From Thermofilaceae archaeon (lineage in GTDB: Archaea > Thermoproteota > Thermoprotei > Thermofilales > Thermofilaceae), in assembly GCA_038727095.1 (NCBI GenBank), contig JAVYWK010000007.1:1-64000 (forward strand): DNA of 64,000 nucleotides, read 5' to 3'. Within the stretch, counting starts at the first letter, position 1, and the number at the start of each line of letters is the position of its first letter. A model generated the notes under the pieces. It worked only from the letters and a program-made list of their open reading frames with translations, was not told where the DNA came from and ran no database searches. The position numbers and the translations under genes are program-made. Below are positions 1 to 64,000 of this stretch, piece after piece.

Positions 1-1332
1 ACTAGGATCGTCGGTTCGGAGAGAATCGAAGCTGTCGGTCTCTCGTCGCAGAGGGAGGCTTTCGCTCCGCTGGATAAGGAGGGGAGGGTTCTCTACAACG
101 CGATAATCTGGCTTGATTCTCGCGCAAGTAAGCAGGAGGAGTGGGTTCGCGAGCGAGTTGGAAGCCAGCGGGTTCTCGAGATCACGGGGCTGCCAGTGGA
201 TCAGATGTTCTCCGCTGTTAAGCTCCTATGGTTGAAGGAGGAGGCGGAGCAGTTGTTCCGCAGGATCGACAGGATTCTCTTCGCTAAGGACTTCATTGCC
301 TACAAGTTGACGGGTGAAGCCTGCACTGACTTCAGCATGGCTTCGCGGACGATGCTGCTGGACATCCGCAGGTTGAAGTGGTCCCTCGAGCTCTGCGAGG
401 AGCTGGGGATCCCGGCGGAAATCCTCCCGCCTCTTAAGGGCTCATGGGAGGTGGTCGGCGAGGTGACTTCGGAAGCTGCTGAAGTTACCGGGCTTAAACG
501 GGGAACTCCCATCGTCAGCGGTGGGGGTGATAGACCATGCGAGGCGCTCGGAGCCGGGGTTGTCGATGAGGGCGAGGTGAACATTGGTTCAGGAACTGGC
601 ACGTGCTTCGAGGCCCCCCTCGTCGAGCCAAGGCCGGACAAGAAGATGCGCATCGATACTTGCGTGCACGTGGTTCCAAACCGGTGGGAGTACGAAATCG
701 TGGTTAACGCGACCGGGGAATCGCTGAGGTGGTTTAGGGACCACTTCGGCGGCATCGAGGTTGAGGAGGCGCGGCGGCGCCAGGTCTCGGTGTACGATGT
801 CCTCCTCGAGGAGGCCGAAAAAGTGCCGCCGGGGAGCGAAGGTCTCTTCTACTACCCATACTTATGGGGAGCGAAAGCCCCCTTCTTCAATCCTCGCGCG
901 AAGGGCGTCTTCATAGGCTTCACTCACGCTCACTCGCGCAGCCACTTTGTGCGTGCTATACTCGAGGGTGTAGCCTTCCAGTACAAGGGCGTGCTCGATC
1001 TGCTCGAAGAGCTAGGCGTTCATGTCAAGCGTTTGACAATGACCGGTGGTGAAGTGAGGGGGGAGCTTTGGAACAGGATTAAAGCGTCCGTCGTGGGTGT
1101 AAGCCTCCTCTTACCGCACGTTAGCGATGCGGCAGGTCTCGGCGCCGCGATTCTAGCCGCTGTCGGCTGCGGGCACTGCAGGGATGTGCGGCACGCGATC
1201 GGGTCGATGGTACACATAGAGCGCGCAGTAGACCCAGACCGGGAGATGCAGAGGTTCTATGCCGAGCTCTACCCGAAGTACGTGAAGACCTACTGTTACC
1301 TGGAGAAAGCCTTCAATAGCGCGAAAAGTTAA
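1..1332 (+). CDS. FGGY-family carbohydrate kinase (xylulokinase-like), 5' truncated by window edge
   Basis: Frame is open from base 1 (SSQRE...NAIIWLDSR); TDFSMASRTML, GGDRPC, GTGT and RAILEGVAF motifs. Confidence 0.9.
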   Translation, partial: TRIVGSERIEAVGLSSQREAFAPLDKEGRVLYNAIIWLDSRASKQEEWVRERVGSQRVLEITGLPVDQMFSAVKLLWLKEEAEQLFRRIDRILFAKDFIAYKLTGEACTDFSMASRTMLLDIRRLKWSLELCEELGIPAEILPPLKGSWEVVGEVTSEAAEVTGLKRGTPIVSGGGDRPCEALGAGVVDEGEVNIGSGTGTCFEAPLVEPRPDKKMRIDTCVHVVPNRWEYEIVVNATGESLRWFRDHFGGIEVEEARRRQVSVYDVLLEEAEKVPPGSEGLFYYPYLWGAKAPFFNPRAKGVFIGFTHAHSRSHFVRAILEGVAFQYKGVLDLLEELGVHVKRLTMTGGEVRGELWNRIKASVVGVSLLLPHVSDAAGLGAAILAAVGCGHCRDVRHAIGSMVHIERAVDPDREMQRFYAELYPKYVKTYCYLEKAFNSAKS

Positions 1333-1357
1333 AAGGGACTCTCAGAATCGCTTTCAC

Positions 1358-1458
1358 AGCCCGGTGGTGTAGCGGCAAGCATGCGGGGCTTTGAGCCGAG
1401 CTTTAAGCTCGACGAGCATGCCCCCGAGGCCGGGGTTCGAATCCCCGCCGGGCTACCA
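1358..1458 (+). tRNA. tRNA-Gln(UUG) with 26-nt intron (1394-1419), best placed at 36/37
   Basis: AGCCCGG/CCGGGCT acceptor stem, CGGGG-CT-TTG...CCCCG anticodon arm, TTCGAAT, encoded CCA; BHB central helix GCTT/GAGC. Confidence 0.92.
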
Positions 1459-1599
1459 AGCTTTTCCAATGGGGGAGCCGCGTCTTCGGGATACTCACGA
1501 TAAGCGAGTCAACAGGTCAGATCAGCCAGGTTGCAAGCGATCAACTTAGCCTCCAAAGGCATAAGCACTGAATTTAAGGGGGGTTGTGATCTTTAAAGT

Positions 1600-2661
1600 G
1601 TGGGTGTGGAAGGAGTTAGAGGGGTTAGACCAGCACGCTGGTTTGCGAAGCTGGATGCTGGTAAGGTCAGGTGCTTGCTATGCCCGTGGAGGTGCGTCCT
1701 GGAGCCCGAGCGCGTGGGGCTCTGTGGCGTCAGGATGAACAGGGGTGGTGAGCTTTACACGCTTGTTTACGGCATGGTTTCATCCATGGCGATCGACCCC
1801 ATTGAGAAGAAGCCGCTCTACCATTTCTACCCGGGCGCGCCTATCTTTAGCATCAGCACGGTGGGGTGCAACTTTAGGTGCCCCTGGTGTCAGAATTGGA
1901 CCATCTCGCGCGCTAGCCCTACTAAGGCGTGGCTGGAGTACGTGGAGCCGCAGGACGTCGTGAGACTCATGAAGCGGTACGGTGTTCCCTTCCTGGCGTT
2001 TACGTACAACGAGCCTCTCATATGGTACGAGTACGTTGAGGAGGTCGCTAAACTGGTGAAGCGGGAAGGGGGGTTTAACGTACTGGTCACCAACGGCTTT
2101 GCCTGCCGGGAGCCGGTGGAGGAGCTGGCGGGATACATCGACGCCGCCAACGTTGATGTTAAAGCCTTCGATCCCTTGACCTACCTACGAGTGATCGGCG
2201 GCAAGCTGGAAGCCGTGCTCGAAAATGTCAAGCTGCTCAGGGAGAAAGGCGTGCATGTTGAGACCACCTACCTAGTCGTTCCTGGAGTTAACGATTCTGA
2301 GGAGGAGTTCCGCAAAATGCTACGCTGGCATTTAGACGAGCTGGGCCCAGAGGTTCCCCTTCACATCTCGCGCTTTTTCCCGCACTATAAGTTCATAGAT
2401 AGGCCGCCCACGCCTGTAGAGACCCTAGTGGGATTCTGGGAGCTAGCGAGAAAGGAGGGGTTGCGCTACGTTTACGTGGGCAATGTGCCCGGCCACGGTG
2501 GTGAGTACACGTACTGCCCTCAGTGCGGGAAACCCGTGATAAAGCGCTTCGGTTTTGAGATCTTTGAGTGGAACCTCACGCCGGATAATCGCTGCAGGTT
2601 CTGTGGAGCTCGGGTATACATAAGGGGGGCGCGGTGGCGAGAGGGCTCTACGGCGGGGTAG
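1600..2661 (+). CDS. AmmeMemoRadiSam-type radical SAM enzyme (PFL-activase-like)
   Basis: CLLCPWRC...CGVR N-terminus, DPIEKKPLYHF, CNFRCPWC SAM motif, C-terminal CPQC/CRFC. Confidence 0.88.
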   Translation: MGVEGVRGVRPARWFAKLDAGKVRCLLCPWRCVLEPERVGLCGVRMNRGGELYTLVYGMVSSMAIDPIEKKPLYHFYPGAPIFSISTVGCNFRCPWCQNWTISRASPTKAWLEYVEPQDVVRLMKRYGVPFLAFTYNEPLIWYEYVEEVAKLVKREGGFNVLVTNGFACREPVEELAGYIDAANVDVKAFDPLTYLRVIGGKLEAVLENVKLLREKGVHVETTYLVVPGVNDSEEEFRKMLRWHLDELGPEVPLHISRFFPHYKFIDRPPTPVETLVGFWELARKEGLRYVYVGNVPGHGGEYTYCPQCGKPVIKRFGFEIFEWNLTPDNRCRFCGARVYIRGARWREGSTAG

Positions 2662-2665
2662 TACG

Positions 2666-3184
2666 CTAACGCGGTAAAGTAACTCCTCTTTGCCCTTGGT
2701 ACCTGCCTCGGTAGGGGATAGGCTCGCCCTCGACCCTGTAGAATACGACGTGAGCGAAGCGCATACCCTTTCTTAGAAGCACGGGGAACGCTCCACCGTG
2801 CACCTCCAGCGTGATTTGCCCCTCGAACCCTGCGTCGATCACGGTCGGCGGGATGCTAAGTCCCAGGCGCGCGAACGTGCTCCTCAGCTCGATGAGACCG
2901 GCCACGTCGTCCGGCATTTTAACGTACTCGAGCGTGGAGACTAGCACCTTCATGTACGGCTGGAGGACAAAGCCGGAGTCCAGCCTCATTACCTTGTAGT
3001 ACTCGTTCAAGTTCACCTCCCTCAATTTATCTGGATCGAGCGGCACGGGGTTATTGAGCAGCACAGCGATCTCATCTCCGATCCGCAGGTCTATTCCGTT
3101 TTCCCTTATGCACTCGCTGGACAGGGGGTCTACCATCAGTAAGCCCTTTTCAATTAATCTCCTGATTTCAGCGCCCGAAAGCAT
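2666..3184 (-). CDS. dcd: dCTP deaminase
   Basis: DLRIG, RSTFARLG, IDAGFEGQITLE, YRGRYQGQRG; start placed at MLSG. Confidence 0.92.
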   Translation of the reverse strand: MLSGAEIRRLIEKGLLMVDPLSSECIRENGIDLRIGDEIAVLLNNPVPLDPDKLREVNLNEYYKVMRLDSGFVLQPYMKVLVSTLEYVKMPDDVAGLIELRSTFARLGLSIPPTVIDAGFEGQITLEVHGGAFPVLLRKGMRFAHVVFYRVEGEPIPYRGRYQGQRGVTLPR

Positions 3185-3234
3185 GCCCTTCGAGTACTGC
3201 CGGAGAATAAACAATCAACGCTTAAGAACAGGGG

Positions 3235-4122
3235 CTAGTGACGCTCCGAGGATCTAACTGCAATGACCCCTTCACCCACCGCAACGCCCGCAGCCGAAGC
3301 AACTGGCACGCACTTCGCAAGGAGCACGTGGATCACGGGCTTCGGTGGGCACCACTCTTCGAATGCCTCAAAGTTCGCCATCCCCTTTGCCAGTACAACA
3401 TCCACTGAAGATAATAATTCCAAAACCTCCTTTGATAGCTCCCCCGGAAGAGGGCCGGCACTATCGCTCCCCGTGCCTACGACTTGCGCGTAGTCGCCGA
3501 AGCCGAGCGCTTTAGCCTCCTCTTCAGTGACGTCGTTTTGGTAGGCACCGCTCTTCGCCACAACGTAGACCTCAAGCCCCATGCTATCCAGAACCTTCAC
3601 CACCTCTAAGTCCAGCAGAGCCTCCCCAGCGTTGTCGAGGATGTAGGCGACCTTTCGAGCAGCCGATAAGAGCCGGCACGCCATCGCGCTCTCATCGCGG
3701 CCCAACCTGATTGTAAAATTCACGGTGAACGCACCGTAGCCCGGTACCCCCGGATCTAGGGCGTTCAGCGCGATCGAGTCTATGAGCAGCTCTCGCAAAA
3801 GCTCGCAGCCCTTCAGCCCTCTTACACGCTCCTGTACGCGTGGTATCACGTGCTCCTTCACCCAGCTGTTGCTCTCGGCCTTGTAGCCACTGTAAGGATC
3901 GGCGTTTCTGGCTGCCAGCTTTACGAACCGGTAAGTATCGGTAGCCAATCTAATCGTGGATGAAAAGGGGGTAGCAGCGGCCAACATTCCAGCAAGCCTC
4001 GTTAGCGCGGAGACCCTCTCATAGTCGCTTAACTGAGAATTTAGAAGCTCTCTCGACCTCGCCACGTAGATGCAGGGGATGCACTGCGGCCAGATGCGCA
4101 TGCATCCCCTGCAAGGTTTCAT
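3235..4122 (-). CDS. DUF89/ARMT1-like damage-control phosphatase
   Basis: CIPC, DPY..K..SN, DNAGE, NDVT, KGMANFE and AKC motifs. Confidence 0.9.
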   Translation of the reverse strand: MKPCRGCMRIWPQCIPCIYVARSRELLNSQLSDYERVSALTRLAGMLAAATPFSSTIRLATDTYRFVKLAARNADPYSGYKAESNSWVKEHVIPRVQERVRGLKGCELLRELLIDSIALNALDPGVPGYGAFTVNFTIRLGRDESAMACRLLSAARKVAYILDNAGEALLDLEVVKVLDSMGLEVYVVAKSGAYQNDVTEEEAKALGFGDYAQVVGTGSDSAGPLPGELSKEVLELLSSVDVVLAKGMANFEAFEEWCPPKPVIHVLLAKCVPVASAAGVAVGEGVIAVRSSERH

Positions 4123-4154
4123 GTGATAAGTTTTGATCCGTGCCAGCGGCCGGG

Positions 4155-4251
4155 TGGCGGGCCCGCCGGGACTCGAACCCGGGTCGTCCGCGCGGCTGCC
4201 CCGCTCTACGGGTTAAAAGCCCGTCGCTCTTCCAGGCTGAGCTACGGGCCC
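4155..4251 (-). tRNA. tRNA-Lys(UUU) with 20-nt intron at 45/46 (4186-4205)
   Basis: Reverse complement GGGCCCG...ACGGG-CT-TTT-AA-CCCGT...TTCGAGT...CGGGCCC-GCCA; BHB CCGT/GCGG in variable loop. Confidence 0.93.
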
Positions 4252-4385
4252 TCGTAGACATCCTTCAAAATCTGTTTTAAGCTTTATCTGCGCCGAAAGA
4301 CCGGCACAAACCTTCGTCACGTCTCTCAAATGCATCACTTTCCAAATATATCAGTTTTAAAGCGCTTCGTAGATGAGAGCCTTCG

Positions 4386-4937
4386 ATGGGAGAGAGCGTA
4401 TCCGTGTACGTTGAGAGCAGTGAGGAGCTCGAAGTAGAGTGTCCTCTCTGCGGAAGGAAGGCTGTGCTACGGGAGGCCACATATGACTTACCGAACGTCG
4501 GTAGAGCACTGCTCGCGTCGTTGACGTGCGCACACTGTGGCTACCGGCGCGCCGATCTAGTCCCTCTACACACCTACCGTCGCAGACGCATCTATTACAC
4601 GGTGAGCGATCCTGAGGATCTTAACGCAAGGGTTCTTCGCAGTAGCGTTGCAACCGTAGAAATCCCCGAGCTGGGGGTCTCTATCACACCGGGTGCGGGC
4701 GCGCACTTCACCGTGACGAACGTGGAGGGGATACTGAGGCTCGTACAGGATGCGGCGAAGTCGATCGAAGTATTGGGGGAGGGTTCAACAGGCTTCGTGG
4801 ACACTGTTGAGCGGCTGATAAGCAGAGGGGGGCGATTCACGCTAATTATCGACGATCCATGGGGTGTGAGCTTCGTGGAGCCTCCCAAAGAGGTACGGGC
4901 TTGCAAGGTGCTTTTCGAGGAAGTAGAGGCCGGCTAG
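4386..4937 (+). CDS. ZPR1 zinc-finger domain protein
   Basis: CPLC...CAHCGYR, IPELG..I.PG, TNVEG, FTLIIDDP.G.S. Confidence 0.92.
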   Translation: MGESVSVYVESSEELEVECPLCGRKAVLREATYDLPNVGRALLASLTCAHCGYRRADLVPLHTYRRRRIYYTVSDPEDLNARVLRSSVATVEIPELGVSITPGAGAHFTVTNVEGILRLVQDAAKSIEVLGEGSTGFVDTVERLISRGGRFTLIIDDPWGVSFVEPPKEVRACKVLFEEVEAG

Positions 4938-4983
4938 CCTGTACACTAGAAAAGTTAATACCGCCGTTTGCTGCAAGCTACAT

Positions 4984-5163
4984 GTGGCGAGAAAGGGAGG
5001 TAAGAAGAAAACCACAGCTCCTCGGACTGCTGCAGGACTCGTCACGTACTTCGAGGAGGAGGTAGGCGGATTAAGGCTCAGACCAGAAGTTGTGATCGCG
5101 CTGACTGTAGGACTGATGCTTCTCGTGATTCTGGCCCACATCATAATACCGGTGCCGCCCTAA
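4984..5163 (+). CDS. secG: Preprotein translocase subunit Sec61beta (59 aa, not in ORF track)
   Basis: Manual translation VARKGGKKK...AAGLVTYFEEE...LRPEVV plus one TM helix; stop abuts srp54 start. Confidence 0.9.
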   Translation: MARKGGKKKTTAPRTAAGLVTYFEEEVGGLRLRPEVVIALTVGLMLLVILAHIIIPVPP

Positions 5164-6456
5164 ATGGAGGAGTTTAAAAAAGGATTATTAAAAGTTGTAT
5201 CCCTGATAAAAAGGGAAGCCGTAATAGATAGAGTATCCGTAAGAAGAGTGCTAAGGGAGCTCGAAAGAGAGTTGCTAAAGGCTGACGTTAGCCCGCAACT
5301 CGTTCTCGAGCTCTCTAGAAAAATTGAGGAAAAGACCCTGCGGGAGCAGGTTCCCCCAGGCTTCTCGAGGAGAGAGCTGCTTCTGAAGAACATGTACGAG
5401 GAGCTGGTAAATCTTTTAGGCGGCGAATCCCGCTACGAGCCTAAGGTAGGTAAGGGTAGTACGATACTACTGGTGGGTTTGCAGGGCTCCGGTAAAACGA
5501 CAACAGCAGCTAAGCTTGCACTGTACTACAAGCGTCGGGGTTTCAGAGTAGGGCTGGTTTGCGCTGACAACTACCGTCCGGGAGCACTTGAGCAACTAAA
5601 GCAGCTTTCTGAGCAGGTCGGTGCGGAGTTTTACGGTCGTGTAGCGCCCCCTCTTGACGTTGCACTGGAGGGTATGAGGGAGCTTAAGAGGAGAGGTGCT
5701 GATATAGTGATCATAGATACAGCCGGGCGCCATAAGGAGGAGGCGATGCTACTCCACGAGGTTAAGGAAATCGCTGAGAAGATTAAACCAACTGAGGTAA
5801 TGCTAGTCCTCGACGCTACGATCGGGAAAGCCGCAGGCCCGCAAGCGGAGGCCTTTCACAAAGCTGTGCCTGTGGGTTCGATAATCCTGACAAAAATGGA
5901 CGGCGCTGCACGAGGGGGTGGAGCCTTGGCGGCTGTAGCTAAAACAGGCGCTAGGATAGCCTTCATAGGCGTTGGGGAGAAAGTGGATGAGTTAGAGCCC
6001 TTCGATCCCCCCTCATTCGTCAGCAGGCTTCTGGGTATGGGCGACTTGAAAGCCCTCGTAGAGAAGCTGCGAAGTGCTCAGCTGGCCGTGAGCGCCGAAA
6101 CCATCCTTTCAGGGAGATTCACGCTTCTTGAGTTTAAGCATCAGCTGGAGGAGCTAAACAGGATGGGGCCCTTGAGGAAGATTCTCGAGCTCTTACCGGG
6201 TGGAGTTCAGTTGACTCCCGAGCTTGAAAAAGCGGGATCGGAGAATCTAAGGAAATGGATCTCGATTATGAACTCCATGACTAGGGAGGAGTTGGCGAAA
6301 CCGGAGATAATAGGTAGATCTCGCATGCTGAGAATCGCAAGGGGATCGGGTACAACAGTGAAGGACGTGAAGGAGCTTCTTGAGGCTTACAGAAGGGCTC
6401 AAAAACTGATGCGCCAGCTCACCCGCTCCCGACGAGCTAGGCTAAGCTTACCGTGA
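5164..6456 (+). CDS. srp54: Signal recognition particle protein SRP54
   Basis: GLQGSGKTT, DTAGR, TKMDG; M domain with RIARGSG. Confidence 0.97.
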   Translation: MEEFKKGLLKVVSLIKREAVIDRVSVRRVLRELERELLKADVSPQLVLELSRKIEEKTLREQVPPGFSRRELLLKNMYEELVNLLGGESRYEPKVGKGSTILLVGLQGSGKTTTAAKLALYYKRRGFRVGLVCADNYRPGALEQLKQLSEQVGAEFYGRVAPPLDVALEGMRELKRRGADIVIIDTAGRHKEEAMLLHEVKEIAEKIKPTEVMLVLDATIGKAAGPQAEAFHKAVPVGSIILTKMDGAARGGGALAAVAKTGARIAFIGVGEKVDELEPFDPPSFVSRLLGMGDLKALVEKLRSAQLAVSAETILSGRFTLLEFKHQLEELNRMGPLRKILELLPGGVQLTPELEKAGSENLRKWISIMNSMTREELAKPEIIGRSRMLRIARGSGTTVKDVKELLEAYRRAQKLMRQLTRSRRARLSLP

Positions 6457-6980
6457 GACGCCGGTTCATAGTTCTAGCGGATACACTCGACGAAATGCAG
6501 CGAGCCGCGCCGCTTTTAGCGCGATGCGTGTCCGCAGCGCTGATGATATCGCATGGGCTTCGCACCGACGCCGATCTACTCTTCCATTCCTTAAAAGATG
6601 GTTTTACGATGCATTTCGTGGCCGACCGACTCAGAGGGGTTAGGCCTGACGAGGCATCTGTGCTAGGCATTATAACGAAAGCCTTTCGCGCCGCCTGCAC
6701 CGTTGGCGATCGTCCTCGAAGTGTCCACTCGGGAGTTCTCATCTGCAAGCGATCGTTAAACGCTTTCCTCGCACAGTTCTCGGCGAAGTACTTGTGCAGC
6801 TCGCGCGGTTTAGACCTTAGATACGTGCAGACCAGTTACAGAGATCTGCTCTTCATCGTACCTCTGCATCACGAACCCCATATTGAAGGTGTGGCGCTCC
6901 TGAGGTGCTTCACTGACGTGCTATTGCCCGATCAAGTAATATCCCTCCTAAACCTCTACCTAGATAGGTGCTGCGTATGA
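6453..6980 (+). CDS. trmY: tRNA pseudouridine(54)-N1-methyltransferase-like SPOUT protein
   Basis: RRFIV, LARCVSAAL.ISHGLR.D, L....PDE motifs; located between srp54 and pus10; C-terminal half diverged. Confidence 0.72.
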   Translation: MRRRFIVLADTLDEMQRAAPLLARCVSAALMISHGLRTDADLLFHSLKDGFTMHFVADRLRGVRPDEASVLGIITKAFRAACTVGDRPRSVHSGVLICKRSLNAFLAQFSAKYLCSSRGLDLRYVQTSYRDLLFIVPLHHEPHIEGVALLRCFTDVLLPDQVISLLNLYLDRCCV

Positions 6981-8305
6981 AGGGGGAGGAGCTGCTGAGC
7001 GTCGCACGAAAAGTGCTTGCCGAGCATGCTCTATGCGACTCGTGCCTAGGTAGGCTTTTCGGGATGCTTGGCTACGGTTTGACGAACGCCGAGAGAGGGC
7101 GCGCCATAAAGACCGTCTTGCTCATGGAGTCCTACGATTCTATGAAAGGGGGGGCGGACAGAACCGTGTTGTCCCGTCTCGCGGACACAGGCTTTAAACC
7201 AGCAATTGAGACCCTTGCAAGACTAGGCGATCTTCGAGAAGTCGCGCAAAAGTGCTCGCTATGCGGTGGCGTAATGGAGCGCTTAGACGAGCTAGCCCAC
7301 ATGTGTTTAGAGGCTAGTAGGGAATACCAGTTCGAAACATTCCAGGTTGGCTGCTCCCTACCGAGTGAGCTTGTGAAGCATGAGGAAGAGCTTTGGCTTA
7401 GGTATCGCATCGAGAGCGCTGAATCCTTGAAGGGTGAGTTAACCAGGGAGGTGGGAAAGCGTATCGCGACGCTAACCGGTAAGCAGTACTCCCTGCAGAA
7501 CCCTGATGTAGTTTTCTTGATCGACCTGGGCTCGTGGGGCGTTTCGGTACAAGCGCGCCCCCTATTCATCTACGGACGTTACAGGAAGCTCGTCAGAGGG
7601 CTCCCACAGAGCCCCTGGCTCTACAAACCGGATTCACGCGTCCTCTACCCTACTTCGATTGAAGAGCTTATTTCGAAGCCCCTCGTCGCCTTAGCCAAGG
7701 GTAGTGGTGCAAAGCTCCACGCGGCCGGGAGGGAAGACTTGGACGTGAGGACCCTGGGGAGCGGCAGACCTTTCGTCGCAGAAATACTCTGTCCTAAAGT
7801 TAGGACTATAGATCTACACGAAGCTGAACGTTTGATAAATCAGGAGGCTGGCGGGCTTATCGAAGTTGAGGGACTGCAGTTCATCGATGGCAGGATAGTT
7901 CCAAAGTTGAAAGCCTATTCGGAGATCGCTCGCAAGACCTATGTAGCACGGGTCAGTATTAGCAAAAAAGTTAATATAAATGATTTAGAACTTATCGAAA
8001 AAAGCCTTAAAGATGCAGTTATTACTCAGAAAACACCAACGAGAATTCTTGGTAAAAAAGTTGACAAAATTAGAAAGAAAGTGGTATACGAGGTGAAAGC
8101 CAAAATGATGGAGGATAATGTCATAGAACTGATCATAACTTGCCAAGGTGGGCTGTACGTTAAAGAGCTCATTCACGGTGATAGGGGAAGGACTAAACCT
8201 AGTGTAGCCGAGATCCTTAACGCAGTTGTAGAAGTGGAAGAGCTAGACGTTGTCCATATCGAGGAACCGGCTATTGTGAAGCAGTACCTTCGCTCGGTGG
8301 GTTAG
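6977..8305 (+). CDS. pus10: tRNA pseudouridine(54/55) synthase Pus10
   Basis: LCDSCLGR, GRYRKL.R..PQ, HAAGREDLDVR.LG.GRPF, GGLYVKELIHGD.GRT.PS. Confidence 0.95.
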   Translation: MKGEELLSVARKVLAEHALCDSCLGRLFGMLGYGLTNAERGRAIKTVLLMESYDSMKGGADRTVLSRLADTGFKPAIETLARLGDLREVAQKCSLCGGVMERLDELAHMCLEASREYQFETFQVGCSLPSELVKHEEELWLRYRIESAESLKGELTREVGKRIATLTGKQYSLQNPDVVFLIDLGSWGVSVQARPLFIYGRYRKLVRGLPQSPWLYKPDSRVLYPTSIEELISKPLVALAKGSGAKLHAAGREDLDVRTLGSGRPFVAEILCPKVRTIDLHEAERLINQEAGGLIEVEGLQFIDGRIVPKLKAYSEIARKTYVARVSISKKVNINDLELIEKSLKDAVITQKTPTRILGKKVDKIRKKVVYEVKAKMMEDNVIELIITCQGGLYVKELIHGDRGRTKPSVAEILNAVVEVEELDVVHIEEPAIVKQYLRSVG

Positions 8306-8603
8306 CTGCTTGCACTGTGAATGGTTTGATGTGATCCTTGGTTGTTACTATGATCCTTTCCTTACCGCCCACACGGATCTTAATCTCGTAGGCTCTACCT
8401 CTCCTCCCTACTATCACCCCGATCTTCCCTTGATACCTCCTGTGCGGTGCAGTGCTTATGTAGTTGGGGCACGTGTCGATGCACACCTGATCGCCGATAT
8501 CGTACTCGTACAACAGCCTGCTTAAACCTGGTCTTCCCCTCTCTCGCGGCTTCTTGCTTAGGAGCTTCCTGCTTCTACTCCTGTAGCCTTTCGAGTGCCT
8601 CAC
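8271..8603 (-). CDS. rpl21e: 50S ribosomal protein L21e
   Basis: SKGYRSRSRKLL, PHRRYQGK.G. Confidence 0.95.
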   Translation of the reverse strand: MRHSKGYRSRSRKLLSKKPRERGRPGLSRLLYEYDIGDQVCIDTCPNYISTAPHRRYQGKIGVIVGRRGRAYEIKIRVGGKERIIVTTKDHIKPFTVQAANPPSEGTASQ

Positions 8604-8698
8604 GCGGAGCTCGCCACCGCGATCACTTATAAGGTTTATCGGCCTCTTCCTCGACTAAACTTTTAATATTGGGGAGCGTTAACTATAGAGGACTGGCG

Positions 8699-9034
8699 AT
8701 GAAAATCCTCAGCGAGAAATTGGTTCCTATACCTATCATAGCTAAGCTGCTAGAGGAGGAGTCGAGGAAACGGAACCTGAGTAGTGTCGAGGTCATTACC
8801 CTCGAGTATGCAAAGAAGTTCACTAAGATCCATGCCGAAGCAGCCGATGAGCTGGTACAAGCTCTTGTAGAAAAAGGTCTCCCTCTCGAGATAGCCGTGC
8901 AAGTGGTTAATACTCTACCTGAAAGTGAGGGCGAGCTTCGGACAATACTAGCTCCCCTCTCCAGAGTTTTTTCAACCGATGAATTACGGGAGATTATAAA
9001 TTTGTTAAAATCTTATAAAATTACTGAAACTTAA
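8699..9034 (+). CDS. rpo4: RNA polymerase subunit Rpo4 (F)
   Basis: TLEYAKKF, AVQVVN.LP....ELR.IL; conserved context with rpl21e and DUF655. Confidence 0.88.
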   Translation: MKILSEKLVPIPIIAKLLEEESRKRNLSSVEVITLEYAKKFTKIHAEAADELVQALVEKGLPLEIAVQVVNTLPESEGELRTILAPLSRVFSTDELREIINLLKSYKITET

Positions 9035-9050
9035 TTTTAAGGAGATTTGT

Positions 9051-9659
9051 ATGAAATTTCAAGATAAACGACAAAAGGTATACGAGGACTACGTGTATAT
9101 TCTGGATTTCCTACCGTATGGCTACGCTTATTCGAGAGGGAGAAGGGAAGGCTTTAGGGGTCCTATCGCCCAAGCGGTAGGGGAAAGGTACTTTATGCTG
9201 CTCGAGCTGGCTCCGATACCAGGCCTCGAGCTTAAAGCCGGCGATAGGGTCCCACTGATTAGGGATCTCGAGGGGCAGCTTCTACGAGTTACTAGACGCT
9301 TAACCTACGATGAGCTCACAGCGAATGCTAGGGCCGAGCTTCACGAGATAGTGAGACGAATAGTTGAAAGCAGGGAGGCAGAGTTTGTCGAGTTCTTCAA
9401 TAAGGCTGAACCCTTAACCACCAGGATGCATTCATTGGAATTGCTTCCGGGAATCGGTAAAAGGCTTCTGTGGAAGATCCTTGAGGAGAGGAGGAGGAAG
9501 CCTTTCGAGTCGTACAAGGACATTTACGAACGGGTCAAGATAGACCCTGTAAAAGCCATCTGCGAGAGAATACTGGAGGAACTGCAAACAGAGCAAAGGC
9601 ACTACATTTTCGTGAAACCGTTCATCAAAACGAAAACAGAGAGAGAAGAGATCTACTAG
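9051..9659 (+). CDS. DUF655 nucleic-acid-binding protein
   Basis: E.Y.YILDFLP.G, FFN.AEPLT.RMHSLELLPGIGK (HhH). Confidence 0.93.
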   Translation: MKFQDKRQKVYEDYVYILDFLPYGYAYSRGRREGFRGPIAQAVGERYFMLLELAPIPGLELKAGDRVPLIRDLEGQLLRVTRRLTYDELTANARAELHEIVRRIVESREAEFVEFFNKAEPLTTRMHSLELLPGIGKRLLWKILEERRRKPFESYKDIYERVKIDPVKAICERILEELQTEQRHYIFVKPFIKTKTEREEIY

Positions 9660-9707
9660 CCTCGGTTTCCCCATCACCTTTAAAATCTCACCATTTAAGT
9701 TCTCGAG

Positions 9708-9878
9708 ATGCCTAAGCGGTGCCCCGAGTGCGGGGGTGAAATCATCTACAACAGGGATCTCAAGACGTATATCTGCACCCGCTGCGGAAGGATGTATGTA
9801 CGAGAGGAGCTGGAGGATCTACTCGAGCGAGCCCGCGAAAGGGAGGTCGGGAGAGACCGTAGGTCGCGCCGCGTATGA
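9708..9878 (+). CDS. Small zinc-ribbon protein (56 aa, not in ORF track)
   Basis: MPKRCPECGG...YICTRCGRMY; TTTAAA about 25 nt upstream; ATGA overlap with next gene. Confidence 0.8.
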   Translation: MPKRCPECGGEIIYNRDLKTYICTRCGRMYVREELEDLLERAREREVGRDRRSRRV

Positions 9879-10681
9879 CGTTCATGCTCTTCGTAATCGG
9901 TCCAGCAGGCTCGGGGAAATCCTCTTTCGTTGCTGCGTTTTCGGACTGGCTGGAGAACTTCGAAATACCGTCCCTCACCGTCAACCTTGACCCAGCTGCC
10001 GAGTACATCCCCTACACGCCTGATATCGACGTGAGGGACTACGTCACAGCCAGGCAAGTTATGGAGGAGTACATGCTGGGACCGAACGGTGCGATAGTAG
10101 CCTCCGTCGATCTGATGCTGAACATCATCCCTAGTCTCAGGGAAGAGATACACGAGGTGGCAACCGAGGGTTACGTGCTCCTCGATACTCCGGGGCAGAT
10201 GGAGATCTTCGCTTTCAGGCGAACAGGAACCGAAATCGTTAAGGAGCTCGTAGGCGATCGCGGAGGCGTACTATTCATCGTTGACGCCGCGCTTGCTACC
10301 TCCTCCTCGGCGTTCGCCTCTCAGATTTTCCTGGCCTCATCCGTTTACTACCGGTTCAGAATTCCGCAGTTCAATGTTTTTAACAAGATTGACCTTTTAA
10401 GTGAAGCTGAGCTCGAGAAGATGATCAACTGGGTTAGGGAACCAACGAGCCTCCTTGACGAGCTGGAGAAAGAGGTTAGCGGCGAAGAAAGGCTAGTCGT
10501 CAAAGGCCTCCTCGAGGCTGTAAAGGGGTTCCTCGAATCCTTCTCCATTTACTTTGCGTCCGCAAAAACGGCGCAAGGTTTGGATAGCGTCTACGCCGAC
10601 CTCCAGAAGTTGTACAAGGGTGGAGAAGACTACGAGCTACCAGAGCACCTTCGCGAGCTCAGGGAGCGAGGGCCCACTTAG
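9875..10681 (+). CDS. GPN-loop GTPase
   Basis: GPAGSGKS, VNLDPA, LGPNG, DTPGQME, NKID. Confidence 0.95.
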   Translation: MTFMLFVIGPAGSGKSSFVAAFSDWLENFEIPSLTVNLDPAAEYIPYTPDIDVRDYVTARQVMEEYMLGPNGAIVASVDLMLNIIPSLREEIHEVATEGYVLLDTPGQMEIFAFRRTGTEIVKELVGDRGGVLFIVDAALATSSSAFASQIFLASSVYYRFRIPQFNVFNKIDLLSEAELEKMINWVREPTSLLDELEKEVSGEERLVVKGLLEAVKGFLESFSIYFASAKTAQGLDSVYADLQKLYKGGEDYELPEHLRELRERGPT

Positions 10682-11397
10682 ACCAGGACTTCAAGTGATT
10701 TTTGTGTCAACGCGAAGACTAGTCCACCCCCAGTCACGTGAGGCTGTAGGAAGTCGAAGGTCGTAAGCAACTTGAGAATGAAGCGACGCTCTCGTCCGAG
10801 CAGATCTAGCAGGGCTCTACCAACGATCGAGCCTCCACTCTCTAAAACTTCAACAAGTACATCCCTCCCTACAGTCGCAGCCTCGCCGAGCGCGCATGAG
10901 ATTAAGTCTACTGCGGACGGCGCAGACCATACCGGTAAAGCGGGAGTCTCGTCGCACCTCTGAATCTCTATGGGGATGCCGAAAATCCCAGCGATGCGAT
11001 CAACGGTAGTTACGAGGCTCTGTGGAGCTTGTCTGGGGACCTTAACCTTAACCACCATTCTCGTGCTTCTGCTCCATATGCTAGATAACGCGATCATAAC
11101 ACTCACATGTGGCACAATGACGTTGAGCGCGATTTCGTCAGAGTAGCCGTGATCCTCGCGACAGAACCCGCGCAACCACCTGAATACGCGGTAAACCTGC
11201 GATGGAGCTATGCTTTCTAGAAGCTCTAAGGTCACGTCTTCACGATCGATCATCGCTGAAGATTGGATCAGGCGCGAGGCGTGGCGGGGCGTGATCAGTC
11301 CGTCAAGTACCATCGCCCGAAACAATATGGGTAGGCTGGAGCTGGAAAAGGAGGGGCGCGGCAGCGGCTTCGACTTGCAGAATGTCAGTTCGATCAT
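10678..11397 (-). CDS. Hypothetical protein
   Basis: 239-aa ORF filling the gap between genes; TATA-like sequence upstream; no recognised motif. Confidence 0.55.
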   Translation of the reverse strand: MIELTFCKSKPLPRPSFSSSSLPILFRAMVLDGLITPRHASRLIQSSAMIDREDVTLELLESIAPSQVYRVFRWLRGFCREDHGYSDEIALNVIVPHVSVMIALSSIWSRSTRMVVKVKVPRQAPQSLVTTVDRIAGIFGIPIEIQRCDETPALPVWSAPSAVDLISCALGEAATVGRDVLVEVLESGGSIVGRALLDLLGRERRFILKLLTTFDFLQPHVTGGGLVFALTQKSLEVLV

Positions 11398-11441
11398 CTA
11401 CAGTAACCCCAACTAAGGTTATTTAAAGGTCATCATAGTAA

Positions 11442-12575
11442 GTGAGGGAATGGATGAGTGGGGAACAAGTGAGGTCAGTGTTAGTGCTATGCGTTGATAG
11501 GGACAATGATATCGGCGAAGTCACGGGATTCGAAACTCCGATAGTCGGAAGTGAGCAACTCAGCCGGGTGGCTCTCGAATTCGCAACTAAAAGGCCGGAG
11601 GATTCAGATGTGAACGCAATCTTTGCTGCGCTTAGGCTCTACCAGGATCTCAAACGGAGTGGCAAGCTCGAAAACGTTGAAGTGGCCCTCGTAGCCGGAC
11701 ACAAGGACGAGGGGTTGAAAGCAGACTTGCGCATAGCTGAAGAGCTCGACCGCATACTTTCGTCTAAGAAGTTTGACGGGGCGGTGCTCGTTTCGGATGG
11801 CCCGACGGATGAGCTGGTGCTCCCCCTCATTCAGTCGAGGCTTCCCGTCCTCTCCGTACAGCGAGTACTCGTGCAGCAATCGAGGGGGGTAGAGGAGTCC
11901 TTCATACTCTTCCTCCGCTACCTGAGGAGGCTGTTCGAGGAGGAGAAGTACAAGAAGTACGCGTTGGGTGTGCCAGGCGCATTAATCACGATGTACATCT
12001 TGCTTTCACTCACGGTTCCGGCCTATGTGTGGCCTCTAATCACGGTTTCCATCGGCTTGGCAATGCTCGTGAAAGGGTTTTCCCTTGATGCACGCTTCAA
12101 GCAGGTATACGCGTCTTCCCCCATACTTTTTACGGCCATTATAGCCTCGATGCTCATCGCAGCGTTGGCACTGGCAACTGGAATTAGCAGCGTGACTGCT
12201 CTTGGGAGCGTTGATTTTCTCAAGGCGATCGGCTACTTCCTCCTCACCAGCTTAGGCGAGCAGATGCTAGTGCTAGATCTGCTTTTCCTCGCGATCCTCC
12301 TCCCCCTCGTTGCCCTGGCTCTCGAAGCGTTGCTGGGCGATAAACGATTCGGCACAAGCGAGGTCGGCGCTGTTGCGATCGCAGTTGTACTACGTCAAGT
12401 AATCTTCGAGTACGCTCGACTTCTAGTCGGGGCTGGGAGCATTTTCACGTTGCTACTCTGGGTTGTCATTGCCATCCTAATCCTAACGGTGCTAGCGTCG
12501 ATCCTACCGTTAAGCCGGCTTAAGCTTCAGCAGAGAATACACGGCGGTAGTGTCAGTAAGCAGACGATTAAATAA
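11442..12575 (+). CDS. DUF373 family membrane protein
   Basis: LVLCVDRDND, PEDSD.N, VSDG..DE, VQQSRGVE, then TM helices. Confidence 0.9.
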   Translation: MREWMSGEQVRSVLVLCVDRDNDIGEVTGFETPIVGSEQLSRVALEFATKRPEDSDVNAIFAALRLYQDLKRSGKLENVEVALVAGHKDEGLKADLRIAEELDRILSSKKFDGAVLVSDGPTDELVLPLIQSRLPVLSVQRVLVQQSRGVEESFILFLRYLRRLFEEEKYKKYALGVPGALITMYILLSLTVPAYVWPLITVSIGLAMLVKGFSLDARFKQVYASSPILFTAIIASMLIAALALATGISSVTALGSVDFLKAIGYFLLTSLGEQMLVLDLLFLAILLPLVALALEALLGDKRFGTSEVGAVAIAVVLRQVIFEYARLLVGAGSIFTLLLWVVIAILILTVLASILPLSRLKLQQRIHGGSVSKQTIK

Positions 12576-13663
12576 TGGAACTCGCGATTACACCACGCAT
12601 GTCAGAGTATAGCGGGTTTGCGACGCCCAAAGAGGGCGTAACCCTCTGCCTTCTAGTCTCGGGCGCACAGCCGCAGTTAGGAGCTAGAGAGGCTGAGGCA
12701 ATACTTGGGAGAAGTCTAACGCGCTTAAGCAACCGTCTTCACATTGCTCAGGCCCACGATACTAACGAACTGGGCGAAATGTTGCAAAGGTTGTACGACT
12801 CCGTACTACTGCAAGAAGCTGTTATCGTCAAAGCAATATCTATGAATCCACCGTCCGGGAGAGATTTTTACAAATCATTAGCTGCCGCATGTAGTTGGAG
12901 CGAGTTAAAAAATAGATCCTTTGCCGTTACTGTTAGAAAGTTAGGGGGCTACCCCTCCATCAGCTCGATGGAGTTAGCCGCGTGCGTGGCTGAAGGTATT
13001 ATTGAGTCGCTGGAAGGTAGCTTTAGAGTCGATTTAGAGATTCCAGACATGAATATACGCCTAATCACCTCGAAAGACGCCGCAGTGCTAGGAATACAGG
13101 CTCTCGATTTAAGGGGTGACAGGCATAGGTTGAGATCTAAGAGGTTCAAGGTTTTCAAGCACCCAGCCTCCCTGACGCCTGAAGATGCGGGGATTCTAGT
13201 CAACTTGACTAGCTGGCGCAGCCCCCTCATCGACCCTTTCTGCGGTTCGGGAACCGTTGTGGTGGAAGCTTGCATAAGGGGTTTAGAGGCAGTTGGCTTA
13301 GACATCGATCCTCGCGCGGCTAGAGGCGCGCATCTCAACCTAGCTTTGTTCTCATGCGGCGCGCGGGGTCATATCGTCGTGGGAGATGCCACACGTCCCC
13401 CCTTCAGAGCCGGAGCGTTCAGAGCCATAGCTACGAACCCACCCTACGGTCGAATTCTGGCCGCGAAGGAATCCTCACTGGGGCTAGCTCGATCAATGCT
13501 GAACGAAGGAGTCCGTATAACCGCGCGCGATGCAGTCTACGCGCTGGTCCTACCCTCCCCTCTCAACCTGAGCGAAGAGGGCTTCCACGTAGAAGCTTAT
13601 CCCGTGCGCGTTCATGGCAAGCTCACGAGATATTTTACGGTGGTGAGGAGGAGCGATGGTTAA
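12575..13663 (+). CDS. THUMP-domain RNA (m2G-type) methyltransferase
   Basis: THUMP (SFAVTVRK, VDL..PD), HPASL, DPFCGSGT, TNPPYG. Confidence 0.82.
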   Translation: MELAITPRMSEYSGFATPKEGVTLCLLVSGAQPQLGAREAEAILGRSLTRLSNRLHIAQAHDTNELGEMLQRLYDSVLLQEAVIVKAISMNPPSGRDFYKSLAAACSWSELKNRSFAVTVRKLGGYPSISSMELAACVAEGIIESLEGSFRVDLEIPDMNIRLITSKDAAVLGIQALDLRGDRHRLRSKRFKVFKHPASLTPEDAGILVNLTSWRSPLIDPFCGSGTVVVEACIRGLEAVGLDIDPRAARGAHLNLALFSCGARGHIVVGDATRPPFRAGAFRAIATNPPYGRILAAKESSLGLARSMLNEGVRITARDAVYALVLPSPLNLSEEGFHVEAYPVRVHGKLTRYFTVVRRSDG

Positions 13664-14618
13664 GGGATCCGCGCGCGTGACGTTTCTGGGCACTGGTGCT
13701 TCATCTCCCACGAAGAACAGGTGGTTACCCGGCATCCTAGTGAGGATTCGCAACGAATTTCTCCTGCTCGACTGCGGGGAAGGTGTTCAATACCGAATTC
13801 TGACTGCTGGATTGAGAGTTAACAAGCTTTCAGCCATTCTCATAACGCATCTGCACGGCGACCATGTGTACGGGCTGCCCGGCCTACTAGAATCGCTCAA
13901 TAATTGGGGTAGAATCAAACCTCTAACAGTCGTCGGCCCGCAAGACCTGCTAGCGTTTCTCGAATCCCTGCGACTTCGCGGTAAGTTGAACTACGAAATA
14001 GTGTTTGTAAGTGCGCGCGATAAGTTGTCTTTCAGGGGGGAGGGATACACAGTAAAGGCGGTAGCGGTAATGCACGGGCTCGAAGCCTATGGTTACGTGA
14101 TAGTTGAGGACCCCCTACCCGGGGAATTTAATGCCGCTAAAGCAGAAGCGCTAGGGATACCGCCTGGCCCAGAAAGGATGAGGCTAGTTCAAGGTTACCC
14201 TGTAACGCTACCTAATGGTAGAGTCGTTCATCCGAGCGAAGTAGTGAGTCCGAGCAGAAGGGGATTAAAGATTGTATACAGCGGCGATACCACACCCTGC
14301 ACCACCTTAGTAGAGGCTGCTCGAGATGCCGATTTACTCATCCATGAAGCAACGTTCGCGTCCGGACACGTGTACGAGGCAGAGAACAGTTTCCACTCGA
14401 CTAGCGTGGACGCCGCACAAACGGCTCAAAAAGCAAGTGTAAAGTTCCTCTTTTTGACCCACTTTAGCAACAGGTATAGTGAAGGTGATTTATCTCAACT
14501 TTTAAGTGAGGCACGCAGTATATTCAAGGAAACATTTTTGGCTAGAGATCTACTGCAGCTCGAACTACGAAGACTTTATATGAATGGATTAACAATATGG
14601 TTTAATAATCTCTCGTAA
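13656..14618 (+). CDS. rnz: Ribonuclease Z
   Basis: FLGTGA..P, THLHGDH, GIPPGP flexible arm, SGDT, HEAT, HST, THFS.RY. Confidence 0.95.
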   Translation: MVKGSARVTFLGTGASSPTKNRWLPGILVRIRNEFLLLDCGEGVQYRILTAGLRVNKLSAILITHLHGDHVYGLPGLLESLNNWGRIKPLTVVGPQDLLAFLESLRLRGKLNYEIVFVSARDKLSFRGEGYTVKAVAVMHGLEAYGYVIVEDPLPGEFNAAKAEALGIPPGPERMRLVQGYPVTLPNGRVVHPSEVVSPSRRGLKIVYSGDTTPCTTLVEAARDADLLIHEATFASGHVYEAENSFHSTSVDAAQTAQKASVKFLFLTHFSNRYSEGDLSQLLSEARSIFKETFLARDLLQLELRRLYMNGLTIWFNNLS

Positions 14619-14667
14619 GTCCGTCCTGTGCTTCGATCAAAGTTGCTCGCAGTAATCCCCGCGGAGA

Positions 14668-15102
14668 CTATGGATCTGGAGGGCTTGTAATCTCCTCGAC
14701 TGGTACCCCTTGCACTGTTCGAGGAGTTAACCAGAGTATTGCTGCCTCCGGATCCTCGCAGTTCACCTCAACAATTATCGGTCCTAAGGGGCTTTCTTCG
14801 AATTCGTATGTACAGAAACTGACTTTGCCGACGTACGCGGCCTGCTTATTGATGTAGAACGTAAACCCGCTGGCTGTTAAGCCCTTCAACATGAATGTGC
14901 GCGCGGCATCGAGGATCCTTTGCTCGAAGAGGAGGCGCCTGAATTTGACTAAGCTGCTTGCATCACCCTCCCCTACTAGGAAAGTGCCCTCCCCCACTTG
15001 CTCTTCAGTGAGTTTTACGTCGAAGAGATTCGTAACGGCCCTAGCGACTTTTTCTTTGTCCTCGGTCGGCCTGACTTCTACTCTAACGAGAACCCTCATC
15101 AC
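14668..15102 (-). CDS. UPF0201/DUF54 RNA-binding domain protein
   Basis: V.PTED.EKV..A..N, QRILDAAR, NKQAA.VG, ESPLGPI. Confidence 0.9.
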   Translation of the reverse strand: MMRVLVRVEVRPTEDKEKVARAVTNLFDVKLTEEQVGEGTFLVGEGDASSLVKFRRLLFEQRILDAARTFMLKGLTASGFTFYINKQAAYVGKVSFCTYEFEESPLGPIIVEVNCEDPEAAILWLTPRTVQGVPVEEITSPPDP

Positions 15103-15113
15103 TGCGACCCGAG

Positions 15114-15311
15114 TTACACTATTCTGACACGGTTAAGCTTCTTGTTCTGCCACGAGTACTCTTTCATCCTGCGGGATCTACCGAAACCGCATGCCGCGCA
15201 GTAGCGCTTCCTTACGTTGTAGCTGTGCCGACCGCATCGGCGGCATCTGATGTGGGTCTTCTTCCTTCCTCTCTTACCGAAAGACGTGGTTCCCTTCACC
15301 ACAGTTACCAC
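15114..15311 (-). CDS. rpl37e: 50S ribosomal protein L37e
   Basis: [24 protein letters not shown]. Confidence 0.96.
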
Positions 15312-15318
15312 CCTTATA

Positions 15319-15537
15319 TCATGCTGCGGGGCTTATGAGGATCACATTATCCCCCCTAACTACGACATGCCCCAGCTTACGTGTACGGCCTTCCTTAACC
15401 TCCTCTGCTTCCTCGAGTAGTAAGTTGAGGTGAGAGTCGAAGCTCTTTAGCACCCCTCTCAGCTCTCTGCCACCCTTAAGTTTCACTAGTACTTGCTTAT
15501 TCACTGAGATTCTGAGCAAGTTGAGTGTAGAGCTCAT
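15319..15537 (-). CDS. Sm-like archaeal protein (SmAP1/LSm)
   Basis: [25 protein letters not shown]; directly upstream of rpl37e. Confidence 0.95.
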
Positions 15538-15605
15538 TTTTCGTGCACCTTCACCGGCCTCTGTCGATAACTCTATATAAGCCAATCGCCACGGTGCTGT
15601 TGAGG

Positions 15606-15682
15606 GGGCCCGTGGCCTAGCATGGAAAGGCGCCGGCCTTCGGAGCCGGAAAACCCGGGTTCAAGTCCCGGCGGGCCCGCCA
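15606..15682 (+). tRNA. tRNA-Arg(UCG), intronless
   Basis: GGGCCCG/CGGGCCC acceptor stem, CCGGC-CT-TCG-GA-GCCGG, GCCA end. Confidence 0.96.
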
Positions 15683-15808
15683 CCCGTTCGATCTTTACTG
15701 ATGGTTGATCAGCTGAGCGCAGCTAGCCCCAGGTAGTTAGTGGGAAAGTTCTAAGGCGTCCCTTGCGTACCGCCTGACGAGCTCTCCTCGCAGGTACGTC
15801 TTAATCGG

Positions 15809-18013
15809 CTACAGTGTGACATAGTCTTCAACCGTGGGTAAGCGTGGCGGGAGCCCTTTTCGCTTCCGGATCTCCATGATTAAGTCCGTGAGAACCGACT
15901 GGGGGACTGGATACCAGTGCGAGAACTCTGTGGCCCAGAAAGCTCTTCCCTGCGTGGCTTCGCGCATCTCATCAGCTAGATTGAAGGACTCGCTGACTGG
16001 TATCTCCCCGAGCACTCTCATCAGCACGCCGCGCTGCTCCAAGTTTAAGATCTTTCCTCTATGCTTATTCAAAACGTTTAACGCTCCGCTTAGCCACTCC
16101 TGCGGGACTCGCACCTCGATTTTTAGAATGGGTTCGAGGAGCGTTGGTGCAGCATCCATGAAGCTGGCGAAGATAGCGTTCTTGGTGGCTGGCATTATCT
16201 GGGCAGGCCCCCTATGTGCTGGATCTTCGTGGAGCTGAGCATCGACGAGAACCACCTTGGCCCCCCTTACGGGCTCCTGGGCTAGTGGCCCAGCTTGCAT
16301 AGCCCAGCGGAAGCCCTGAACTATCGTGTCGGCCACCTCTCGCAGGTACTGGACGCCGGTCGTCCTATTGACGAATATGTTGAAGTTCTCGTCGATGTCC
16401 CAGATCCCTCTAGCCTCGTCAGTATCCCAGCCGGCGTACTCCCTCAGTAGTTTAGCCCGCTCCCTCCACTCCTGGTCTGCATACACTTTGCCCTCCTGCA
16501 TGAGTTTCAAGGTTTCCTCGTTCAGAGGCTCAATGTAGATGTAGAGCCTGTTGTGCTTGTTTGGCGATTTGCCCTCAAACACGTTGCCGCGCTTCCTTAC
16601 TGTCTCCCTGTACCTAACGATTGGCTGCGACGTGATGATGTCTAGACTAGTCCTTTGCTTCAGGTCCCAGAGAACGATTTCCAAGTGCAGGGTGCCCATG
16701 CCGCTAATTAGGTATTCACCGGTCTCCTCGTTTATGTAGACCTTTAGGGTGGGATCCTCGATGGCGAGCTTTCTCAGTGAATCGACGAGTTTGGGTAGAT
16801 CGCTGCTCCTCTTTGGTTCCACAGCGATAGTTACTACCGGCTCGCTGATGTAGCTCATCCGCTCAAACGGGACCATCGAATCCTTGTACTTGATGTCGAC
16901 TACAGTTTCACCCGCCCTTGCCTTCTCCAACCCTAGTAAAGCTACGATGTTTCCAGAGCTCACTTCATCGATTTTCTCCCTGTAGGGTCCCATGTACAGG
17001 CTGACCTGGAGAACCTTACCGCCGTCCCTCGCATTGAGAAGCCATACTTCGTCACCCGGCCTTACTGTTCCACTGAAGACCCTGCCGGTCGCTACGAAAC
17101 CAGCGTGGGGATCGGCCACTACCTTACTGATGGCTATCACTAGCGGGCCCTCTGGGTTGCACTCCAGCATCGCTCTGCCGATCTCCCCATCCAGGTCGCC
17201 TCTCCACAGCTTGGGAACCCTGTACATCTGCGCCTCCCTCGGATTGGGTACGTGCTCGACAATCATGTCGAGTAGGGCAACGTGAAGCGGGAAGTCGTTC
17301 GCCAGCTGATCGTGGTACCCCTTTTCGTAGGCGTCGATTATGTAATCGAATTTTACACCTTTCTCAACCGCTATGGGTACCGTCAAGCCCCATTTATGGA
17401 GGGCACTTCCAAAAGCTACCTGACCCTTCTTAAAATCCACTTTCCATTTGTCCTTGAACTCGGGGTCGGCGTACATCTCGACAAGCACGTTGAAGTCGCG
17501 CACTATCTCCACGAACCGCTGCTGTATTTCCTGGGGGCTCAGACGGAGCTCCTTAATCAGCCTGTCCACCTTGTTTATGAAGAGTAAGGGTCTCACGTAC
17601 TCGTTCAACCCCTGCCTCACAACGGTCTCTGTCTGCGTCATCACGCCCTCCACAGCGTCAACCACTACGAGCCCACCGTCCATCAGCCTAAGGCTTCTGG
17701 TAACGTGGCCCGTGAAGTCCACGTGGCCGGGCGTATCCACAAGGTTGATCACGTAGGGCTTACCCCTCCACTCGTGGTAAAGCGAAATGTTAGCCGCCTT
17801 TACCGTCATCTGCCTCAGCTGCTCGATTTCCACGTAATCGAGAGCCAGAGCTTTACCAGCAACCTTAGGGCTGAGAAGGCCCGCTGCCATTAGTAGAGAG
17901 TCGGAAGTCGTCGTCTTCCCGTGATCTACGTGCGCTAGAGTCCCTATGTTACGCACTTGCTCTACGTTCCTCATTATCCTGGCTATCTCTTCGACCTGTT
18001 TGAAGCGCACCAT
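15809..18013 (-). CDS. fusA: Translation elongation factor EF-2
   Basis: AHVDHGKTT, DTPGHVDF, NKVD, diphthamide loop HEDPAHRGPAQ. Confidence 0.98.
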   Translation of the reverse strand: MVRFKQVEEIARIMRNVEQVRNIGTLAHVDHGKTTTSDSLLMAAGLLSPKVAGKALALDYVEIEQLRQMTVKAANISLYHEWRGKPYVINLVDTPGHVDFTGHVTRSLRLMDGGLVVVDAVEGVMTQTETVVRQGLNEYVRPLLFINKVDRLIKELRLSPQEIQQRFVEIVRDFNVLVEMYADPEFKDKWKVDFKKGQVAFGSALHKWGLTVPIAVEKGVKFDYIIDAYEKGYHDQLANDFPLHVALLDMIVEHVPNPREAQMYRVPKLWRGDLDGEIGRAMLECNPEGPLVIAISKVVADPHAGFVATGRVFSGTVRPGDEVWLLNARDGGKVLQVSLYMGPYREKIDEVSSGNIVALLGLEKARAGETVVDIKYKDSMVPFERMSYISEPVVTIAVEPKRSSDLPKLVDSLRKLAIEDPTLKVYINEETGEYLISGMGTLHLEIVLWDLKQRTSLDIITSQPIVRYRETVRKRGNVFEGKSPNKHNRLYIYIEPLNEETLKLMQEGKVYADQEWRERAKLLREYAGWDTDEARGIWDIDENFNIFVNRTTGVQYLREVADTIVQGFRWAMQAGPLAQEPVRGAKVVLVDAQLHEDPAHRGPAQIMPATKNAIFASFMDAAPTLLEPILKIEVRVPQEWLSGALNVLNKHRGKILNLEQRGVLMRVLGEIPVSESFNLADEMREATQGRAFWATEFSHWYPVPQSVLTDLIMEIRKRKGLPPRLPTVEDYVTL

Positions 18014-18223
18014 CCGGACTCGCTTCGAGCTTTAGGCTGATCTTTTATAAGGTTTCTGCGTTGGTCCAGCCCGCTTTGCACGTATCTCCTTGCGGCAGCA
18101 CCGAGCTTGAGTAAGGCTACACTTTTGAGAAATGCGCGATTTTTACGAGCTCAGCATCTCCAACTCAAGGTTCAAGAACGGCCGCGACCCTGCTGGCAGG
18201 TGCATGATCGATTCGTGCTAGCG

Positions 18224-18778
18224 TCAGGCTTTATCGGGGTGCAGCCGCAAGTATTCTCTCACGAAGGTTTCCAGCACTCTTTTTACCCCCTCCACGTCGA
18301 GAGCTGCTGTATTGATCACGATATCTGCTATTGAAAGATCCTCTATATCGACTCCGTAATACTTGAGAGCCCTAGCTCTGTTGCTCAACTCCCTTGTTCG
18401 CACCTCCTTCTCGACCTCAACGATAGGTTTAGCCTCCCTTTTCGCGACTCTTTCGACCCTCACCTCTAGGGGGGCCACGAGCACTATCTTCAAGTCCGCG
18501 TGTTCGCTTAGGAGCCACACAGCTAAGTGGCCCTCTATGACGACTCCTCCCCGCTCAGCCTCTCTGAGAGCACGCACGTCAACCTCCCTATCAATACTCT
18601 CGTCCAACTCAGCCAGCCTGTGGAGTTCAACCAAATCGATGCCCCTCTCCTGAGCGATTCGCCTAAACAGCTCTCCGCTCGAAACGTACCTCAGGTTGAA
18701 AACCTGAGCAATGTGCCTGGCATAGGTCGTCTTGCCGGTCCCGGGTTTACCGCTGACCGCTACCGTTAAGCGCCTCAT
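18224..18778 (-). CDS. cmk: Cytidylate kinase (archaeal)
   Basis: SGKPGTGKTT, SG..FR..A, YYGVDI.D.S; downstream of rpl34e. Confidence 0.92.
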   Translation of the reverse strand: MRRLTVAVSGKPGTGKTTYARHIAQVFNLRYVSSGELFRRIAQERGIDLVELHRLAELDESIDREVDVRALREAERGGVVIEGHLAVWLLSEHADLKIVLVAPLEVRVERVAKREAKPIVEVEKEVRTRELSNRARALKYYGVDIEDLSIADIVINTAALDVEGVKRVLETFVREYLRLHPDKA

Positions 18779-18782
18779 GACT

Positions 18783-19049
18783 CTACCTTGATGTGTATAA
18801 AACATCGACGGTGGATTTCAGCGCAACCTTCAGGCATGTGGGGCACAGATAGCCGCCGTAAATCCGGGTGGGAGGCCTATGACCCCTCCGCTCTTCCCTC
18901 GACGTCATCTTGGGGAAGCCATGCAGCGGACGCTTGCATAGGGCGCACTTGGGGTAGTCGTGCCTCTTATCGACTACGCGCAACGCCAACCTGCCACCAG
19001 GCGTGCGCACGAGCTTCCACTTGCTTCTCCTTATCGATGGCCTCGGCAT
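18783..19049 (-). CDS. rpl34e: 50S ribosomal protein L34e
   Basis: RTPGG, CALC..PL, R.YGG.LC..C. Confidence 0.95.
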   Translation of the reverse strand: MPRPSIRRSKWKLVRTPGGRLALRVVDKRHDYPKCALCKRPLHGFPKMTSREERRGHRPPTRIYGGYLCPTCLKVALKSTVDVLYTSR

Positions 19050-19098
19050 CGCGAGGTGCCCTACTCCAGCTTTAAAAACTTTGAAGGCTGAGTGATGC

Positions 19099-19587
19099 GT
19101 GCAGGTGAGCGAACTCTTCAGTGGGAGTTTTTCCGTGATCGCGGCTACAGCCCTGATCTACGCTCTCTTCGCACTGTTGAGGGCTGTAAGCCGCCTGGTC
19201 ATCAATAGAGCAAAGCTGGAGAAGATAGAGGCTGAAGTCAAGTCGTGGGAGGAGCGAAGGCGAAGGGCTATTCAGAGCCGCGATATGAAGCTTTACGAAC
19301 GCGTGCAGAGGGAGCAAGCTAGGATAGATAAGTTGAGGAGGGAGGCCGACCTCGAGAGGATGAAGGCATCGGCCGTATCTATTGTTGCATGGCCCATCCT
19401 CCTCACACTGCTTTGGAGGGTGACCGGCGACCCGGTCGTCGCACTCGCCCCTGCACCGTGGGGTTACACGCAGATTACATTCTCCGCTTGGTTTATTGCA
19501 AACGCCATTTGGGCGAACGCGCTTCTCGATAGAATCGCGTCGCTTCTGCATCAGGCATTCACGGCTGGAAAGCAGTCCCACGGGTAG
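19099..19587 (+). CDS. EMC3/TMCO1 (DUF106, Oxa1-superfamily) membrane protein
   Basis: TM, coiled coil, two TM architecture; adjacent to rpl34e/cmk. Confidence 0.7.
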   Translation: MQVSELFSGSFSVIAATALIYALFALLRAVSRLVINRAKLEKIEAEVKSWEERRRRAIQSRDMKLYERVQREQARIDKLRREADLERMKASAVSIVAWPILLTLLWRVTGDPVVALAPAPWGYTQITFSAWFIANAIWANALLDRIASLLHQAFTAGKQSHG

Positions 19588-19685
19588 CTACACGCTATAA
19601 CTGACTTAGAGATCCTTACTCAGTTGCGGTCGAGAGAGAAACTTTATAAACGAATGTTAAAGGCATTCACTGCAAAGGTGGGAGT

Positions 19686-20999
19686 ATGAGCTCTGCAAGC
19701 GCACAGAAGAAGCCTCATCTTAACTTAGTGGTTATCGGGCACATCGACCACGGCAAATCAACGCTGATGGGCAGGTTTCTCTACGAACTGGGGACTGTAG
19801 ACGAGCGAACAATCAGAGAGTATGAGGAGGAGGCGAAAAAGCTAGGTAAAGAGACATTCAAGTTTGCTTGGGTTCTCGACAGGTTGAAGGAAGAGAGGGA
19901 AAGGGGTATTACAATCGACCTAGGGTTCTACAAGTTCGAAACTAATAAATACTTCTTCACCCTTATCGACGCGCCGGGGCATAGGGACTTCGTTAAAAAC
20001 ATGGTCACGGGCGCCAGCCAGGCTGATTGCGCGTTGCTGGTCGTCAGCGCTAAGGAGGGCGAGTACGAGGCTGGCATGAGCCCTGGCGGCCAGACGCGGG
20101 AGCACGCGTTCCTGGCCAAGACCATGGGCGTCGACCAGATAATGGTCGCCATCAACAAGATGGACACGGTCAACTACAGCCAGCAGAGATACGAGGAAGT
20201 GAAGAACGGAGTTAGCAGGCTCCTTAGAATGGTCGGTTACAACATAAACAAAGTGCATTTCATCCCCGTCTCCGCGTGGGATGGAGTCAACGTAACCAAG
20301 CTGAACAAAGACAAAACACCGTGGTACAATGGTCCCACATTGTTGGAGGCCTTCGACTCTCTTGAAGAGCCCACGAGGCCCATCGATAAGCCGCTTAGAG
20401 TCCCGATTCAGGATGTGTACTCCATAAAGGGAGTGGGCACAGTACCCGTGGGTAGGGTGGAAACCGGCATCCTCAAGGTCAACGATGTAGTGGTCTTCAT
20501 GCCACCAAACGTGAAGGGTGAGGTAAAGTCCATAGAAACTCACCACACAAGGATCGATCAGGCGATCCCCGGTGACAACATCGGCTTCAACGTGAAGGGT
20601 GTTGAACGCGCACAGCTCAAGAGGGGTGATGTTGCTGGACATCCCACGAGCCCGCCAACAGTGGCCGAGGAGTTTGTTGGCAGGATATACGTGCTCTTCC
20701 ACCCAACAGCCATCGCCGCTGGCTACACACCGGTTCTCCACATTCACACAGCAACCGTACCTATTAGATTCGCAGCCATCGAGAAGAAGCTAGATCCCAG
20801 GACTGGCGCCGCCGTGGAAGAGAACCCGGCATTTATCAAGCAAGGCGACGCAGCTATAGTGAGATTCAAGCCTTTGAAGCCCGTCGTAGTGGAGAAGTAC
20901 TCCGATCTACCGCAGCTAGGTCGATTCGCGATAAGAGACTCTGGCAGAACGATCGCCGCTGGCGTCGTAATCGACGTAGTTCCAGCCAAAGCGCAGTAA
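19686..20999 (+). CDS. tuf: Translation elongation factor EF-1 alpha
   Basis: [29 protein letters not shown]. Confidence 0.98.
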
Positions 21000-21016
21000 A
21001 GTCGAGGTTAGAGGCA

Positions 21017-21325
21017 ATGCCTCGCATCGTACGCATCAAACTCTCTAGCACCTCCGTCGAAGACCTCAACTCGGTCTGCGAGGAGATAAGGAACATCGCT
21101 AAGAAAACAGGCGTTAGAATGCGAGGACCAATACCGCTCCCCACGAAGCGGCTATTAGTCACTGTTCGCAAAGCCCCCAGCGGTCAAGGCTACCACACTT
21201 TCGACCATTGGGAAATGAGAATTCACAAGAGAGTAATCGACATGGACGCTGACGAGCGAGCAATGAGGCAATTAATGAGGATCCGCGTACCAAAGACCGT
21301 GAGAGTTGAAATAGAGATCAAGTAG
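21017..21325 (+). CDS. rpsJ: 30S ribosomal protein S10
   Basis: [23 protein letters not shown]. Confidence 0.97.
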
Positions 21326-21453
21326 AAGTAAAACATAATGATTTTTTATTTAACTCATATATTATTCTAATCCAGCGTACATCCGATTATGAGACTCGTT
21401 CAACGCCACCTACGCTCCGATCAGCTTAAAAAGCATTAACGATCGTAATTTGC

Positions 21454-21560
21454 GCCGGGGTGGCCGAGTGGACCAAGGCGCCGGCCTTGAGACCCGTTAA
21501 AAACGGGAAAGCCGGTGCCCCTTCAGGGGCTCCCGGGTTCGAATCCCGGCCCCGGCGCCA
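21454..21560 (+). tRNA. tRNA-Ser(UGA) with 18-nt intron at 37/38 (21492-21509)
   Basis: GCCGGGG/CCCCGGC acceptor stem, CCGGC-CT-TGA-G|intron|A-GCCGG, long variable arm, GCCA. Confidence 0.94.
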
Positions 21561-21580
21561 CGTTTCGTGCTCCTACCAAC

Positions 21581-22009
21581 TCAGGCACCTAGACCAGGCG
21601 TTAATCCCAAGCTTCTCAATATCAGGTGCAATCCCTCCCGCGTGATCTTCCCTGTAGCTCCTACTACGAGATCCCTCGGTGGGTAGATTAGGTAGCCCTT
21701 GTAGTAGCCGCTCGGGTTGCTATAGTAGAAGATATGGAGAACTAGTATTAAGAGGTTTAATTGCCGTGGCGAGTACCGCTGCTCTAGTTGTACAGCTTCC
21801 TCCTCGCTGATGTCAACCCTCTTGAGTAGAGATTCGACTATCCCGCGGGGGTCTTCATCCATTGCTGAAAGTAGGTCTGACAGGCTCAATCCAGAATCCC
21901 TTAGGAAGTCTCTTAATGCGTCTTTCAGCGTTATTACTCGTTTCACATGCTTCAGTGTAAGCGTAGGAGTAAAAGGTATTTCCTGGCTGAAGGGCGTTAA
22001 GCCTAGCAT
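21581..22009 (-). CDS. Hypothetical protein
   Basis: 142-aa ORF with protein-like composition (true start may be further downstream); no family recognised. Confidence 0.6.
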   Translation of the reverse strand: MLGLTPFSQEIPFTPTLTLKHVKRVITLKDALRDFLRDSGLSLSDLLSAMDEDPRGIVESLLKRVDISEEEAVQLEQRYSPRQLNLLILVLHIFYYSNPSGYYKGYLIYPPRDLVVGATGKITREGLHLILRSLGLTPGLGA

Positions 22010-22072
22010 CGAGCAGGGGCTTTCGCAACGTTAAAGCTAAAAAGCAATCGTAGGCTAATTTGCTGAGCCGAA

Positions 22073-22861
22073 TTGAGCAGCGTATGTCCGTACTTGTTCA
22101 GGGATCGTGAAGGCAGGTTCATGTGTGAAGTGCTAGGGGGTCGAGTAGACCCCGGTTTAATGCCCTGCCTAGCTAACTATAGGGAATGCCAATTCTACGC
22201 CGAACGAGCAACGATTAGAGCAGGGCCAGCAGCCGTTATGCACCCTCCTGTCGAACGTCCTCTCCCGCCGGAGGAAGTACCAACTCGTGCTGAAACGCAA
22301 GCCCTTGAGCGTCCGTTGGCTGAGAAGGGCGCTGAAGAGCTAGAGGAAAAGGTTATCGAGGAACTGAAGACTGTCGAGGCTCTAGCAGTACAATTGAACG
22401 AAAAATGGGCCTCCTATGAAGAGGGAGCCCGCAGGTTGGTCAAGATGTGGGAGGAAGTAAGCATGACCGGCACTCATGCGGTTCGAGCGTTGAGCGAGGT
22501 AGCCAGCATGTACGAGAAGCTGCTCAGCAACCTCAAATTGCTCCTGGACACTGGGAGAATATCGTCAGCAGCTTACGAGGAGCTTAAAAAAGAGGTTGAA
22601 TCCAACTTGAACGACTACCGGAAAAGGAGGGAGGATCTCGAGATAGCCCTTAAGAGCGCTGAGCGCCTTGTCACACCCCACATTCAGCGTGTGAAGGTCT
22701 CCGAGGCTAAGCCGGAGATAGGGAAACTCCGTCTAGGCCTGATGAAGCTCGAGCAGTTATTTAAAGAGGGGAAGGTTAGCCGCGAAGTCTACGAGCGGAT
22801 GAAGAAGGAGCTCGAGGAGAGGATTAAACGTCTGGAGCAAATGTCCGGTGAAGCGTTATGA
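22073..22861 (+). CDS. Coiled-coil protein with N-terminal 4-Cys motif, CdvA-like repeats
   Basis: CPYL...C...C...C N-terminus, Pro-rich linker, two L...G.IS..(A/V)YE..KKE(V/L)E units. Confidence 0.65.
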   Translation: MSSVCPYLFRDREGRFMCEVLGGRVDPGLMPCLANYRECQFYAERATIRAGPAAVMHPPVERPLPPEEVPTRAETQALERPLAEKGAEELEEKVIEELKTVEALAVQLNEKWASYEEGARRLVKMWEEVSMTGTHAVRALSEVASMYEKLLSNLKLLLDTGRISSAAYEELKKEVESNLNDYRKRREDLEIALKSAERLVTPHIQRVKVSEAKPEIGKLRLGLMKLEQLFKEGKVSREVYERMKKELEERIKRLEQMSGEAL

Positions 22862-23238
22862 GCGAGGAGGCGCTCTTGCCCTCAGAGTTTGAGGCTCGGC
22901 GCGAGCTTGAAAGGGAGCTGGACGAATTGGATAACCTCTGGAGTGATTACTCGAACAGAGTGAAGCGGGTAATGGATGGGTGGGAGAAGATTAAGGTGAA
23001 ACTCCTTGAGAGAATCTCCAAAGTGAGTAGTTTATTGAGAGCTGTCAACGAGGATCTAGAGAAAATAGATGTAGAGATAATACTAGGCATTGCGAGCGAG
23101 GAGGAGAAGAGGGGTGAGAAGGAGAAACTCATTGAAATGAAAAATAAACTTGAAAATAGGTTGAAGGCCCTCCAAATGTTCCTAGAAGATATAGAGAGTA
23201 GGATAGTGGAGCACAGCGAGAAAATAAGAACCAGCTAA
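22858..23238 (+). CDS. Coiled-coil protein, CdvA-like
   Basis: ATGA-coupled to previous gene; LE.I.VE..LG..SEE helical hairpin. Confidence 0.6.
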   Translation: MSEEALLPSEFEARRELERELDELDNLWSDYSNRVKRVMDGWEKIKVKLLERISKVSSLLRAVNEDLEKIDVEIILGIASEEEKRGEKEKLIEMKNKLENRLKALQMFLEDIESRIVEHSEKIRTS

Positions 23239-23897
23239 CAATCGGTAGCGCAACTAGCTAGAATACTTTGTGCGGCTTGTCCCGGATCCTGAGAGGAATA
23301 CACGTACCTTCCCACTACCAGTACATCGGCGCCGGCTTCGGCTAGCGCCCTTGCATTCTCAGGTGTAATGCCACCCGCCACTCCGACCTCCCTAACCCCA
23401 ATTGTTTTTAGCACCTTTACCATACCAATGGATCCCCCAGCTCCAATCCCCCGCGCTCTTTGAACGTCTATCGGCACGTGATAGCACACAGCATCGACAC
23501 CCCTCCTGAGCAACTCGACCGTTCGGGAGATTGGATCCCTCAGCACAGCCATCAAGTCCACAATCACCTTGCCTCCAAGCCGGTGAGCCGCCTCCACAGC
23601 GGAGGCTATCGTTTCGTCGCTGGCCTGCGCCAAGACTGTGACGTACCTAGCCCCACTCGATATTGCCAGCTCAGCCTCTAGGTCGCCTACATCCGCTATC
23701 TTCATATCGGCCACTACCGGTATGTCGCTGAACGCCTCAGCCAGCCGTCGAATGGCCGCCATCCCGAAGGCTTTAATCAGCGGAGTTCCCGCCTCCAGTA
23801 AAATCAGCTCGTGATCGCACACTTCGGCTACTCTCGAAGCCACCGATAAGGCCTTTTCTAAATCCGTGAGGTCAAGAGCTACCTGTAGTCGCGGCAT
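23235..23897 (-). CDS. 3-hexulose-6-phosphate synthase / OMP decarboxylase-family protein
   Basis: LQVALD, EAGTPLIK..G, VADMKIAD.G, VAGGI, VVGR. Confidence 0.88.
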   Translation of the reverse strand: MPRLQVALDLTDLEKALSVASRVAEVCDHELILLEAGTPLIKAFGMAAIRRLAEAFSDIPVVADMKIADVGDLEAELAISSGARYVTVLAQASDETIASAVEAAHRLGGKVIVDLMAVLRDPISRTVELLRRGVDAVCYHVPIDVQRARGIGAGGSIGMVKVLKTIGVREVGVAGGITPENARALAEAGADVLVVGRYVYSSQDPGQAAQSILASCATDC

Positions 23898-24822
23898 GTT
23901 CAAGCAAGCCGAATTCCATGAGCAACTTAAACTCATCGAGTGTGAGTCTCTCACCTTGCCTATACCTTTCAAGGATCTTCAAAGCTTGCTCGTACAACTC
24001 CATACGCCTGCGGCTTAGTACTTGCGATAGCTCAGCCGCCTTTAGCAGGATGGCCGTCCTCTCAATGTCCTCCTTAACTTTCTTCATTTCGTTGAATTTC
24101 TCGTGTAGTTTATTATGGTATTCGTCCGCTTTCCTTCTTAATGCTTCCTTCTTTTCTATCAACTCGCTTAACCTGGATCTCATTTCGTTCGCTTTACTCC
24201 TTATCTCTGTGAACTTTGTCTTAACCTCAAGATACTTTTGTGACAACTCTTTGATTCTTGTATTTAACTCGTTTATGCGCTTCCTCTTCTCCGATACCAA
24301 CGTCCTTAGGCTGCGAATACGGTTTAAGCATTCGTTATACCTTTCAGCAGCTCTGAGCAGGGTTTCAGTGCCACGAATCCTTTCGACAAAGCTCTTCTCT
24401 TCCTCGGGCTCTAGAGGCCGCGTCTGGTACTCCCATTCAAGCTTCTCCAACCTCTCTCTAAGCTCGAAAACGTCAGCTCTCCTTCGACCCATGATTTCGC
24501 GGAGATTTTTCACCTCATTCATCAGTATGGTTAGTTCGCCGCTTAGCGCAGCTACATCCTCTCTTAATTGACTCCGCTCGCTTTTTAGCTTCTGCACTTC
24601 GTTGAAGATCTCATCCTTTAAACTCTTGAGCTTCAGGTACTCCTCTTTTAAGCTTCTATACTCTACTGTTAATTGCCTTATTGATACGGATATATTTTTC
24701 ACTTCCTCATTCAGGGAATCTCTATTATTTCTTAATTCTTCTATCTCCTTTTCTAGGGATTTCAACCTACTCTTTAGGTCCTCGAGCTTCGCCCTCAGAA
24801 GCGCTGGATCTTCTCCTAGCAT
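23872..24822 (-). CDS. Archaeal coiled-coil protein (COG1340-like)
   Basis: Long heptad repeats, LEWEYQT..L..EEE, GE(R/K)LTLDE C-terminus. Confidence 0.82.
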   Translation of the reverse strand: MLGEDPALLRAKLEDLKSRLKSLEKEIEELRNNRDSLNEEVKNISVSIRQLTVEYRSLKEEYLKLKSLKDEIFNEVQKLKSERSQLREDVAALSGELTILMNEVKNLREIMGRRRADVFELRERLEKLEWEYQTRPLEPEEEKSFVERIRGTETLLRAAERYNECLNRIRSLRTLVSEKRKRINELNTRIKELSQKYLEVKTKFTEIRSKANEMRSRLSELIEKKEALRRKADEYHNKLHEKFNEMKKVKEDIERTAILLKAAELSQVLSRRRMELYEQALKILERYRQGERLTLDEFKLLMEFGLLEHAATTGSS

Positions 24823-25022
24823 CCGAACACCGCAGCTGCTAAGCTTTGCGATCCCCTCACCGGCAATGCGATTATAAGCATTGCGTTACAGCAACCACCT
24901 TAGATGATTCATCTTTGCAGCTTTGAAAAGCGGTAGAGCTAGCCTCTAGTTGTTTAACGAATCAAGCGTCGAAATGTAGGGGGCGGCGAACGCTTACCCC
25001 ACGTAAGGTTTTTCATGGGTCA

Positions 25023-25307
25023 ATGCTACGCCGCCTTGTGGGTAGAAGAGGCAAGGGATCCTACGAAATTCCACTGGCACCCATCGAGAGGATAATCCAC
25101 CAAGAAGGAGGGTACAGGGTCAGTGAAGACGCTGCAGTGAGGCTCCGCGAAATCGTTGAGAAATTTGCAAGAGAAGTTGCACGCGTTTCGGTTGACATGG
25201 CGCGCCACGCCAACAGGCACACGGTGAAAGCGGAGGACATAGATGTAGCGCTAAAGGTTGTGCTTTCCAGAGTGCAGGGTTTTCTGGGAGAGAGACCCTC
25301 CTCTTAA
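25023..25307 (+). CDS. Archaeal histone (HMf-type fold) with terminal extensions
   Basis: EIPLAPIERI, RVSEDA, ARHANRHTVKAEDI. Confidence 0.92.
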   Translation: MLRRLVGRRGKGSYEIPLAPIERIIHQEGGYRVSEDAAVRLREIVEKFAREVARVSVDMARHANRHTVKAEDIDVALKVVLSRVQGFLGERPSS

Positions 25308-25392
25308 GCGGTTAAACGAAATGCCCACAGTTTTTCGACAAAATATAGCAAAATGTATATATAGAAATGATAAACCCACCCGCTGAGGAACT

Positions 25393-27054
25393 ATGGCGGC
25401 TCAGACCGCACAGTTGGCACAGATCGGTGGCGTACCAGTACTCGTCTTGAAGGAAGGGACCTCACGAAGAACCGGGCGCGAAGCAATGATGCTGAACTTC
25501 ATGGTCGCGAAGGCAATCGCGGAAACAGTCAAGACGACGCTAGGCCCGAGAGGGATGGATAAGATGCTGATCGATAGCCTGGGCGATATAACGATTACGA
25601 ACGATGGGGCAACAGTCCTCGACGAGATGGACGTTCAGCACCCCGTCGCGAAACTTCTGGTCGAAATTGCGAAGGCCCAGGACGATGAAGTAGGCGACGG
25701 AACGACGACTACGGTTATAGTTACTGGTGAGCTAATCAAGGAGGCCGAAAAGCTGCTAGAGAAGAACCTACATCCGACCGTTATCGTGGCTGGCTACAAG
25801 AAGGCGCTCGAGAAGGCCAGCGAGGTACTAAGGAGGTTCGCTGTTAAGGTCGACATTAATGATGACGAAACTCTGAAGAAAGTGGCGATGACTTCGATGA
25901 GGGGTAAAGCCATAGCGGCGTTCAGGGATTACCTAGCAGGGGTCGCAGTTAAGGCAGTGAAGCAGATAGCGGAGAAACGAGACGAGAAGATCGTCGCTGA
26001 CATCGACCACATACAACTGATTAAGAAAAAGGGTGGATCATTCCTTGATACTCAGCTTGTCTACGGAGTCATCATAGACAAGGAGGTCGTACACCCTGAC
26101 ATGCCGAAGAAAATTGAGAAAGCTAGGATCGCTTTGATCGACGCTCCACTCGAAGTGGAGAAGACAGAGATAGACGCCGAGATAAGGATCAACAGCCCAG
26201 AGCAAATGAAAATGTTCCTCGATGAGGAGGCCAGGCTTCTAAGAGACATGGTGGAGAAGATTAAGGCTGCTGGTGCGAATGTGGTGATCTGCCAGAAGGG
26301 TATTGACGACTTGGCTCAGTACTACTTGGCGAAGGCTGGCATCCTAGCAGTTAGGAGAGTGAAGAAGAGCGACATGGAAAAGCTGGCGCGAGCCACCGGA
26401 GGCAAGATCGTGACTAAGATCGAGGAGCTCAGCCCCGATGTGCTGGGTTACGCGGAGCTGGTTGAGGAGAGGAAGGTGGCTGACGAGAAGATGGTTTTCG
26501 TCGAAGGCTGCCCCAACCCCAAAGCCGTCAGCATCCTAGTCAGAGGCGGCCTCGAGAGGGCTGTAGACGAGGCCGAAAGAAACTTGATTGACGCCCTTAG
26601 TGTTGTCTCAGACGTGATCGAGGAGCCCTACATCCTGCCGGGAGGAGGAGCCCCTGAAGCTGAGCTAGCTAAGGAGCTGAGGATCTACGCATCTAAGGTT
26701 GGGGGTAGAGAGCAGCTCGCCATTGAGGCTTTCGCGAACGCTCTCGAGTCGATCCCAAGGACGCTAGCCGAGAACTCGGGCCTGGACCCGATCGACATGC
26801 TCGCCGAGCTGCGCGCAGCCCACGAAAAGCCGGAGGGCTGGAAGTACGGCGTCGATGTCTTCGAGGGCAAGGTAGCTGATATGTGGTCCCTCGGAGTTGT
26901 AGAACCGCTATCCGTCAAGCTGCAGGCAATTAAAGCGGCCACCGAAGCAGCCATAATGATACTGAGGATCGACGATATCATCGCCGCTTCTAAACTCGAG
27001 GGAAAAGAGAAGGAGAAAAAAGAGGAGAAGCGAGAAGAAAGCGAATTTGATTAA
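25393..27054 (+). CDS. ths: Thermosome (group II chaperonin) subunit
   Basis: [29 protein letters not shown]. Confidence 0.98.
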
Positions 27055-27158
27055 ACATAGCGACCTTCTTATTTGAATTTAAATTCATTTTTCAATTTCT
27101 CTTCCCATGTCACTCCGCTACCCCTCCTCCACAAGCCAGGGGCCCGCGAAGAAATAGC

Positions 27159-27480
27159 GCCCGGCGGCCTCCCCCGAGGAGGCGCGTGCCATCACGCCGC
27201 CTCTGCACCTTCCAGCTTACACCGGCACCCCCCGCAACACGGCGACCCCGCCATAGGGCCGCTCCCTTCCGGGCCTAACCCGGTTCGGCAGTTCGTGGTT
27301 CAGCTCCTCCTCCGAGGAGCCTACCACCAGCCACCGTCCGCGGGGACCGGCGCTCACAGTTGGTACGGGTGCAGCCAACGGCGTGACGCATGCACCGTTC
27401 CTCGGAGTTGACGCCCTCCGCCGTATGCCCCGTTTGCGGCTCAGGGGAGGGGCAGCCCCCCAGGGCTTTTCCCGCCGGGC
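27159..27480 (-). ncRNA. ffs: SRP (7S) RNA
   Basis: Terminal helix GCCCGGCGG/CCGCCGGGC; helix-8 AGGCCCGGAAGGGAGC on minus strand; TTTTAAG about 25 nt upstream. Confidence 0.92.
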
Positions 27481-27616
27481 AAAGTACAGGACTACTACGG
27501 CTTAAAATGTTTACCCTCAGCTCTACGAGCGGCCAGCCTTAATGGGCTTCTAATACCGTTAACTCATCCGCCCCACTACCGATAAATTTATCACTCCTTC
27601 AAAGAGCTAAAGACTT

Positions 27617-27939
27617 GGTCGTCAGCCGGTGAGCGGGTGTCGGACCCCTAAAGGGGTCTGAGGAAGCTCCGCCAAGGGTGCAGGACCGCGCCGCTGCAAA
27701 GCGGTGGGGGGAATCCCCAGGCAACGGCACAGAAACGATACCCTCCCCACTCTGATGAAGATGAGGCAGTAAGCCCCCGGCAACGGGGGTTTTCCTGCTG
27801 ATGAATGTGGGAGGAGGTTGAAACGGCCGACCCGCGGTTTGAGGGCCTAACAGGGTCTATGAGGCCCTGCACTGAGACCCGGGTGGGCCAAAGATGGATC
27901 CCGCTAAAACCGAAGGCGGGCTACGGCCGGCTGACGACC
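27617..27939 (+). ncRNA. rnpB: RNase P RNA (full-length, type A-like)
   Basis: P1 GGTCGTCAGCCGGT/GCCGGCTGACGACC; GAGGAAGCTCCGCC and AACCGAAGGCGGGCTA (P4); ACAGAAA, TGAAAC; K-turn CTGATGA motifs in P12. Confidence 0.95.
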
Positions 27940-27984
27940 CCGCCATTGATAGAGTTAATATAGCTGGGTTTTAGCAGGATAACT

Positions 27985-28245
27985 GTGCCGGTAGCTTACG
28001 TTTTGATCAACACTGAAGTCGGTGCCGAAAGAGAGGTGCTAGAGAAGCTAAGGGAAATCCCGGAGGTGGTTGAAGCCTACATCGTTTTCGGCATATACGA
28101 CGTCATCGCCAAGGTCAGCGTTGACCGGCAAGAGCTGCTGGGAGAAGTAGTAACGAACAAGTTGAGGCGCCTTGAAAAAGTCCGACACACGTTAACCATA
28201 ATCGCTGTGGAGGGCTTCGAAAGGTGCCAACCGAACTGCACGTAG
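27985..28245 (+). CDS. Stand-alone Lrp/AsnC ligand-binding (RAM) domain protein
   Basis: AYVLIN.E.G.E..V, V.G.YD.IAKV, T.T.I. Confidence 0.9.
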   Translation: MPVAYVLINTEVGAEREVLEKLREIPEVVEAYIVFGIYDVIAKVSVDRQELLGEVVTNKLRRLEKVRHTLTIIAVEGFERCQPNCT

Positions 28246-29549
28246 GCATCGATGACACCGACAGCCCCTGGGGAATGTGTACAACATACCTCGGCGCCCT
28301 CCTCGTAGCTGAATTTGTAAGGCGCGGTTACGAGTTCATAGATTTCCCGTACCTTGTCAGGCTTAACCCAAACGTGCCCTTTAAGACGCGCGGCAACGGC
28401 GCTGTCTCTATTCACCTTACCACGTCAGCTGAGGTCGACGGGGTCGCGGAGCTTGTTGAGGAGTACCTGGAAAGGTACGCGTACAGGCACGGTAAGACGG
28501 ATCCAACAGCCGTGCTGCTCGCGGGCCCTATTGACACCCTGAAGGAAGTCTACTTGCGCGCTCTTTCCGAACTCATTCCCCCCAAAATAGTCGTAAAGGT
28601 TCTCGAAAAAATGAAGGCGAGAATAATTGGTAACGCTAAGGGTAGAGGCGTCATCGGTGCGGCCGCAAGCATAGGAGCTTTCAGCATGAGCTACTACAGC
28701 TACGAGTTAACCCTCTACAGGCCCCCCACGTCAGGCCAGCGGCGCAAGAGTATAGAGCAAGACGTTGTAGAGCTCGATAAGCTGCTACGGCCTCTCACCT
28801 ACTCGAACGTTGACTACTCCTCGGGTAGAGTACTAGCCACTCCCCGGGGCCCTGATCCCGTGATAGCTGGAGTACGTTCCTTCACCCCACTAATCCTTTC
28901 CTCTATCGCCCCTAGGCTGGCGGAGAAGTGGAGCGCTCAACTGGCGCTCATATACAAGACTAACCAGTCCACCGGGGAACACCTTGCACAGCGCAAATCG
29001 ATCGCGCGCGTAAGACCCTACGACTCCGCTACAGTCAGGGGCCGCGTCTCAGGGGAGGCGAAGACCTTACCGGGTGGCCATATCGTATTTGCTCTAAGCG
29101 ATGATACGGGACGCATCACATGCGTTGTTTACAGGGAAACAGGCTTCCTAACGAAGGTTGCGCGCCTTCTCACGGATGGTGACATCGTTGAGGTATGCGG
29201 TGGGTTTGTGCCTCGCTCAAAGGGTTTAACGTTAAACGTCGAGTGTATCAGGGTCCTTCAGACGGCTCCCCTTGTTTCAGAGGGGAATCCGAGATGCCCA
29301 GTCTGCGGCAAGCACCTGAAATCTGCTGGTCGAAACAAGGGATTCAAGTGCGCATCTTGTGGCTATCGAGCACGTTCAGCAACGAAAATTGTGAGGATTA
29401 CCCCTAGAGTCCTGGAACCCGGTTTGTACCTCCAGAGCCCGATAGCTTACCGACATCTATCACGTACTAGAGATTCCCTCGGAGCACCCCCCGTCCCTGC
29501 ACCCCCCTTACCTCAATTGTTTCTATGGCCGTATCCACCTACCGCCTAA
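28224..29549 (+). CDS. tiaS: tRNA(Ile2) agmatinylcytidine synthetase TiaS
   Basis: GIDDTDS..GMCTTY, LVRLNPNVPFKTRGN, OB fold, NP.CP.CG...S.G...G.KC..C. Confidence 0.95.
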   Translation: MPTELHVGIDDTDSPWGMCTTYLGALLVAEFVRRGYEFIDFPYLVRLNPNVPFKTRGNGAVSIHLTTSAEVDGVAELVEEYLERYAYRHGKTDPTAVLLAGPIDTLKEVYLRALSELIPPKIVVKVLEKMKARIIGNAKGRGVIGAAASIGAFSMSYYSYELTLYRPPTSGQRRKSIEQDVVELDKLLRPLTYSNVDYSSGRVLATPRGPDPVIAGVRSFTPLILSSIAPRLAEKWSAQLALIYKTNQSTGEHLAQRKSIARVRPYDSATVRGRVSGEAKTLPGGHIVFALSDDTGRITCVVYRETGFLTKVARLLTDGDIVEVCGGFVPRSKGLTLNVECIRVLQTAPLVSEGNPRCPVCGKHLKSAGRNKGFKCASCGYRARSATKIVRITPRVLEPGLYLQSPIAYRHLSRTRDSLGAPPVPAPPLPQLFLWPYPPTA

Positions 29550-29642
29550 GTTCACGATGCCTCTAGACCCGCATCGAAAGCTAACCACAACCGCCGTTTC
29601 GCAGCACGGGGCTCAGCTTTAAAAAGTGCTTAATAACGTTGC

Positions 29643-30917
29643 GTGAATATGCTAAGGGTAAGGATACTCGGCGGTGGACGCAGAGTTGGGAAAACCGCCA
29701 TGCTCCTAGAGGTCGATGGTACCAGAGTCCTACTCGACTACGGCGTGGACATAAGCGGACCCGAACCGGAGTTCCCCCAGCATGTGCGCCCCGCAGACTT
29801 AGACATGGTCGTGATAACGCACGCCCACTTGGACCACAGCGGCGCTGCACCTATCCTGTACATCTCCGTGCGCCCGAAGCTTTACGCTACCCGTACAACC
29901 CTGGATCTATCCGAGATTCTGATCGGCGATTTCATGAAGCTCTCGAAGTACTACGTGCCCTACGAGACACCACAAGTCGAGACCATGGTTCGCTCAGCCA
30001 CGCTCGTTGAGCCCGGTGCTGAAGTGGAGGAGAAGGGGGTTTTAATTAGATTTTGGAATGCCGGCCACATCCCAGGCAGCTTGATGGTTGAAATCGAGGC
30101 GGGGGGTCGCAAGCTGCTCTACACCGGGGACTTCAACACTGTTGACACTTGCCTGCTGAAGGGCGCGAGCCTGAGGGTATTCGAGGATGCGGACATTGTG
30201 GTGATGGAAGGCACGTATGCCGCCTTCGACCATCCAAATCGCGATGCTGTCGAAAAGGCCTTCGTCCGGGACCTCCTCGAGGTCCTGGATTCTGGAGGCA
30301 GCGTACTGATACCCACCTTCGCGGTCGGTAGAGCCCAAGAGATCCTCTGCGTGCTTGCGAAGCACAAGGTGCGCTACCCAGTCTACATAGACGGCATGGC
30401 TAGAAGGGTGAACACAGTGCTTCTCGAAAACCTCGATCAGTTGAGGGACCCCGCGCTCTTCAAAAGTGCCGTACAAAAGGCCATTCACGTCAATGGCTGG
30501 GAGGACAGAAGGAGAGCTCTGGAGAAAACATCGGTAATCATCTCTCCCGCAGCGATGCTTAAGGGCGGTGCCTCCGTGCACTACGCTAAGGAGATGCTGG
30601 AAGATCCGCGCAGTGCGGTGTTCTTCGTCAGTTACATCATGAGGGATACACCCGCGCGCAAACTGCTCGAAGAAGGGGTTCTTCAGCTAGAGACGTTTCA
30701 GAAACGCATCGCGGCGAGAATGGAGTGGTACGATTTCTCCTCCCACTGCGGGAAGCGGGAGCTTTTAAGCGCGGTTGAGCGCATGAAGCCGGACGCGTCC
30801 CTAGTTCTCGTTCATAGCGAGGAGAAGATTGGACTCAAGTTCATCGATTACGTCACACGGCAACTCGGCGTACAGACCTACTTCCCAAATGAAGGCGAAA
30901 CGCTGGAGTTCAAGTAG
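29643..30917 (+). CDS. Beta-CASP metallo-beta-lactamase ribonuclease (aCPSF-like)
   Basis: THAHLDHSG, AGHIPGS, YTGD, EGTY, FAVGRAQE, FSSH, LVH. Confidence 0.92.
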   Translation: MNMLRVRILGGGRRVGKTAMLLEVDGTRVLLDYGVDISGPEPEFPQHVRPADLDMVVITHAHLDHSGAAPILYISVRPKLYATRTTLDLSEILIGDFMKLSKYYVPYETPQVETMVRSATLVEPGAEVEEKGVLIRFWNAGHIPGSLMVEIEAGGRKLLYTGDFNTVDTCLLKGASLRVFEDADIVVMEGTYAAFDHPNRDAVEKAFVRDLLEVLDSGGSVLIPTFAVGRAQEILCVLAKHKVRYPVYIDGMARRVNTVLLENLDQLRDPALFKSAVQKAIHVNGWEDRRRALEKTSVIISPAAMLKGGASVHYAKEMLEDPRSAVFFVSYIMRDTPARKLLEEGVLQLETFQKRIAARMEWYDFSSHCGKRELLSAVERMKPDASLVLVHSEEKIGLKFIDYVTRQLGVQTYFPNEGETLEFK

Positions 30918-30955
30918 GAGCGTAACACTTAAACCTCGGTATCATGACTCACTGA

Positions 30956-31067
30956 GGGGCCGTAGTCCAGCATGGTAGGATGCGCGGCTTGGGAGCTCAC
31001 GTTCCAGGAGCCCGCGTAGGCAAATCGCCGCGGAGGGACCCGGGTTCAAATCCCGGCGGCCCCACCA
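30956..31067 (+). tRNA. tRNA-Pro(UGG) with two introns: 37/38 (30994-31010) and 44/45 (31018-31035)
   Basis: GGGGCCG/CGGCCCC, CGCGG-CT-TGG-G; BHB helices CTTG/CAGG and CCGC/GCGG; removing both introns restores the cloverleaf. Confidence 0.9.
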
Positions 31068-31203
31068 TTTATCACACCATCCGTAAGCGTAGGGCTTCTT
31101 CTACTCATCCTACAGAAAGGTGAATCGAAGAGCAATCATATTAACGAATGTAATAATGCGCACTTGATTGAATTTTTATATAAGCATAAATCATAGCGTA
31201 TAT

Positions 31204-31776
31204 GTGGAGCTGATTACGCCTGAAGAGCTCAAGACTTTGAGGAGGCGCATCGGTTTGACTCAAGCCGAGCTGGCCAGGAAAGCTGGAGTAAGCCAATCGC
31301 TTATTGCCAGACTAGAAGCCGGTACGGTAAATCCGCGTCTATCAACGTTAATGAAGATCTACAACGCATTGAAGGAGTACCTCGAGGAGGAGGTAACAGT
31401 CGACAGGGTGATGCACTCACCGGTCATCTACGTGTACATCGACGAGAAGCTGGATCGGATCGTCGAGCTCATGTGGGTCAACGGTATCTCACAGATCCCT
31501 GTGCTTGATAGAGCCGGAAGCGTCGTAGGGACGGTCCACGAGCGCGATGTCGTCGAAGCGTTTCTTAAGCATCGCGAGAAGGCTCTCACGCTGAAAGCAA
31601 TGGATGTGATGTCCGAACCACTACCAATTGTGCCGAAAAACGCAAAGCTGAGCAGCGTGATTAAAATTCTACGCGGCGAATTCCCGGCAGTCCTCGTCGC
31701 TGAGAGAGGGAACATCGCTGGCATCGTGACCAGGAGCGACGTAATGCGCTTCTTCGCTGGACTGCCACGCACCTAA
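31204..31776 (+). CDS. XRE-type HTH plus CBS-pair transcriptional regulator
   Basis: GLTQAELARKAGVSQSLIARLE.G.V.PRLST; ISQIPV; GIVTRSD. Confidence 0.93.
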   Translation: MELITPEELKTLRRRIGLTQAELARKAGVSQSLIARLEAGTVNPRLSTLMKIYNALKEYLEEEVTVDRVMHSPVIYVYIDEKLDRIVELMWVNGISQIPVLDRAGSVVGTVHERDVVEAFLKHREKALTLKAMDVMSEPLPIVPKNAKLSSVIKILRGEFPAVLVAERGNIAGIVTRSDVMRFFAGLPRT

Positions 31777-32171
31777 CCTTTAGCCTTCACCGCGGCCATT
31801 CTAACCCTGTACAGAGTTGACGGCTTCTGACCCTTCTTCATCAGTCGCCCCTCCGAAACAAATTTTGCCAAATAGGACGCCAAGGTCGTAACCTTCATTT
31901 CAGGCTCCTCATCGGTTAGAATGCCGTACAATTCCCTCAGCGTGAACCAGGCACCATCCCCAAACCTTTCTAGTATAATTCTCCAAACTTTTTCTTTTAT
32001 ACTTGTGCTCTCTTCATCCACTGCCTCATCGCTAACTCCTCCACCACTCATTATGCTGAGCATCTCCATTATCTGCAAGACTCGAGTCTTAGATACCTCC
32101 CTACCTTCAAGCGTAATCGTGATTCTTTCGCCAGAGGGTAGCGTTTCCTCGATCTTAACCTTTGGCGCCAT
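31773..32171 (-). CDS. Small winged-helix protein adjacent to predicted origin
   Basis: N-terminal beta-beta-alpha domain, acidic linker, WFT..EL...TTLASYLAKF...G.L.K.G.....Y wHTH pattern. Confidence 0.7.
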   Translation of the reverse strand: MAPKVKIEETLPSGERITITLEGREVSKTRVLQIMEMLSIMSGGGVSDEAVDEESTSIKEKVWRIILERFGDGAWFTLRELYGILTDEEPEMKVTTLASYLAKFVSEGRLMKKGQKPSTLYRVRMAAVKAKG

Positions 32172-32356
32172 TTACGAGAAACCCCCGTTAGCGCGCATAA
32201 AAGAGAGGCGGTTATTTTACACCGTTCAATCTCCGCAGCATAAACACTATTTCTACTCTTTTTATTCATTTATCTTGAATCTCCAAGAGTTTATTGGGAA
32301 AGGGTAGAATAAATCAGAATAATACGAAATGCGGGAAAATATCTTCTCTTTTTCTA

Positions 32357-32378
32357 GTTCCACTGGAAGTTAAGGGGT
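32357..32378 (+). repeat. ORB element 1 GTTCCACTGGAAGTTAAGGGGT
   Basis: TCCA-TGGA dyad plus G-string, the archaeal origin recognition box pattern. Confidence 0.88.
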
Positions 32379-32453
32379 TAGATTGAGCCTTATTCTAGCC
32401 GGTTTCTGCCGTTATTCTCGCAGAAAGTAGAAGCGTTCAGCATAACAGTGCTC

Positions 32454-32475
32454 ACCCCTCTCCTTCCAGTGGAGC
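32454..32475 (-). repeat. ORB element 2 GCTCCACTGGAAGGAGAGGGGT
   Basis: Inverted copy facing ORB1. Confidence 0.85.
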
Positions 32476-32549
32476 ATTTGCAATCAACTTCTGTAGTTCA
32501 ATTCAATCTACTCTAACTGGCTTTTAGAATTATAGGATGCAGTGGAGGC

Positions 32550-32571
32550 GCTCCATTGGAAGTTAAGGGGG
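32550..32571 (+). repeat. ORB element 3 GCTCCATTGGAAGTTAAGGGGG
   Basis: 19/22 identical to ORB1. Confidence 0.85.
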
Positions 32572-32591
32572 ACCATAGTTAGAAGATTCTT

Positions 32592-34214
32592 CTAGTAAAT
32601 TACGAATGGGATAAGAAAGGTAGCAAAACAAGAGGCAAAAATTACGAGTGCTTTAGTGAGCATTTCTTCCACTATCCTGCTCATTTTTTGCAGCTTATCG
32701 AGATCCAAGTATTTCGACGTGAATTCCAAGGCGCGCAATCTGTAGCGGAAGAGTTTTCGCGGCGTACGAGCAGTAGTGAGTTCGTTAATGATGCGGATGT
32801 ACGTTCCAATATCTTGCTTGGCTCCTAGTGGCTCATACGTGGATCCAGGTCTTATGCCCGTGAGTTCATGGGTATCTGTTGTTGTGGCTATTACGATAGT
32901 ATTCGATTCGCGCAGTTTATCGTAAAGGGCATCTCTCACTGAGCGCACCATGTTGTTCGCATCGAAGGATACGATGAATAGGTTGGGTCTACTTGCGTGT
33001 GATAGGTGAAGCACGGCTATGCCGGCTCCCCCCAGCTCGGAGCCAATGCGTCCCAGCTTTTGCGCCGCAGCGATGAACCAGCCATCTGTCACGCTCTCTC
33101 GGGCGGAAGAGACTGCGGATGCTGCGCATTGCAGTAGCGAAGTCCCTAACGGATTCTCAAGCGTGGGGCTCGGACGCAACCACTCGTAGCTGTTGTGTGC
33201 GTCTACTAGTATCACCTTGGGTCCAATGGCATTCATCAGGCTTAGCGGGACGTCTTCCATCCCTCCGTCAACCTTCTCGACTATTACCAGCGACCAGCCC
33301 TCATCGAGAGCCAGCGCCACTGCGCGGTAGATGCCGTTACTCCGCTCAGCGACCCCCAGGGAGGATCCCGTGCTAAGCGTTTCGCCGGAACCCGCGAGAA
33401 CCTGTTTCACCAGTGTCGCGGCATCTTCTGCTCTCGCTAGGTCCTCAGAGTGCGTAGATGCGCCGTGAAGCACCATGCAAAAGATACCAGCCCGCTGAGC
33501 CTCTTCAATGAGCATCCGTGGCAAAAGGCTGCTTCCGAAGTTTCGGAAGGGGCCTGGGTGCACGTGTGGCACGACTATGATGCCCCACGTGCCGTTATCA
33601 TCCAAAAGATCGAGCGCGTACACTGGAACGCGTTTCTCGACGGAAACCCTGGTTAGGAGGCCTTCAAGCTGCTCCTTCGATCCTCCTAACGCGTAGTTAA
33701 GGTATGCCATTAAAACTTCGAGGCCTCCGAAATCTCGAAGCTCCCGCTCTAGCTCGCGGACGAATACTTCGATTGATAACAAGACTACTATTGAGAGCGC
33801 CACATGTGTGGCCACAGCTATTGTGCCGCCCCCCTCCAGAAGAATTGCTGACAAAGCGAGGGCGAGAATCATTAGAGGCCAGCTACGCTTGTTAGATACG
33901 AAGCGTGTAACCGTTGAAAGCAGCAGTGAAGGGGGTGTGAGTAGCAGGGGACTATAGCCGCGCAGGAGCGTGACCAGAATGCACCATGCGATGAAGAAGG
34001 GTGTTAACCCAAGCGCGCGCTTCGCAGTTATCAAGCTTGGCGCCGATAGCTTCAGCAGCAGCGGGAGAAGCACGGTTACATGAATCAAGTAAACAATGCT
34101 GCAGCGAACGTAAAGGGCTACGGCAAGTAATGCGGCTATCACAGGTACAAGTACTTGAATTTTAGGGAAGGAGAAGAGCATCCGTGCCCCGCGCTCGAAA
34201 CCCTCAAGACCCAT
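32592..34214 (-). CDS. DUF2070 family membrane protein
   Basis: N-terminal TM helices; HPGPF...GSS.LP, HGASTH, DAHN, DANN, TTDTH. Confidence 0.88.
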   Translation of the reverse strand: MGLEGFERGARMLFSFPKIQVLVPVIAALLAVALYVRCSIVYLIHVTVLLPLLLKLSAPSLITAKRALGLTPFFIAWCILVTLLRGYSPLLLTPPSLLLSTVTRFVSNKRSWPLMILALALSAILLEGGGTIAVATHVALSIVVLLSIEVFVRELERELRDFGGLEVLMAYLNYALGGSKEQLEGLLTRVSVEKRVPVYALDLLDDNGTWGIIVVPHVHPGPFRNFGSSLLPRMLIEEAQRAGIFCMVLHGASTHSEDLARAEDAATLVKQVLAGSGETLSTGSSLGVAERSNGIYRAVALALDEGWSLVIVEKVDGGMEDVPLSLMNAIGPKVILVDAHNSYEWLRPSPTLENPLGTSLLQCAASAVSSARESVTDGWFIAAAQKLGRIGSELGGAGIAVLHLSHASRPNLFIVSFDANNMVRSVRDALYDKLRESNTIVIATTTDTHELTGIRPGSTYEPLGAKQDIGTYIRIINELTTARTPRKLFRYRLRALEFTSKYLDLDKLQKMSRIVEEMLTKALVIFASCFATFLIPFVIY

Positions 34215-34398
34215 AGGGCCCTGGTAGTGTATTTTTCAAAAACCTTATCACCTACTTAGATCTGCGGCACATGCTTAGTGAAAAGATGAGAACCAGAGTC
34301 GCTGCATTAGACGAAGAGCTAGCCGATGTTAGCAAAGCGTTGAAATGCGTAAAGGAAGTGCGTCAGATGTTGTGACTATTCTAAACCATCACCCGTTT

Positions 34399-34511
34399 TG
34401 GGGCCCCGGCCGGGACTCGAACCCGGGTTATCCGAGCGGTCAGCCGCCGCTCTCCGGCTGTCTGCCGAAAAGCCCACAGGCCGGCATGTTAACCCCTACA
34501 CCACCGGGGCC
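34399..34511 (-). tRNA. tRNA-His(GUG) with two introns: 37/38 (34460-34473) and 45/46 (34430-34451); genomic G-1
   Basis: Reverse complement (G)GCCCCGG...CCGGC-CT-GTG-G; BHB CTGT/GCAG and CCGG/TCGG; C73 plus CCA. Confidence 0.9.
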
Positions 34512-34619
34512 TGTATCCTCTTCGACGAAACCCTTTATAAACTGTTTGCAATCCTCAGCAGGATTGTAGATTAAGGCGTATTTTACCCAGTTTAACGCGT
34601 GCTCTAACATCGTGAGGAA

Positions 34620-34707
<88 letters not shown>

Positions 34708-34732
34708 TACGATTTCGGAGGGGGAAGCTGGC

Positions 34733-35335
34733 TTAAAATTTATCTCCATGCTTTTCCCACAATTCCATTCTTTTCCTCTTTAATTCCCTTCCAGCAGCTC
34801 TAAGATACCCGTAGACTGTCCCATGGCTGCGGCCTTGCACGAGCATCATGAGGGCTTTCCTGGCAACTTCAACGTTGTCGCACTCGCCCACTATGCCGAC
34901 CGTTTTTTCGCTTACAACGATTTTAACGCGAGCCATCTGCTCAATGTTCCTCCGTGCTTTTCCCTCTTCACCGATGATCCTAGCCTTTATCCTCCTTAGG
35001 TCGTCTGCGTTTCGCGCCATCTCGTTCAAGTCGAGAACTTCGAAGCACCAGTTTTCATCGCTGAGCTGGAGTGCGTCCTCGAGGCTGAAGCCCAGCGAGA
35101 TTGCCTCTATCGCTTGCTTAGCGCGCATGACTTCCAGGGGGGTCATCCCCTGTATGGGTGAGATGTAGACGGTTGATGTTTTTGAATCCACGTTCAGAAT
35201 CACGTTAAACGCCTTCTCCAAAGCGGACTTGTTTGCGCCGTCTCTCCCTACTATTACACCCAGCCGCTCTGGTTTAACCGGAACAGGGATTCCTGCATAA
35301 GCGCACATCTCTTTCGAAAAGTTGGCAATGACCAC
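34733..35335 (-). CDS. KH-domain RNA-processing protein (Dim2/Pno1-like)
   Basis: RLGVIVGRDG, AI..GFS.E.A, RIIGEEGKAR, G..H..VY; true start probably a few codons downstream. Confidence 0.9.
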   Translation of the reverse strand: MVIANFSKEMCAYAGIPVPVKPERLGVIVGRDGANKSALEKAFNVILNVDSKTSTVYISPIQGMTPLEVMRAKQAIEAISLGFSLEDALQLSDENWCFEVLDLNEMARNADDLRRIKARIIGEEGKARRNIEQMARVKIVVSEKTVGIVGECDNVEVARKALMMLVQGRSHGTVYGYLRAAGRELKRKRMELWEKHGDKF

Positions 35336-35451
35336 ATGTTAAGAGTTTTTCTTGCACCTTGAAGGAGGTGGGAGCAGAGTGCAAGTCGTGACGTTGAGCT
35401 ATCGTGCCGAAGAAACAGAGGGGCGTGTTCCCGTAGCAACACAACTTGCTC

Positions 35452-36492
35452 CTAGCGGGCCACGTCAAAGTATAGGAGCGCCGCGAGGCCCCCACTATTT
35501 CTAAGCATCTCTACTCCTTCCAGATTGGGCGGTACAACAACAATGTTTTTAGCAGTGGCGGCTGCACTTTCCAATACAGTTAAGACGCGCGCCCTATCCT
35601 CGCCCAGCAGAGCTTCGTCCAGGATTAGGAGTGCCTCGATTGCGCGCGCTTCTGCAGCTCGGCGAACCTCCTCCAGTCCCATCGCAACCCTGCCGGGGCC
35701 TCGGCTTAACCTTTCGATTAGCTCGTTCATAAGGCGCCTCGGTGTTGAATAAACTTCCTCTGCGACGAGCTCCTTCAAAGCATTTCTGCGTAACATCTCA
35801 TACAGACCCGCTAGCCCACCATCTGAAACTTCTATGAAGCGTGACGCACTGACCCCAACTTCAGATAAGACTTCGAGCACCAGTTTTGGAGCGGCTACGA
35901 CAACGGCTCTAGCCCCCCTAGACTTGAGCGATGCTAGTAGTTGTGGAAGAACGTTGCGTATGGTGGTTTTCAGCTGCTCCTTTAAGCTACCCTCCTTACC
36001 CGGCTTTGGTAGGTTGATCACAGCGATTACTTCAAGGCCCTGGGGGCGCAGCAGAGCCGCGGCTGCCTCATCTACGTCGAAGCTTAGGATACCGATCAGT
36101 TGTGTCGCTGTAAGCGCCAGGTGCAAGAGTCTTTCGTGGTGCTTCAATAACGAAGTTTTTACTATCTCGACTTCATCACCGGGCTTCAAACCGATCGTAT
36201 GGTGGGATCCTTTTACGCTCAACCATTCGGGCGCTTCGACGACAACTCCTAGTATCCTGAGCGAGTCGCTGAAGCGTTGGAATTCAACTTTCTTAACCTG
36301 CACCGTAAGCTTCACGCGTACTCTCTCCCCCCTTTCGCTCTCAGCAACTCTCTCGATTCTGACTTGGCGCGTCGTCCAGGCGGTGACAAGGTCCCCCTCA
36401 TCGATTATGAGTGAGGTGTAGTAGAGATCCTCGGGGCTCTCTATTTGCAACTTAAGCCTGTTTGTGCGCTTGTCCTCCTCGATTATCCTCAC
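35452..36492 (-). CDS. pelA: mRNA surveillance protein pelota
   Basis: E..EDL, GDLV.A.T.R, LRI.G, G.HHT, eRF1 domain 3 with GG.AALL. Confidence 0.9.
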   Translation of the reverse strand: MRIIEEDKRTNRLKLQIESPEDLYYTSLIIDEGDLVTAWTTRQVRIERVAESERGERVRVKLTVQVKKVEFQRFSDSLRILGVVVEAPEWLSVKGSHHTIGLKPGDEVEIVKTSLLKHHERLLHLALTATQLIGILSFDVDEAAAALLRPQGLEVIAVINLPKPGKEGSLKEQLKTTIRNVLPQLLASLKSRGARAVVVAAPKLVLEVLSEVGVSASRFIEVSDGGLAGLYEMLRRNALKELVAEEVYSTPRRLMNELIERLSRGPGRVAMGLEEVRRAAEARAIEALLILDEALLGEDRARVLTVLESAAATAKNIVVVPPNLEGVEMLRNSGGLAALLYFDVAR

Positions 36493-37208
36493 TGTGTTTC
36501 AGCGCCGGCCTCCTCGGTTTTCCGCTCAAGTATTGTGGAGACCAGTTTTACCGCTTTAATATCGCTTACGTAGTTTTCAACGCTCCTCGCGAACGCGTTG
36601 AGTGCCTCGAGGTTTTCTGGTGAAAAGAGGGTGTTAAAGGGGACCGTGACTACTGCGGTTCCATTCTCGAATTTTAGTGCTACCCCATCGATTGTCACGT
36701 ACTTCTTGAAAAGAGCCTCGGCTTTTTCCTCGGCGCCTTTGAGGACTTTAACCACTTTGACCTTGAATACCAGTTCCCGCCCAGCGAGCGGATGGTTGAA
36801 ATCCACGATGACCCTACCGCTACCCACGCTGATCACGGTGCCCCTCTCACCCCGCACTTCTACCTCCATTCCAGCCCGGGGTATGATGCCTCTTGCGGAA
36901 AACTCTCTGGCAGGGATCACCCTAACTTTCTCCGGATCCCTTCTACCGAACGCCTTCTCAGGTGGCAGCTCGATTTCGCGCTCCTCCCCTTCACCGACGT
37001 CGACAAGTAGCTCCTCCAAACCGGATGGTAATTCGCCTGAACCCAGAACTACTAAGCGGGGACCATACTTAGTTTCTTCGCTGAAGAGGCCCGACTCCCT
37101 TGCGATTTGTTCGGTGGTTGTTTCGAGTACTCTCGCAGTCGCTTTATCAATTATAGTGTACTCCAGCAGCACGACATCTCCTTTTACAGGCTTAACGACC
37201 CCACTCAT
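36489..37208 (-). CDS. Long-type archaeal FKBP peptidyl-prolyl isomerase
   Basis: GD.V..EY, PEKAFG.R, GRV.VDFNHPLAG. Confidence 0.93.
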   Translation of the reverse strand: MSGVVKPVKGDVVLLEYTIIDKATARVLETTTEQIARESGLFSEETKYGPRLVVLGSGELPSGLEELLVDVGEGEEREIELPPEKAFGRRDPEKVRVIPAREFSARGIIPRAGMEVEVRGERGTVISVGSGRVIVDFNHPLAGRELVFKVKVVKVLKGAEEKAEALFKKYVTIDGVALKFENGTAVVTVPFNTLFSPENLEALNAFARSVENYVSDIKAVKLVSTILERKTEEAGAETQ

Positions 37209-37310
37209 CGCTCACCACGATTTGGCATCTATTTTAAAGACTACTGTGCACGACGTCTGGCGTACATAGATGGAGATAAATAATATTTATGCTCACGTTA
37301 CGGGGGCGGC

Positions 37311-38657
37311 GTGTCGGAAAGGTACGAGGTCGTCGTCGTCGGTGGAGGGGTTGCCGGACTTTTCGCGGCGTACAATCTAGCTAAAGCTGGGCTCTCAACA
37401 GCAATTATCGAATCGAAGGGCGAGGACAGCATCGGAGAGAAGGTTTGCGGTGACGCGATAGGGGAGCACCACTTCAGGGAGGTTGGATTGGAGCCACCCC
37501 GCGTAGGGGAGGACGCGCTAAGCGCCATAGAGGGTGTACGCGTATACTCTCCAAGCAAGCGGCATTACGTCACGGCGTGGGGGAGAGGCTACGCTTTGGA
37601 TAGGAGGGCTTTTGGGAGAAGACTCTTACGGATGGCGGTAAACTCTGGAGCCTCGCTGCTTGCCGGGCACTCGGCAGTAAAACCGCTAGTCGAGGGCGGC
37701 TGGGTTAAGGGGGTCAAGGTCCTAGCTGGGGGAGGATCGCGGGAGATACGGGGGAGCGTTATCGTTGATGCGACGGGCGCAGCTGCAGCGGTTAGGACGA
37801 AGCTGCCCAGCGAATGGTGGGCCTCCTACAGGGCACCCCCCGAGGATTTTAACGCGGCCTTCAGAGTTATAGCTGAGGTTGAAGTGGAGCAGGACCCCCG
37901 CTACGCCGACATATACCTAGACACGAACATAGCGCCTGGGGGCTATTGGTGGTGGTTCCCCAAGGGGAGGTACGAGGTTAACGTTGGGCTAGGCGTGAAA
38001 ATGGGTCCTAACGCTCCGAACCCGAGGGAGATGTTCGAGAAGCACATTAAGCCCCTCGTCGAAAGAGCTGGCGGGAAGATCCTGCACGCGGGTGGAGGGA
38101 TCGTTCCAACGCGTCGCCCCGCTCCCTGCCCCGTTTGGAATGGACTGGTGGCAGTGGGGGATGCAGCGTACACCGCTAACCCGCTTCATGGTGGAGGGAT
38201 TGGACCGGCACTTGTCAGTGCTCTTCATGCGGCAAGACAGATTGTGAAAGCCCTCGAGGAGGGAGAGCCCTCAATGGAGAAGCTGTGGCCGTACAAGAAG
38301 GCGTATCTGCAAGCGTACGGTATAAAGCAGGCGTCTCTCGACGTCGCGCGCATTTACCTGCAGGGGCTTTCGAACGACGATATTGAACTGATAATTAGCA
38401 GCAAGATAGTGTCGGATGAAGAACTGTCGGCGATAGGCTATCGCGGCGAGCTGTTGACTACGGTGCTCTCAAAAGCCCTTTCAATAGTGAGGGTGCTTAA
38501 ACGGCCATCACTGCTACCCGAGCTTGCACGCCTAAAGTCGCTCATGGACGAATCCGCATCAATCTACAGAGGCTACCCTGAATTGCCGTCGGCGTTTGAG
38601 CAATGGTTTGCGAAGGTTGAGAGCTTCTTCGCGCAGGTAAAGGACAAATTCTGGTGA
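37311..38657 (+). CDS. Digeranylgeranylglycerophospholipid reductase (GGR family)
   Basis: GGGVAG, K.CGD, PGGY.W.FP, VGDAA...NP.HGGG. Confidence 0.9.
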   Translation: MSERYEVVVVGGGVAGLFAAYNLAKAGLSTAIIESKGEDSIGEKVCGDAIGEHHFREVGLEPPRVGEDALSAIEGVRVYSPSKRHYVTAWGRGYALDRRAFGRRLLRMAVNSGASLLAGHSAVKPLVEGGWVKGVKVLAGGGSREIRGSVIVDATGAAAAVRTKLPSEWWASYRAPPEDFNAAFRVIAEVEVEQDPRYADIYLDTNIAPGGYWWWFPKGRYEVNVGLGVKMGPNAPNPREMFEKHIKPLVERAGGKILHAGGGIVPTRRPAPCPVWNGLVAVGDAAYTANPLHGGGIGPALVSALHAARQIVKALEEGEPSMEKLWPYKKAYLQAYGIKQASLDVARIYLQGLSNDDIELIISSKIVSDEELSAIGYRGELLTTVLSKALSIVRVLKRPSLLPELARLKSLMDESASIYRGYPELPSAFEQWFAKVESFFAQVKDKFW

Positions 38658-40459
38658 CATGGCTGGAAACTGTGCCGGATGATTTAAGCGAGCTAGCCGA
38701 GCTTTTCAAAAGTATAAGTAATGAGCATAGATTGAAAATATTGTTCACATTAGCTCTAAAAGGTCCTACTTCTTTTTCAGATCTTTCAGATGAGTTGAAT
38801 ATTAGTGGGGGAAAATTAAACTTTCACTTGAGAAAGCTGCGGGACCTGGGGCTGGTAGCAGCTACCGAGAGCGGCGCGTATGAGCTAACCGAGATGGGGA
38901 GATGGATTGTTACGCGAGTGTCCGAATTCGCGAGTAAGACCGTGGAAACTGCCCCACTAGTCGATTTCCGTGGTCTTCCCTACCCCTCAGCGAGTGTGAG
39001 TGAGATTGCACGCAAGCTTAATTGTGGGAAAGAACTCAGCGACGTCGAGTCGTTCCTGGAGCGACTTTTTGTGAAGTTTTCGAGCATACAGCGTGAAGGA
39101 GTAAGAGGGGAAATGCTGGTTCTGCTGGCCGAAGCAATGTTCTGCGACAGAGAACCTAGCGTGATTGTTATTCCCCGCACCTTAAGCGTGCTGGCGTTTA
39201 AATCGCTGGCCGATGAAGGGTGCTCGCACTTGAAGGAAAGCATCCTTCAGGATCTAGCCCTCAGTTACGCAGTTGAAAAAATCTCGCCTGTGTTTAAGAG
39301 CTATCAGTCTAGGGGTTTGATATACGTGAGGGATCCGGCGCGGTCAATTAGGGGTGCTCAAGTTGTTGCACTGGCCGTGCCGCGCGGTGTTGAGCTCGGG
39401 CGAATCCTGAGCAGACTTATTGATGTAGTTTCTGAACTTGTTTTAGTGCTTGAGGAACCTCGTACTGAGGAACTCGAAATGCTGTATGGTCTAATCCCTC
39501 CCGGAAAGGTTACCCTAGTTGTTCGTGAGCTCCATGAACACGAGATTCCAGCGCGCGGCCTAGGGTTTGTGTACCAGGTTAGAGAGGATTTAGACTTGCC
39601 CACGAGCGTAGTGAATTTCGCGAACAGCGCAGTACCCTTTATCCTGAATAGGTGCGAAAGTGTGCCGAGTCTTACCCTGGCGGAAGTACCGCTCCCTGAG
39701 CCCGGGGGAGCATACGTATTGCCGCTTCACGTGGCCCTTTCGCTCCCCTCTCTCTATGCGGAAATGAAGAGCAAGGGGTTGAATGGCTACCACTTTATCA
39801 CTCTAGTTGCCGAGGAAACCGAAAGAGTCGCCAGTAACCTTCGTGTGCCAGCTGTTAAAAGAGCTTTGAAAGGGCTTGTCGACAATGCCGTTGAGTTGGA
39901 ACCGCAGTTAGCGCTCGTTGGCTTTGAGGCTTCTATGCTGCTGCACCATCGGCAACTTCACACGCACCGTTTACTCGAGCTAGCAAAAAGGTTCTGGAGT
40001 ACGGTGATTAGAGGTCTACCGGTAAAGATCACAGCGGCGTTAGCCGATGAGCGCGTTTACCTGCTTTCTCGGGCGCCAGGTTTCAATGCGCTTTCCCCAT
40101 TCTCCCTCTCCTCCCAGCGTACGCTGGACGAACTAGCGATGCTGGAAGGCACGGTCCAGCAACTGCTACGTGGCGGCTCTGTTCTCGCTATCAAGGTTAA
40201 AGGCTACTTGACGTCGCCGCTGCTTGACAGAGTGGCTAATATTGTTAGGGGTAGTGGGGTCCTACGAGTCAGCTTCCACCTGGAGTTCACGAGATGCTCG
40301 TTGTGCTCCGCGATGTCCGTGGGAAGAAGCAGTATTTGTAGCACGTGCCTCTCCAGCGAAGTGACACAGCTAATAAGACCGCTTGGGCTCTATGTACCGC
40401 CTCAAACTGTGCCACCTGAGGTTCTCGCCGAATACGAGTCAAGGTTAACCTTGAGTTAA
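38654..40459 (+). CDS. ArsR-type HTH fused to degenerate class III (NrdD-like) ribonucleotide reductase domain
   Basis: N-terminal R..IL..L...SFSDL..L....G.L.FHL.KL...L....G.Y.LT..G; C-terminal VALSLP, LVG, Q..L.GG, C..C..C..C, RPLGLY, E...R. Confidence 0.68.
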   Translation: MTWLETVPDDLSELAELFKSISNEHRLKILFTLALKGPTSFSDLSDELNISGGKLNFHLRKLRDLGLVAATESGAYELTEMGRWIVTRVSEFASKTVETAPLVDFRGLPYPSASVSEIARKLNCGKELSDVESFLERLFVKFSSIQREGVRGEMLVLLAEAMFCDREPSVIVIPRTLSVLAFKSLADEGCSHLKESILQDLALSYAVEKISPVFKSYQSRGLIYVRDPARSIRGAQVVALAVPRGVELGRILSRLIDVVSELVLVLEEPRTEELEMLYGLIPPGKVTLVVRELHEHEIPARGLGFVYQVREDLDLPTSVVNFANSAVPFILNRCESVPSLTLAEVPLPEPGGAYVLPLHVALSLPSLYAEMKSKGLNGYHFITLVAEETERVASNLRVPAVKRALKGLVDNAVELEPQLALVGFEASMLLHHRQLHTHRLLELAKRFWSTVIRGLPVKITAALADERVYLLSRAPGFNALSPFSLSSQRTLDELAMLEGTVQQLLRGGSVLAIKVKGYLTSPLLDRVANIVRGSGVLRVSFHLEFTRCSLCSAMSVGRSSICSTCLSSEVTQLIRPLGLYVPPQTVPPEVLAEYESRLTLS

Positions 40460-41130
40460 AAGAGGGACGCCTGTATCCGCATCATCTCGATACCAGTCGT
40501 GTCGAATCCCACGAGGGCCCCCCTACTGTTAGCCACTACACCGCTCTTCACGAAAACGTTACCTCGGTTTACCGTCCCTATTCCACCCTTTGGCACCTTC
40601 ATCAAACTGATGAGAGTGTTCACTTCGTCATCACTGAGTATGGGGCTCAATAGTACTCCACGGTTGGTTGCCACCCCGAGAGCACCTACGAAATTTGATC
40701 CTCCGAGCTTCATCTGCACAACTTCTACATCGAGAGTGTCAGCTATCTTAGTTCTAGCAGGGGGAGGTATAAGTGGACTTACTATGGCTGTCGAGTCGTT
40801 TGTGAGTATCATGTTCCCAAGAGCGTTCTCTCTGATCTCGTCAAGCACGTCAACCACCAACGCGTCGCCGACAGCCTTTCTAATCCGGTCAACTTCCTCC
40901 TCCTTCACAAGGTTTCCGAGTAGCAGGCCCTTGCTGTTTATTACGCATAGGATGCCGAGGAGAGGGGATTCACCGATTGTGGCCCGGACAACTTCTGCTC
41001 CCAAGCTGCGCCGTATGGCGAGCTCAACCTTGTCTGGAGCACTTTCCGGTATCAGAGCCCATTTCTCGCTCGCCGTTACAAAGACTCCGACGTATGGATT
41101 ACCGAAGGCATACAGTACTTCAATGCTCAA
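40456..41130 (-). CDS. eif6: Translation initiation factor aIF6
   Basis: GNPYVGVF, ALGN.IL.ND, GTVNRG, TTG.E. Confidence 0.95.
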   Translation of the reverse strand: MSIEVLYAFGNPYVGVFVTASEKWALIPESAPDKVELAIRRSLGAEVVRATIGESPLLGILCVINSKGLLLGNLVKEEEVDRIRKAVGDALVVDVLDEIRENALGNMILTNDSTAIVSPLIPPPARTKIADTLDVEVVQMKLGGSNFVGALGVATNRGVLLSPILSDDEVNTLISLMKVPKGGIGTVNRGNVFVKSGVVANSRGALVGFDTTGIEMMRIQASLF

Positions 41131-41420
41131 GCGCTGCTCTCCCTCCCCTCCTCCTTAGGCAGCCTCACCTCCGCAATTCTAGCACCCTCCTCCTCTCGTA
41201 CCTCTACCGCTACCTTAACCCGCCTGGGGGGTCTCTTTATCCCCCTGGACCAGATCGCCTCGTTTACTTCGGGAGATATACTCACGATCTTCGACTTCGT
41301 GTGGCGCATGATGAACTCTCTAAGCACCCTTATCGCTACTTTCGCCCGCTTACTGAGCGGTGCTCTGAAAGCGTCTCTCAACGGTACGACATATATTGTT
41401 TCGTCGGCCATCTTCGACAC
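41127..41420 (-). CDS. rpl31e: 50S ribosomal protein L31e
   Basis: YVVPLR, RA..A...LR.F..RH, NE.IW.RG...PP. Confidence 0.95.
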   Translation of the reverse strand: MSKMADETIYVVPLRDAFRAPLSKRAKVAIRVLREFIMRHTKSKIVSISPEVNEAIWSRGIKRPPRRVKVAVEVREEEGARIAEVRLPKEEGRESSA

Positions 41421-41422
41421 CC

Positions 41423-41575
41423 CTACAACTGCATTCTACTCCTCCGCCAGTTCCTCCGAATCTTCCTTACAACCCTTCTTCTCGTTTTAGCGATAACCCA
41501 AACAGGGATTTGATAGTTGGATTTCAGCGCGCTAGCGAGTCTCAGCTTTTTCGCTAACGGCTTATTGCGCGCCAT
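41423..41575 (-). CDS. rpl39e: 50S ribosomal protein L39e (50 aa, not in ORF track)
   Basis: Manual translation [14 protein letters not shown]...IPVWVIAKT...[11 protein letters not shown]. Confidence 0.95.
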
Positions 41576-41934
41576 CACAGTTCACCGACGCTGCCTCTCG
41601 TATACTTTATCCTTATTTCTTTCTTCTGTTCAGTGATTCGGGCTAGGAGCTCCTTCAGCAGATCATCAGTTACGGGTAGTGGAATTCTACCCGTTTGAGC
41701 CAGCTGAATGAGCTGAATCTCCAACTGTTCAACAAGCTCTGGTCTCACCATCCTTAGGTTGGTCAACCTTTCACGCGCTTTAGGCGTTAGGATCCTTCTG
41801 AGGTACTCCTGCCTCCTTTCCTCTTCTAGGCGGCGCTGCTCCTCTGCCTGCGCAGCTTCTAAAGCGCGTTGGTACTCCTGAAGCTTCCTACGCTTGATCT
41901 CCTCGAGTTCCTCATCGTACTCGTAACTCTCCAT
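41575..41934 (-). CDS. PDCD5-like DNA-binding protein
   Basis: [35 protein letters not shown]. Confidence 0.93.
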
Positions 41935-41960
41935 TATAATTCACCTCAGCATCGGTGGTA

Positions 41961-42425
41961 TTAAGATAAGTATTTCGCTAGCTCAGGGCGCTCCGCAACC
42001 ATCTGCTTAAAGATGTGGTGAGCTAGAGAATCCATTAAAGCTCTCCCCTTTGGAGTGAGAGTTCTGCCCTTTCGCTCGATCTTTGTAACGAGGCCCGCAG
42101 CTTCCAGCTGCTGCAACGCCTTCCTTACAGATGATCCACCAGCTTTTCTGAAATGCTCTCGGCGGTGGCCGAGGTTCTTACGCCCCCCGTAGGCGACTCT
42201 CAACCTTTCGATTCCCGTAGAACCGTGAATGTAGAGTTTCCTCAGAAGGGAGGCGCACCTCTTGTACCACCAGTCGGGGTCATCAGGTACGCGCTCCTTG
42301 TAGCTACCCGTTTTCGCGTACAAAGCCCACTCCGGCGGCTTTATCGTATCCCCGAAGTTCTCCTTCAGATGCCTGGCTAGCTCTTCAACGAATATGCGCG
42401 GTGGTATGTACCTTACATCAGTCAC
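41961..42425 (-). CDS. rps19e: 30S ribosomal protein S19e
   Basis: PPEWA...KTG..KER.P, WWY.R.AS.LRK.Y, RKALQQLE..G; start trimmed to GTG at 42425. Confidence 0.96.
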   Translation of the reverse strand: MTDVRYIPPRIFVEELARHLKENFGDTIKPPEWALYAKTGSYKERVPDDPDWWYKRCASLLRKLYIHGSTGIERLRVAYGGRKNLGHRREHFRKAGGSSVRKALQQLEAAGLVTKIERKGRTLTPKGRALMDSLAHHIFKQMVAERPELAKYLS

Positions 42426-42496
42426 GTGTCTAAGGGGCGCACTTAGTCGCAATATAAGCCTTTGTTCGCTTGCAAGCCTTCTGCTCTTACTTGGAT

Positions 42497-43540
42497 TTAA
42501 TCCCACTTCCTGAAGAGGAAAATGAAGCTTGTCAACCCCCCCAAATCGATCTTCCTCACGGACGAGGGCCTCCACCTCTGCTCGCGAGCAGCCCGTTCTA
42601 CGATCCGTTTGAGGGGGCTGAGGATCACTAGTCTACCCCCCTCCTCAAGCACTGTGTACCCCTCCTCGATTAACGAAAAGTAGAGTCTTTTTAAACCGCC
42701 CACGGCTTTTTCACGAATACCGTACGGTGGGTTGGTGGCGATAACGTTGACCTCATGCCCTAACAGACTGCTTAAGTGCCTAGCGTCAGCCACCCAGAAA
42801 TCGGCCACTACACCGGCTGAAGCTGCGTTCAGCATAGCGCCTCTCACGTGAGCCGGATTAACGTCAAACCCTACCCCGCGTGATAGAGGAGATTCTAGCA
42901 ACCCTTCGATAACGATCGTCCCTCCGCCGCACAAGGGATCAACCAAGGTTTCACCATCCCTCAGGTTGGCGAGCCGACACATGGCTCGTGCTACAATCGG
43001 GTTGAGAGATGAAGGATGGACGTAGACCCTGTAGCCTCTATCCCTCAGGCTAGTAAAGGGCGTTAGATCGATTGCGAGCCTGAACTCTCTACCCATAAGC
43101 TCAGCGTAAAAAAGTAGGTCGGGATCGTCTAATGAAACCCTGAGTCGCGGGTATTTTTCTTGAATAGCTGAACCAACAACTCTTGAGATATCGAGCGACG
43201 TGAAGGGGTGGACCCCTTCTCTCGCGGCTTCGACCGCGAAGGATAGCGGATAATTTGCCATCCCGCTGACAAGATCCACCGGCGTGGAGAGGAGCCGCTT
43301 AATCTCCTCCAGGCTTAAGGCGTAGCCCTCCGTTAAAACCGCATAGACTTTCTCTGCCAAGGTGAGCCGCGAGATAAAGCGTCCCAGCTCACCGCCCTTC
43401 ATCGGCTTAGCCAGCGTGTAAATGACCTTTCCTCGCTTGATCATTCCGCTACCGGGAAGAGGTTTAAGCTCGGCTAGGAGCAGATCCTCAAGACCGGGTA
43501 CTGTCGTGATAAGCAGCTTTGAGACGCCCTCTTCGAGCAT
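42497..43540 (-). CDS. THUMP-domain tRNA m2G methyltransferase (Trm14-like)
   Basis: TT.PGLED, THUMP, L..RGYRVY.HP..L.P, DP.CGGGT, TNPPYG. Confidence 0.85.
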   Translation of the reverse strand: MLEEGVSKLLITTVPGLEDLLLAELKPLPGSGMIKRGKVIYTLAKPMKGGELGRFISRLTLAEKVYAVLTEGYALSLEEIKRLLSTPVDLVSGMANYPLSFAVEAAREGVHPFTSLDISRVVGSAIQEKYPRLRVSLDDPDLLFYAELMGREFRLAIDLTPFTSLRDRGYRVYVHPSSLNPIVARAMCRLANLRDGETLVDPLCGGGTIVIEGLLESPLSRGVGFDVNPAHVRGAMLNAASAGVVADFWVADARHLSSLLGHEVNVIATNPPYGIREKAVGGLKRLYFSLIEEGYTVLEEGGRLVILSPLKRIVERAAREQRWRPSSVRKIDLGGLTSFIFLFRKWD

Positions 43541-43550
43541 CGCCTAACCT

Positions 43551-44705
43551 TCACTTCAATACTTTCGGTTTTACGCCCAGCTTTGACGCGAGAGCGGTAA
43601 GGGCTACCCGAAGAGCTTCGTTCGTGGGGCAAGGTCCCTTGTAGTTGCCGGCCGCATCGTGCCCCCCACCTTCACCCCCGAGTTCCCTGGCGACAGCTGA
43701 TGCTAAGTCTCTGCTCGCGGAAATCCCTGTTTTCTCGAGGAAGCTCCTAGAAGCTCTAATGCTCAATCGACATTCGCCATTCCTCGCTGAAGCTACGAGA
43801 GCCACATCGGCACCGAGGGATATCAACGCTCTTGCAACTGAAGCCTCGTAGGAACCTATCTCGCTCACCGCTACGAGGAAGCCCCCTACGTTTAGCACGT
43901 GGCTTCTCAACGCCCCCTTCAGCTTGGCTACTCTCTCGGCGTAGGGGGACTCCTCCTCCAGCAGGGAAAGGGCGAGATTGTAGTTGCCGCCAAGCTCGAG
44001 TAGACGGGCGACCATGCGCAGCGTTTCCGGCGTAACTCTGATGAACCGCCTGCTGTCGAAGAGAATACCGGTTAAGGCTAAAGTCGAAAGCTCCCTTGTT
44101 AGTGGGACCGACAAACCTTCCACTGCCTGGTAGACTAGAACGGTAGTTGCAGGTTCCTCACGGACCAGTGGGAAGCTGGCCCTCGTAGCCAGTTCGCCGG
44201 GCGGAGCATGATGATCAATCACCAATAGGAGAGCGGCTCGCTCAACTGGTGAGCGGAAGACCGATAGCTGAACACCGTTGGTTGCATCCACAACAGCAGC
44301 TGCGGAATACGCCTTGCGCCCAGGTTTACGCAAGTACTCCAACCGGATGTTGAGAGCATCCATAATCTTGCGTGAGAGCCTGCTAGGGCCTTCGGGGAAG
44401 GCTAGATCTACGTCACTGAAGCCCATCTCCTTCAAAAGGTGGCTCAGCAGGATGGATGAGGCGAGAGCATCCGGATCCGCGTTCACGTGCGTTACTACAA
44501 GCACCGGTTCCTCGGCTCTGCTGGTGAAGCGTTTAACGGCCTCTACTGCCTCAGCCTGAAGGCTGGAGACCTTCGAGAGACGCCCTGTCAATAAACTCCG
44601 CAAAAGCTTGATCAAGGATTTTCCCCAGCTCACGCTCCAGCTCCCTTCGAGGGTAGCGGGTTTTAACCGAGATAAGAGCTTCGACCGTGTACGGCCACTC
44701 TTCAC
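43551..44705 (-). CDS. DHH/DHHA1 family phosphoesterase (true start probably near 44560)
   Basis: H.NADPDA, VD, IDHH, GI..D, S.R, GGGH..A. Confidence 0.9.
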   Translation of the reverse strand: MKSGRTRSKLLSRLKPATLEGSWSVSWGKSLIKLLRSLLTGRLSKVSSLQAEAVEAVKRFTSRAEEPVLVVTHVNADPDALASSILLSHLLKEMGFSDVDLAFPEGPSRLSRKIMDALNIRLEYLRKPGRKAYSAAAVVDATNGVQLSVFRSPVERAALLLVIDHHAPPGELATRASFPLVREEPATTVLVYQAVEGLSVPLTRELSTLALTGILFDSRRFIRVTPETLRMVARLLELGGNYNLALSLLEEESPYAERVAKLKGALRSHVLNVGGFLVAVSEIGSYEASVARALISLGADVALVASARNGECRLSIRASRSFLEKTGISASRDLASAVARELGGEGGGHDAAGNYKGPCPTNEALRVALTALASKLGVKPKVLK

Positions 44706-44856
44706 TAACGCTCACGAGTACGCTCACCGCCTCTGCGAGGGATCCCAGCTTTTCTCTCGCTATCATATCAATTCTTTCAGCCAACCAAGCTGCTAATTCT
44801 TCTAATCTCTCTCTATTTAGGCTTTTAACCTGCTCCAGCCTGCGCTTCTCCGCCAA
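44551..44856 (-). CDS. Small conserved protein (DUF3194-like)
   Basis: Alpha-beta-beta-alpha pattern; usual position between prefoldin beta and DHH genes. Confidence 0.6.
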   Translation of the reverse strand: MAEKRRLEQVKSLNRERLEELAAWLAERIDMIAREKLGSLAEAVSVLVSVSEEWPYTVEALISVKTRYPRRELERELGKILDQAFAEFIDRASLEGLQPSG

Positions 44857-45205
44857 GCTTCCTCGCCAGCTTCTTTTCCAATTCTTCTAATTGCTTCTTC
44901 AATAAATCTTCCTGTTTTTCTAGAGTTTTAATACGTATTTCTATAGTTTCTTTCAAATTGTTTAATTCATTAACAACACTACTCTTACTTTTAAGCACGA
45001 TTATTGTCCCAACGATTTTGTATACAGGGTGGCTGTCGTCAACGGTACTCAGCTCTTTTAGAGCCTCATCAACCTCGGTGAGCTGGGCCTGTAGCTGCTG
45101 CCTGTTAATCGCTATCAACCTGAGTCTCTCAACTAGATCCTGGTAGCGTTTCACCTCGGCACGTAGCGCCTCAGAAACGCCTGCCACGTGGTCTACCCGC
45201 TCCAA
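44825..45205 (-). CDS. pfdB: Prefoldin subunit beta
   Basis: Coiled coil, VYK.VG...V, E.R.KTLEKQE. Confidence 0.95.
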   Translation of the reverse strand: MERVDHVAGVSEALRAEVKRYQDLVERLRLIAINRQQLQAQLTEVDEALKELSTVDDSHPVYKIVGTIIVLKSKSSVVNELNNLKETIEIRIKTLEKQEDLLKKQLEELEKKLARKLGGEAQAGAG

Positions 45206-45221
45206 CTCAAGATAAGTTTTG

Positions 45222-45488
45222 CTATTGTTTCTCAGCGCTATAGCCTAGCTCTTGAGCCGCTCGCTCTAAGGCGGTAAGCAATCGGAGAAAACTGTTAAGG
45301 GCGGCTCTGAGAGAGGATCTCCTCTCAGAGGTGAATCGTAGGAGGAGATGTGCGCCTTGCAGGTCTATTTGGACCCTGACTCTAGGTGAGGGTTGGCTTG
45401 AGGTTTCGACGGATAGTGCCTTGAATAGGGCCTTTGCCTCCACCTCGTCAACGGCGTTAATCGCGATCACCGCCTCATATGCTGCCAC
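45222..45488 (-). CDS. pcc1: KEOPS complex subunit Pcc1
   Basis: A....AL..E, SLRAALNS.LRL. Confidence 0.9.
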   Translation of the reverse strand: MAAYEAVIAINAVDEVEAKALFKALSVETSSQPSPRVRVQIDLQGAHLLLRFTSERRSSLRAALNSFLRLLTALERAAQELGYSAEKQ

Positions 45489-46047
45489 GTTTGATCACCG
45501 CGTACTTCTCGACCAGCAATCGGGGGCCGCGCGGCTGTCTAGACTCGGGTTTCACAAACTTCAGCGCGAATAGCGTGCGTGGGTGCTTGACGTACGCTAT
45601 TAGAAGGAGCGAATCGTAAACGTTGGCAAGCTCTTCCGGTTTCGCGTCTTCCACGAGCGGTAGATTCATTGCGGCAGCCAGCTCGTGTCCGAACTCTAGA
45701 GCTTCCTGCTCCCGCTGAACTAGAACCGCTAGGCTTCTAGGGGGTTGCGGTTTTGCAGCCAGCTCACGCGCCAGTTTTACGCCGCTCAGCTTTAACAGCA
45801 GGGAGGTGTACGGGGGATCTAGCGTCTTGAAAACTTCAATCCGACCCGGGTTACCCATTAGTCCCCTTCCGACGATCAGGACCCTGAGGGCGCCGAGAGT
45901 TTTAGCCTGAAGGAGCACATCGAGCAGCCTACTCTTACCCCTATTAACCTTGAGTGCGTTCGGAAGGGATAGAGCGAGCTCTTTCGCGAGGGACCTCACT
46001 CGAGGATTGGATCTGTGGGTTGTTGTGACAAGGTAGTGGCAGGTCAA
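45475..46047 (-). CDS. Brix-domain ribosome biogenesis protein
   Basis: TT.R...R.RS..KEL, NRGK, GNPG, GVKL.RE. Confidence 0.9.
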   Translation of the reverse strand: MTCHYLVTTTHRSNPRVRSLAKELALSLPNALKVNRGKSRLLDVLLQAKTLGALRVLIVGRGLMGNPGRIEVFKTLDPPYTSLLLKLSGVKLARELAAKPQPPRSLAVLVQREQEALEFGHELAAAMNLPLVEDAKPEELANVYDSLLLIAYVKHPRTLFALKFVKPESRQPRGPRLLVEKYAVIKRGSI

Positions 46048-46325
46048 CGCCGTACCATTCGCTTAATGCTTTGAAGCTCTTCACTCGTGAAAGTCTTACC
46101 GAGCTCTGTGCGTGGTACGTAAGCTCCACCGGCGAACGTATAGCCGCACTTCCTGCACCTCCATATACCGACACTCACCCTGCGTAGTCGGCCGCGGGTG
46201 AAGCAACGGGGGCACCTGTGAGGACCCCTCATCTTAGCCTCAATAGCCGCTACCTTATGCCTGAGTGTGGCACCATACCTTGCTTCAAAGCGTCCAGCGG
46301 TGCCGGCAACCTTTGTTCGTCCCAT
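46044..46325 (-). CDS. rpl37ae: 50S ribosomal protein L37ae
   Basis: GRF..RYG..LR, CPRC, GIW.C.KC...FAGGAY.P. Confidence 0.96.
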   Translation of the reverse strand: MGRTKVAGTAGRFEARYGATLRHKVAAIEAKMRGPHRCPRCFTRGRLRRVSVGIWRCRKCGYTFAGGAYVPRTELGKTFTSEELQSIKRMVRR

Positions 46326-46455
46326 GGAAAATCGTGGAGCCGTGCGGAGAGGCTATTTAAATTTGTCACGTGCTGAACTGCGGCGTAGCGCTTATCGCCA
46401 TAAGACGAAAGTATTACGGCTGGTGTCGCTCGGCGTTCGTAAATAGGTTGTACAC

Positions 46456-47976
46456 GTGCAGCTAGCAGTGCAGGTAAAAAGGGCGTTAACTGAGAGAGCT
46501 ATAGTATCGCTCGTACTCCTGGCGCTAGGATACTTGACGTTTAGAGGCGATCTCTCCGGTGAACATGGCATGCTTCTGCTGGTGGGGCTCTTACTTTCGC
46601 TGGTGCTACCGGGTCTGGGGGTAGCCGCGTTCGCGTTTCCAATGCTCATGTATGCGGGTAACGGCCACCCTCTTACGCTACTCCTCGCGGCTCCTGTAGT
46701 TGTGCTCGCGTTCCGCTTCTGGCCTCAAGCCTGCGCGTGGCTCGCATCCGTTGTGCTCGAGGATCCGCTCGCCAGCTACTTGGCGACCACCGCATTGCTG
46801 TTCTCTCTGAAGTTTGCATCCCCAAACGCTGCAGCTTTTATGATGTTCTTCTACGTCCTCTCAGCGGGCTTTAAGCTGGCTCGCTCAGTGCCGCCCGGCT
46901 CTGCGGGCTGCCAGCGATTGGTCGTGGCTCGAGGTTTGGCAAACCTGCCTGAGAGCGATTGGGTGGAGCTTGCCGGCGAGTGGTTTTTCACGAACCTCAT
47001 AGGCCCACCCCGCCTCCTGCTTCTCGCGCTAACTTACGCTGCAGCTGGGGCGGCAGCCTCTAAGCTCCAGAGGCTTGAAGCTACTAGGCTGGCCGGTGTA
47101 CTGCCTTCACTGGTAATCGTGCTCGCGTTAAACGTCGTGGCAAGCACAATAGGGGTCAAGCCAGGCGTTGAACCCCTTATTGTTCTAGCCGGGACCCTCG
47201 TGATGACGTTGTTAGCTGAGCTAAGGCGTGTGAAGCTACCTAGTAGGAGGCTAGCTGTCAGACGCGCTATGCGAGCTCCTCGCACGGTTCTACCGCACAT
47301 GGAGGGCGCTTGGACGGCTCTCTGCAAAATGCTCGCAGGTGGCGAGAGGCTCCTCCTGGTGTTTGGGCCTTCAGGTTGCGGCAAAACACTCTTGGTACGG
47401 GAGACTCTCAAAGCTTGCAGGCTGAGAGTAGCAGATCGTTCGAGATTTAAAGGCAAAGTCGTCCACCTTGAGAACGCAGAGAGCGAGTGGAATCTCGATG
47501 AAACAATCAGAAAGCTCCTGATATCCGGAGCAAAGTGTGTGGTGCTCGAGACTAGCCGCCCGTTGACACTACTGGGCAGACTGAAAACTGTGCTTCCGCG
47601 AAAGGCAGTCTACGTTATGCCCCCCGACGAGAACACTCGAAGTAGGCTGATCTCGCAGGAGCTTACTGGTTTAGCGGACGAAAACACTGTCGCTTGGTTA
47701 GCAGAGGCAACGCAAAGGTACAGTTTGAGAGGCCTCATGAAACTTTTGGAGAGCATTAAGGCGCACGTACAAAACGGTAGCGAGCTCGGGCAGGCTATAG
47801 CCGTTGCGCTACAGGCTGTTCCCCCCGATCTTTCGTACGAGGAATTAGCGGAGTGTGAGCGTTTCATCACAACGTTCAAGGGGATGGTTGCTGGCTTCTC
47901 TCGCGGCCAAACCAACGATGGGGTAGTCGTGCAGGCTGTCAATCCCGATGCGTTAGGGGCATTGATGGGTGAGTAG
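46456..47976 (+). CDS. Polytopic membrane protein fused to degenerate AAA+ domain
   Basis: About 250 aa hydrophobic N-terminus; GPSGCGKT Walker A; aberrant Walker B (HLENAE); YV.PPD...R lid; AAA-type C-terminal helix. Confidence 0.65.
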   Translation: MQLAVQVKRALTERAIVSLVLLALGYLTFRGDLSGEHGMLLLVGLLLSLVLPGLGVAAFAFPMLMYAGNGHPLTLLLAAPVVVLAFRFWPQACAWLASVVLEDPLASYLATTALLFSLKFASPNAAAFMMFFYVLSAGFKLARSVPPGSAGCQRLVVARGLANLPESDWVELAGEWFFTNLIGPPRLLLLALTYAAAGAAASKLQRLEATRLAGVLPSLVIVLALNVVASTIGVKPGVEPLIVLAGTLVMTLLAELRRVKLPSRRLAVRRAMRAPRTVLPHMEGAWTALCKMLAGGERLLLVFGPSGCGKTLLVRETLKACRLRVADRSRFKGKVVHLENAESEWNLDETIRKLLISGAKCVVLETSRPLTLLGRLKTVLPRKAVYVMPPDENTRSRLISQELTGLADENTVAWLAEATQRYSLRGLMKLLESIKAHVQNGSELGQAIAVALQAVPPDLSYEELAECERFITTFKGMVAGFSRGQTNDGVVVQAVNPDALGALMGE

Positions 47977-48073
47977 CCCCTAACTCTAAAACCGCAGTGA
48001 CTGAGGGCGCGCGGTAAAAACATATAAGCCGGTCGAGTACAATGCTTACCCGGAGGTGGGTGAGGAAACAGTA

Positions 48074-48188
48074 GGGGCCGTGGCCTAGCAAGGTATGGCG
48101 GCGGTCGCTTAGGTGGCCGAGGCTCCAGGCGCATTGGAATCCGAGGGTAACCCGCAGGTCCCGGGTTCGAGTCCCGGCGGCCCCACCA
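48074..48188 (+). tRNA. tRNA-Trp(CCA) with two introns: 30/31 (48105-48121) and 37/38 (48129-48149)
   Basis: GGGGCCG/CGGCCCC, A73; BHB CGGC/GCCG; spliced arm GCGGG-CT-CCA-GA-CCCGC; second BHB imperfect. Confidence 0.78.
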
Positions 48189-48436
48189 TCCGCCTCCAAT
48201 TCTCTACCTTGTTCTTACATAAACCTTCTAACTAGTTCTTTGTTAAATGGAACAACCCTCTATATTGTATCCGCACTGTTCCAAAATAATTATGCTGATG
48301 TGGAGCGATGATAATCAATGTTGCTAAGGGCGGTAAAGTGGAAAAACCGTGGAGAAGTTAAATGTAGAAAAATAGATATCGCTCATCCAGCGCGGAGTAG
48401 AGTATTTTTAAGGAGGTTTGTGCACCCCTCCGTTCG

Positions 48437-48682
48437 ATGGGGAAGGTAAGACCCCTCTATGTAAAGCGCACAGCGAGGAGGTTACTCGAAAAGTACCCAG
48501 ATAAATTCACAGAAGACTTTGAACATAATAAGCGTGTGGTAGGCCAGCTTATAAGCGCCAGCAAAAGGGTAAGGAACAGAATCGCGGGTTACATCACACG
48601 GCTGATTAAGCAGCAAGCTAGGCTAAAAGCGATAGAGGTGGCAGAGGCTGAAAGCGTACCTGTTGAGGAGGAAGGCATCTGA
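48437..48682 (+). CDS. rps17e: 30S ribosomal protein S17e
   Basis: MGKVRP..VKR.A, F..DFE.NK, SK.VRNRIAGYIT. Confidence 0.97.
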   Translation: MGKVRPLYVKRTARRLLEKYPDKFTEDFEHNKRVVGQLISASKRVRNRIAGYITRLIKQQARLKAIEVAEAESVPVEEEGI

Positions 48683-48751
48683 TTAGTGCTTATTGGCCGA
48701 TGGCTGAAACGAAAGCCATTAAAAGCGTTAGAGAGTTACCTCTCCTAGAGC

Positions 48752-48868
48752 GCCCCGGTCGTATAGCCCGGTCAAGTATGCCGGCCTTTCGAAGCTGAGG
48801 CCTGAGGATAGCCGGAGTGCGGTCTAGCCGCACGGATAACCCGGGTTCAAATCCCGGCCGGGGCACCA
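48752..48868 (+). tRNA. tRNA-Glu(UUC) with two introns: 37/38 (48792-48809) and 45/46 (48818-48837)
   Basis: GCCCCGG/CCGGGGC, CCGGC-CT-TTC-G|..|A-GCCGG; BHB-like motifs at both introns. Confidence 0.9.
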
Positions 48869-48934
48869 ATGGATACTCGCTCTCGATCGCTGCTATCTAG
48901 GTTTGGGAAAGGCAGGTTATGCACCCTTACTGGA

Positions 48935-49813
48935 TCAGGCAAAGTGGCGTTCAAGCGTCCCTTCTCGCGCTGGTACTAGATCTAGCAGCCTTCTCATCAA
49001 CTTGAGTTTGAGCTTCTCCCCCAGGTTTACCTTGATAAGCTTGAGGCTTACAGGCGATTTAGCCACCATAATTTCGCAATTGCTAAAGTTGCTAGTCAGC
49101 GCCCCATCTATCACCACACTACAACCACCCTCGATCACCACCGTCAGTTTACGGGTGGCGGAAGCCACGAAGGGCTTCAACAGAGCTGAAAACGGCGCTA
49201 GAGGAGTTACTATGAATGCCTCAAGCAGAGGGTCCAGAATGGCTCCACCCGCTGACAGTGCGTAAGCAGTGGAGCCCGTAGGTGTTGCGACGATAAGGCC
49301 GTCAAGCCGACCTTCCATTACTAACTCATCGTCCAGGAGTACCCTCGCTCTAAGGAGGACGCCGCAGCGTGATGTGAGTATCGCCGCCTCATTGGCGAAG
49401 ATGGAGCGCCAACCACTAATAACCGCCTCACCAACAAGCCGGTTTTCGATCGTGTACTTGCCCTGCGCGACGAGCTGGAGCGCTGGAATAGCATTGTCTA
49501 ACGTCACCTCCATGAGGAAGCCTAGACTATCGCCGCTGTTCACGCCCAGCAGGGGGATTACCCCCCGTGTTTCATGAAACACTTTAAGCAGTGTCCCGTC
49601 ACCACCCACCACTAAGGCAAAATCTGCCCACTTAACTGCCTGCTCAGGGCTTAATCTCGGAGAGTTACTGGGGAAGGGGCAGGCTGAGTGGATGGCAACC
49701 TGGAAACCGTGTTTCTCCAAGAAGTTCTCCAGCATTACGAGTTTCTCCTCGCTTACTGTCGGTTTTACGTAAACCCATACGCGCGTAAAGCCTCGCACGT
49801 GAACCCTATACAC
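48935..49813 (-). CDS. nadK: NAD(+) kinase
   Basis: GGDGT.L, LGFL, NE, DG..VATPTGSTAY.LSAGG. Confidence 0.95.
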   Translation of the reverse strand: MYRVHVRGFTRVWVYVKPTVSEEKLVMLENFLEKHGFQVAIHSACPFPSNSPRLSPEQAVKWADFALVVGGDGTLLKVFHETRGVIPLLGVNSGDSLGFLMEVTLDNAIPALQLVAQGKYTIENRLVGEAVISGWRSIFANEAAILTSRCGVLLRARVLLDDELVMEGRLDGLIVATPTGSTAYALSAGGAILDPLLEAFIVTPLAPFSALLKPFVASATRKLTVVIEGGCSVVIDGALTSNFSNCEIMVAKSPVSLKLIKVNLGEKLKLKLMRRLLDLVPAREGTLERHFA

Positions 49814-49899
49814 CCGGATATAGATTTTATAAGGTATTCACGGTTTCACGATTAGGCAAGGTTTTAATAGTGGGTAGAGCCGCATCCGTGTGAGGGACG

Positions 49900-50304
49900 A
49901 TGTCGACGAAGCCTGTGGATGCTGGGTCATTAAAGGAGGGCTCTTTTGTGATAGTAGATAGCGAACCCTGCAGGGTTACGGAAGTCGAAAGATCAAAGAC
50001 GGGGAAGCATGGGTCAGCTAAGGTCCGCATAGTCGCTATAGGGATATTTGACGGTGTGAAAAGAACCTTAGTCGTCCCTGCAGATTCCAAAGTCGAAACT
50101 CCGATCGTAAGGAAATTCCCAGGGCAGGTTCTCGCGTCTCTCGGCGGTGACATAGTTCAGGTGATGAGCCTGGAGGACTACTCCACTTTCGAGGCTCCGT
50201 TACCCGATGATCCTGACGTTAGATCAAAAATAGAGCCGGGAGTAGAAGTGGAAGTTTGGAGCATAATGGGACGCTACAAGATAATGCGTACGCTCAAACG
50301 CTAA
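49900..50304 (+). CDS. eif5a: Translation factor aIF5A
   Basis: Hypusine loop SKTGKHGSAK. Confidence 0.97.
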   Translation: MSTKPVDAGSLKEGSFVIVDSEPCRVTEVERSKTGKHGSAKVRIVAIGIFDGVKRTLVVPADSKVETPIVRKFPGQVLASLGGDIVQVMSLEDYSTFEAPLPDDPDVRSKIEPGVEVEVWSIMGRYKIMRTLKR

Positions 50305-50351
50305 AGCTGCAAGACCCAAACGCATATTACTGAGAGTTTGCACGGTTGGGC

Positions 50352-50405
50352 AGAGTGATGAACCAGGCTTGACGGATGCATGACGAGGATCTTGAGTGCT
50401 GATAC
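50352..50405 (+). ncRNA. C/D box sRNA, predicted guide for Cm34 of tRNA-Leu(CAA)
   Basis: C GTGATGA 50355-61, D' CGGA 50373-76, C' ATGACGA 50380-86, D CTGA 50399-402; D guide has 11-nt complementarity to the tRNA-Leu anticodon arm. Confidence 0.85.
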
Positions 50406-50524
50406 CTTATCCTTGGGCTAAAAAATCAATCCAAGATGTAAATAAATTGAAAAATAAAGCGAATAAATAGATAGAACATGTGCCTTTTATGCTATATATG
50501 ATAGCCGAATATTGCTACCTAGTC

Positions 50525-50547
50525 TTTATACCTTTCATTTAAAAGGT
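50525..50547 (+). promoter_or_regulatory. TATA box (TTTATA) and adjacent palindrome ACCTTT-N6-AAAGGT of the hydrogenase operon
   Basis: Inverted repeat at 50530-50547 between the TATA box and the ATG at 50567. Confidence 0.5.
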
Positions 50548-50566
50548 CAGAAGACGCGGCATCTCG

Positions 50567-51079
50567 ATGAATGAGCAGGGGGGAAGTTCCACGACGCCCC
50601 AATACGAAATGTTCAAGGGGCTGCATAGGGCACCCTACAGCCTACTGGAAGCCCTGAGGAGGGTTCAGGCGGTTTACGGTTACCTACCTCTCGAGGGGAT
50701 AAAGATGGCAGCCGATTATGTGGGCGTGCCTCTCGCTCAGGCGTACAGTGTCGCGACCTTTTACCACCAGTACAGCCTCGAACCAATCGGGAAGTACAGA
50801 ATACTGGTGTGCATGGGAACTGCCTGCCACTTAAGAGGGAATGGGCTCAATCTCGAGTTTCTAAGGACCATGCTGAACTTAAAGCCGGGTCAAAAGACTA
50901 CGCAGGATAGGGCTTTTTCAGTGGAAGAGGCGAGATGCTTTGGCTGCTGCGGTTTAGCTCCGGTCGTCATGATACTGAAGCCTGACGGGAGCAACGAAAT
51001 TGTTGGGAGAGCTACGCCCCGCAGCCTTCGAGCGGCCGTGGAGCGTTACCGCAAGCTTGCGCGGGGTGGTGAAGGTTGA
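50567..51079 (+). CDS. HydC/NuoE-like [2Fe-2S] subunit
   Basis: Q..YGYLP, VATFY, CMGTACH, CFGCC.LAP. Confidence 0.93.
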   Translation: MNEQGGSSTTPQYEMFKGLHRAPYSLLEALRRVQAVYGYLPLEGIKMAADYVGVPLAQAYSVATFYHQYSLEPIGKYRILVCMGTACHLRGNGLNLEFLRTMLNLKPGQKTTQDRAFSVEEARCFGCCGLAPVVMILKPDGSNEIVGRATPRSLRAAVERYRKLARGGEG

Positions 51080-53049
51080 CGTGGACGTTGCTCGATAGGT
51101 GCTGCGAAAAGTGCAGCCACAGTCCGGAGAAGCCGTGCCGCGACTACATCGAGTGCCGGCTTAACGGGCCGCTCTGCCACAGTGACGAGGAGTGCAGAGA
51201 GCGCAGGCGCAGGAGGCTTAAGGAGCTGAAGTACGGGGAGAAGGGTGCGAAGGTAAAGGTCCCGATGGCTAGCTGCACGCTAGCGACAGGGGCCGAAGGC
51301 ATCTACAGCGTAGTGCGGAGTACTATTGAAAAACTCGGTTTGGAGGCTACAGTAACAATAGCCGGGTGTCACGGGCTGGACTTCATCGATCCTTGGCTGG
51401 AGTTCTCAGCTGTAGGAATGCCGACGGCCATCTACGCAAACGTTAGGCCGGGCGACGTTCCTAAACTCGTTGAAAAGTACTTCGTAAGGCAGGAGGTCGA
51501 CGGGGCGTTCGCGCTGTGGGAGAGGACAGGGACGGCTAAGGGGGAGGAGAAAGTACCGCTGCTCAACGAACTGGATTTCTGGAGGAAGCAGGTCAAGTGG
51601 GTCTCCCGCAACTGCGGTGTCGTAAACCCGGAGTCGCTTGAAGAGTATGTAGCTGGCGGAGGATACAGGGGGCTGAGCAGAGCTCTGAAGATAGGGCCTG
51701 ACGCGGTTATAGACGAGATCCAGAAGAGTGGTCTACGCGGTAGAGGTGGCGCAGGCTTCCCGACGGGGCTCAAGTGGAGGCTTACAAGGCAGCAGCCGGC
51801 GAAGCCCAAGTACGTTATCGCAAACGCTGACGAAGGAGATCCGGGCGCTTTCATGAACAGGCTCCTAGCGGAGTCCGACCCCTTCAGGATCGTTGAGGGG
51901 CTGACCATCGCAGGCTACGCTATCGGCGCTGAAAGGGGTTTCATCTTCGTGAGAGCAGAGAAGCCCCTAATGGCGAAGAGGCTTCAAAGGGCTGTTGAGG
52001 AAGCGAGGAAGTGCGGTTTGCTGGGTGAAAACATACTCGGTTCAGGCTTCAGCTTCGACATAGAAGTCATTCTGAGCGCGGGAGCTTTCGTCTGTGGCGA
52101 GGAAACTGCGATGATAGCTGCCATAGAGGGGAAGAGGGCTTGGCCGCGGCAGAGACCGCCCTACCCCGCCGAGAAGGGGCTCTGGGGGCAACCGACGGCC
52201 GTGAATAACGTAGAAACGTTGGCCCACGTTGCGACGATAATGGCGGAAGGGGTGGAAAAGTTCACCGCGTTGGGTACTGAAAAGAGCAAAGGCACGAAGA
52301 TGTTCTGCGTAACTGGTTCGGTCAAGAGGGTTGGAGCATACGAAGTTCCGATAGGGGCTAGCCTCAGGTACCTTGTGGAAGATCTCGCGGGAGGGCCTCC
52401 GGATGGAGTGAGAATCAAGGCTGTTCAGATAGGAGGCCCCTCAGGAGGCTGTGTACCGGCTCAGCTGCTCGATCTGCCGGTTGACTACGAGACGCTGCAA
52501 TCGGCTGGTGCCATTATGGGAAGCGGTGGTATGGTGGTGATCGGGGATGACAGCTGCATGGTAGACGTTGCAAAGTTCTTCCTCACCTTTACTTCCGCTG
52601 AATCCTGCGGCAAGTGTATGCCATGCAGAGTGGGGTTGAGGGTCATGTGGAGCATTCTCGATAAGATCACCCGGGGCGAGGGGGCCGAAGATGACATCAC
52701 TACACTGCGGCAAGTAGCAGAGACAGTGAAATCGATGAGCCTGTGCGCGCTGGGTGGTACAGCTCCCAACCCCGTCCTTACAACGCTCCGATACTTCATG
52801 GACGAGTACACGGCGCACATTAAGGATAGAGTGTGCCCCGCTAAAGCCTGTTTAGCCCTAACCAAGTTCATCATCGATGAGGTGAAATGTATAGCCTGCG
52901 GGCAGTGCGCCGCGAACTGTCCGGCTAACGCGATTTCGAAGACTGACGGCGGCAAGTACCGGATAGACCAGGAGAAGTGTATAAGATGTGGCGTTTGTTT
53001 CACAGTCTGCCCCGTTAAAGCAATATCTAAAGCCTCTGGATCGAGGTGA
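51076..53049 (+). CDS. HydB/NuoF-like flavin/NAD-binding subunit, long (bifurcating-type) form
   Basis: GRGGAGFP, NADEGDPGAFM, GAFVCGEET, GGPSGG, ESCGKC.PCR.G...C, H....C....C, C-terminal 2x[4Fe-4S]. Confidence 0.93.
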   Translation: MTWTLLDRCCEKCSHSPEKPCRDYIECRLNGPLCHSDEECRERRRRRLKELKYGEKGAKVKVPMASCTLATGAEGIYSVVRSTIEKLGLEATVTIAGCHGLDFIDPWLEFSAVGMPTAIYANVRPGDVPKLVEKYFVRQEVDGAFALWERTGTAKGEEKVPLLNELDFWRKQVKWVSRNCGVVNPESLEEYVAGGGYRGLSRALKIGPDAVIDEIQKSGLRGRGGAGFPTGLKWRLTRQQPAKPKYVIANADEGDPGAFMNRLLAESDPFRIVEGLTIAGYAIGAERGFIFVRAEKPLMAKRLQRAVEEARKCGLLGENILGSGFSFDIEVILSAGAFVCGEETAMIAAIEGKRAWPRQRPPYPAEKGLWGQPTAVNNVETLAHVATIMAEGVEKFTALGTEKSKGTKMFCVTGSVKRVGAYEVPIGASLRYLVEDLAGGPPDGVRIKAVQIGGPSGGCVPAQLLDLPVDYETLQSAGAIMGSGGMVVIGDDSCMVDVAKFFLTFTSAESCGKCMPCRVGLRVMWSILDKITRGEGAEDDITTLRQVAETVKSMSLCALGGTAPNPVLTTLRYFMDEYTAHIKDRVCPAKACLALTKFIIDEVKCIACGQCAANCPANAISKTDGGKYRIDQEKCIRCGVCFTVCPVKAISKASGSR

Positions 53050-53055
53050 TGAGCC

Positions 53056-53712
53056 TTGGTGAAGGTAAAGATTGATGGTAGAATCGTGGAGGTCGAACCG
53101 GGCACAACAATACTAGAGGCCGCCGAGAAGGCGGGGATCAGCATACCCAAGCTCTGCGTAGTACCCGGCTTGTACGAATCATCGAGCTGCCGTCTCTGCG
53201 TTGTTAAAACCCCCGCGGGCCGTCTCTTCCCTGCCTGCAACTACCGGGTTTACAGGGACGAGGAGTTCATCGCCTCATCACACGATCTCTGGGAAATGAG
53301 AAGAGTGAACTTCGAGCTGGTCTTGAAGTTCCACAGGATCGAGTGCTGGCAGTGCGAGAGGAAGAGCGCTTGCTCACTGGTGGAATTATCCAAGGAGCTC
53401 ATGGTGGAGGGCATACCCGTGTGCTCTGAGTGCCCGCTGCCGAGAGATGAGTGCTTACTTCGTAAAGGCGTGTTGTGCTTAGGGATGATTACCCAATCGG
53501 GTTGCAACGCAGAATGTATAGTCGGCGGCGGCGAATGTTGGGGTTGCAGGGGGCCAATAGCGAGAGCCGACGTCCTGGAGCGAGCTTTCGAGAGGTACGC
53601 TGAGCTGGGCTTCAATTCACGGTTGGTTCTAAGTAAAGCGGAGATCTTCTGGAACTCGCTGGAAGAGTTCGCGATCGTTAAAAGAGTTGCTAACGAAGGT
53701 GGGGTGAAATGA
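53056..53712 (+). CDS. Chimeric Fe-S subunit: HydA/NuoG N-terminus plus [NiFe] small-subunit C-terminal domain
   Basis: [2Fe-2S] (IP.LC...CRLC...AC), H-x3-C-x2-C-x5-C, then PVCSEC...C...CLG..T..GC.A.C......C.GCRG. Confidence 0.85.
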   Translation: MVKVKIDGRIVEVEPGTTILEAAEKAGISIPKLCVVPGLYESSSCRLCVVKTPAGRLFPACNYRVYRDEEFIASSHDLWEMRRVNFELVLKFHRIECWQCERKSACSLVELSKELMVEGIPVCSECPLPRDECLLRKGVLCLGMITQSGCNAECIVGGGECWGCRGPIARADVLERAFERYAELGFNSRLVLSKAEIFWNSLEEFAIVKRVANEGGVK

Positions 53713-54995
53713 GCGGTAAGTTGGCTCTATTCATCGAGGAGGTTCCGGCCGTCGCGGGAAAGGTCAATGTTAAGATCGAGGGGGAGCAAACAAAAGTGAG
53801 AGTCGAGTTCGGCGTGGCCCAGGAGCCAAGGTTCTTCGAAAGGTTCCTTAAAGGCAGACCAGTAACTCTAGCACCCTGGGTCATGTCGAGGATTTGCGGT
53901 GTCTGCAGCCAAGTCCACCTCACGTGCTCGATAGAAGCCGCTGAGAAAGCGCTAGGCCTGAAACCAAAACCGGAGGTATTCTCGCTTAGAGAGGTGGCGA
54001 AGGGCCTCGAAATAGTCCAGAATAACGTCGTTCACGTGCTCATGTCCATACCCGACTTTACGGGCCACGGTAACGTTGTGGAGTTCTCTAAGGCCCATCC
54101 AAGCCTTTTCGGCACGCTCATGGCTGTGAACTCGTCGCTACTCGAGGTTAGTAAGAGGGTGGCTGGAAGGTTTGTCCACCTGCCTAGCCTGGGGGTGGCT
54201 ACGCACGGCAAACCGGTAAGCGTGCACGAATTGATTTCAGCCAGCAAAATGCTGAAGGGCGTCGCAAGCAGCTTGATGGAAACGGCGGAGGAGCTGAGCA
54301 AGGTGTGGGGGCCACTTTGCGAGGGCTTTAAGGACCCAGCGCCCACGTACTGCGTGCTTAACGCGTCGCAGCGGAGGTATCCCTTCTTCTCCGGCGAGTT
54401 GCTCTTCTCCGATGGAAGGGTCGTGAGGGCTGGGGAGTACGCGTACGCGCTGGAGGAGCTCACAAGCCCCTACTCGAATGCCCACTACGTCCTCTACAAG
54501 GGGGAACCCTTCTACGTAGGATCAAGAGCCAGGCTTATGGCCTACCGGAGCTTTCTACCCAAAGAGATAATCGACCTTGAGAAGACACTTGCCGTGGATT
54601 TCTCCAACCCCTTTGATAACGTTAAAGCGCAGTATATCGAAGCGGCGTACGTGGCGGGCCTATTGGCGGAAACCTTAGACGAGCTAGCGTCGAAGGGTGA
54701 GGGAGTGCACCCCCACGTCCTAACGGAGTGCCCCGAGGTTGACGGTGAAGGCGTGGGACTGGCCACAGCGCCGCGAGGCGTCCTGATACACCACTACAGG
54801 GTTGCTAAGGGGAGGTTGGAGTACGCCAACATCATCACTCCAACCGTTATGAACGCGAGGCACATAGAGGTCACGGGCGAAGCCCTCGTAAAGTGGGCCG
54901 TCGAGAACGGCATAGAGGACGAGGGGCGCATCAAGCGTTTGGTAGCAGCACTCGTGAGAGCTTATGATCCATGCCTCCCCTGCTCCGTGCACTAG
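53709..54995 (+). CDS. [NiFe]-hydrogenase large subunit (group 3-like)
   Basis: RFFE..L.GR, L1 RICGVC, APRG.L.H.Y, PT..N, L2 RAYDPCLPCSVH immediately followed by stop. Confidence 0.93.
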   Translation: MSGKLALFIEEVPAVAGKVNVKIEGEQTKVRVEFGVAQEPRFFERFLKGRPVTLAPWVMSRICGVCSQVHLTCSIEAAEKALGLKPKPEVFSLREVAKGLEIVQNNVVHVLMSIPDFTGHGNVVEFSKAHPSLFGTLMAVNSSLLEVSKRVAGRFVHLPSLGVATHGKPVSVHELISASKMLKGVASSLMETAEELSKVWGPLCEGFKDPAPTYCVLNASQRRYPFFSGELLFSDGRVVRAGEYAYALEELTSPYSNAHYVLYKGEPFYVGSRARLMAYRSFLPKEIIDLEKTLAVDFSNPFDNVKAQYIEAAYVAGLLAETLDELASKGEGVHPHVLTECPEVDGEGVGLATAPRGVLIHHYRVAKGRLEYANIITPTVMNARHIEVTGEALVKWAVENGIEDEGRIKRLVAALVRAYDPCLPCSVH

Positions 54996-55004
54996 GTGGT
55001 TGGA

Positions 55005-56285
55005 ATGAAGGTGGCCTTCTTCTCCTTCGGTGCTTGCGAAGGCTGCAGGTACAGAATAGTCGGTGAACTGCACAAGCTGACGGCGCTCCCCAACATCGAA
55101 ATAGTCAGGGAACCACTGCTGGGGCTCACCGAAGACACCGAGTACGACATCGCCGTTGTGGAAGGGGCGGTCACAACGCCGGATGTTGAGAAGCTCAAGC
55201 GGATCAGGAGTAAGGCGAAGTACTTGATCGCACTGGGCAGCTGCGCGAGACTGGGTGGGATTACGACGCTGGGGTACAGGTTAGGCCTAAAACTGGAGGA
55301 GTACGAGGCTAAAGGGTACGCTGACGCTCTTCCGCTCCACCGATTCGTCAAAATCGACAGCCACGTGAGGGGCTGTCCAGCCAGTGTGGACGAGTTGGTC
55401 ACTGTTCTCAACGCGTTTTCCCTGGGGTTCAACCCCTCGAAGTATGAAAGACGCTTCGAGTACGAGCGCTTAACCCAGGATCTCGTAATCAGCGATGACT
55501 TCCTGAAGCTGGATCCTGGGAAGTGCATAGTGTGTGGAAGGTGCGTTGAGTTCTGCGGTCTTGTGGAAGCTCACGCGCTAACCCAAGCGTTTAGAGGGTT
55601 CCGAGTTATAGTGAGTACACCGGCACAACTGCCCTTCCTCGAGGCGGGCTGCATCAGATGCGGGCTTTGCGCTGCATACTGTCCCGTCGCAGCCGTGACG
55701 TACAGGAGCGACGTAGAGGAGGCGATCAAGCTGATGCGCGAGGGGGGCACTGCTGTCGTAGAGACGTACGCACTGGAAAGCGCAGCCACCGCGCTCGGTG
55801 TTAAGCCCGGCCAAGTACTCTCACTGCTAACAGAGCTCGGCTTCAGCAGCGCAACAGTCGTTAACCCCCTCGAGGGAACGCTGAAGTACGACGGCATTGT
55901 ACCCTTCAGCTCGGCCGAGGAAAGATGGTTAAAGAAGCGTTTCCCGAACGCGCCCGTAAAGGGGCGCGTCAAGCTTGAAGGTGAGAGAGGCACGGTTATC
56001 ATAACGGCTTGCGCTGCAAGGAAGGAGGATCACAAGCCGGCTATAACGGCGCACGAGCTTGTTGAGCTTGCAAAAAACTCTAGGATCACTGTGACCGACC
56101 TACCCGAGCAGCCGGTGAACACGAGCAACATCGAGGGTATTAAAGTCGCCGTAGGGCCAACAGCTTGCGCTAAAGCCGTCGAGGAGTACCTTAAAGGTTC
56201 CGTAAGCCGAGTAGTCCTGCAGATCTGCCCAGGAGGATGCTCGCGAGGATCAGGAAGCCCCTACAAGGTACTGGTTACTAGATAA
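55005..56285 (+). CDS. Chimeric subunit: [NiFe] small-subunit N-terminal domain plus 2x[4Fe-4S] plus reduced [FeFe]-hydrogenase H-domain
   Basis: CEGC, VEGAV, GSCA..GG, GCP; CIVCGRC..C and CIRCGLC...CP; TACAARKED and ICPGGC..G.G; SD-like GGTGGT before ATG 55005. Confidence 0.82.
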   Translation: MKVAFFSFGACEGCRYRIVGELHKLTALPNIEIVREPLLGLTEDTEYDIAVVEGAVTTPDVEKLKRIRSKAKYLIALGSCARLGGITTLGYRLGLKLEEYEAKGYADALPLHRFVKIDSHVRGCPASVDELVTVLNAFSLGFNPSKYERRFEYERLTQDLVISDDFLKLDPGKCIVCGRCVEFCGLVEAHALTQAFRGFRVIVSTPAQLPFLEAGCIRCGLCAAYCPVAAVTYRSDVEEAIKLMREGGTAVVETYALESAATALGVKPGQVLSLLTELGFSSATVVNPLEGTLKYDGIVPFSSAEERWLKKRFPNAPVKGRVKLEGERGTVIITACAARKEDHKPAITAHELVELAKNSRITVTDLPEQPVNTSNIEGIKVAVGPTACAKAVEEYLKGSVSRVVLQICPGGCSRGSGSPYKVLVTR

Positions 56286-56397
56286 TCAAAGCGAAAGAAT
56301 AGTTCTACTCTATTTTAATTCACTTCCTTCTTCGACACACTACCCTAGTGCCTAGCAGTTACGCTTGGTGTAAAAAAAAACAGGAGAAAAACAATAA

Positions 56398-57816
56398 ATG
56401 GCATGTCCTAGACGGCGGCACCTCAGCATGTCCTCAACGCTCAGAGATCTGAGGAGCTCGTCGCGTGGCTACAAGGTGAGTGTCGTTGAAGGTGCGCTCA
56501 CAGTGTTCGGCTCAGCGCTGATAAGCCCCATGACAACACCCCTACTGCTGCGCTTGGGGGCTGACGCGACCACGCTCGCCCTCTACACAGCCGCTGTTCA
56601 GGTCTCCACACCCCCTCTTCAGCTAACCGCTGCGGTTCTCCTCGACAGGTTCAGAGAGAAGCGGCTGATGATCATGACCCTGTTCGCGGCGGTCAGCAGG
56701 GCTACCTGGCTTGGCGTACTACTGGCGATTATCGGAGTAGCTGGAGGCGCGCGGGAAGTCATGCTGCTGCTATGGTTGTCTAACGCTCTAGGCATCTTCG
56801 CGGGCCTAGCGTGGACCGACCTGATGGCTGACCTTGTCGAGCCAGAGCGTCGGGGCAGACTGTTTGCGCTGCGAAACACTATTCACGGCGTCATCAACAT
56901 CATTGGGCTTGTTCTTGCGAAGTTCATATACGATACGTACGGTTACCCTCAAGGGTACGCAGCGGCATTTGGAGTGGGTACGCTCTTCCTACTAGCCGCA
57001 GTCCCACTACTGTACATGTACGGTGACCCCGTCAAACCGAGGGGCTCCAACCTCCGTTTGACGAAGGTTTTCTCGACGCTGAAGAATAGCGAAGTGATAA
57101 AGGACTCTGGCGCGCTAGCAACGTGGTCCTTCTCCGTCAACATCGTCGCTGCGATATGGAACTACCACTTGTACACAGCGTTCAAGGCTGACGAAAGCTG
57201 GTTCACAGCGATCAACCTCGCGGGCGGCATTATCGGCACTCTGGCGAATCCCCCGTGGGGCAGCTTCTACGACAGGTTCGGGCCCCGAGCAACGTTCCTG
57301 ATCTCGGGGCTGGGTATAGTCTTTGTTCCAGCGTTCTTCCCTCACCTACCAAGCCTTCCTGGCCAAATCGCGCTGCAGGTTTACTCCTCGTTCCTCTGGA
57401 CGGGCTTCAACCTAGCTTCGTTCAACTACGCCATCGCCTACGGGGCTGAGTACAGGCACGTCTACATAGCCGTCTACAACACGATACCATCGATACTCGC
57501 GGCGGTGGGCACTAGCTTAGGGGCTTGGCTGTACGGCTACGCGGGTCCAGTTGCGTTCTACGCGTCCTCAATCCTCCGTTTGCTCAGCCTGATCGTCCTA
57601 TACAGAGTAGCAGCTGCCAGAGGAGCAACGTACGAGGAGCTGAGGCTCGCCAGCCACCTTTACCCTCTTTACGTGGCGGGCAGGCAGGCCTTCCACGCCA
57701 CATACATTGAGTTCATCTACGCCGTACGGCTACTGTACGCCACGCTGACAGTCGCAACGCTGCTTGTCTTACTCCTAGCGCTCTACGCAACGGTGCTAAA
57801 GCTTCTCGGCTTATGA
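56398..57816 (+). CDS. MFS transporter
   Basis: About 12 TM helices; W..LM.DLV...RG..F..R; WG...DRFG.R. Confidence 0.88.
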   Translation: MACPRRRHLSMSSTLRDLRSSSRGYKVSVVEGALTVFGSALISPMTTPLLLRLGADATTLALYTAAVQVSTPPLQLTAAVLLDRFREKRLMIMTLFAAVSRATWLGVLLAIIGVAGGAREVMLLLWLSNALGIFAGLAWTDLMADLVEPERRGRLFALRNTIHGVINIIGLVLAKFIYDTYGYPQGYAAAFGVGTLFLLAAVPLLYMYGDPVKPRGSNLRLTKVFSTLKNSEVIKDSGALATWSFSVNIVAAIWNYHLYTAFKADESWFTAINLAGGIIGTLANPPWGSFYDRFGPRATFLISGLGIVFVPAFFPHLPSLPGQIALQVYSSFLWTGFNLASFNYAIAYGAEYRHVYIAVYNTIPSILAAVGTSLGAWLYGYAGPVAFYASSILRLLSLIVLYRVAAARGATYEELRLASHLYPLYVAGRQAFHATYIEFIYAVRLLYATLTVATLLVLLLALYATVLKLLGL

Positions 57817-57897
57817 CGAAAATACAGCCGCTATCGTAAGTCTTAGGAGCATCCACCCGTACGCAGCGTTTTTAAACCGTCGTACAATCGTCACGCT

Positions 57898-58617
57898 GTG
57901 CCGGATCTCATACAAACCATCTTAGATAACCTAAGGTTCCTACTCGACGAGTACACTGCCGCCCTGGCGTATATCTTACCTAGAACATTAGCGATGATTC
58001 TCACGTTGATCCTAGGATGGGTTCTAGGCCGCCTACTGGGCAAGCTTGCCGCTGCTATCGTCAAGCTCGGGAAGGCTGATGAAGCGTTGATGGCCACACC
58101 GTTGGGAGCACACTTGAGCAGAGCAGGCTACACGCTGTCCACGTTCGTAGATCTCGCCACGCGAGTCACAGTGTACGTTCTCAGCGTCGCCCTGGCGATA
58201 AGAGTACTGAGAGTGCCTGAAGCAGAAGTTGTTGCCCAAAATCTGTTCGTTGTGGTGGGCCGAATAGTCGCTGGAGTACTTGTTTTAATCGTGGGCTTAC
58301 TTATCGTCGAGAAGATCTTTGAGTTCGTAGGTAGGATCTTCAAGGAGACGAGCGTTGGGGTTTCAGCTACGATAAACGTCGTGCACGGCATAGCGATCCT
58401 ACTCATAATAACAGCGGCGTTGTCCTCGGCCGGAGTCGATCTGACGCCAGTAACGCACGTAATCGTCGCGTTCGCGCAGGGGGCGGGGATCGGGCTCGGC
58501 ATCGCAGCCGTTCTGATCGCGATCGCGCTCTATCGTGACGAGCTTCTGAAACTCCTGGCCTCAATTCGCGGCAAAGTATCAGTGCAGGCGGGGAAGGGAA
58601 AAAGCATCGAGGACTAA
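57898..58617 (+). CDS. TM-helix repeat membrane protein (CmpX/MscS-associated type)
   Basis: LP......L..GW..G repeat unit present twice; G.G.G.A near C-terminus. Confidence 0.7.
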   Translation: MPDLIQTILDNLRFLLDEYTAALAYILPRTLAMILTLILGWVLGRLLGKLAAAIVKLGKADEALMATPLGAHLSRAGYTLSTFVDLATRVTVYVLSVALAIRVLRVPEAEVVAQNLFVVVGRIVAGVLVLIVGLLIVEKIFEFVGRIFKETSVGVSATINVVHGIAILLIITAALSSAGVDLTPVTHVIVAFAQGAGIGLGIAAVLIAIALYRDELLKLLASIRGKVSVQAGKGKSIED

Positions 58618-58640
58618 GCTTTAATTCCACCCAGGGCCTA

Positions 58641-61016
58641 TTGACTGAGATGCTGAGAGAGTTCTGGCTGCTAGACGCTAGCTACGACGTAGTGGGAGGT
58701 ATTCCCGAGGTTAGGCTCTGGGGTATCGACAGGAGTGGCGAGCGGGTTGTCGTGCTGGATAGGAGCTTTCGACCTTACATCTACGTTCTCCCGGAGGAAG
58801 GTTCAGAGGAGCGTGTCGCAAAGAGGATTGCGGGGATCGGTGGTAAGTTCGGTGTGATAGGCGTCGAAATCGTTGATAAGAAGTACTTCGGGAAACCGGT
58901 TAAAGCCGTTAAGGTAACTTTAATGTCGCCTCGCGTTGTGCCTCAGCTCCGCGAAGCTGTAGCCAAGCTCGAGGGTGTGCGCGAGGTTCTAGAGGCCGAC
59001 ATCCGGTTCTACATGCGCTACATGATCGATAAGGGCGTGCGCCCCTGCGGCTGGCACTCGGTTGAAGTCGAGGAAGTCCCCAACGAGCACGGCTGGAGAG
59101 TTGGGAAAGTCTACCTGGCTAAGTCTGCGCCGCAGCACCTGGGCCCCGAAGACCCTCCCGACTTGAGGATCTACGCCATCGATATCGAGTGCTACAACCC
59201 CTTTGGGGAGCCGAACGCGGATCGCGACCCGATCATCGTGGTATCGGTGAAGCGGGGCGGCGAAGTCAAAGTGTTCACGGCTGAGGGGAAGGATGATAAG
59301 CCGGCGATAGCGGCGTTCATCGAGGATCTGCAGACATTTGACCCCGACGTGATCGTTGGTTACAACAGCAACCGTTTCGACTGGCCCTACCTGCTGGAGC
59401 GCGCTAAGCGCCACGGATTGAAGCTCGATGTATCGAGGGGAGGAGGGGAGCCTACTCCCAGCGTGTACGGCCACTACTCGATAGTGGGGAGGGCCAACGT
59501 AGACCTGTACGACTTCGCTGAAGAGGTCTACGAGGTTAAAGTCAAGACGTTGGATAACATAGCGGATTATCTTGGCGTAAAGAAGAGAAGCGAGAGAGTA
59601 CTGATCGAGGGGCACAGAATCCACGAGTACTGGGACGACCCGAGCAAGAGGCCGCTGCTAATCAGGTACTCCATTGATGACGTTGAGAGCACGTACGGTC
59701 TCGCTGAGAAGTTCCTTCCCTTCGCCATCCAGCTGTCAAACATCGTCGGTCTTCCGCTAGACCAGGTTGGCGCAGCTTCCGTCGGGAACCGGGTCGATTG
59801 GTACTTGATGAGGGCTGCATTCGAGTACGGCGAGTTGATACCGAACAGGGTTGAACGACCGTACGAGCCGTACCGCGGAGCGATCGTGCTCAAGCCCTCT
59901 CCGGGTGTCCACAAGAACGTAGCTGTGCTGGATTTTACTTCGATGTACCCCAGCCTGATGATCAAGTACAACGTATCTCCAGACACCTACGTTCCGCCCG
60001 ATGAGGTGGTCGATGATTCCCTGATCCATGTCGCACCAGAGGTGGGGCACCGCTTCAGGAGGGATCCTCCGGGCTTCTACAAGAAAGTGCTGGAGAGCTT
60101 GCTCGAGGCTAGGCGAGGGATCCGTGCGAAGATGAAGGGCTTGAATCCGGATTCACCTGAGTACAGGCTGCTCGATGAGAGGCAGAGAGCGTTGAAGGTT
60201 GTAGCGAACGCGAGCTACGGCTACTGCGGTTGGGTGGGGGCTAGGTGGTACAAGCGTGAGGTAGCTGAAGCCACGACGGCGTGGGGGCGGAAGACGATTA
60301 CTGAGACCATAGCTCTCGCGAGAAAGCTGGGCTTGAGGGTGATCTACGGCGATACAGATAGCGTATTCGTGGTGTACGAGCCTGAAAAAGTGGAGACGCT
60401 GGTGAAGGCGATTAACGAGCAGCTGAACCTGGACATCAAAGTCGATAAAGTCTACGTTAAGATCTTCTTCACGGAGGCGAAGAAGAGGTACTGCGGTCTC
60501 CTCGAGGACGGCCGCGTCGATGTGGTGGGGCTTGAGGCCGTGAGGGGTGACTGGGCGGAGATAGCCAAGGAAGTTCAGGAGAGGGTTATCGAACTTATAC
60601 TGAAGGAGGGTGATGTGGGAGAAGCTGTTAACTATGTGAGGAGAGTGATCGAGGACCTAAGGAACGGGCGCATACCCTTCGAGAAGCTGATCATCTGGAA
60701 GTCCCTGGGGAAAGGCCTAGACGAGTACGAGGTTGAAGCTGCCCACGTCGCGGCTGCCAGGAGGCTTATAGAGAGCGGGTACAGGGTAGCGAAGGGCGGA
60801 AAGATAGGCTTCGTAATCGTCAGCGGCTCGGGTAGGCTCGCCGACAAGGCTGTTCCGTACATCATGCTGAAAAGTATGAGTGAGGTGGATCTCGATTACT
60901 ACGTGAGGAAACAGGTGATCCCCGCCGCGATGAGGGTTCTCGAGTACTTCGGCGTGAAGGAGAACCAACTGCTCGAAACCGGTCAACGAACGCTGCTCGA
61001 TTTCTTCGGCGGCTAA
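58641..61016 (+). CDS. polB: Family B DNA polymerase (PolB3 type)
   Basis: Exo DIE, YN...FD, Y...D; DFTSMYPS, K...N..YG, YGDTDS, KKRY; C-terminal PIP box QRTLLDFF; no intein. Confidence 0.96.
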   Translation: MTEMLREFWLLDASYDVVGGIPEVRLWGIDRSGERVVVLDRSFRPYIYVLPEEGSEERVAKRIAGIGGKFGVIGVEIVDKKYFGKPVKAVKVTLMSPRVVPQLREAVAKLEGVREVLEADIRFYMRYMIDKGVRPCGWHSVEVEEVPNEHGWRVGKVYLAKSAPQHLGPEDPPDLRIYAIDIECYNPFGEPNADRDPIIVVSVKRGGEVKVFTAEGKDDKPAIAAFIEDLQTFDPDVIVGYNSNRFDWPYLLERAKRHGLKLDVSRGGGEPTPSVYGHYSIVGRANVDLYDFAEEVYEVKVKTLDNIADYLGVKKRSERVLIEGHRIHEYWDDPSKRPLLIRYSIDDVESTYGLAEKFLPFAIQLSNIVGLPLDQVGAASVGNRVDWYLMRAAFEYGELIPNRVERPYEPYRGAIVLKPSPGVHKNVAVLDFTSMYPSLMIKYNVSPDTYVPPDEVVDDSLIHVAPEVGHRFRRDPPGFYKKVLESLLEARRGIRAKMKGLNPDSPEYRLLDERQRALKVVANASYGYCGWVGARWYKREVAEATTAWGRKTITETIALARKLGLRVIYGDTDSVFVVYEPEKVETLVKAINEQLNLDIKVDKVYVKIFFTEAKKRYCGLLEDGRVDVVGLEAVRGDWAEIAKEVQERVIELILKEGDVGEAVNYVRRVIEDLRNGRIPFEKLIIWKSLGKGLDEYEVEAAHVAAARRLIESGYRVAKGGKIGFVIVSGSGRLADKAVPYIMLKSMSEVDLDYYVRKQVIPAAMRVLEYFGVKENQLLETGQRTLLDFFGG

Positions 61017-61029
61017 CCTAGGGAGTAAC

Positions 61030-61698
61030 TTACGCGCTTGTGGAGTAGATGGTGATGAGGTAAAGGTCGTCAGCGGCCGAGTTTAGTAGGTCAGCGGTAT
61101 CCTCGATCATCTCGGCTATGTTGAGAAGCAGGAACATGATGGGAGCAGCCAGTTTTGATTCTAGAGTTGAAAAAATCGCCTCTCTGTACAGCGTATCCAT
61201 CTCTTTCTCGGAGCTCGATATCTTACCTCTGGCTTCGAGAGCGCGATCCCTGTTTGTGAGAGCCGAGTTCATCATGGCTAGGTAGCTGTCCATTATTGAT
61301 AGTAGAAGTGTCGTCATTTTCGCCAGTAGGTCCCTTAGAGGCAAGGGGGATTCCCAGGGCTTGGTGAGCAGAAACTCTATCCTATGGGCTAACCCTCCCA
61401 ACTTATCCACAATACCCCCTATCTTGGAGAAGATCCCTAACCATTCCTCCCGGGTGTATAGCGACGGCGCAATTCGGGAGAAGTAACTGAGGAACTCCTG
61501 CTGAACCCTTTCCGCTTGCTTCTTCTGCTCACTTATCTCCACTGAAGCCGCTGGAGGCTCCGCCCCTACTCCACTCGTGAGTAGGCTTGACAGGCTCTTA
61601 GCCATTTCCCTAGCTGCGAGGAGCTCGTTGCGCAGTAGACTCATCAACTTCTCGTCAGCAGTCGCTGCAGGGCCCCCTGCCGCGATTGTAACACTCAA
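61030..61698 (-). CDS. DUF47/PhoU-like phosphate transport regulator
   Basis: Helical repeat; E...D..YR and E...D motifs. Confidence 0.75.
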   Translation of the reverse strand: MSVTIAAGGPAATADEKLMSLLRNELLAAREMAKSLSSLLTSGVGAEPPAASVEISEQKKQAERVQQEFLSYFSRIAPSLYTREEWLGIFSKIGGIVDKLGGLAHRIEFLLTKPWESPLPLRDLLAKMTTLLLSIMDSYLAMMNSALTNRDRALEARGKISSSEKEMDTLYREAIFSTLESKLAAPIMFLLLNIAEMIEDTADLLNSAADDLYLITIYSTSA

Positions 61699-62003
61699 GG
61701 TCTCTCACCCGCTGGACTCAGAGCCCGTGTAGCAGCTATGGTGTTATCGGCGATACCCAGCTCCTTCATTTCATCGGAGTTACACCAGATCTCGTTCTCC
61801 GGAACCTTATCTAGGGGTAGCGCGGTAAAAACGTACTTCTTCTTACCACCGATCACTATCTCAACCTTATCCTTAATACCGAGGTACTCCATAGCTTTGG
61901 GGTTCATCCTAGCCTGGCCCCTTGGAACCTCGTCGCGCCTCCTCACTCGCAATCGCCGCTCTCTAACGCCCAAGATCACACCCGCGATCTGCTCGTACCT
62001 CAC
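61695..62003 (-). CDS. Stand-alone double-psi beta-barrel-like protein (CDC48 N-domain-like)
   Basis: Internal duplication ARMNP..M..LGI.D.VEI / IW.N...M..LGI.D. Confidence 0.6.
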   Translation of the reverse strand: MRYEQIAGVILGVRERRLRVRRRDEVPRGQARMNPKAMEYLGIKDKVEIVIGGKKKYVFTALPLDKVPENEIWCNSDEMKELGIADNTIAATRALSPAGERP

Positions 62004-62026
62004 GGATATAAGTGTTGCTCGAACCG

Positions 62027-62986
62027 TTACCCAAATTTTCTAACACGAATCAGCTTGACGATCCCTCTCTCGACAACGATGGCATCACCCCTTCTCAATA
62101 TCACAGGGTCAAGGCCCAGCGATTCGAACTCCCGCGCAAGCATCGCGTGAATCAGTAGAAGCTCAGCGTTGTTGATGATGCTCCACGCTATCTCAGTCGG
62201 GTTTTGAGCGACCGCTATCATGCACTCACCGTACTTGCGGAGCTCCGCAAACATCCGCTCACCTATCGTCGGTTCAGAGTCTAAACGACGGTAAGGTATC
62301 ATGTTCCAAGCTTCCTCTACTAGCGTTGCGTGAACAATACCCTCTGCTATCCCTCGCTTGATCGCCGCGTTGTAGAGCTCCTTTAGCAATAGGAGCGAAA
62401 ACAGCTTTTTTGCGTAAATACTTTTGAAGACACTTAGATCGACAGTGAAGCATTTATTGAAAAAACTTTCCGCGACTACGTAACCGTTGAGCGCACGAGC
62501 TATCCTACCCTCAGTTAGCGGGCTGATCCTTCTGACCAAGGCCGCTTTGGTCTCATGATCGTAGTACGACCTTATCGGAACCTCCTCCAGCGCCTCGAGG
62601 ATGCCGTTTATCCCCCTGAAGCCCTTCGACATTGCGTGCTTCACGGCAGTTCTCAGCATAAACAGCTGCGGGGGGGTTAGGTGAAAGACCGCATCGAATA
62701 GATCGACGATTACGTCGACTGTCTCGGGGTCGTAAGATTGATACGGATCCATAACGCATAGGGAGAGATCCTCCCCCGGCGTAAGTCTCGTGAACCCGGG
62801 GATCTCGTACTCGCCGGCCCAATCAAGAACGAGAACGGGTATGCCTCTTTTTGAGATCTCGGATACTAAAACTTTCGCGGTATTACTCTTTCCCGATCCG
62901 GATCGACCTAGGATGACGGCGTGGCCCTGCCGTAGCTCGATGCGACCCTTGAATCTGCCAAGTTTAATTTTCAAAGCTCTAACCAC
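62027..62986 (-). CDS. HerA/FtsK-superfamily (DUF87) ATPase, short form
   Basis: H..ILG.SGSGKS, VLDW.GEY, LVEEA, ELRKYG, Q.P. Confidence 0.85.
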   Translation of the reverse strand: MVRALKIKLGRFKGRIELRQGHAVILGRSGSGKSNTAKVLVSEISKRGIPVLVLDWAGEYEIPGFTRLTPGEDLSLCVMDPYQSYDPETVDVIVDLFDAVFHLTPPQLFMLRTAVKHAMSKGFRGINGILEALEEVPIRSYYDHETKAALVRRISPLTEGRIARALNGYVVAESFFNKCFTVDLSVFKSIYAKKLFSLLLLKELYNAAIKRGIAEGIVHATLVEEAWNMIPYRRLDSEPTIGERMFAELRKYGECMIAVAQNPTEIAWSIINNAELLLIHAMLAREFESLGLDPVILRRGDAIVVERGIVKLIRVRKFG

Positions 62987-63027
62987 GTGTAAAGTATCTG
63001 GTAGTGTAAAGCGGAAAGAAAGGTTAA

Positions 63028-63597
63028 ATGTACTTACGATCTAGCGAGGTCGTGGCTACTCGAGCGGTTCTTCTGGGCAGGAGGGTTGTGCTGTTCGATA
63101 GGGTTAGGGCGAGGGAGCTCTACTTTAACGAGGGTTTCTACGGCAAGTTCTTCAACGTTAGTAAACCGAAGGTTCCTAACGTTGAGCGGGAGTTGGAACT
63201 ATCGTTGCTCGAGGCGGTCTACCTCTCTGAGAAGGGCCTTCTTGAGGTCGTCGATGAGGAGGGTAAGGCGGTCAGTGTAGAGACCCTAAGGGAGGTGAGT
63301 CGAAAGGTCTTCGAGAACTTCGATGAAGTGTACGCTGTTTACAAGGATTTGAGGGATAGGGGGCTTGTCATCAAATCGGGGATGAAGTTCGGAGCAACTT
63401 TCCTCGTGTATAGGTTGGGTCCCGGTTTAGAGCACGCACCGTTTCTAGTACACGTGCTGCCTTACGACAGCAAGCTGGACCCTATCGAGATTGTTAGAGC
63501 CGGGCGGCTTTCCCACTCTGTGAGGAAACGTTTCATAATAGCGTTTGTGGACGAAACAGGGAGAGTAGGGTACCTACAGTTCAAATGGTTAATGTAG
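63028..63597 (+). CDS. endA: tRNA-intron endonuclease, catalytic subunit
   Basis: LSL.EA.YL, VY.DLR.RG, KFG..F.VY, H, R.SH.VRK (Y/H/K triad). Confidence 0.95.
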   Translation: MYLRSSEVVATRAVLLGRRVVLFDRVRARELYFNEGFYGKFFNVSKPKVPNVERELELSLLEAVYLSEKGLLEVVDEEGKAVSVETLREVSRKVFENFDEVYAVYKDLRDRGLVIKSGMKFGATFLVYRLGPGLEHAPFLVHVLPYDSKLDPIEIVRAGRLSHSVRKRFIIAFVDETGRVGYLQFKWLM

Positions 63598-63629
63598 ATA
63601 AAAAGAGGATTAACGGGTAACCGAGCCTG

Positions 63630-64000
63630 CTACTCTTCAGCTGGCTTGAACCTGTTTCTCAGCTTTTCGAGCACTGCCGGCAGTGTTGTGTACTCCATCT
63701 CCTCTGGGCCTAGCCTGTGAGGCATGAAGGGACCGTGCCTCCTCAAGTAATCAGCGATTTGCTGGGCCACCGTCCTGGTGTAGTCGAAGCCGGGGTCGTC
63801 GAACATGTCGTTGGGGCCCTCCAGGTAGCCGTCATGCAGCTGGAAGCCTAGTGCAATGACCCTCGGCGGGCCATCAAACCTAGTGCACTTTGCGTGCCTC
63901 AGGGCTACCGGCATGAGAGGCCCGTGGTGGCTACCCCTCATCCATCCCGCTACTATGTGGGGGAAGGCGAAGGCTTCAAGGACTTCACCAACAGCTGGGA
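63630..64000 (-). CDS. fbp: Fructose-1,6-bisphosphate aldolase/phosphatase (class V), 5' truncated by window edge
   Basis: GWMRGSH.GPLMPV, RFDGPPRV, RRHGPF.PHRL..EEMEYTTL. Confidence 0.95.
   Translation of the reverse strand, partial: PAVGEVLEAFAFPHIVAGWMRGSHHGPLMPVALRHAKCTRFDGPPRVIALGFQLHDGYLEGPNDMFDDPGFDYTRTVAQQIADYLRRHGPFMPHRLGPEEMEYTTLPAVLEKLRNRFKPAEE

Follow-up and report, generated by a model that had tools for sequence, protein, structure and literature searches.

The window analysed here, a 64,000-nucleotide stretch of a Thermofilaceae archaeon contig, contains a genuine hydrogenase operon of five genes, two of which, the chimeric hydD and hyhS-hydA, carry complementary halves of one HydA and one group 3 [NiFe] small subunit. 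We favor, with a probability of roughly 0.6, the reading that this is a short-form hybrid-hydrogenase operon encoding a [NiFe]-driven, HydABCSL-like NAD/ferredoxin enzyme, the [FeFe] half of which is probably no canonical catalyst.

The ORF listing, combined with profile searches, identified five plus-strand ORFs at 50567-56285 in the order hydC-hydB-hydD-hyhL-(hyhS-hydA). The genes of the hydC/hydB and hydD/hyhL pairs overlap by 4 nt each, 6 nt lie between hydB and hydD, and hyhL is followed by hyhS-hydA with a spacing of 0 nt. The AT-rich intergenic sequence upstream of hydC (50305..50566, plus strand), when read by eye, was found to carry a TTTAAAA-type element about 25 nt ahead of the hydC ATG, and this putative promoter region is a possible archaeal promoter. 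The product of hydC (50567..51079, plus strand; 170 aa) is a NuoE/HoxE-like thioredoxin-fold [2Fe-2S] subunit (PF01257, E 4.9e-38) that matched the HoxE and NuoE NCBIfam models, all under the model cut-offs, and a HydC match occupies the equivalent position in 36 of 47 related loci. The large subunit of the [NiFe] enzyme is encoded by hyhL (53709..54995, plus strand; 428 aa; group 3, PF00374). HyhL matched PDB 5yxy_A over its whole length (1.3e-45), as well as the ShyA and HydA sulfhydrogenase models at scores under their cut-offs. It bears the RxCGxCxxxH motif (R61-H70) and a terminal DPCxxCxxH motif (D420-H428) with no C-terminal extension; the [NiFe] site ligands are intact, and R61, C63, G64, C66, H70, D420, P421, C422, C425 and H428 are invariant in all 19 sequences aligned.

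The hydB gene (51076..53049, plus strand) encodes a 657-aa NuoF-like FMN/NAD(H) subunit with matches to PF01512, PF10589, PF10531 and Fer4 families and to NF040902 (E 9.5e-23). It begins with a CCxxC prefix (residues 4-52) and ends with a 2x[4Fe-4S] ferredoxin domain (residues ~597-652); the Pfam search of the 657-aa protein did not find the glutamate-synthase (GltA) family. Among the 37 related loci with a HydB, its length is 578-669 aa in 36, the remaining copy being cut at 373 aa. The best PDB matches were NfnB 9n5u_B (1.6e-207) and subunit B of NiFe-HydABCSL, 7t2r_B (8.6e-203), in which residues 15-596 of 597 align with HydB residues 66-652; 9n5u_B, 7t2r_B, 7q4v_B and 7p5h_B were all matched at near full length. 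HydB has the architecture of a Bfu-type B subunit, namely an FMN/NAD site plus an extra C-terminal 2x[4Fe-4S] domain, with the NuoE-like HydC alongside.

The first chimera, hydD (53056-53712, plus strand; 218 aa), changes identity at about nt 53401 (residue 116). Its N-terminal half (residues 1-115; 53056..53400) is composed of a HydA/NuoG-type [2Fe-2S] domain with ligands C34, C45, C48 and C61 and a His-ligated [4Fe-4S] site formed by H93, C97, C100 and C106. Residues 2-121 correspond to positions 1-121 of 571 in NF040763 ([FeFe] hydrogenase group A6; E 4.5e-28); this half matched PDB 7q4v_A residues 5-126 (E 4.1e-20), and its top Foldseek match was 8a6t_A over 115 columns. The C-terminal half (residues 116-218; 53401..53712) is the cluster domain found at the C-terminus of group 3 [NiFe] small subunits: residues 116-198 correspond to positions 154-237 of 240 in NF040831 (ShyD, group 3b small subunit; E 3.4e-14), and a PDB search with this half alone returned six matches in all, every one a group 3 [NiFe] small subunit aligned through its C-terminal part. 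It has eight invariant cysteines (C123, C126, C133, C141, C150, C154, C161 and C164) that would bind two [4Fe-4S] clusters, the equivalents of the medial and distal clusters. Taken as a whole, HydD displays four cluster motifs built of 15 cysteines and one histidine, and these ligands are invariant across 22 sequences, C100 being nearly so.

The second chimera, hyhS-hydA (54996-56285, plus strand; 429 aa), probably starts at the ATG at 55005, because a 99%-identical relative (P0001) is 426 aa long. Residues 1-150 (54996..55445) make up the domain that carries the proximal cluster at the N-terminus of group 3 [NiFe] small subunits (PF01058 at residues 14-140, E 2.4e-19). Residues 4-150 cover ShyD positions 1-156, the domain matched PDB 9nez_A residues 4-157 (E 3.1e-16), and C14, C17, C83 and C127 are kept in all 47 rows that cover them. 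The following segment (residues 151-245; 55446..55730) opens with a flexible linker, in which residues 149-161 have a pLDDT below 50, and continues as a HydA-type 2x[4Fe-4S] F-domain, whose eight cysteines (C177, C180, C183, C187; C219, C222, C225, C229) are all present in 48/48 rows. Residues 158-259 correspond to NF040763 positions 128-230, residues 151-260 alone gave HydA1 8a6t_A as the best PDB match (1.2e-17), and the same HydA1 chain was matched by residues 153-276 and 383-423. Junction 2 is placed at about nt 55446-55478 (residues 150-161).

Over HydD and HyhS-HydA, the NF040763 (HydA) and ShyD models are each covered once and colinearly, and the PDB searches agree. Nine clusters with all ligands were counted on the two chimeras, four in HydD and three in HyhS-HydA, the H-like domain of the latter adding a Cys3Ser site. 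The original prediction, which had described a hybrid [NiFe]/[FeFe]-type operon of five coupled genes in this order, a first chimera joining the HydA N-terminus to the small-subunit C-terminal cluster domain near 53405, a second joining the small-subunit N-domain to the rest of HydA near 55470, and every part of both proteins present once but cross-fused, is borne out in these respects by the ORF list and the domain maps.

Fold models of the two chimeras had mean pLDDT values of 82.3 and 80.2, and Foldseek matched them to HydA/CpI and to the SH1 delta subunit. We also modeled a complex of HyhL, HyhS-N (residues 1-150) and HydD-C (residues 112-218), using our own alignments as input. The ipSAE was 0.92, compared with 0.01 for the best of three controls; the mark applied is reached by 58/80 solved complexes and 2/110 mismatched pairs, counts that hold roughly here given that our own alignments were used. 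Contact agreement between runs was at least 92% and partner pLDDT at least 86. In the model, HydD-C docks onto HyhL and the HyhS N-domain in the small-subunit position, which supports a small subunit rebuilt from two polypeptides. The result speaks to likeness rather than to binding, and may reflect memorization, because the partners derive from one subunit that is split here and has a solved structure in its unsplit form.

Relatives with the same architecture are numerous: 48 proteins (413-473 aa) share that of HyhS-HydA. In 47 archaeal genome loci, the hyhS-hydA fusion gene was present in all 47 and the HydD chimera in 41, and the complete C-B-D-L-SA order was observed in 32, a further eight being cut by contig ends but consistent with it. 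The window copy belongs to a Thermoproteota-centred short-form clade, the traits of which are a HydB without the glutamate-synthase domain, an H-domain of about 185 residues, and replacement of the L1 cysteines by Phe and an invariant Ser. The ligand cysteine is retained in P0102 ('PCC') and in P0104-P0109 and P0115 ('SWCP'). In a quick tree, the short clade (SH-aLRT 99) was sister to P0101 + P0102 (98) and apart from the clade of 563-580-aa 'SWCP' proteins (99) that keeps the ligand cysteine.

The canonical [FeFe] catalytic domain (PF02906) is marked by motifs L1, L2 and L3, L1 (TSCCPxW) supplying a ligand cysteine and a proton-relay cysteine. As judged by profile alignment, the C-terminal tail of HyhS-HydA (residues 246-429; 55731..56285) is a genuine H-domain, reduced to about 185 aa, in keeping with the remnant that had been proposed; hhalign against bacterial group A H-domains gave a probability of 99.93 and an E of 1.4e-35, with 209 aligned columns over 333 template positions and about 120 positions deleted, and Foldseek comparison with CpI and the HydA of HydABC gave E values of 1e-12 to 1e-14. 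Of 24 relatives, 13 matched PF02906 at an E of 0.01 or less; the window protein did not. Its cysteines of L2 and L3 type (C339, C411 and C415) are retained, and the L1 cysteine positions are occupied by F304 and S305 within the sequence VPFSSAEERW, the L1 cysteine pair being present in 0/48 rows. Using what we take to be the CpI numbering of the H-site columns (C299, C300, K358 and M497), we mapped these positions by the hhalign alignment and counted residues in the relatives' alignment (up to 48 rows). The proton-relay position C299 is Cys in 1/48 rows, the fourth-ligand position C300 is Ser in 48/48, the K358 position is Arg in 33, Trp in 10 and Lys in 4 of 47, and the M497 position is Met in 0/45. 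S305, E308, T337, C339, C411, C415 and a G-x-G that follows the final cysteine are conserved among sequences only 30-80% identical, which shows strong selection on the site, beyond the needs of a mere remnant. The maturation gene search of the window's genome (92.4% complete) detected HypD; it did not find HydE or HydG, and gave nothing at the cut-off for HydF.

One could envisage that the mini H-domain houses a functional H-cluster, or a diiron cluster related to it, such that [NiFe] and [FeFe] sites feed one bifurcating module, which is the complex as modeled in 2024 (PMC11216029). The homology of the C-terminal domain to H-domains, the conservation of three of the four [4Fe-4S]H ligand positions, that of the bridging Cys included, and the relatives that retain the ligand Cys (P0102, P0104-P0109 and P0115) are in its favor, as is the report that a group F HydA-HyhS fusion, Th1 of the Thermoplasmata, produced H2 after artificial maturation (PMC11216029). 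Since Th1 is active and HydEFG are reported to be absent from most archaea with active [FeFe] hydrogenases (PMC11216029), the absence of maturases and the divergence of the domain are compatible with an active site here. However, the clade-wide substitutions at the four CpI positions, the failure of the window protein to reach PF02906, and a domain of about 185 aa, when even the 'ultraminimal' group E H-domain averages 286 aa (PMC11216029), make two catalysts unlikely. The two chimeras have also been weighed as ordinary proteins, the 429-aa product being a complete FrhG-type small subunit with a tail and HydD a HoxU/NuoG-like conduit. TIGR03294 (FrhG) does cover residues 4-234 with positions 2-220 of 228 (E 6.8e-16), PDB FrhG 6qii_G matches residues 11-232 (4.5e-10), and the published text likewise assigns three [4Fe-4S] clusters to the [NiFe] component (PMC11216029). 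Nevertheless, the 2x[4Fe-4S] region alone is best matched by HydA1 8a6t_A, with no FrhG chain among the best 60 of 67 PDB matches; the alignment to HydA continues in the same order into the H-domain (8a6t_A residues 123-249, then 466-508); and HydD residues 116-218 match small-subunit C-terminal domains exclusively and dock in the small-subunit position of the complex model. We thus regard unswapped proteins as very improbable.

The group 3d enzymes follow the same E-F-U-Y-H logic, and HydC and both HydA-like parts are matched by NCBIfam models for HoxE and HoxU, as would be expected of a Hox-like [NiFe] hydrogenase that is NAD(P)-linked and does not bifurcate, with HydCBD serving as a diaphorase only and ferredoxin uninvolved. 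This is quite unlikely, given that the closest solved relatives of HydB are all bifurcating Bfu-type B subunits (9n5u_B, 7t2r_B, 9bov_B, 7q4v_B and 7p5h_B), which have the extra C-terminal 2x[4Fe-4S] domain, and that the Hox-type 5xf9_A scored far lower (4.8e-76). An assembly artefact or gene decay as the source of the chimeras found no support and has a negligible probability: in three DNA runs, each from a different study, contigs span both junctions without indels (one run may be the window's source), the fusion recurs in the 47 loci and in the 48 relatives of the same architecture, and the cluster ligands are all intact.

For the favored [NiFe]-driven enzyme, an H2:NAD/ferredoxin function of the HydABCSL kind is a reasonable inference, because the best solved relatives of HydB are B subunits of bifurcating enzymes. 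By analogy with its homologues, the HydD C-half and the HyhS-HydA N-domain would rebuild the small subunit on HyhL, and electrons from H2 would pass from the [NiFe] site to the proximal cluster in HyhS-N, to the medial and distal clusters in HydD-C, onward to the His-[4Fe-4S] and [2Fe-2S] clusters of HydD-N, and then to HydB, which carries the FMN, together with HydC. This is where NAD+ and ferredoxin would be reduced jointly, or the reverse reaction would take place, as in NiFe-HydABCSL. As in intact HydA, HydD-N is probably contacted by the F-domain and mini H-domain, which fold back onto it; the side branch they form would end not in a canonical H-cluster but in a [4Fe-4S]-type site with Cys3Ser ligation.

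Several known systems share parts of this arrangement. The bifurcating [FeFe] HydABC enzymes (Thermoanaerobacter kivui 8a6t, Thermotoga maritima 7p5h and Acetobacterium woodii 7q4v) are the best solved relatives of HydD-N and of the F-domain/H-like part, and their HydB and HydC homologues match those of the window as well, but their HydA is a single chain with a full H-domain and every H-cluster cysteine. The group 3b sulfhydrogenases (Pyrococcus furiosus SH1 and Thermococcus kodakarensis; 9nez, 9e1j, 5yxy) are the best solved relatives of HyhL (~1e-45) and of both small-subunit halves. Unlike in those enzymes, the small subunit is divided over two genes; the beta and gamma (sulfite-reductase-like) sulfhydrogenase subunits were not found at the window's locus, where all NCBIfam equivalog scores are far under the cut-offs. 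In NiFe-HydABCSL the H-domain of HydA is not known to be a canonical catalyst. The Acetomicrobium mobile complex (PDB 7t2r/7t30) matches HydB (8.6e-203), the small subunit (7t2r_E, 1.6e-12), the large subunit (7t2r_D, 2.1e-21) and, with its HydA N-terminus, HydD, and it resembles the window's system in that the [NiFe] site feeds the HydBC module via a HydA-like protein. Its HydA (692 aa) and HydS (179 aa) are separate and unswapped, whereas in the window the HydA N-terminus carries the small-subunit cluster domain and the rest of HydA carries the proximal domain.

The closest counterpart, described in archaea by Greening et al. (Cell 2024; PMC11216029), is the hybrid hydrogenase that pairs group F [FeFe] with group 3f [NiFe] and is exemplified by Thermoplasmatota UBA147, and by gene content the locus is a member of these published hybrids. 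We base membership on the same gene set and the defining HyhS-HydA fusion rather than on tree placement among the published sequences. The proposal that the system is novel consequently does not hold, the five-gene set with its HyhS-HydA fusion and four-cluster HydD having been published in 2024 (PMC11216029). HydC, HydB, four-cluster HydD, HyhL and the HyhS-HydA fusion are common to both, the predicted role as a bifurcating/confurcating complex is the same as the window's, and Thermoproteia and Bathyarchaeia are among the host classes (PMC11216029). The differences are that the UBA147 model has a HydB with a GltA domain, not stated there as defining, while that of the window lacks it, and that group F is modeled with a 'true' H-cluster domain with conserved cysteine ligands, in place of which the window protein has three Cys and a Ser (PMC11216029). 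The main text describes HydD as NuoG-like with no mention of a split small subunit; its modeling methods, however, draw on 5ODC chain E as a HydD template and position the HydD cofactors with chains of both HydA and a [NiFe] small subunit, and so imply the reciprocal split described here (PMC11216029).

Five + strand entries of the ORF list, hydC (50567-51079), hydB (51076-53049), hydD (53056-53712), hyhL (53709-54995) and hyhS-hydA (54996-56285), follow one another closely: hydC and hydB overlap by 4 nt, as do hydD and hyhL, 6 nt separate hydB from hydD, and hyhL directly abuts hyhS-hydA. An AT-rich spacer of 262 nt lies upstream of the operon and a T-rich stretch downstream, and the G+C content stays at 0.54-0.59 throughout, without a break. 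Pfam and NCBIfam models identified HydC as a NuoE/HoxE-like [2Fe-2S] protein, HydB as a 657-aa NuoF-like FMN protein carrying a CCxxC prefix as well as a 2x[4Fe-4S] domain at its C-terminus, and HyhL as a 428-aa group 3 [NiFe] large subunit. The Cys-rich prefix domain of HydB occupies residues 4-52 (window 51085-51231; NF040902, E 9.5e-23). HydB relatives are of two lengths, either about 606-624 aa or about 652-669 aa, and tblastn matches to the shorter ones begin at query residues 43-51, which indicates that the prefix is optional in the HydB family.

The remaining two products, the 218-aa HydD and the 429-aa HyhS-HydA fusion protein, share HydA and the [NiFe] small subunit between them in reciprocally swapped halves. 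The model of whole HydA, NF040763 (571 positions), covered HydD residues 2-121 with its positions 1-121 and residues 158-259 of the fusion protein with its positions 128-230, and the model of a whole group 3b small subunit, ShyD NF040831 (240 positions), covered fusion-protein residues 4-150 with positions 1-156 and HydD residues 116-198 with positions 154-237. The best PDB matches divided in the same places: HydD residues 3-123 matched HydA1 (7q4v_A, residues 5-126; E 4.1e-20) and residues 120-198 the SH1 delta subunit (9e1j_A, residues 160-240; E 5.2e-10), while in the fusion protein residues 4-148 matched SH1 delta (9nez_A, residues 4-157; E 3.1e-16) and residues 153-276 plus 383-423 matched HydA1 (8a6t_A, residues 123-249 plus 466-508; 9.9e-21 for the whole protein). 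When HydD residues 116-218 were searched alone, only six PDB matches were obtained, all six of them C-terminal parts of group 3 [NiFe] small subunits. From this complementary coverage and the PDB matches, the junctions are located at about nt 53401 and at nt 55446-55478. The AlphaFold model of the fusion protein (mean pLDDT 82.3) has a disordered linker at residues 149-161, and it matched HydA of HydABC and CpI (E 1e-12 to 1e-14) and also SH1 delta (7.5e-11). Foldseek matches of the HydD model (pLDDT 80.2) were confined to its N-terminal half, with the N-termini of HydA and NuoG over about 115 columns, so the identity of the C-terminal half, which had none, is drawn from the sequence matches and the complex model described below. 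The original prediction of five closely coupled genes in this order, of a HydA N-terminus joined to the small subunit's C-terminal cluster domain near 53405 and of the small subunit's proximal-cluster domain joined to the remainder of HydA near 55470, with every part present once and cross-fused, is therefore borne out by the ORF spacing (no gap or overlap exceeds 6 nt) and by model coverage at the level of domains.

A complete FrhG-type small subunit was considered for the 429-aa protein and rejected, because residues 151-260, searched alone, found their best PDB match in the F-domain (2x[4Fe-4S]) of bifurcating HydA (1.2e-17). Misassembly and pseudogenes were likewise considered, and they are ruled out by three bodies of evidence. 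In three DNA runs, each from a different study, contigs bridged both junctions without insertions or deletions (records 3 and 7 of run X1, 18 and 23 of X3, and 27 and 31 of X5), one of these runs being possibly the window's own source. A protein search returned 48 relatives of the fusion protein, of 413-473 aa and identical Pfam architecture, beyond which the next scores, at 1e-13, belong to bacterial group A HydA. A genome scan yielded 47 archaeal loci, in MAGs labelled Thermofilaceae, Desulfurococcales, Sulfolobales, Pyrobaculum, Wolframiiraptor, Archaeoglobales and Bathyarchaeia; the complete five-gene order of the window was present in 32 of the 47, contig ends intervened in an order consistent with it in 8, the fusion gene stood alone in 2, and in 5, all Bathyarchaeia, the large-subunit gene was absent between the chimeras. 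The junctions thus held up in sequencing runs and relatives alike. Eleven of the 21 runs listed, from five hot-spring studies, contained 0.64-0.69 of the sampled words.

Several loci and one library deserve separate mention. In the Bathyarchaeia loci (L039:6309-8308, L041:5125-7128, L043, L046 and L047) hyhS-hydA comes directly after hydD in 5/5 cases, and the neighbours at L041 are a glycosyl hydrolase gene and tRNA synthetase genes. A HyhL-like gene (E about 1e-88 to the HyhL profile, 28-30% identity) was found on a separate contig in 4/4 Bathyarchaeia genomes searched (L039, L041, L043 and L046); at locus L094, this gene adjoins an ordinary unsplit small subunit. The F-domain and H-like part is identical in L026 (a Pyrobaculum sp. 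MAG) and L027 (a Desulfurococcaceae MAG), which are assigned to different families, and this suggests a binning error or very recent transfer. A Desulfurococcales MAG carries an additional match to the small-subunit-like half of HydD (L021:5133-5438; query residues 111-218, 36% identity) some 2.5 kb downstream of hyhS-hydA. In the sediment metatranscriptomic library X12, one 1882-nt contig aligned over 52774-54655 with 112 differences (about 94% identity), so that it represents a close relative, whose hydD it covers in full together with the end of hydB and the greater part of hyhL; we make no claim of expression from it, since RNA libraries can contain DNA and the contigs are without transcript ends.

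The cluster ligands are kept in both chimeras. HydD has C34, C45, C48 and C61 for the [2Fe-2S] cluster and H93, C97, C100 and C106 for the His-ligated [4Fe-4S] cluster, and eight more cysteines between residues 123 and 164 are sufficient for two clusters; among 22 sequences every one of these residues is invariant or nearly so. In the fusion protein, the proximal-cluster ligands C14, C17, C83 and C127 are conserved in 47/47 rows covering them, and the eight cysteines of the F-domain in 48/48 rows. Both [NiFe] motifs of HyhL are invariant (19/19 sequences), and the protein terminates exactly at the last His. We modelled a complex of HyhL with fusion-protein residues 1-150 and HydD residues 112-218, which gave an ipSAE of 0.92, the best of three controls reaching 0.01. 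In calibration, 58 of 80 solved complexes attained that mark, as did 2 of 110 mismatched pairs, counts that apply only roughly here since the complex was modelled from our own alignments. Contact agreement between runs was at least 92% and partner pLDDT at least 86. The modelled contacts, among HydD residues 134-166 and 193-202, fusion-protein residues 82-96 and 125-130, and HyhL, are those expected of a small-subunit C-domain. Because the unsplit small subunit has already been solved with its large subunit, the score may reflect that known structure, and the model shows likeness, not binding.

The best solved relatives of HydB are B subunits of flavin-based bifurcating enzymes, matched nearly end to end (NfnB 9n5u_B, 1.6e-207; NiFe-HydABCSL 7t2r_B, 8.6e-203; also 9bov_B, 7q4v_B and 7p5h_B), with the Hox-type 5xf9_A scoring far below them; those of HyhL are group 3b large subunits, at about 1e-45. 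In the window's genome (1.86 Mb, 92.4% complete) HypD was above cut-off, HydE and HydG were not found, and nothing was at the HydF cut-off. The maturase absence is not counted alone against an H-cluster, because most archaea with such genes lack HydEFG, according to the text of Greening et al. (2024; PMC11216029). Elsewhere in the same genome, a different contig encodes a further [NiFe] hydrogenase (G000:C6:67020-68220, minus strand; L082 and L090), where a large-subunit N-terminus (PF00374, 8.2e-11) adjoins a small-subunit-like ORF. From the relatives of HydB and HyhL and the genome evidence, we infer a [NiFe]-driven, NAD(H)- and ferredoxin-linked complex, whose chemistry would be HydABCSL-like. 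Beyond the ligand maps, we infer that electrons would pass from the [NiFe] site through the proximal cluster to the C-terminal and then the N-terminal clusters of HydD and on to HydB/HydC, with the F-domain and mini H-domain forming a side arm.

HMM-HMM comparison of the short-form tail (45 sequences) with bacterial group A H-domains (12 sequences) gave a probability of 99.93 and an E of 1.4e-35, with 209 aligned columns across 333 template positions, so that about 120 H-domain positions have been deleted; the H-domain remnant foreseen in the fusion protein is indeed there, as a shortened H-domain. The window protein fell below PF02906 at E <= 0.01, which 13 of 24 relatives reach. Residue states were counted in a 48-row alignment, and the window was mapped to the H-domain through the HMM-HMM alignment. 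The F304 position, which we take to be CpI C299, is Cys in 1/48 rows, and that of S305, presumably CpI C300, is Ser in 48/48; the E308 position, for which no CpI mapping was taken, is Glu in 47/47. The positions of T337 and C339, which we equate with CpI M353 and C355, are Thr in 46/47 rows and Cys in 47/47. On the same assumption, R342 would stand at CpI K358 (Arg in 33, Trp in 10 and Lys in 4 of 47 rows), Q409 at M497 (Met in 0/45), and C411 and C415 at C499 and C503 (Cys in 45/45 at both). We take the cysteine replaced by F304 in L1, the first H-cluster cysteine motif, to be the proton-relay Cys, and S305 to be at a cluster-ligand position. An invariant Ser-x-x-Glu replaces the Cys-Cys motif in this module of ~185 residues, which is kept at the C-terminus in at least 47 archaeal species genomes. 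It seems improbable to us that the module, instead of being a fossil, is a new, tiny metallocluster site of H-domain descent, binding a Cys3Ser (or Glu-assisted) cluster that acts as the low-potential ferredoxin or second H2 site of the complex; on that reading the catalytic scaffold would be even more compact than the 'ultraminimal' [FeFe] hydrogenases already published.

Other forms turned up when 1.84 billion representative proteins were searched: longer swapped proteins of 563-580 aa that have 'SWCP' and retain the ligand Cys, mid forms with 'SWCKG', and two proteins near the short clade, P0102 ('PCC') and P0101 ('PCS'). When the F-domain and H-like part was placed in a quick IQ-TREE, computed on 80 rows with only SH-aLRT support and with bacterial group A as the outgroup, the short forms were a single clade (SH-aLRT 99) neighboured by P0101 and P0102 (98), the long and mid forms were a separate clade (99), and the window grouped with three Thermofilaceae/Thermofilales MAGs (96). 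Judging from these placements, loss of the L1 cysteines looks derived, with the serine fixed early. Eight unswapped HydA-like proteins of 435-480 aa (P0118, P0131, P0138, P0147, P0154, P0186, P0190 and P0226) combine a [2Fe-2S] domain and a His-[4Fe-4S] with 2x[4Fe-4S] and short H-domains and vary at the L1 site (e.g. 'RCPAF', 'VCPAV', 'GCCPAV'). Their branches in the quick tree lie between those of bacterial group A and of the swapped forms, and they may be cousins of the HydA from which the split halves came. In the 859-aa P0111, ~360 residues that by eye look like a response-regulator receiver and a histidine-kinase ATPase come before a HyhS-HydA part of the swapped type (profile match at residues 361-676), which hints that some mid-length forms may be sensory. 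As for the origin of the swap, we speculate that the order HydA N-half and small-subunit C-half, large subunit, small-subunit N-half and HydA C-half may have been left behind by a single crossover of the Campbell type, in which a circular hyhS-hyhL element entering hydA would yield exactly the observed order; this idea is compatible with the new-metallocluster reading of the module.

The locus had also been put forward as the best candidate for a novel system, and here the original prediction is not supported, since the exact gene set, with the HyhS-HydA fusion as its defining feature, is the hybrid hydrogenase (group F [FeFe]/group 3f [NiFe]) in the text of Greening et al. (2024; PMC11216029), where the two great hydrogenase families are for the first time seen in physical association. 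Among the papers listed in literature searches there was no further account of the hybrid system, and a later structure of a hybrid hydrogenase was found neither there nor among the PDB sequence matches. The same text describes HydD as a four-cluster NuoG-like 'conduit', counts three of the fusion protein's [4Fe-4S] clusters as part of the [NiFe] component, and gives the Th1 fusion protein as active after artificial maturation (PMC11216029). The words split, swap, permut and medial do not occur in its main text; its methods place the HydD cofactors from 7T2R chain A and from 5ODC chain E, a [NiFe] small subunit, so that the split of the small subunit is implicit there (PMC11216029). What the main text of PMC11216029 leaves unstated is that the small subunit is divided over two genes, in both of which its portion is joined to a half of HydA, from which it follows that the complex must be interlocked. 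Judged by its gene set and fusion, the locus is a further member of the hybrid hydrogenases with variant features, and the window supplies a complete and clean instance of them, in a Thermofilaceae-like archaeon of a hot spring. The locus belongs to a large Thermoproteota-centred clade with a much reduced H-domain, Ser at a ligand position and no proton-relay Cys, so the label 'true [FeFe] hydrogenase' may overstate function if applied to every member. Unlike the published exemplar, whose model has a GltA domain in HydB (PMC11216029), HydB here has no GltA module, and the H-domain is reduced with a Cys3Ser site. None of the swap, the reduced H-domain and the missing GltA amounts to a new kind of system; lacking a GltA-type module, the short clade is closer to NiFe-HydABCSL than the published exemplar is.
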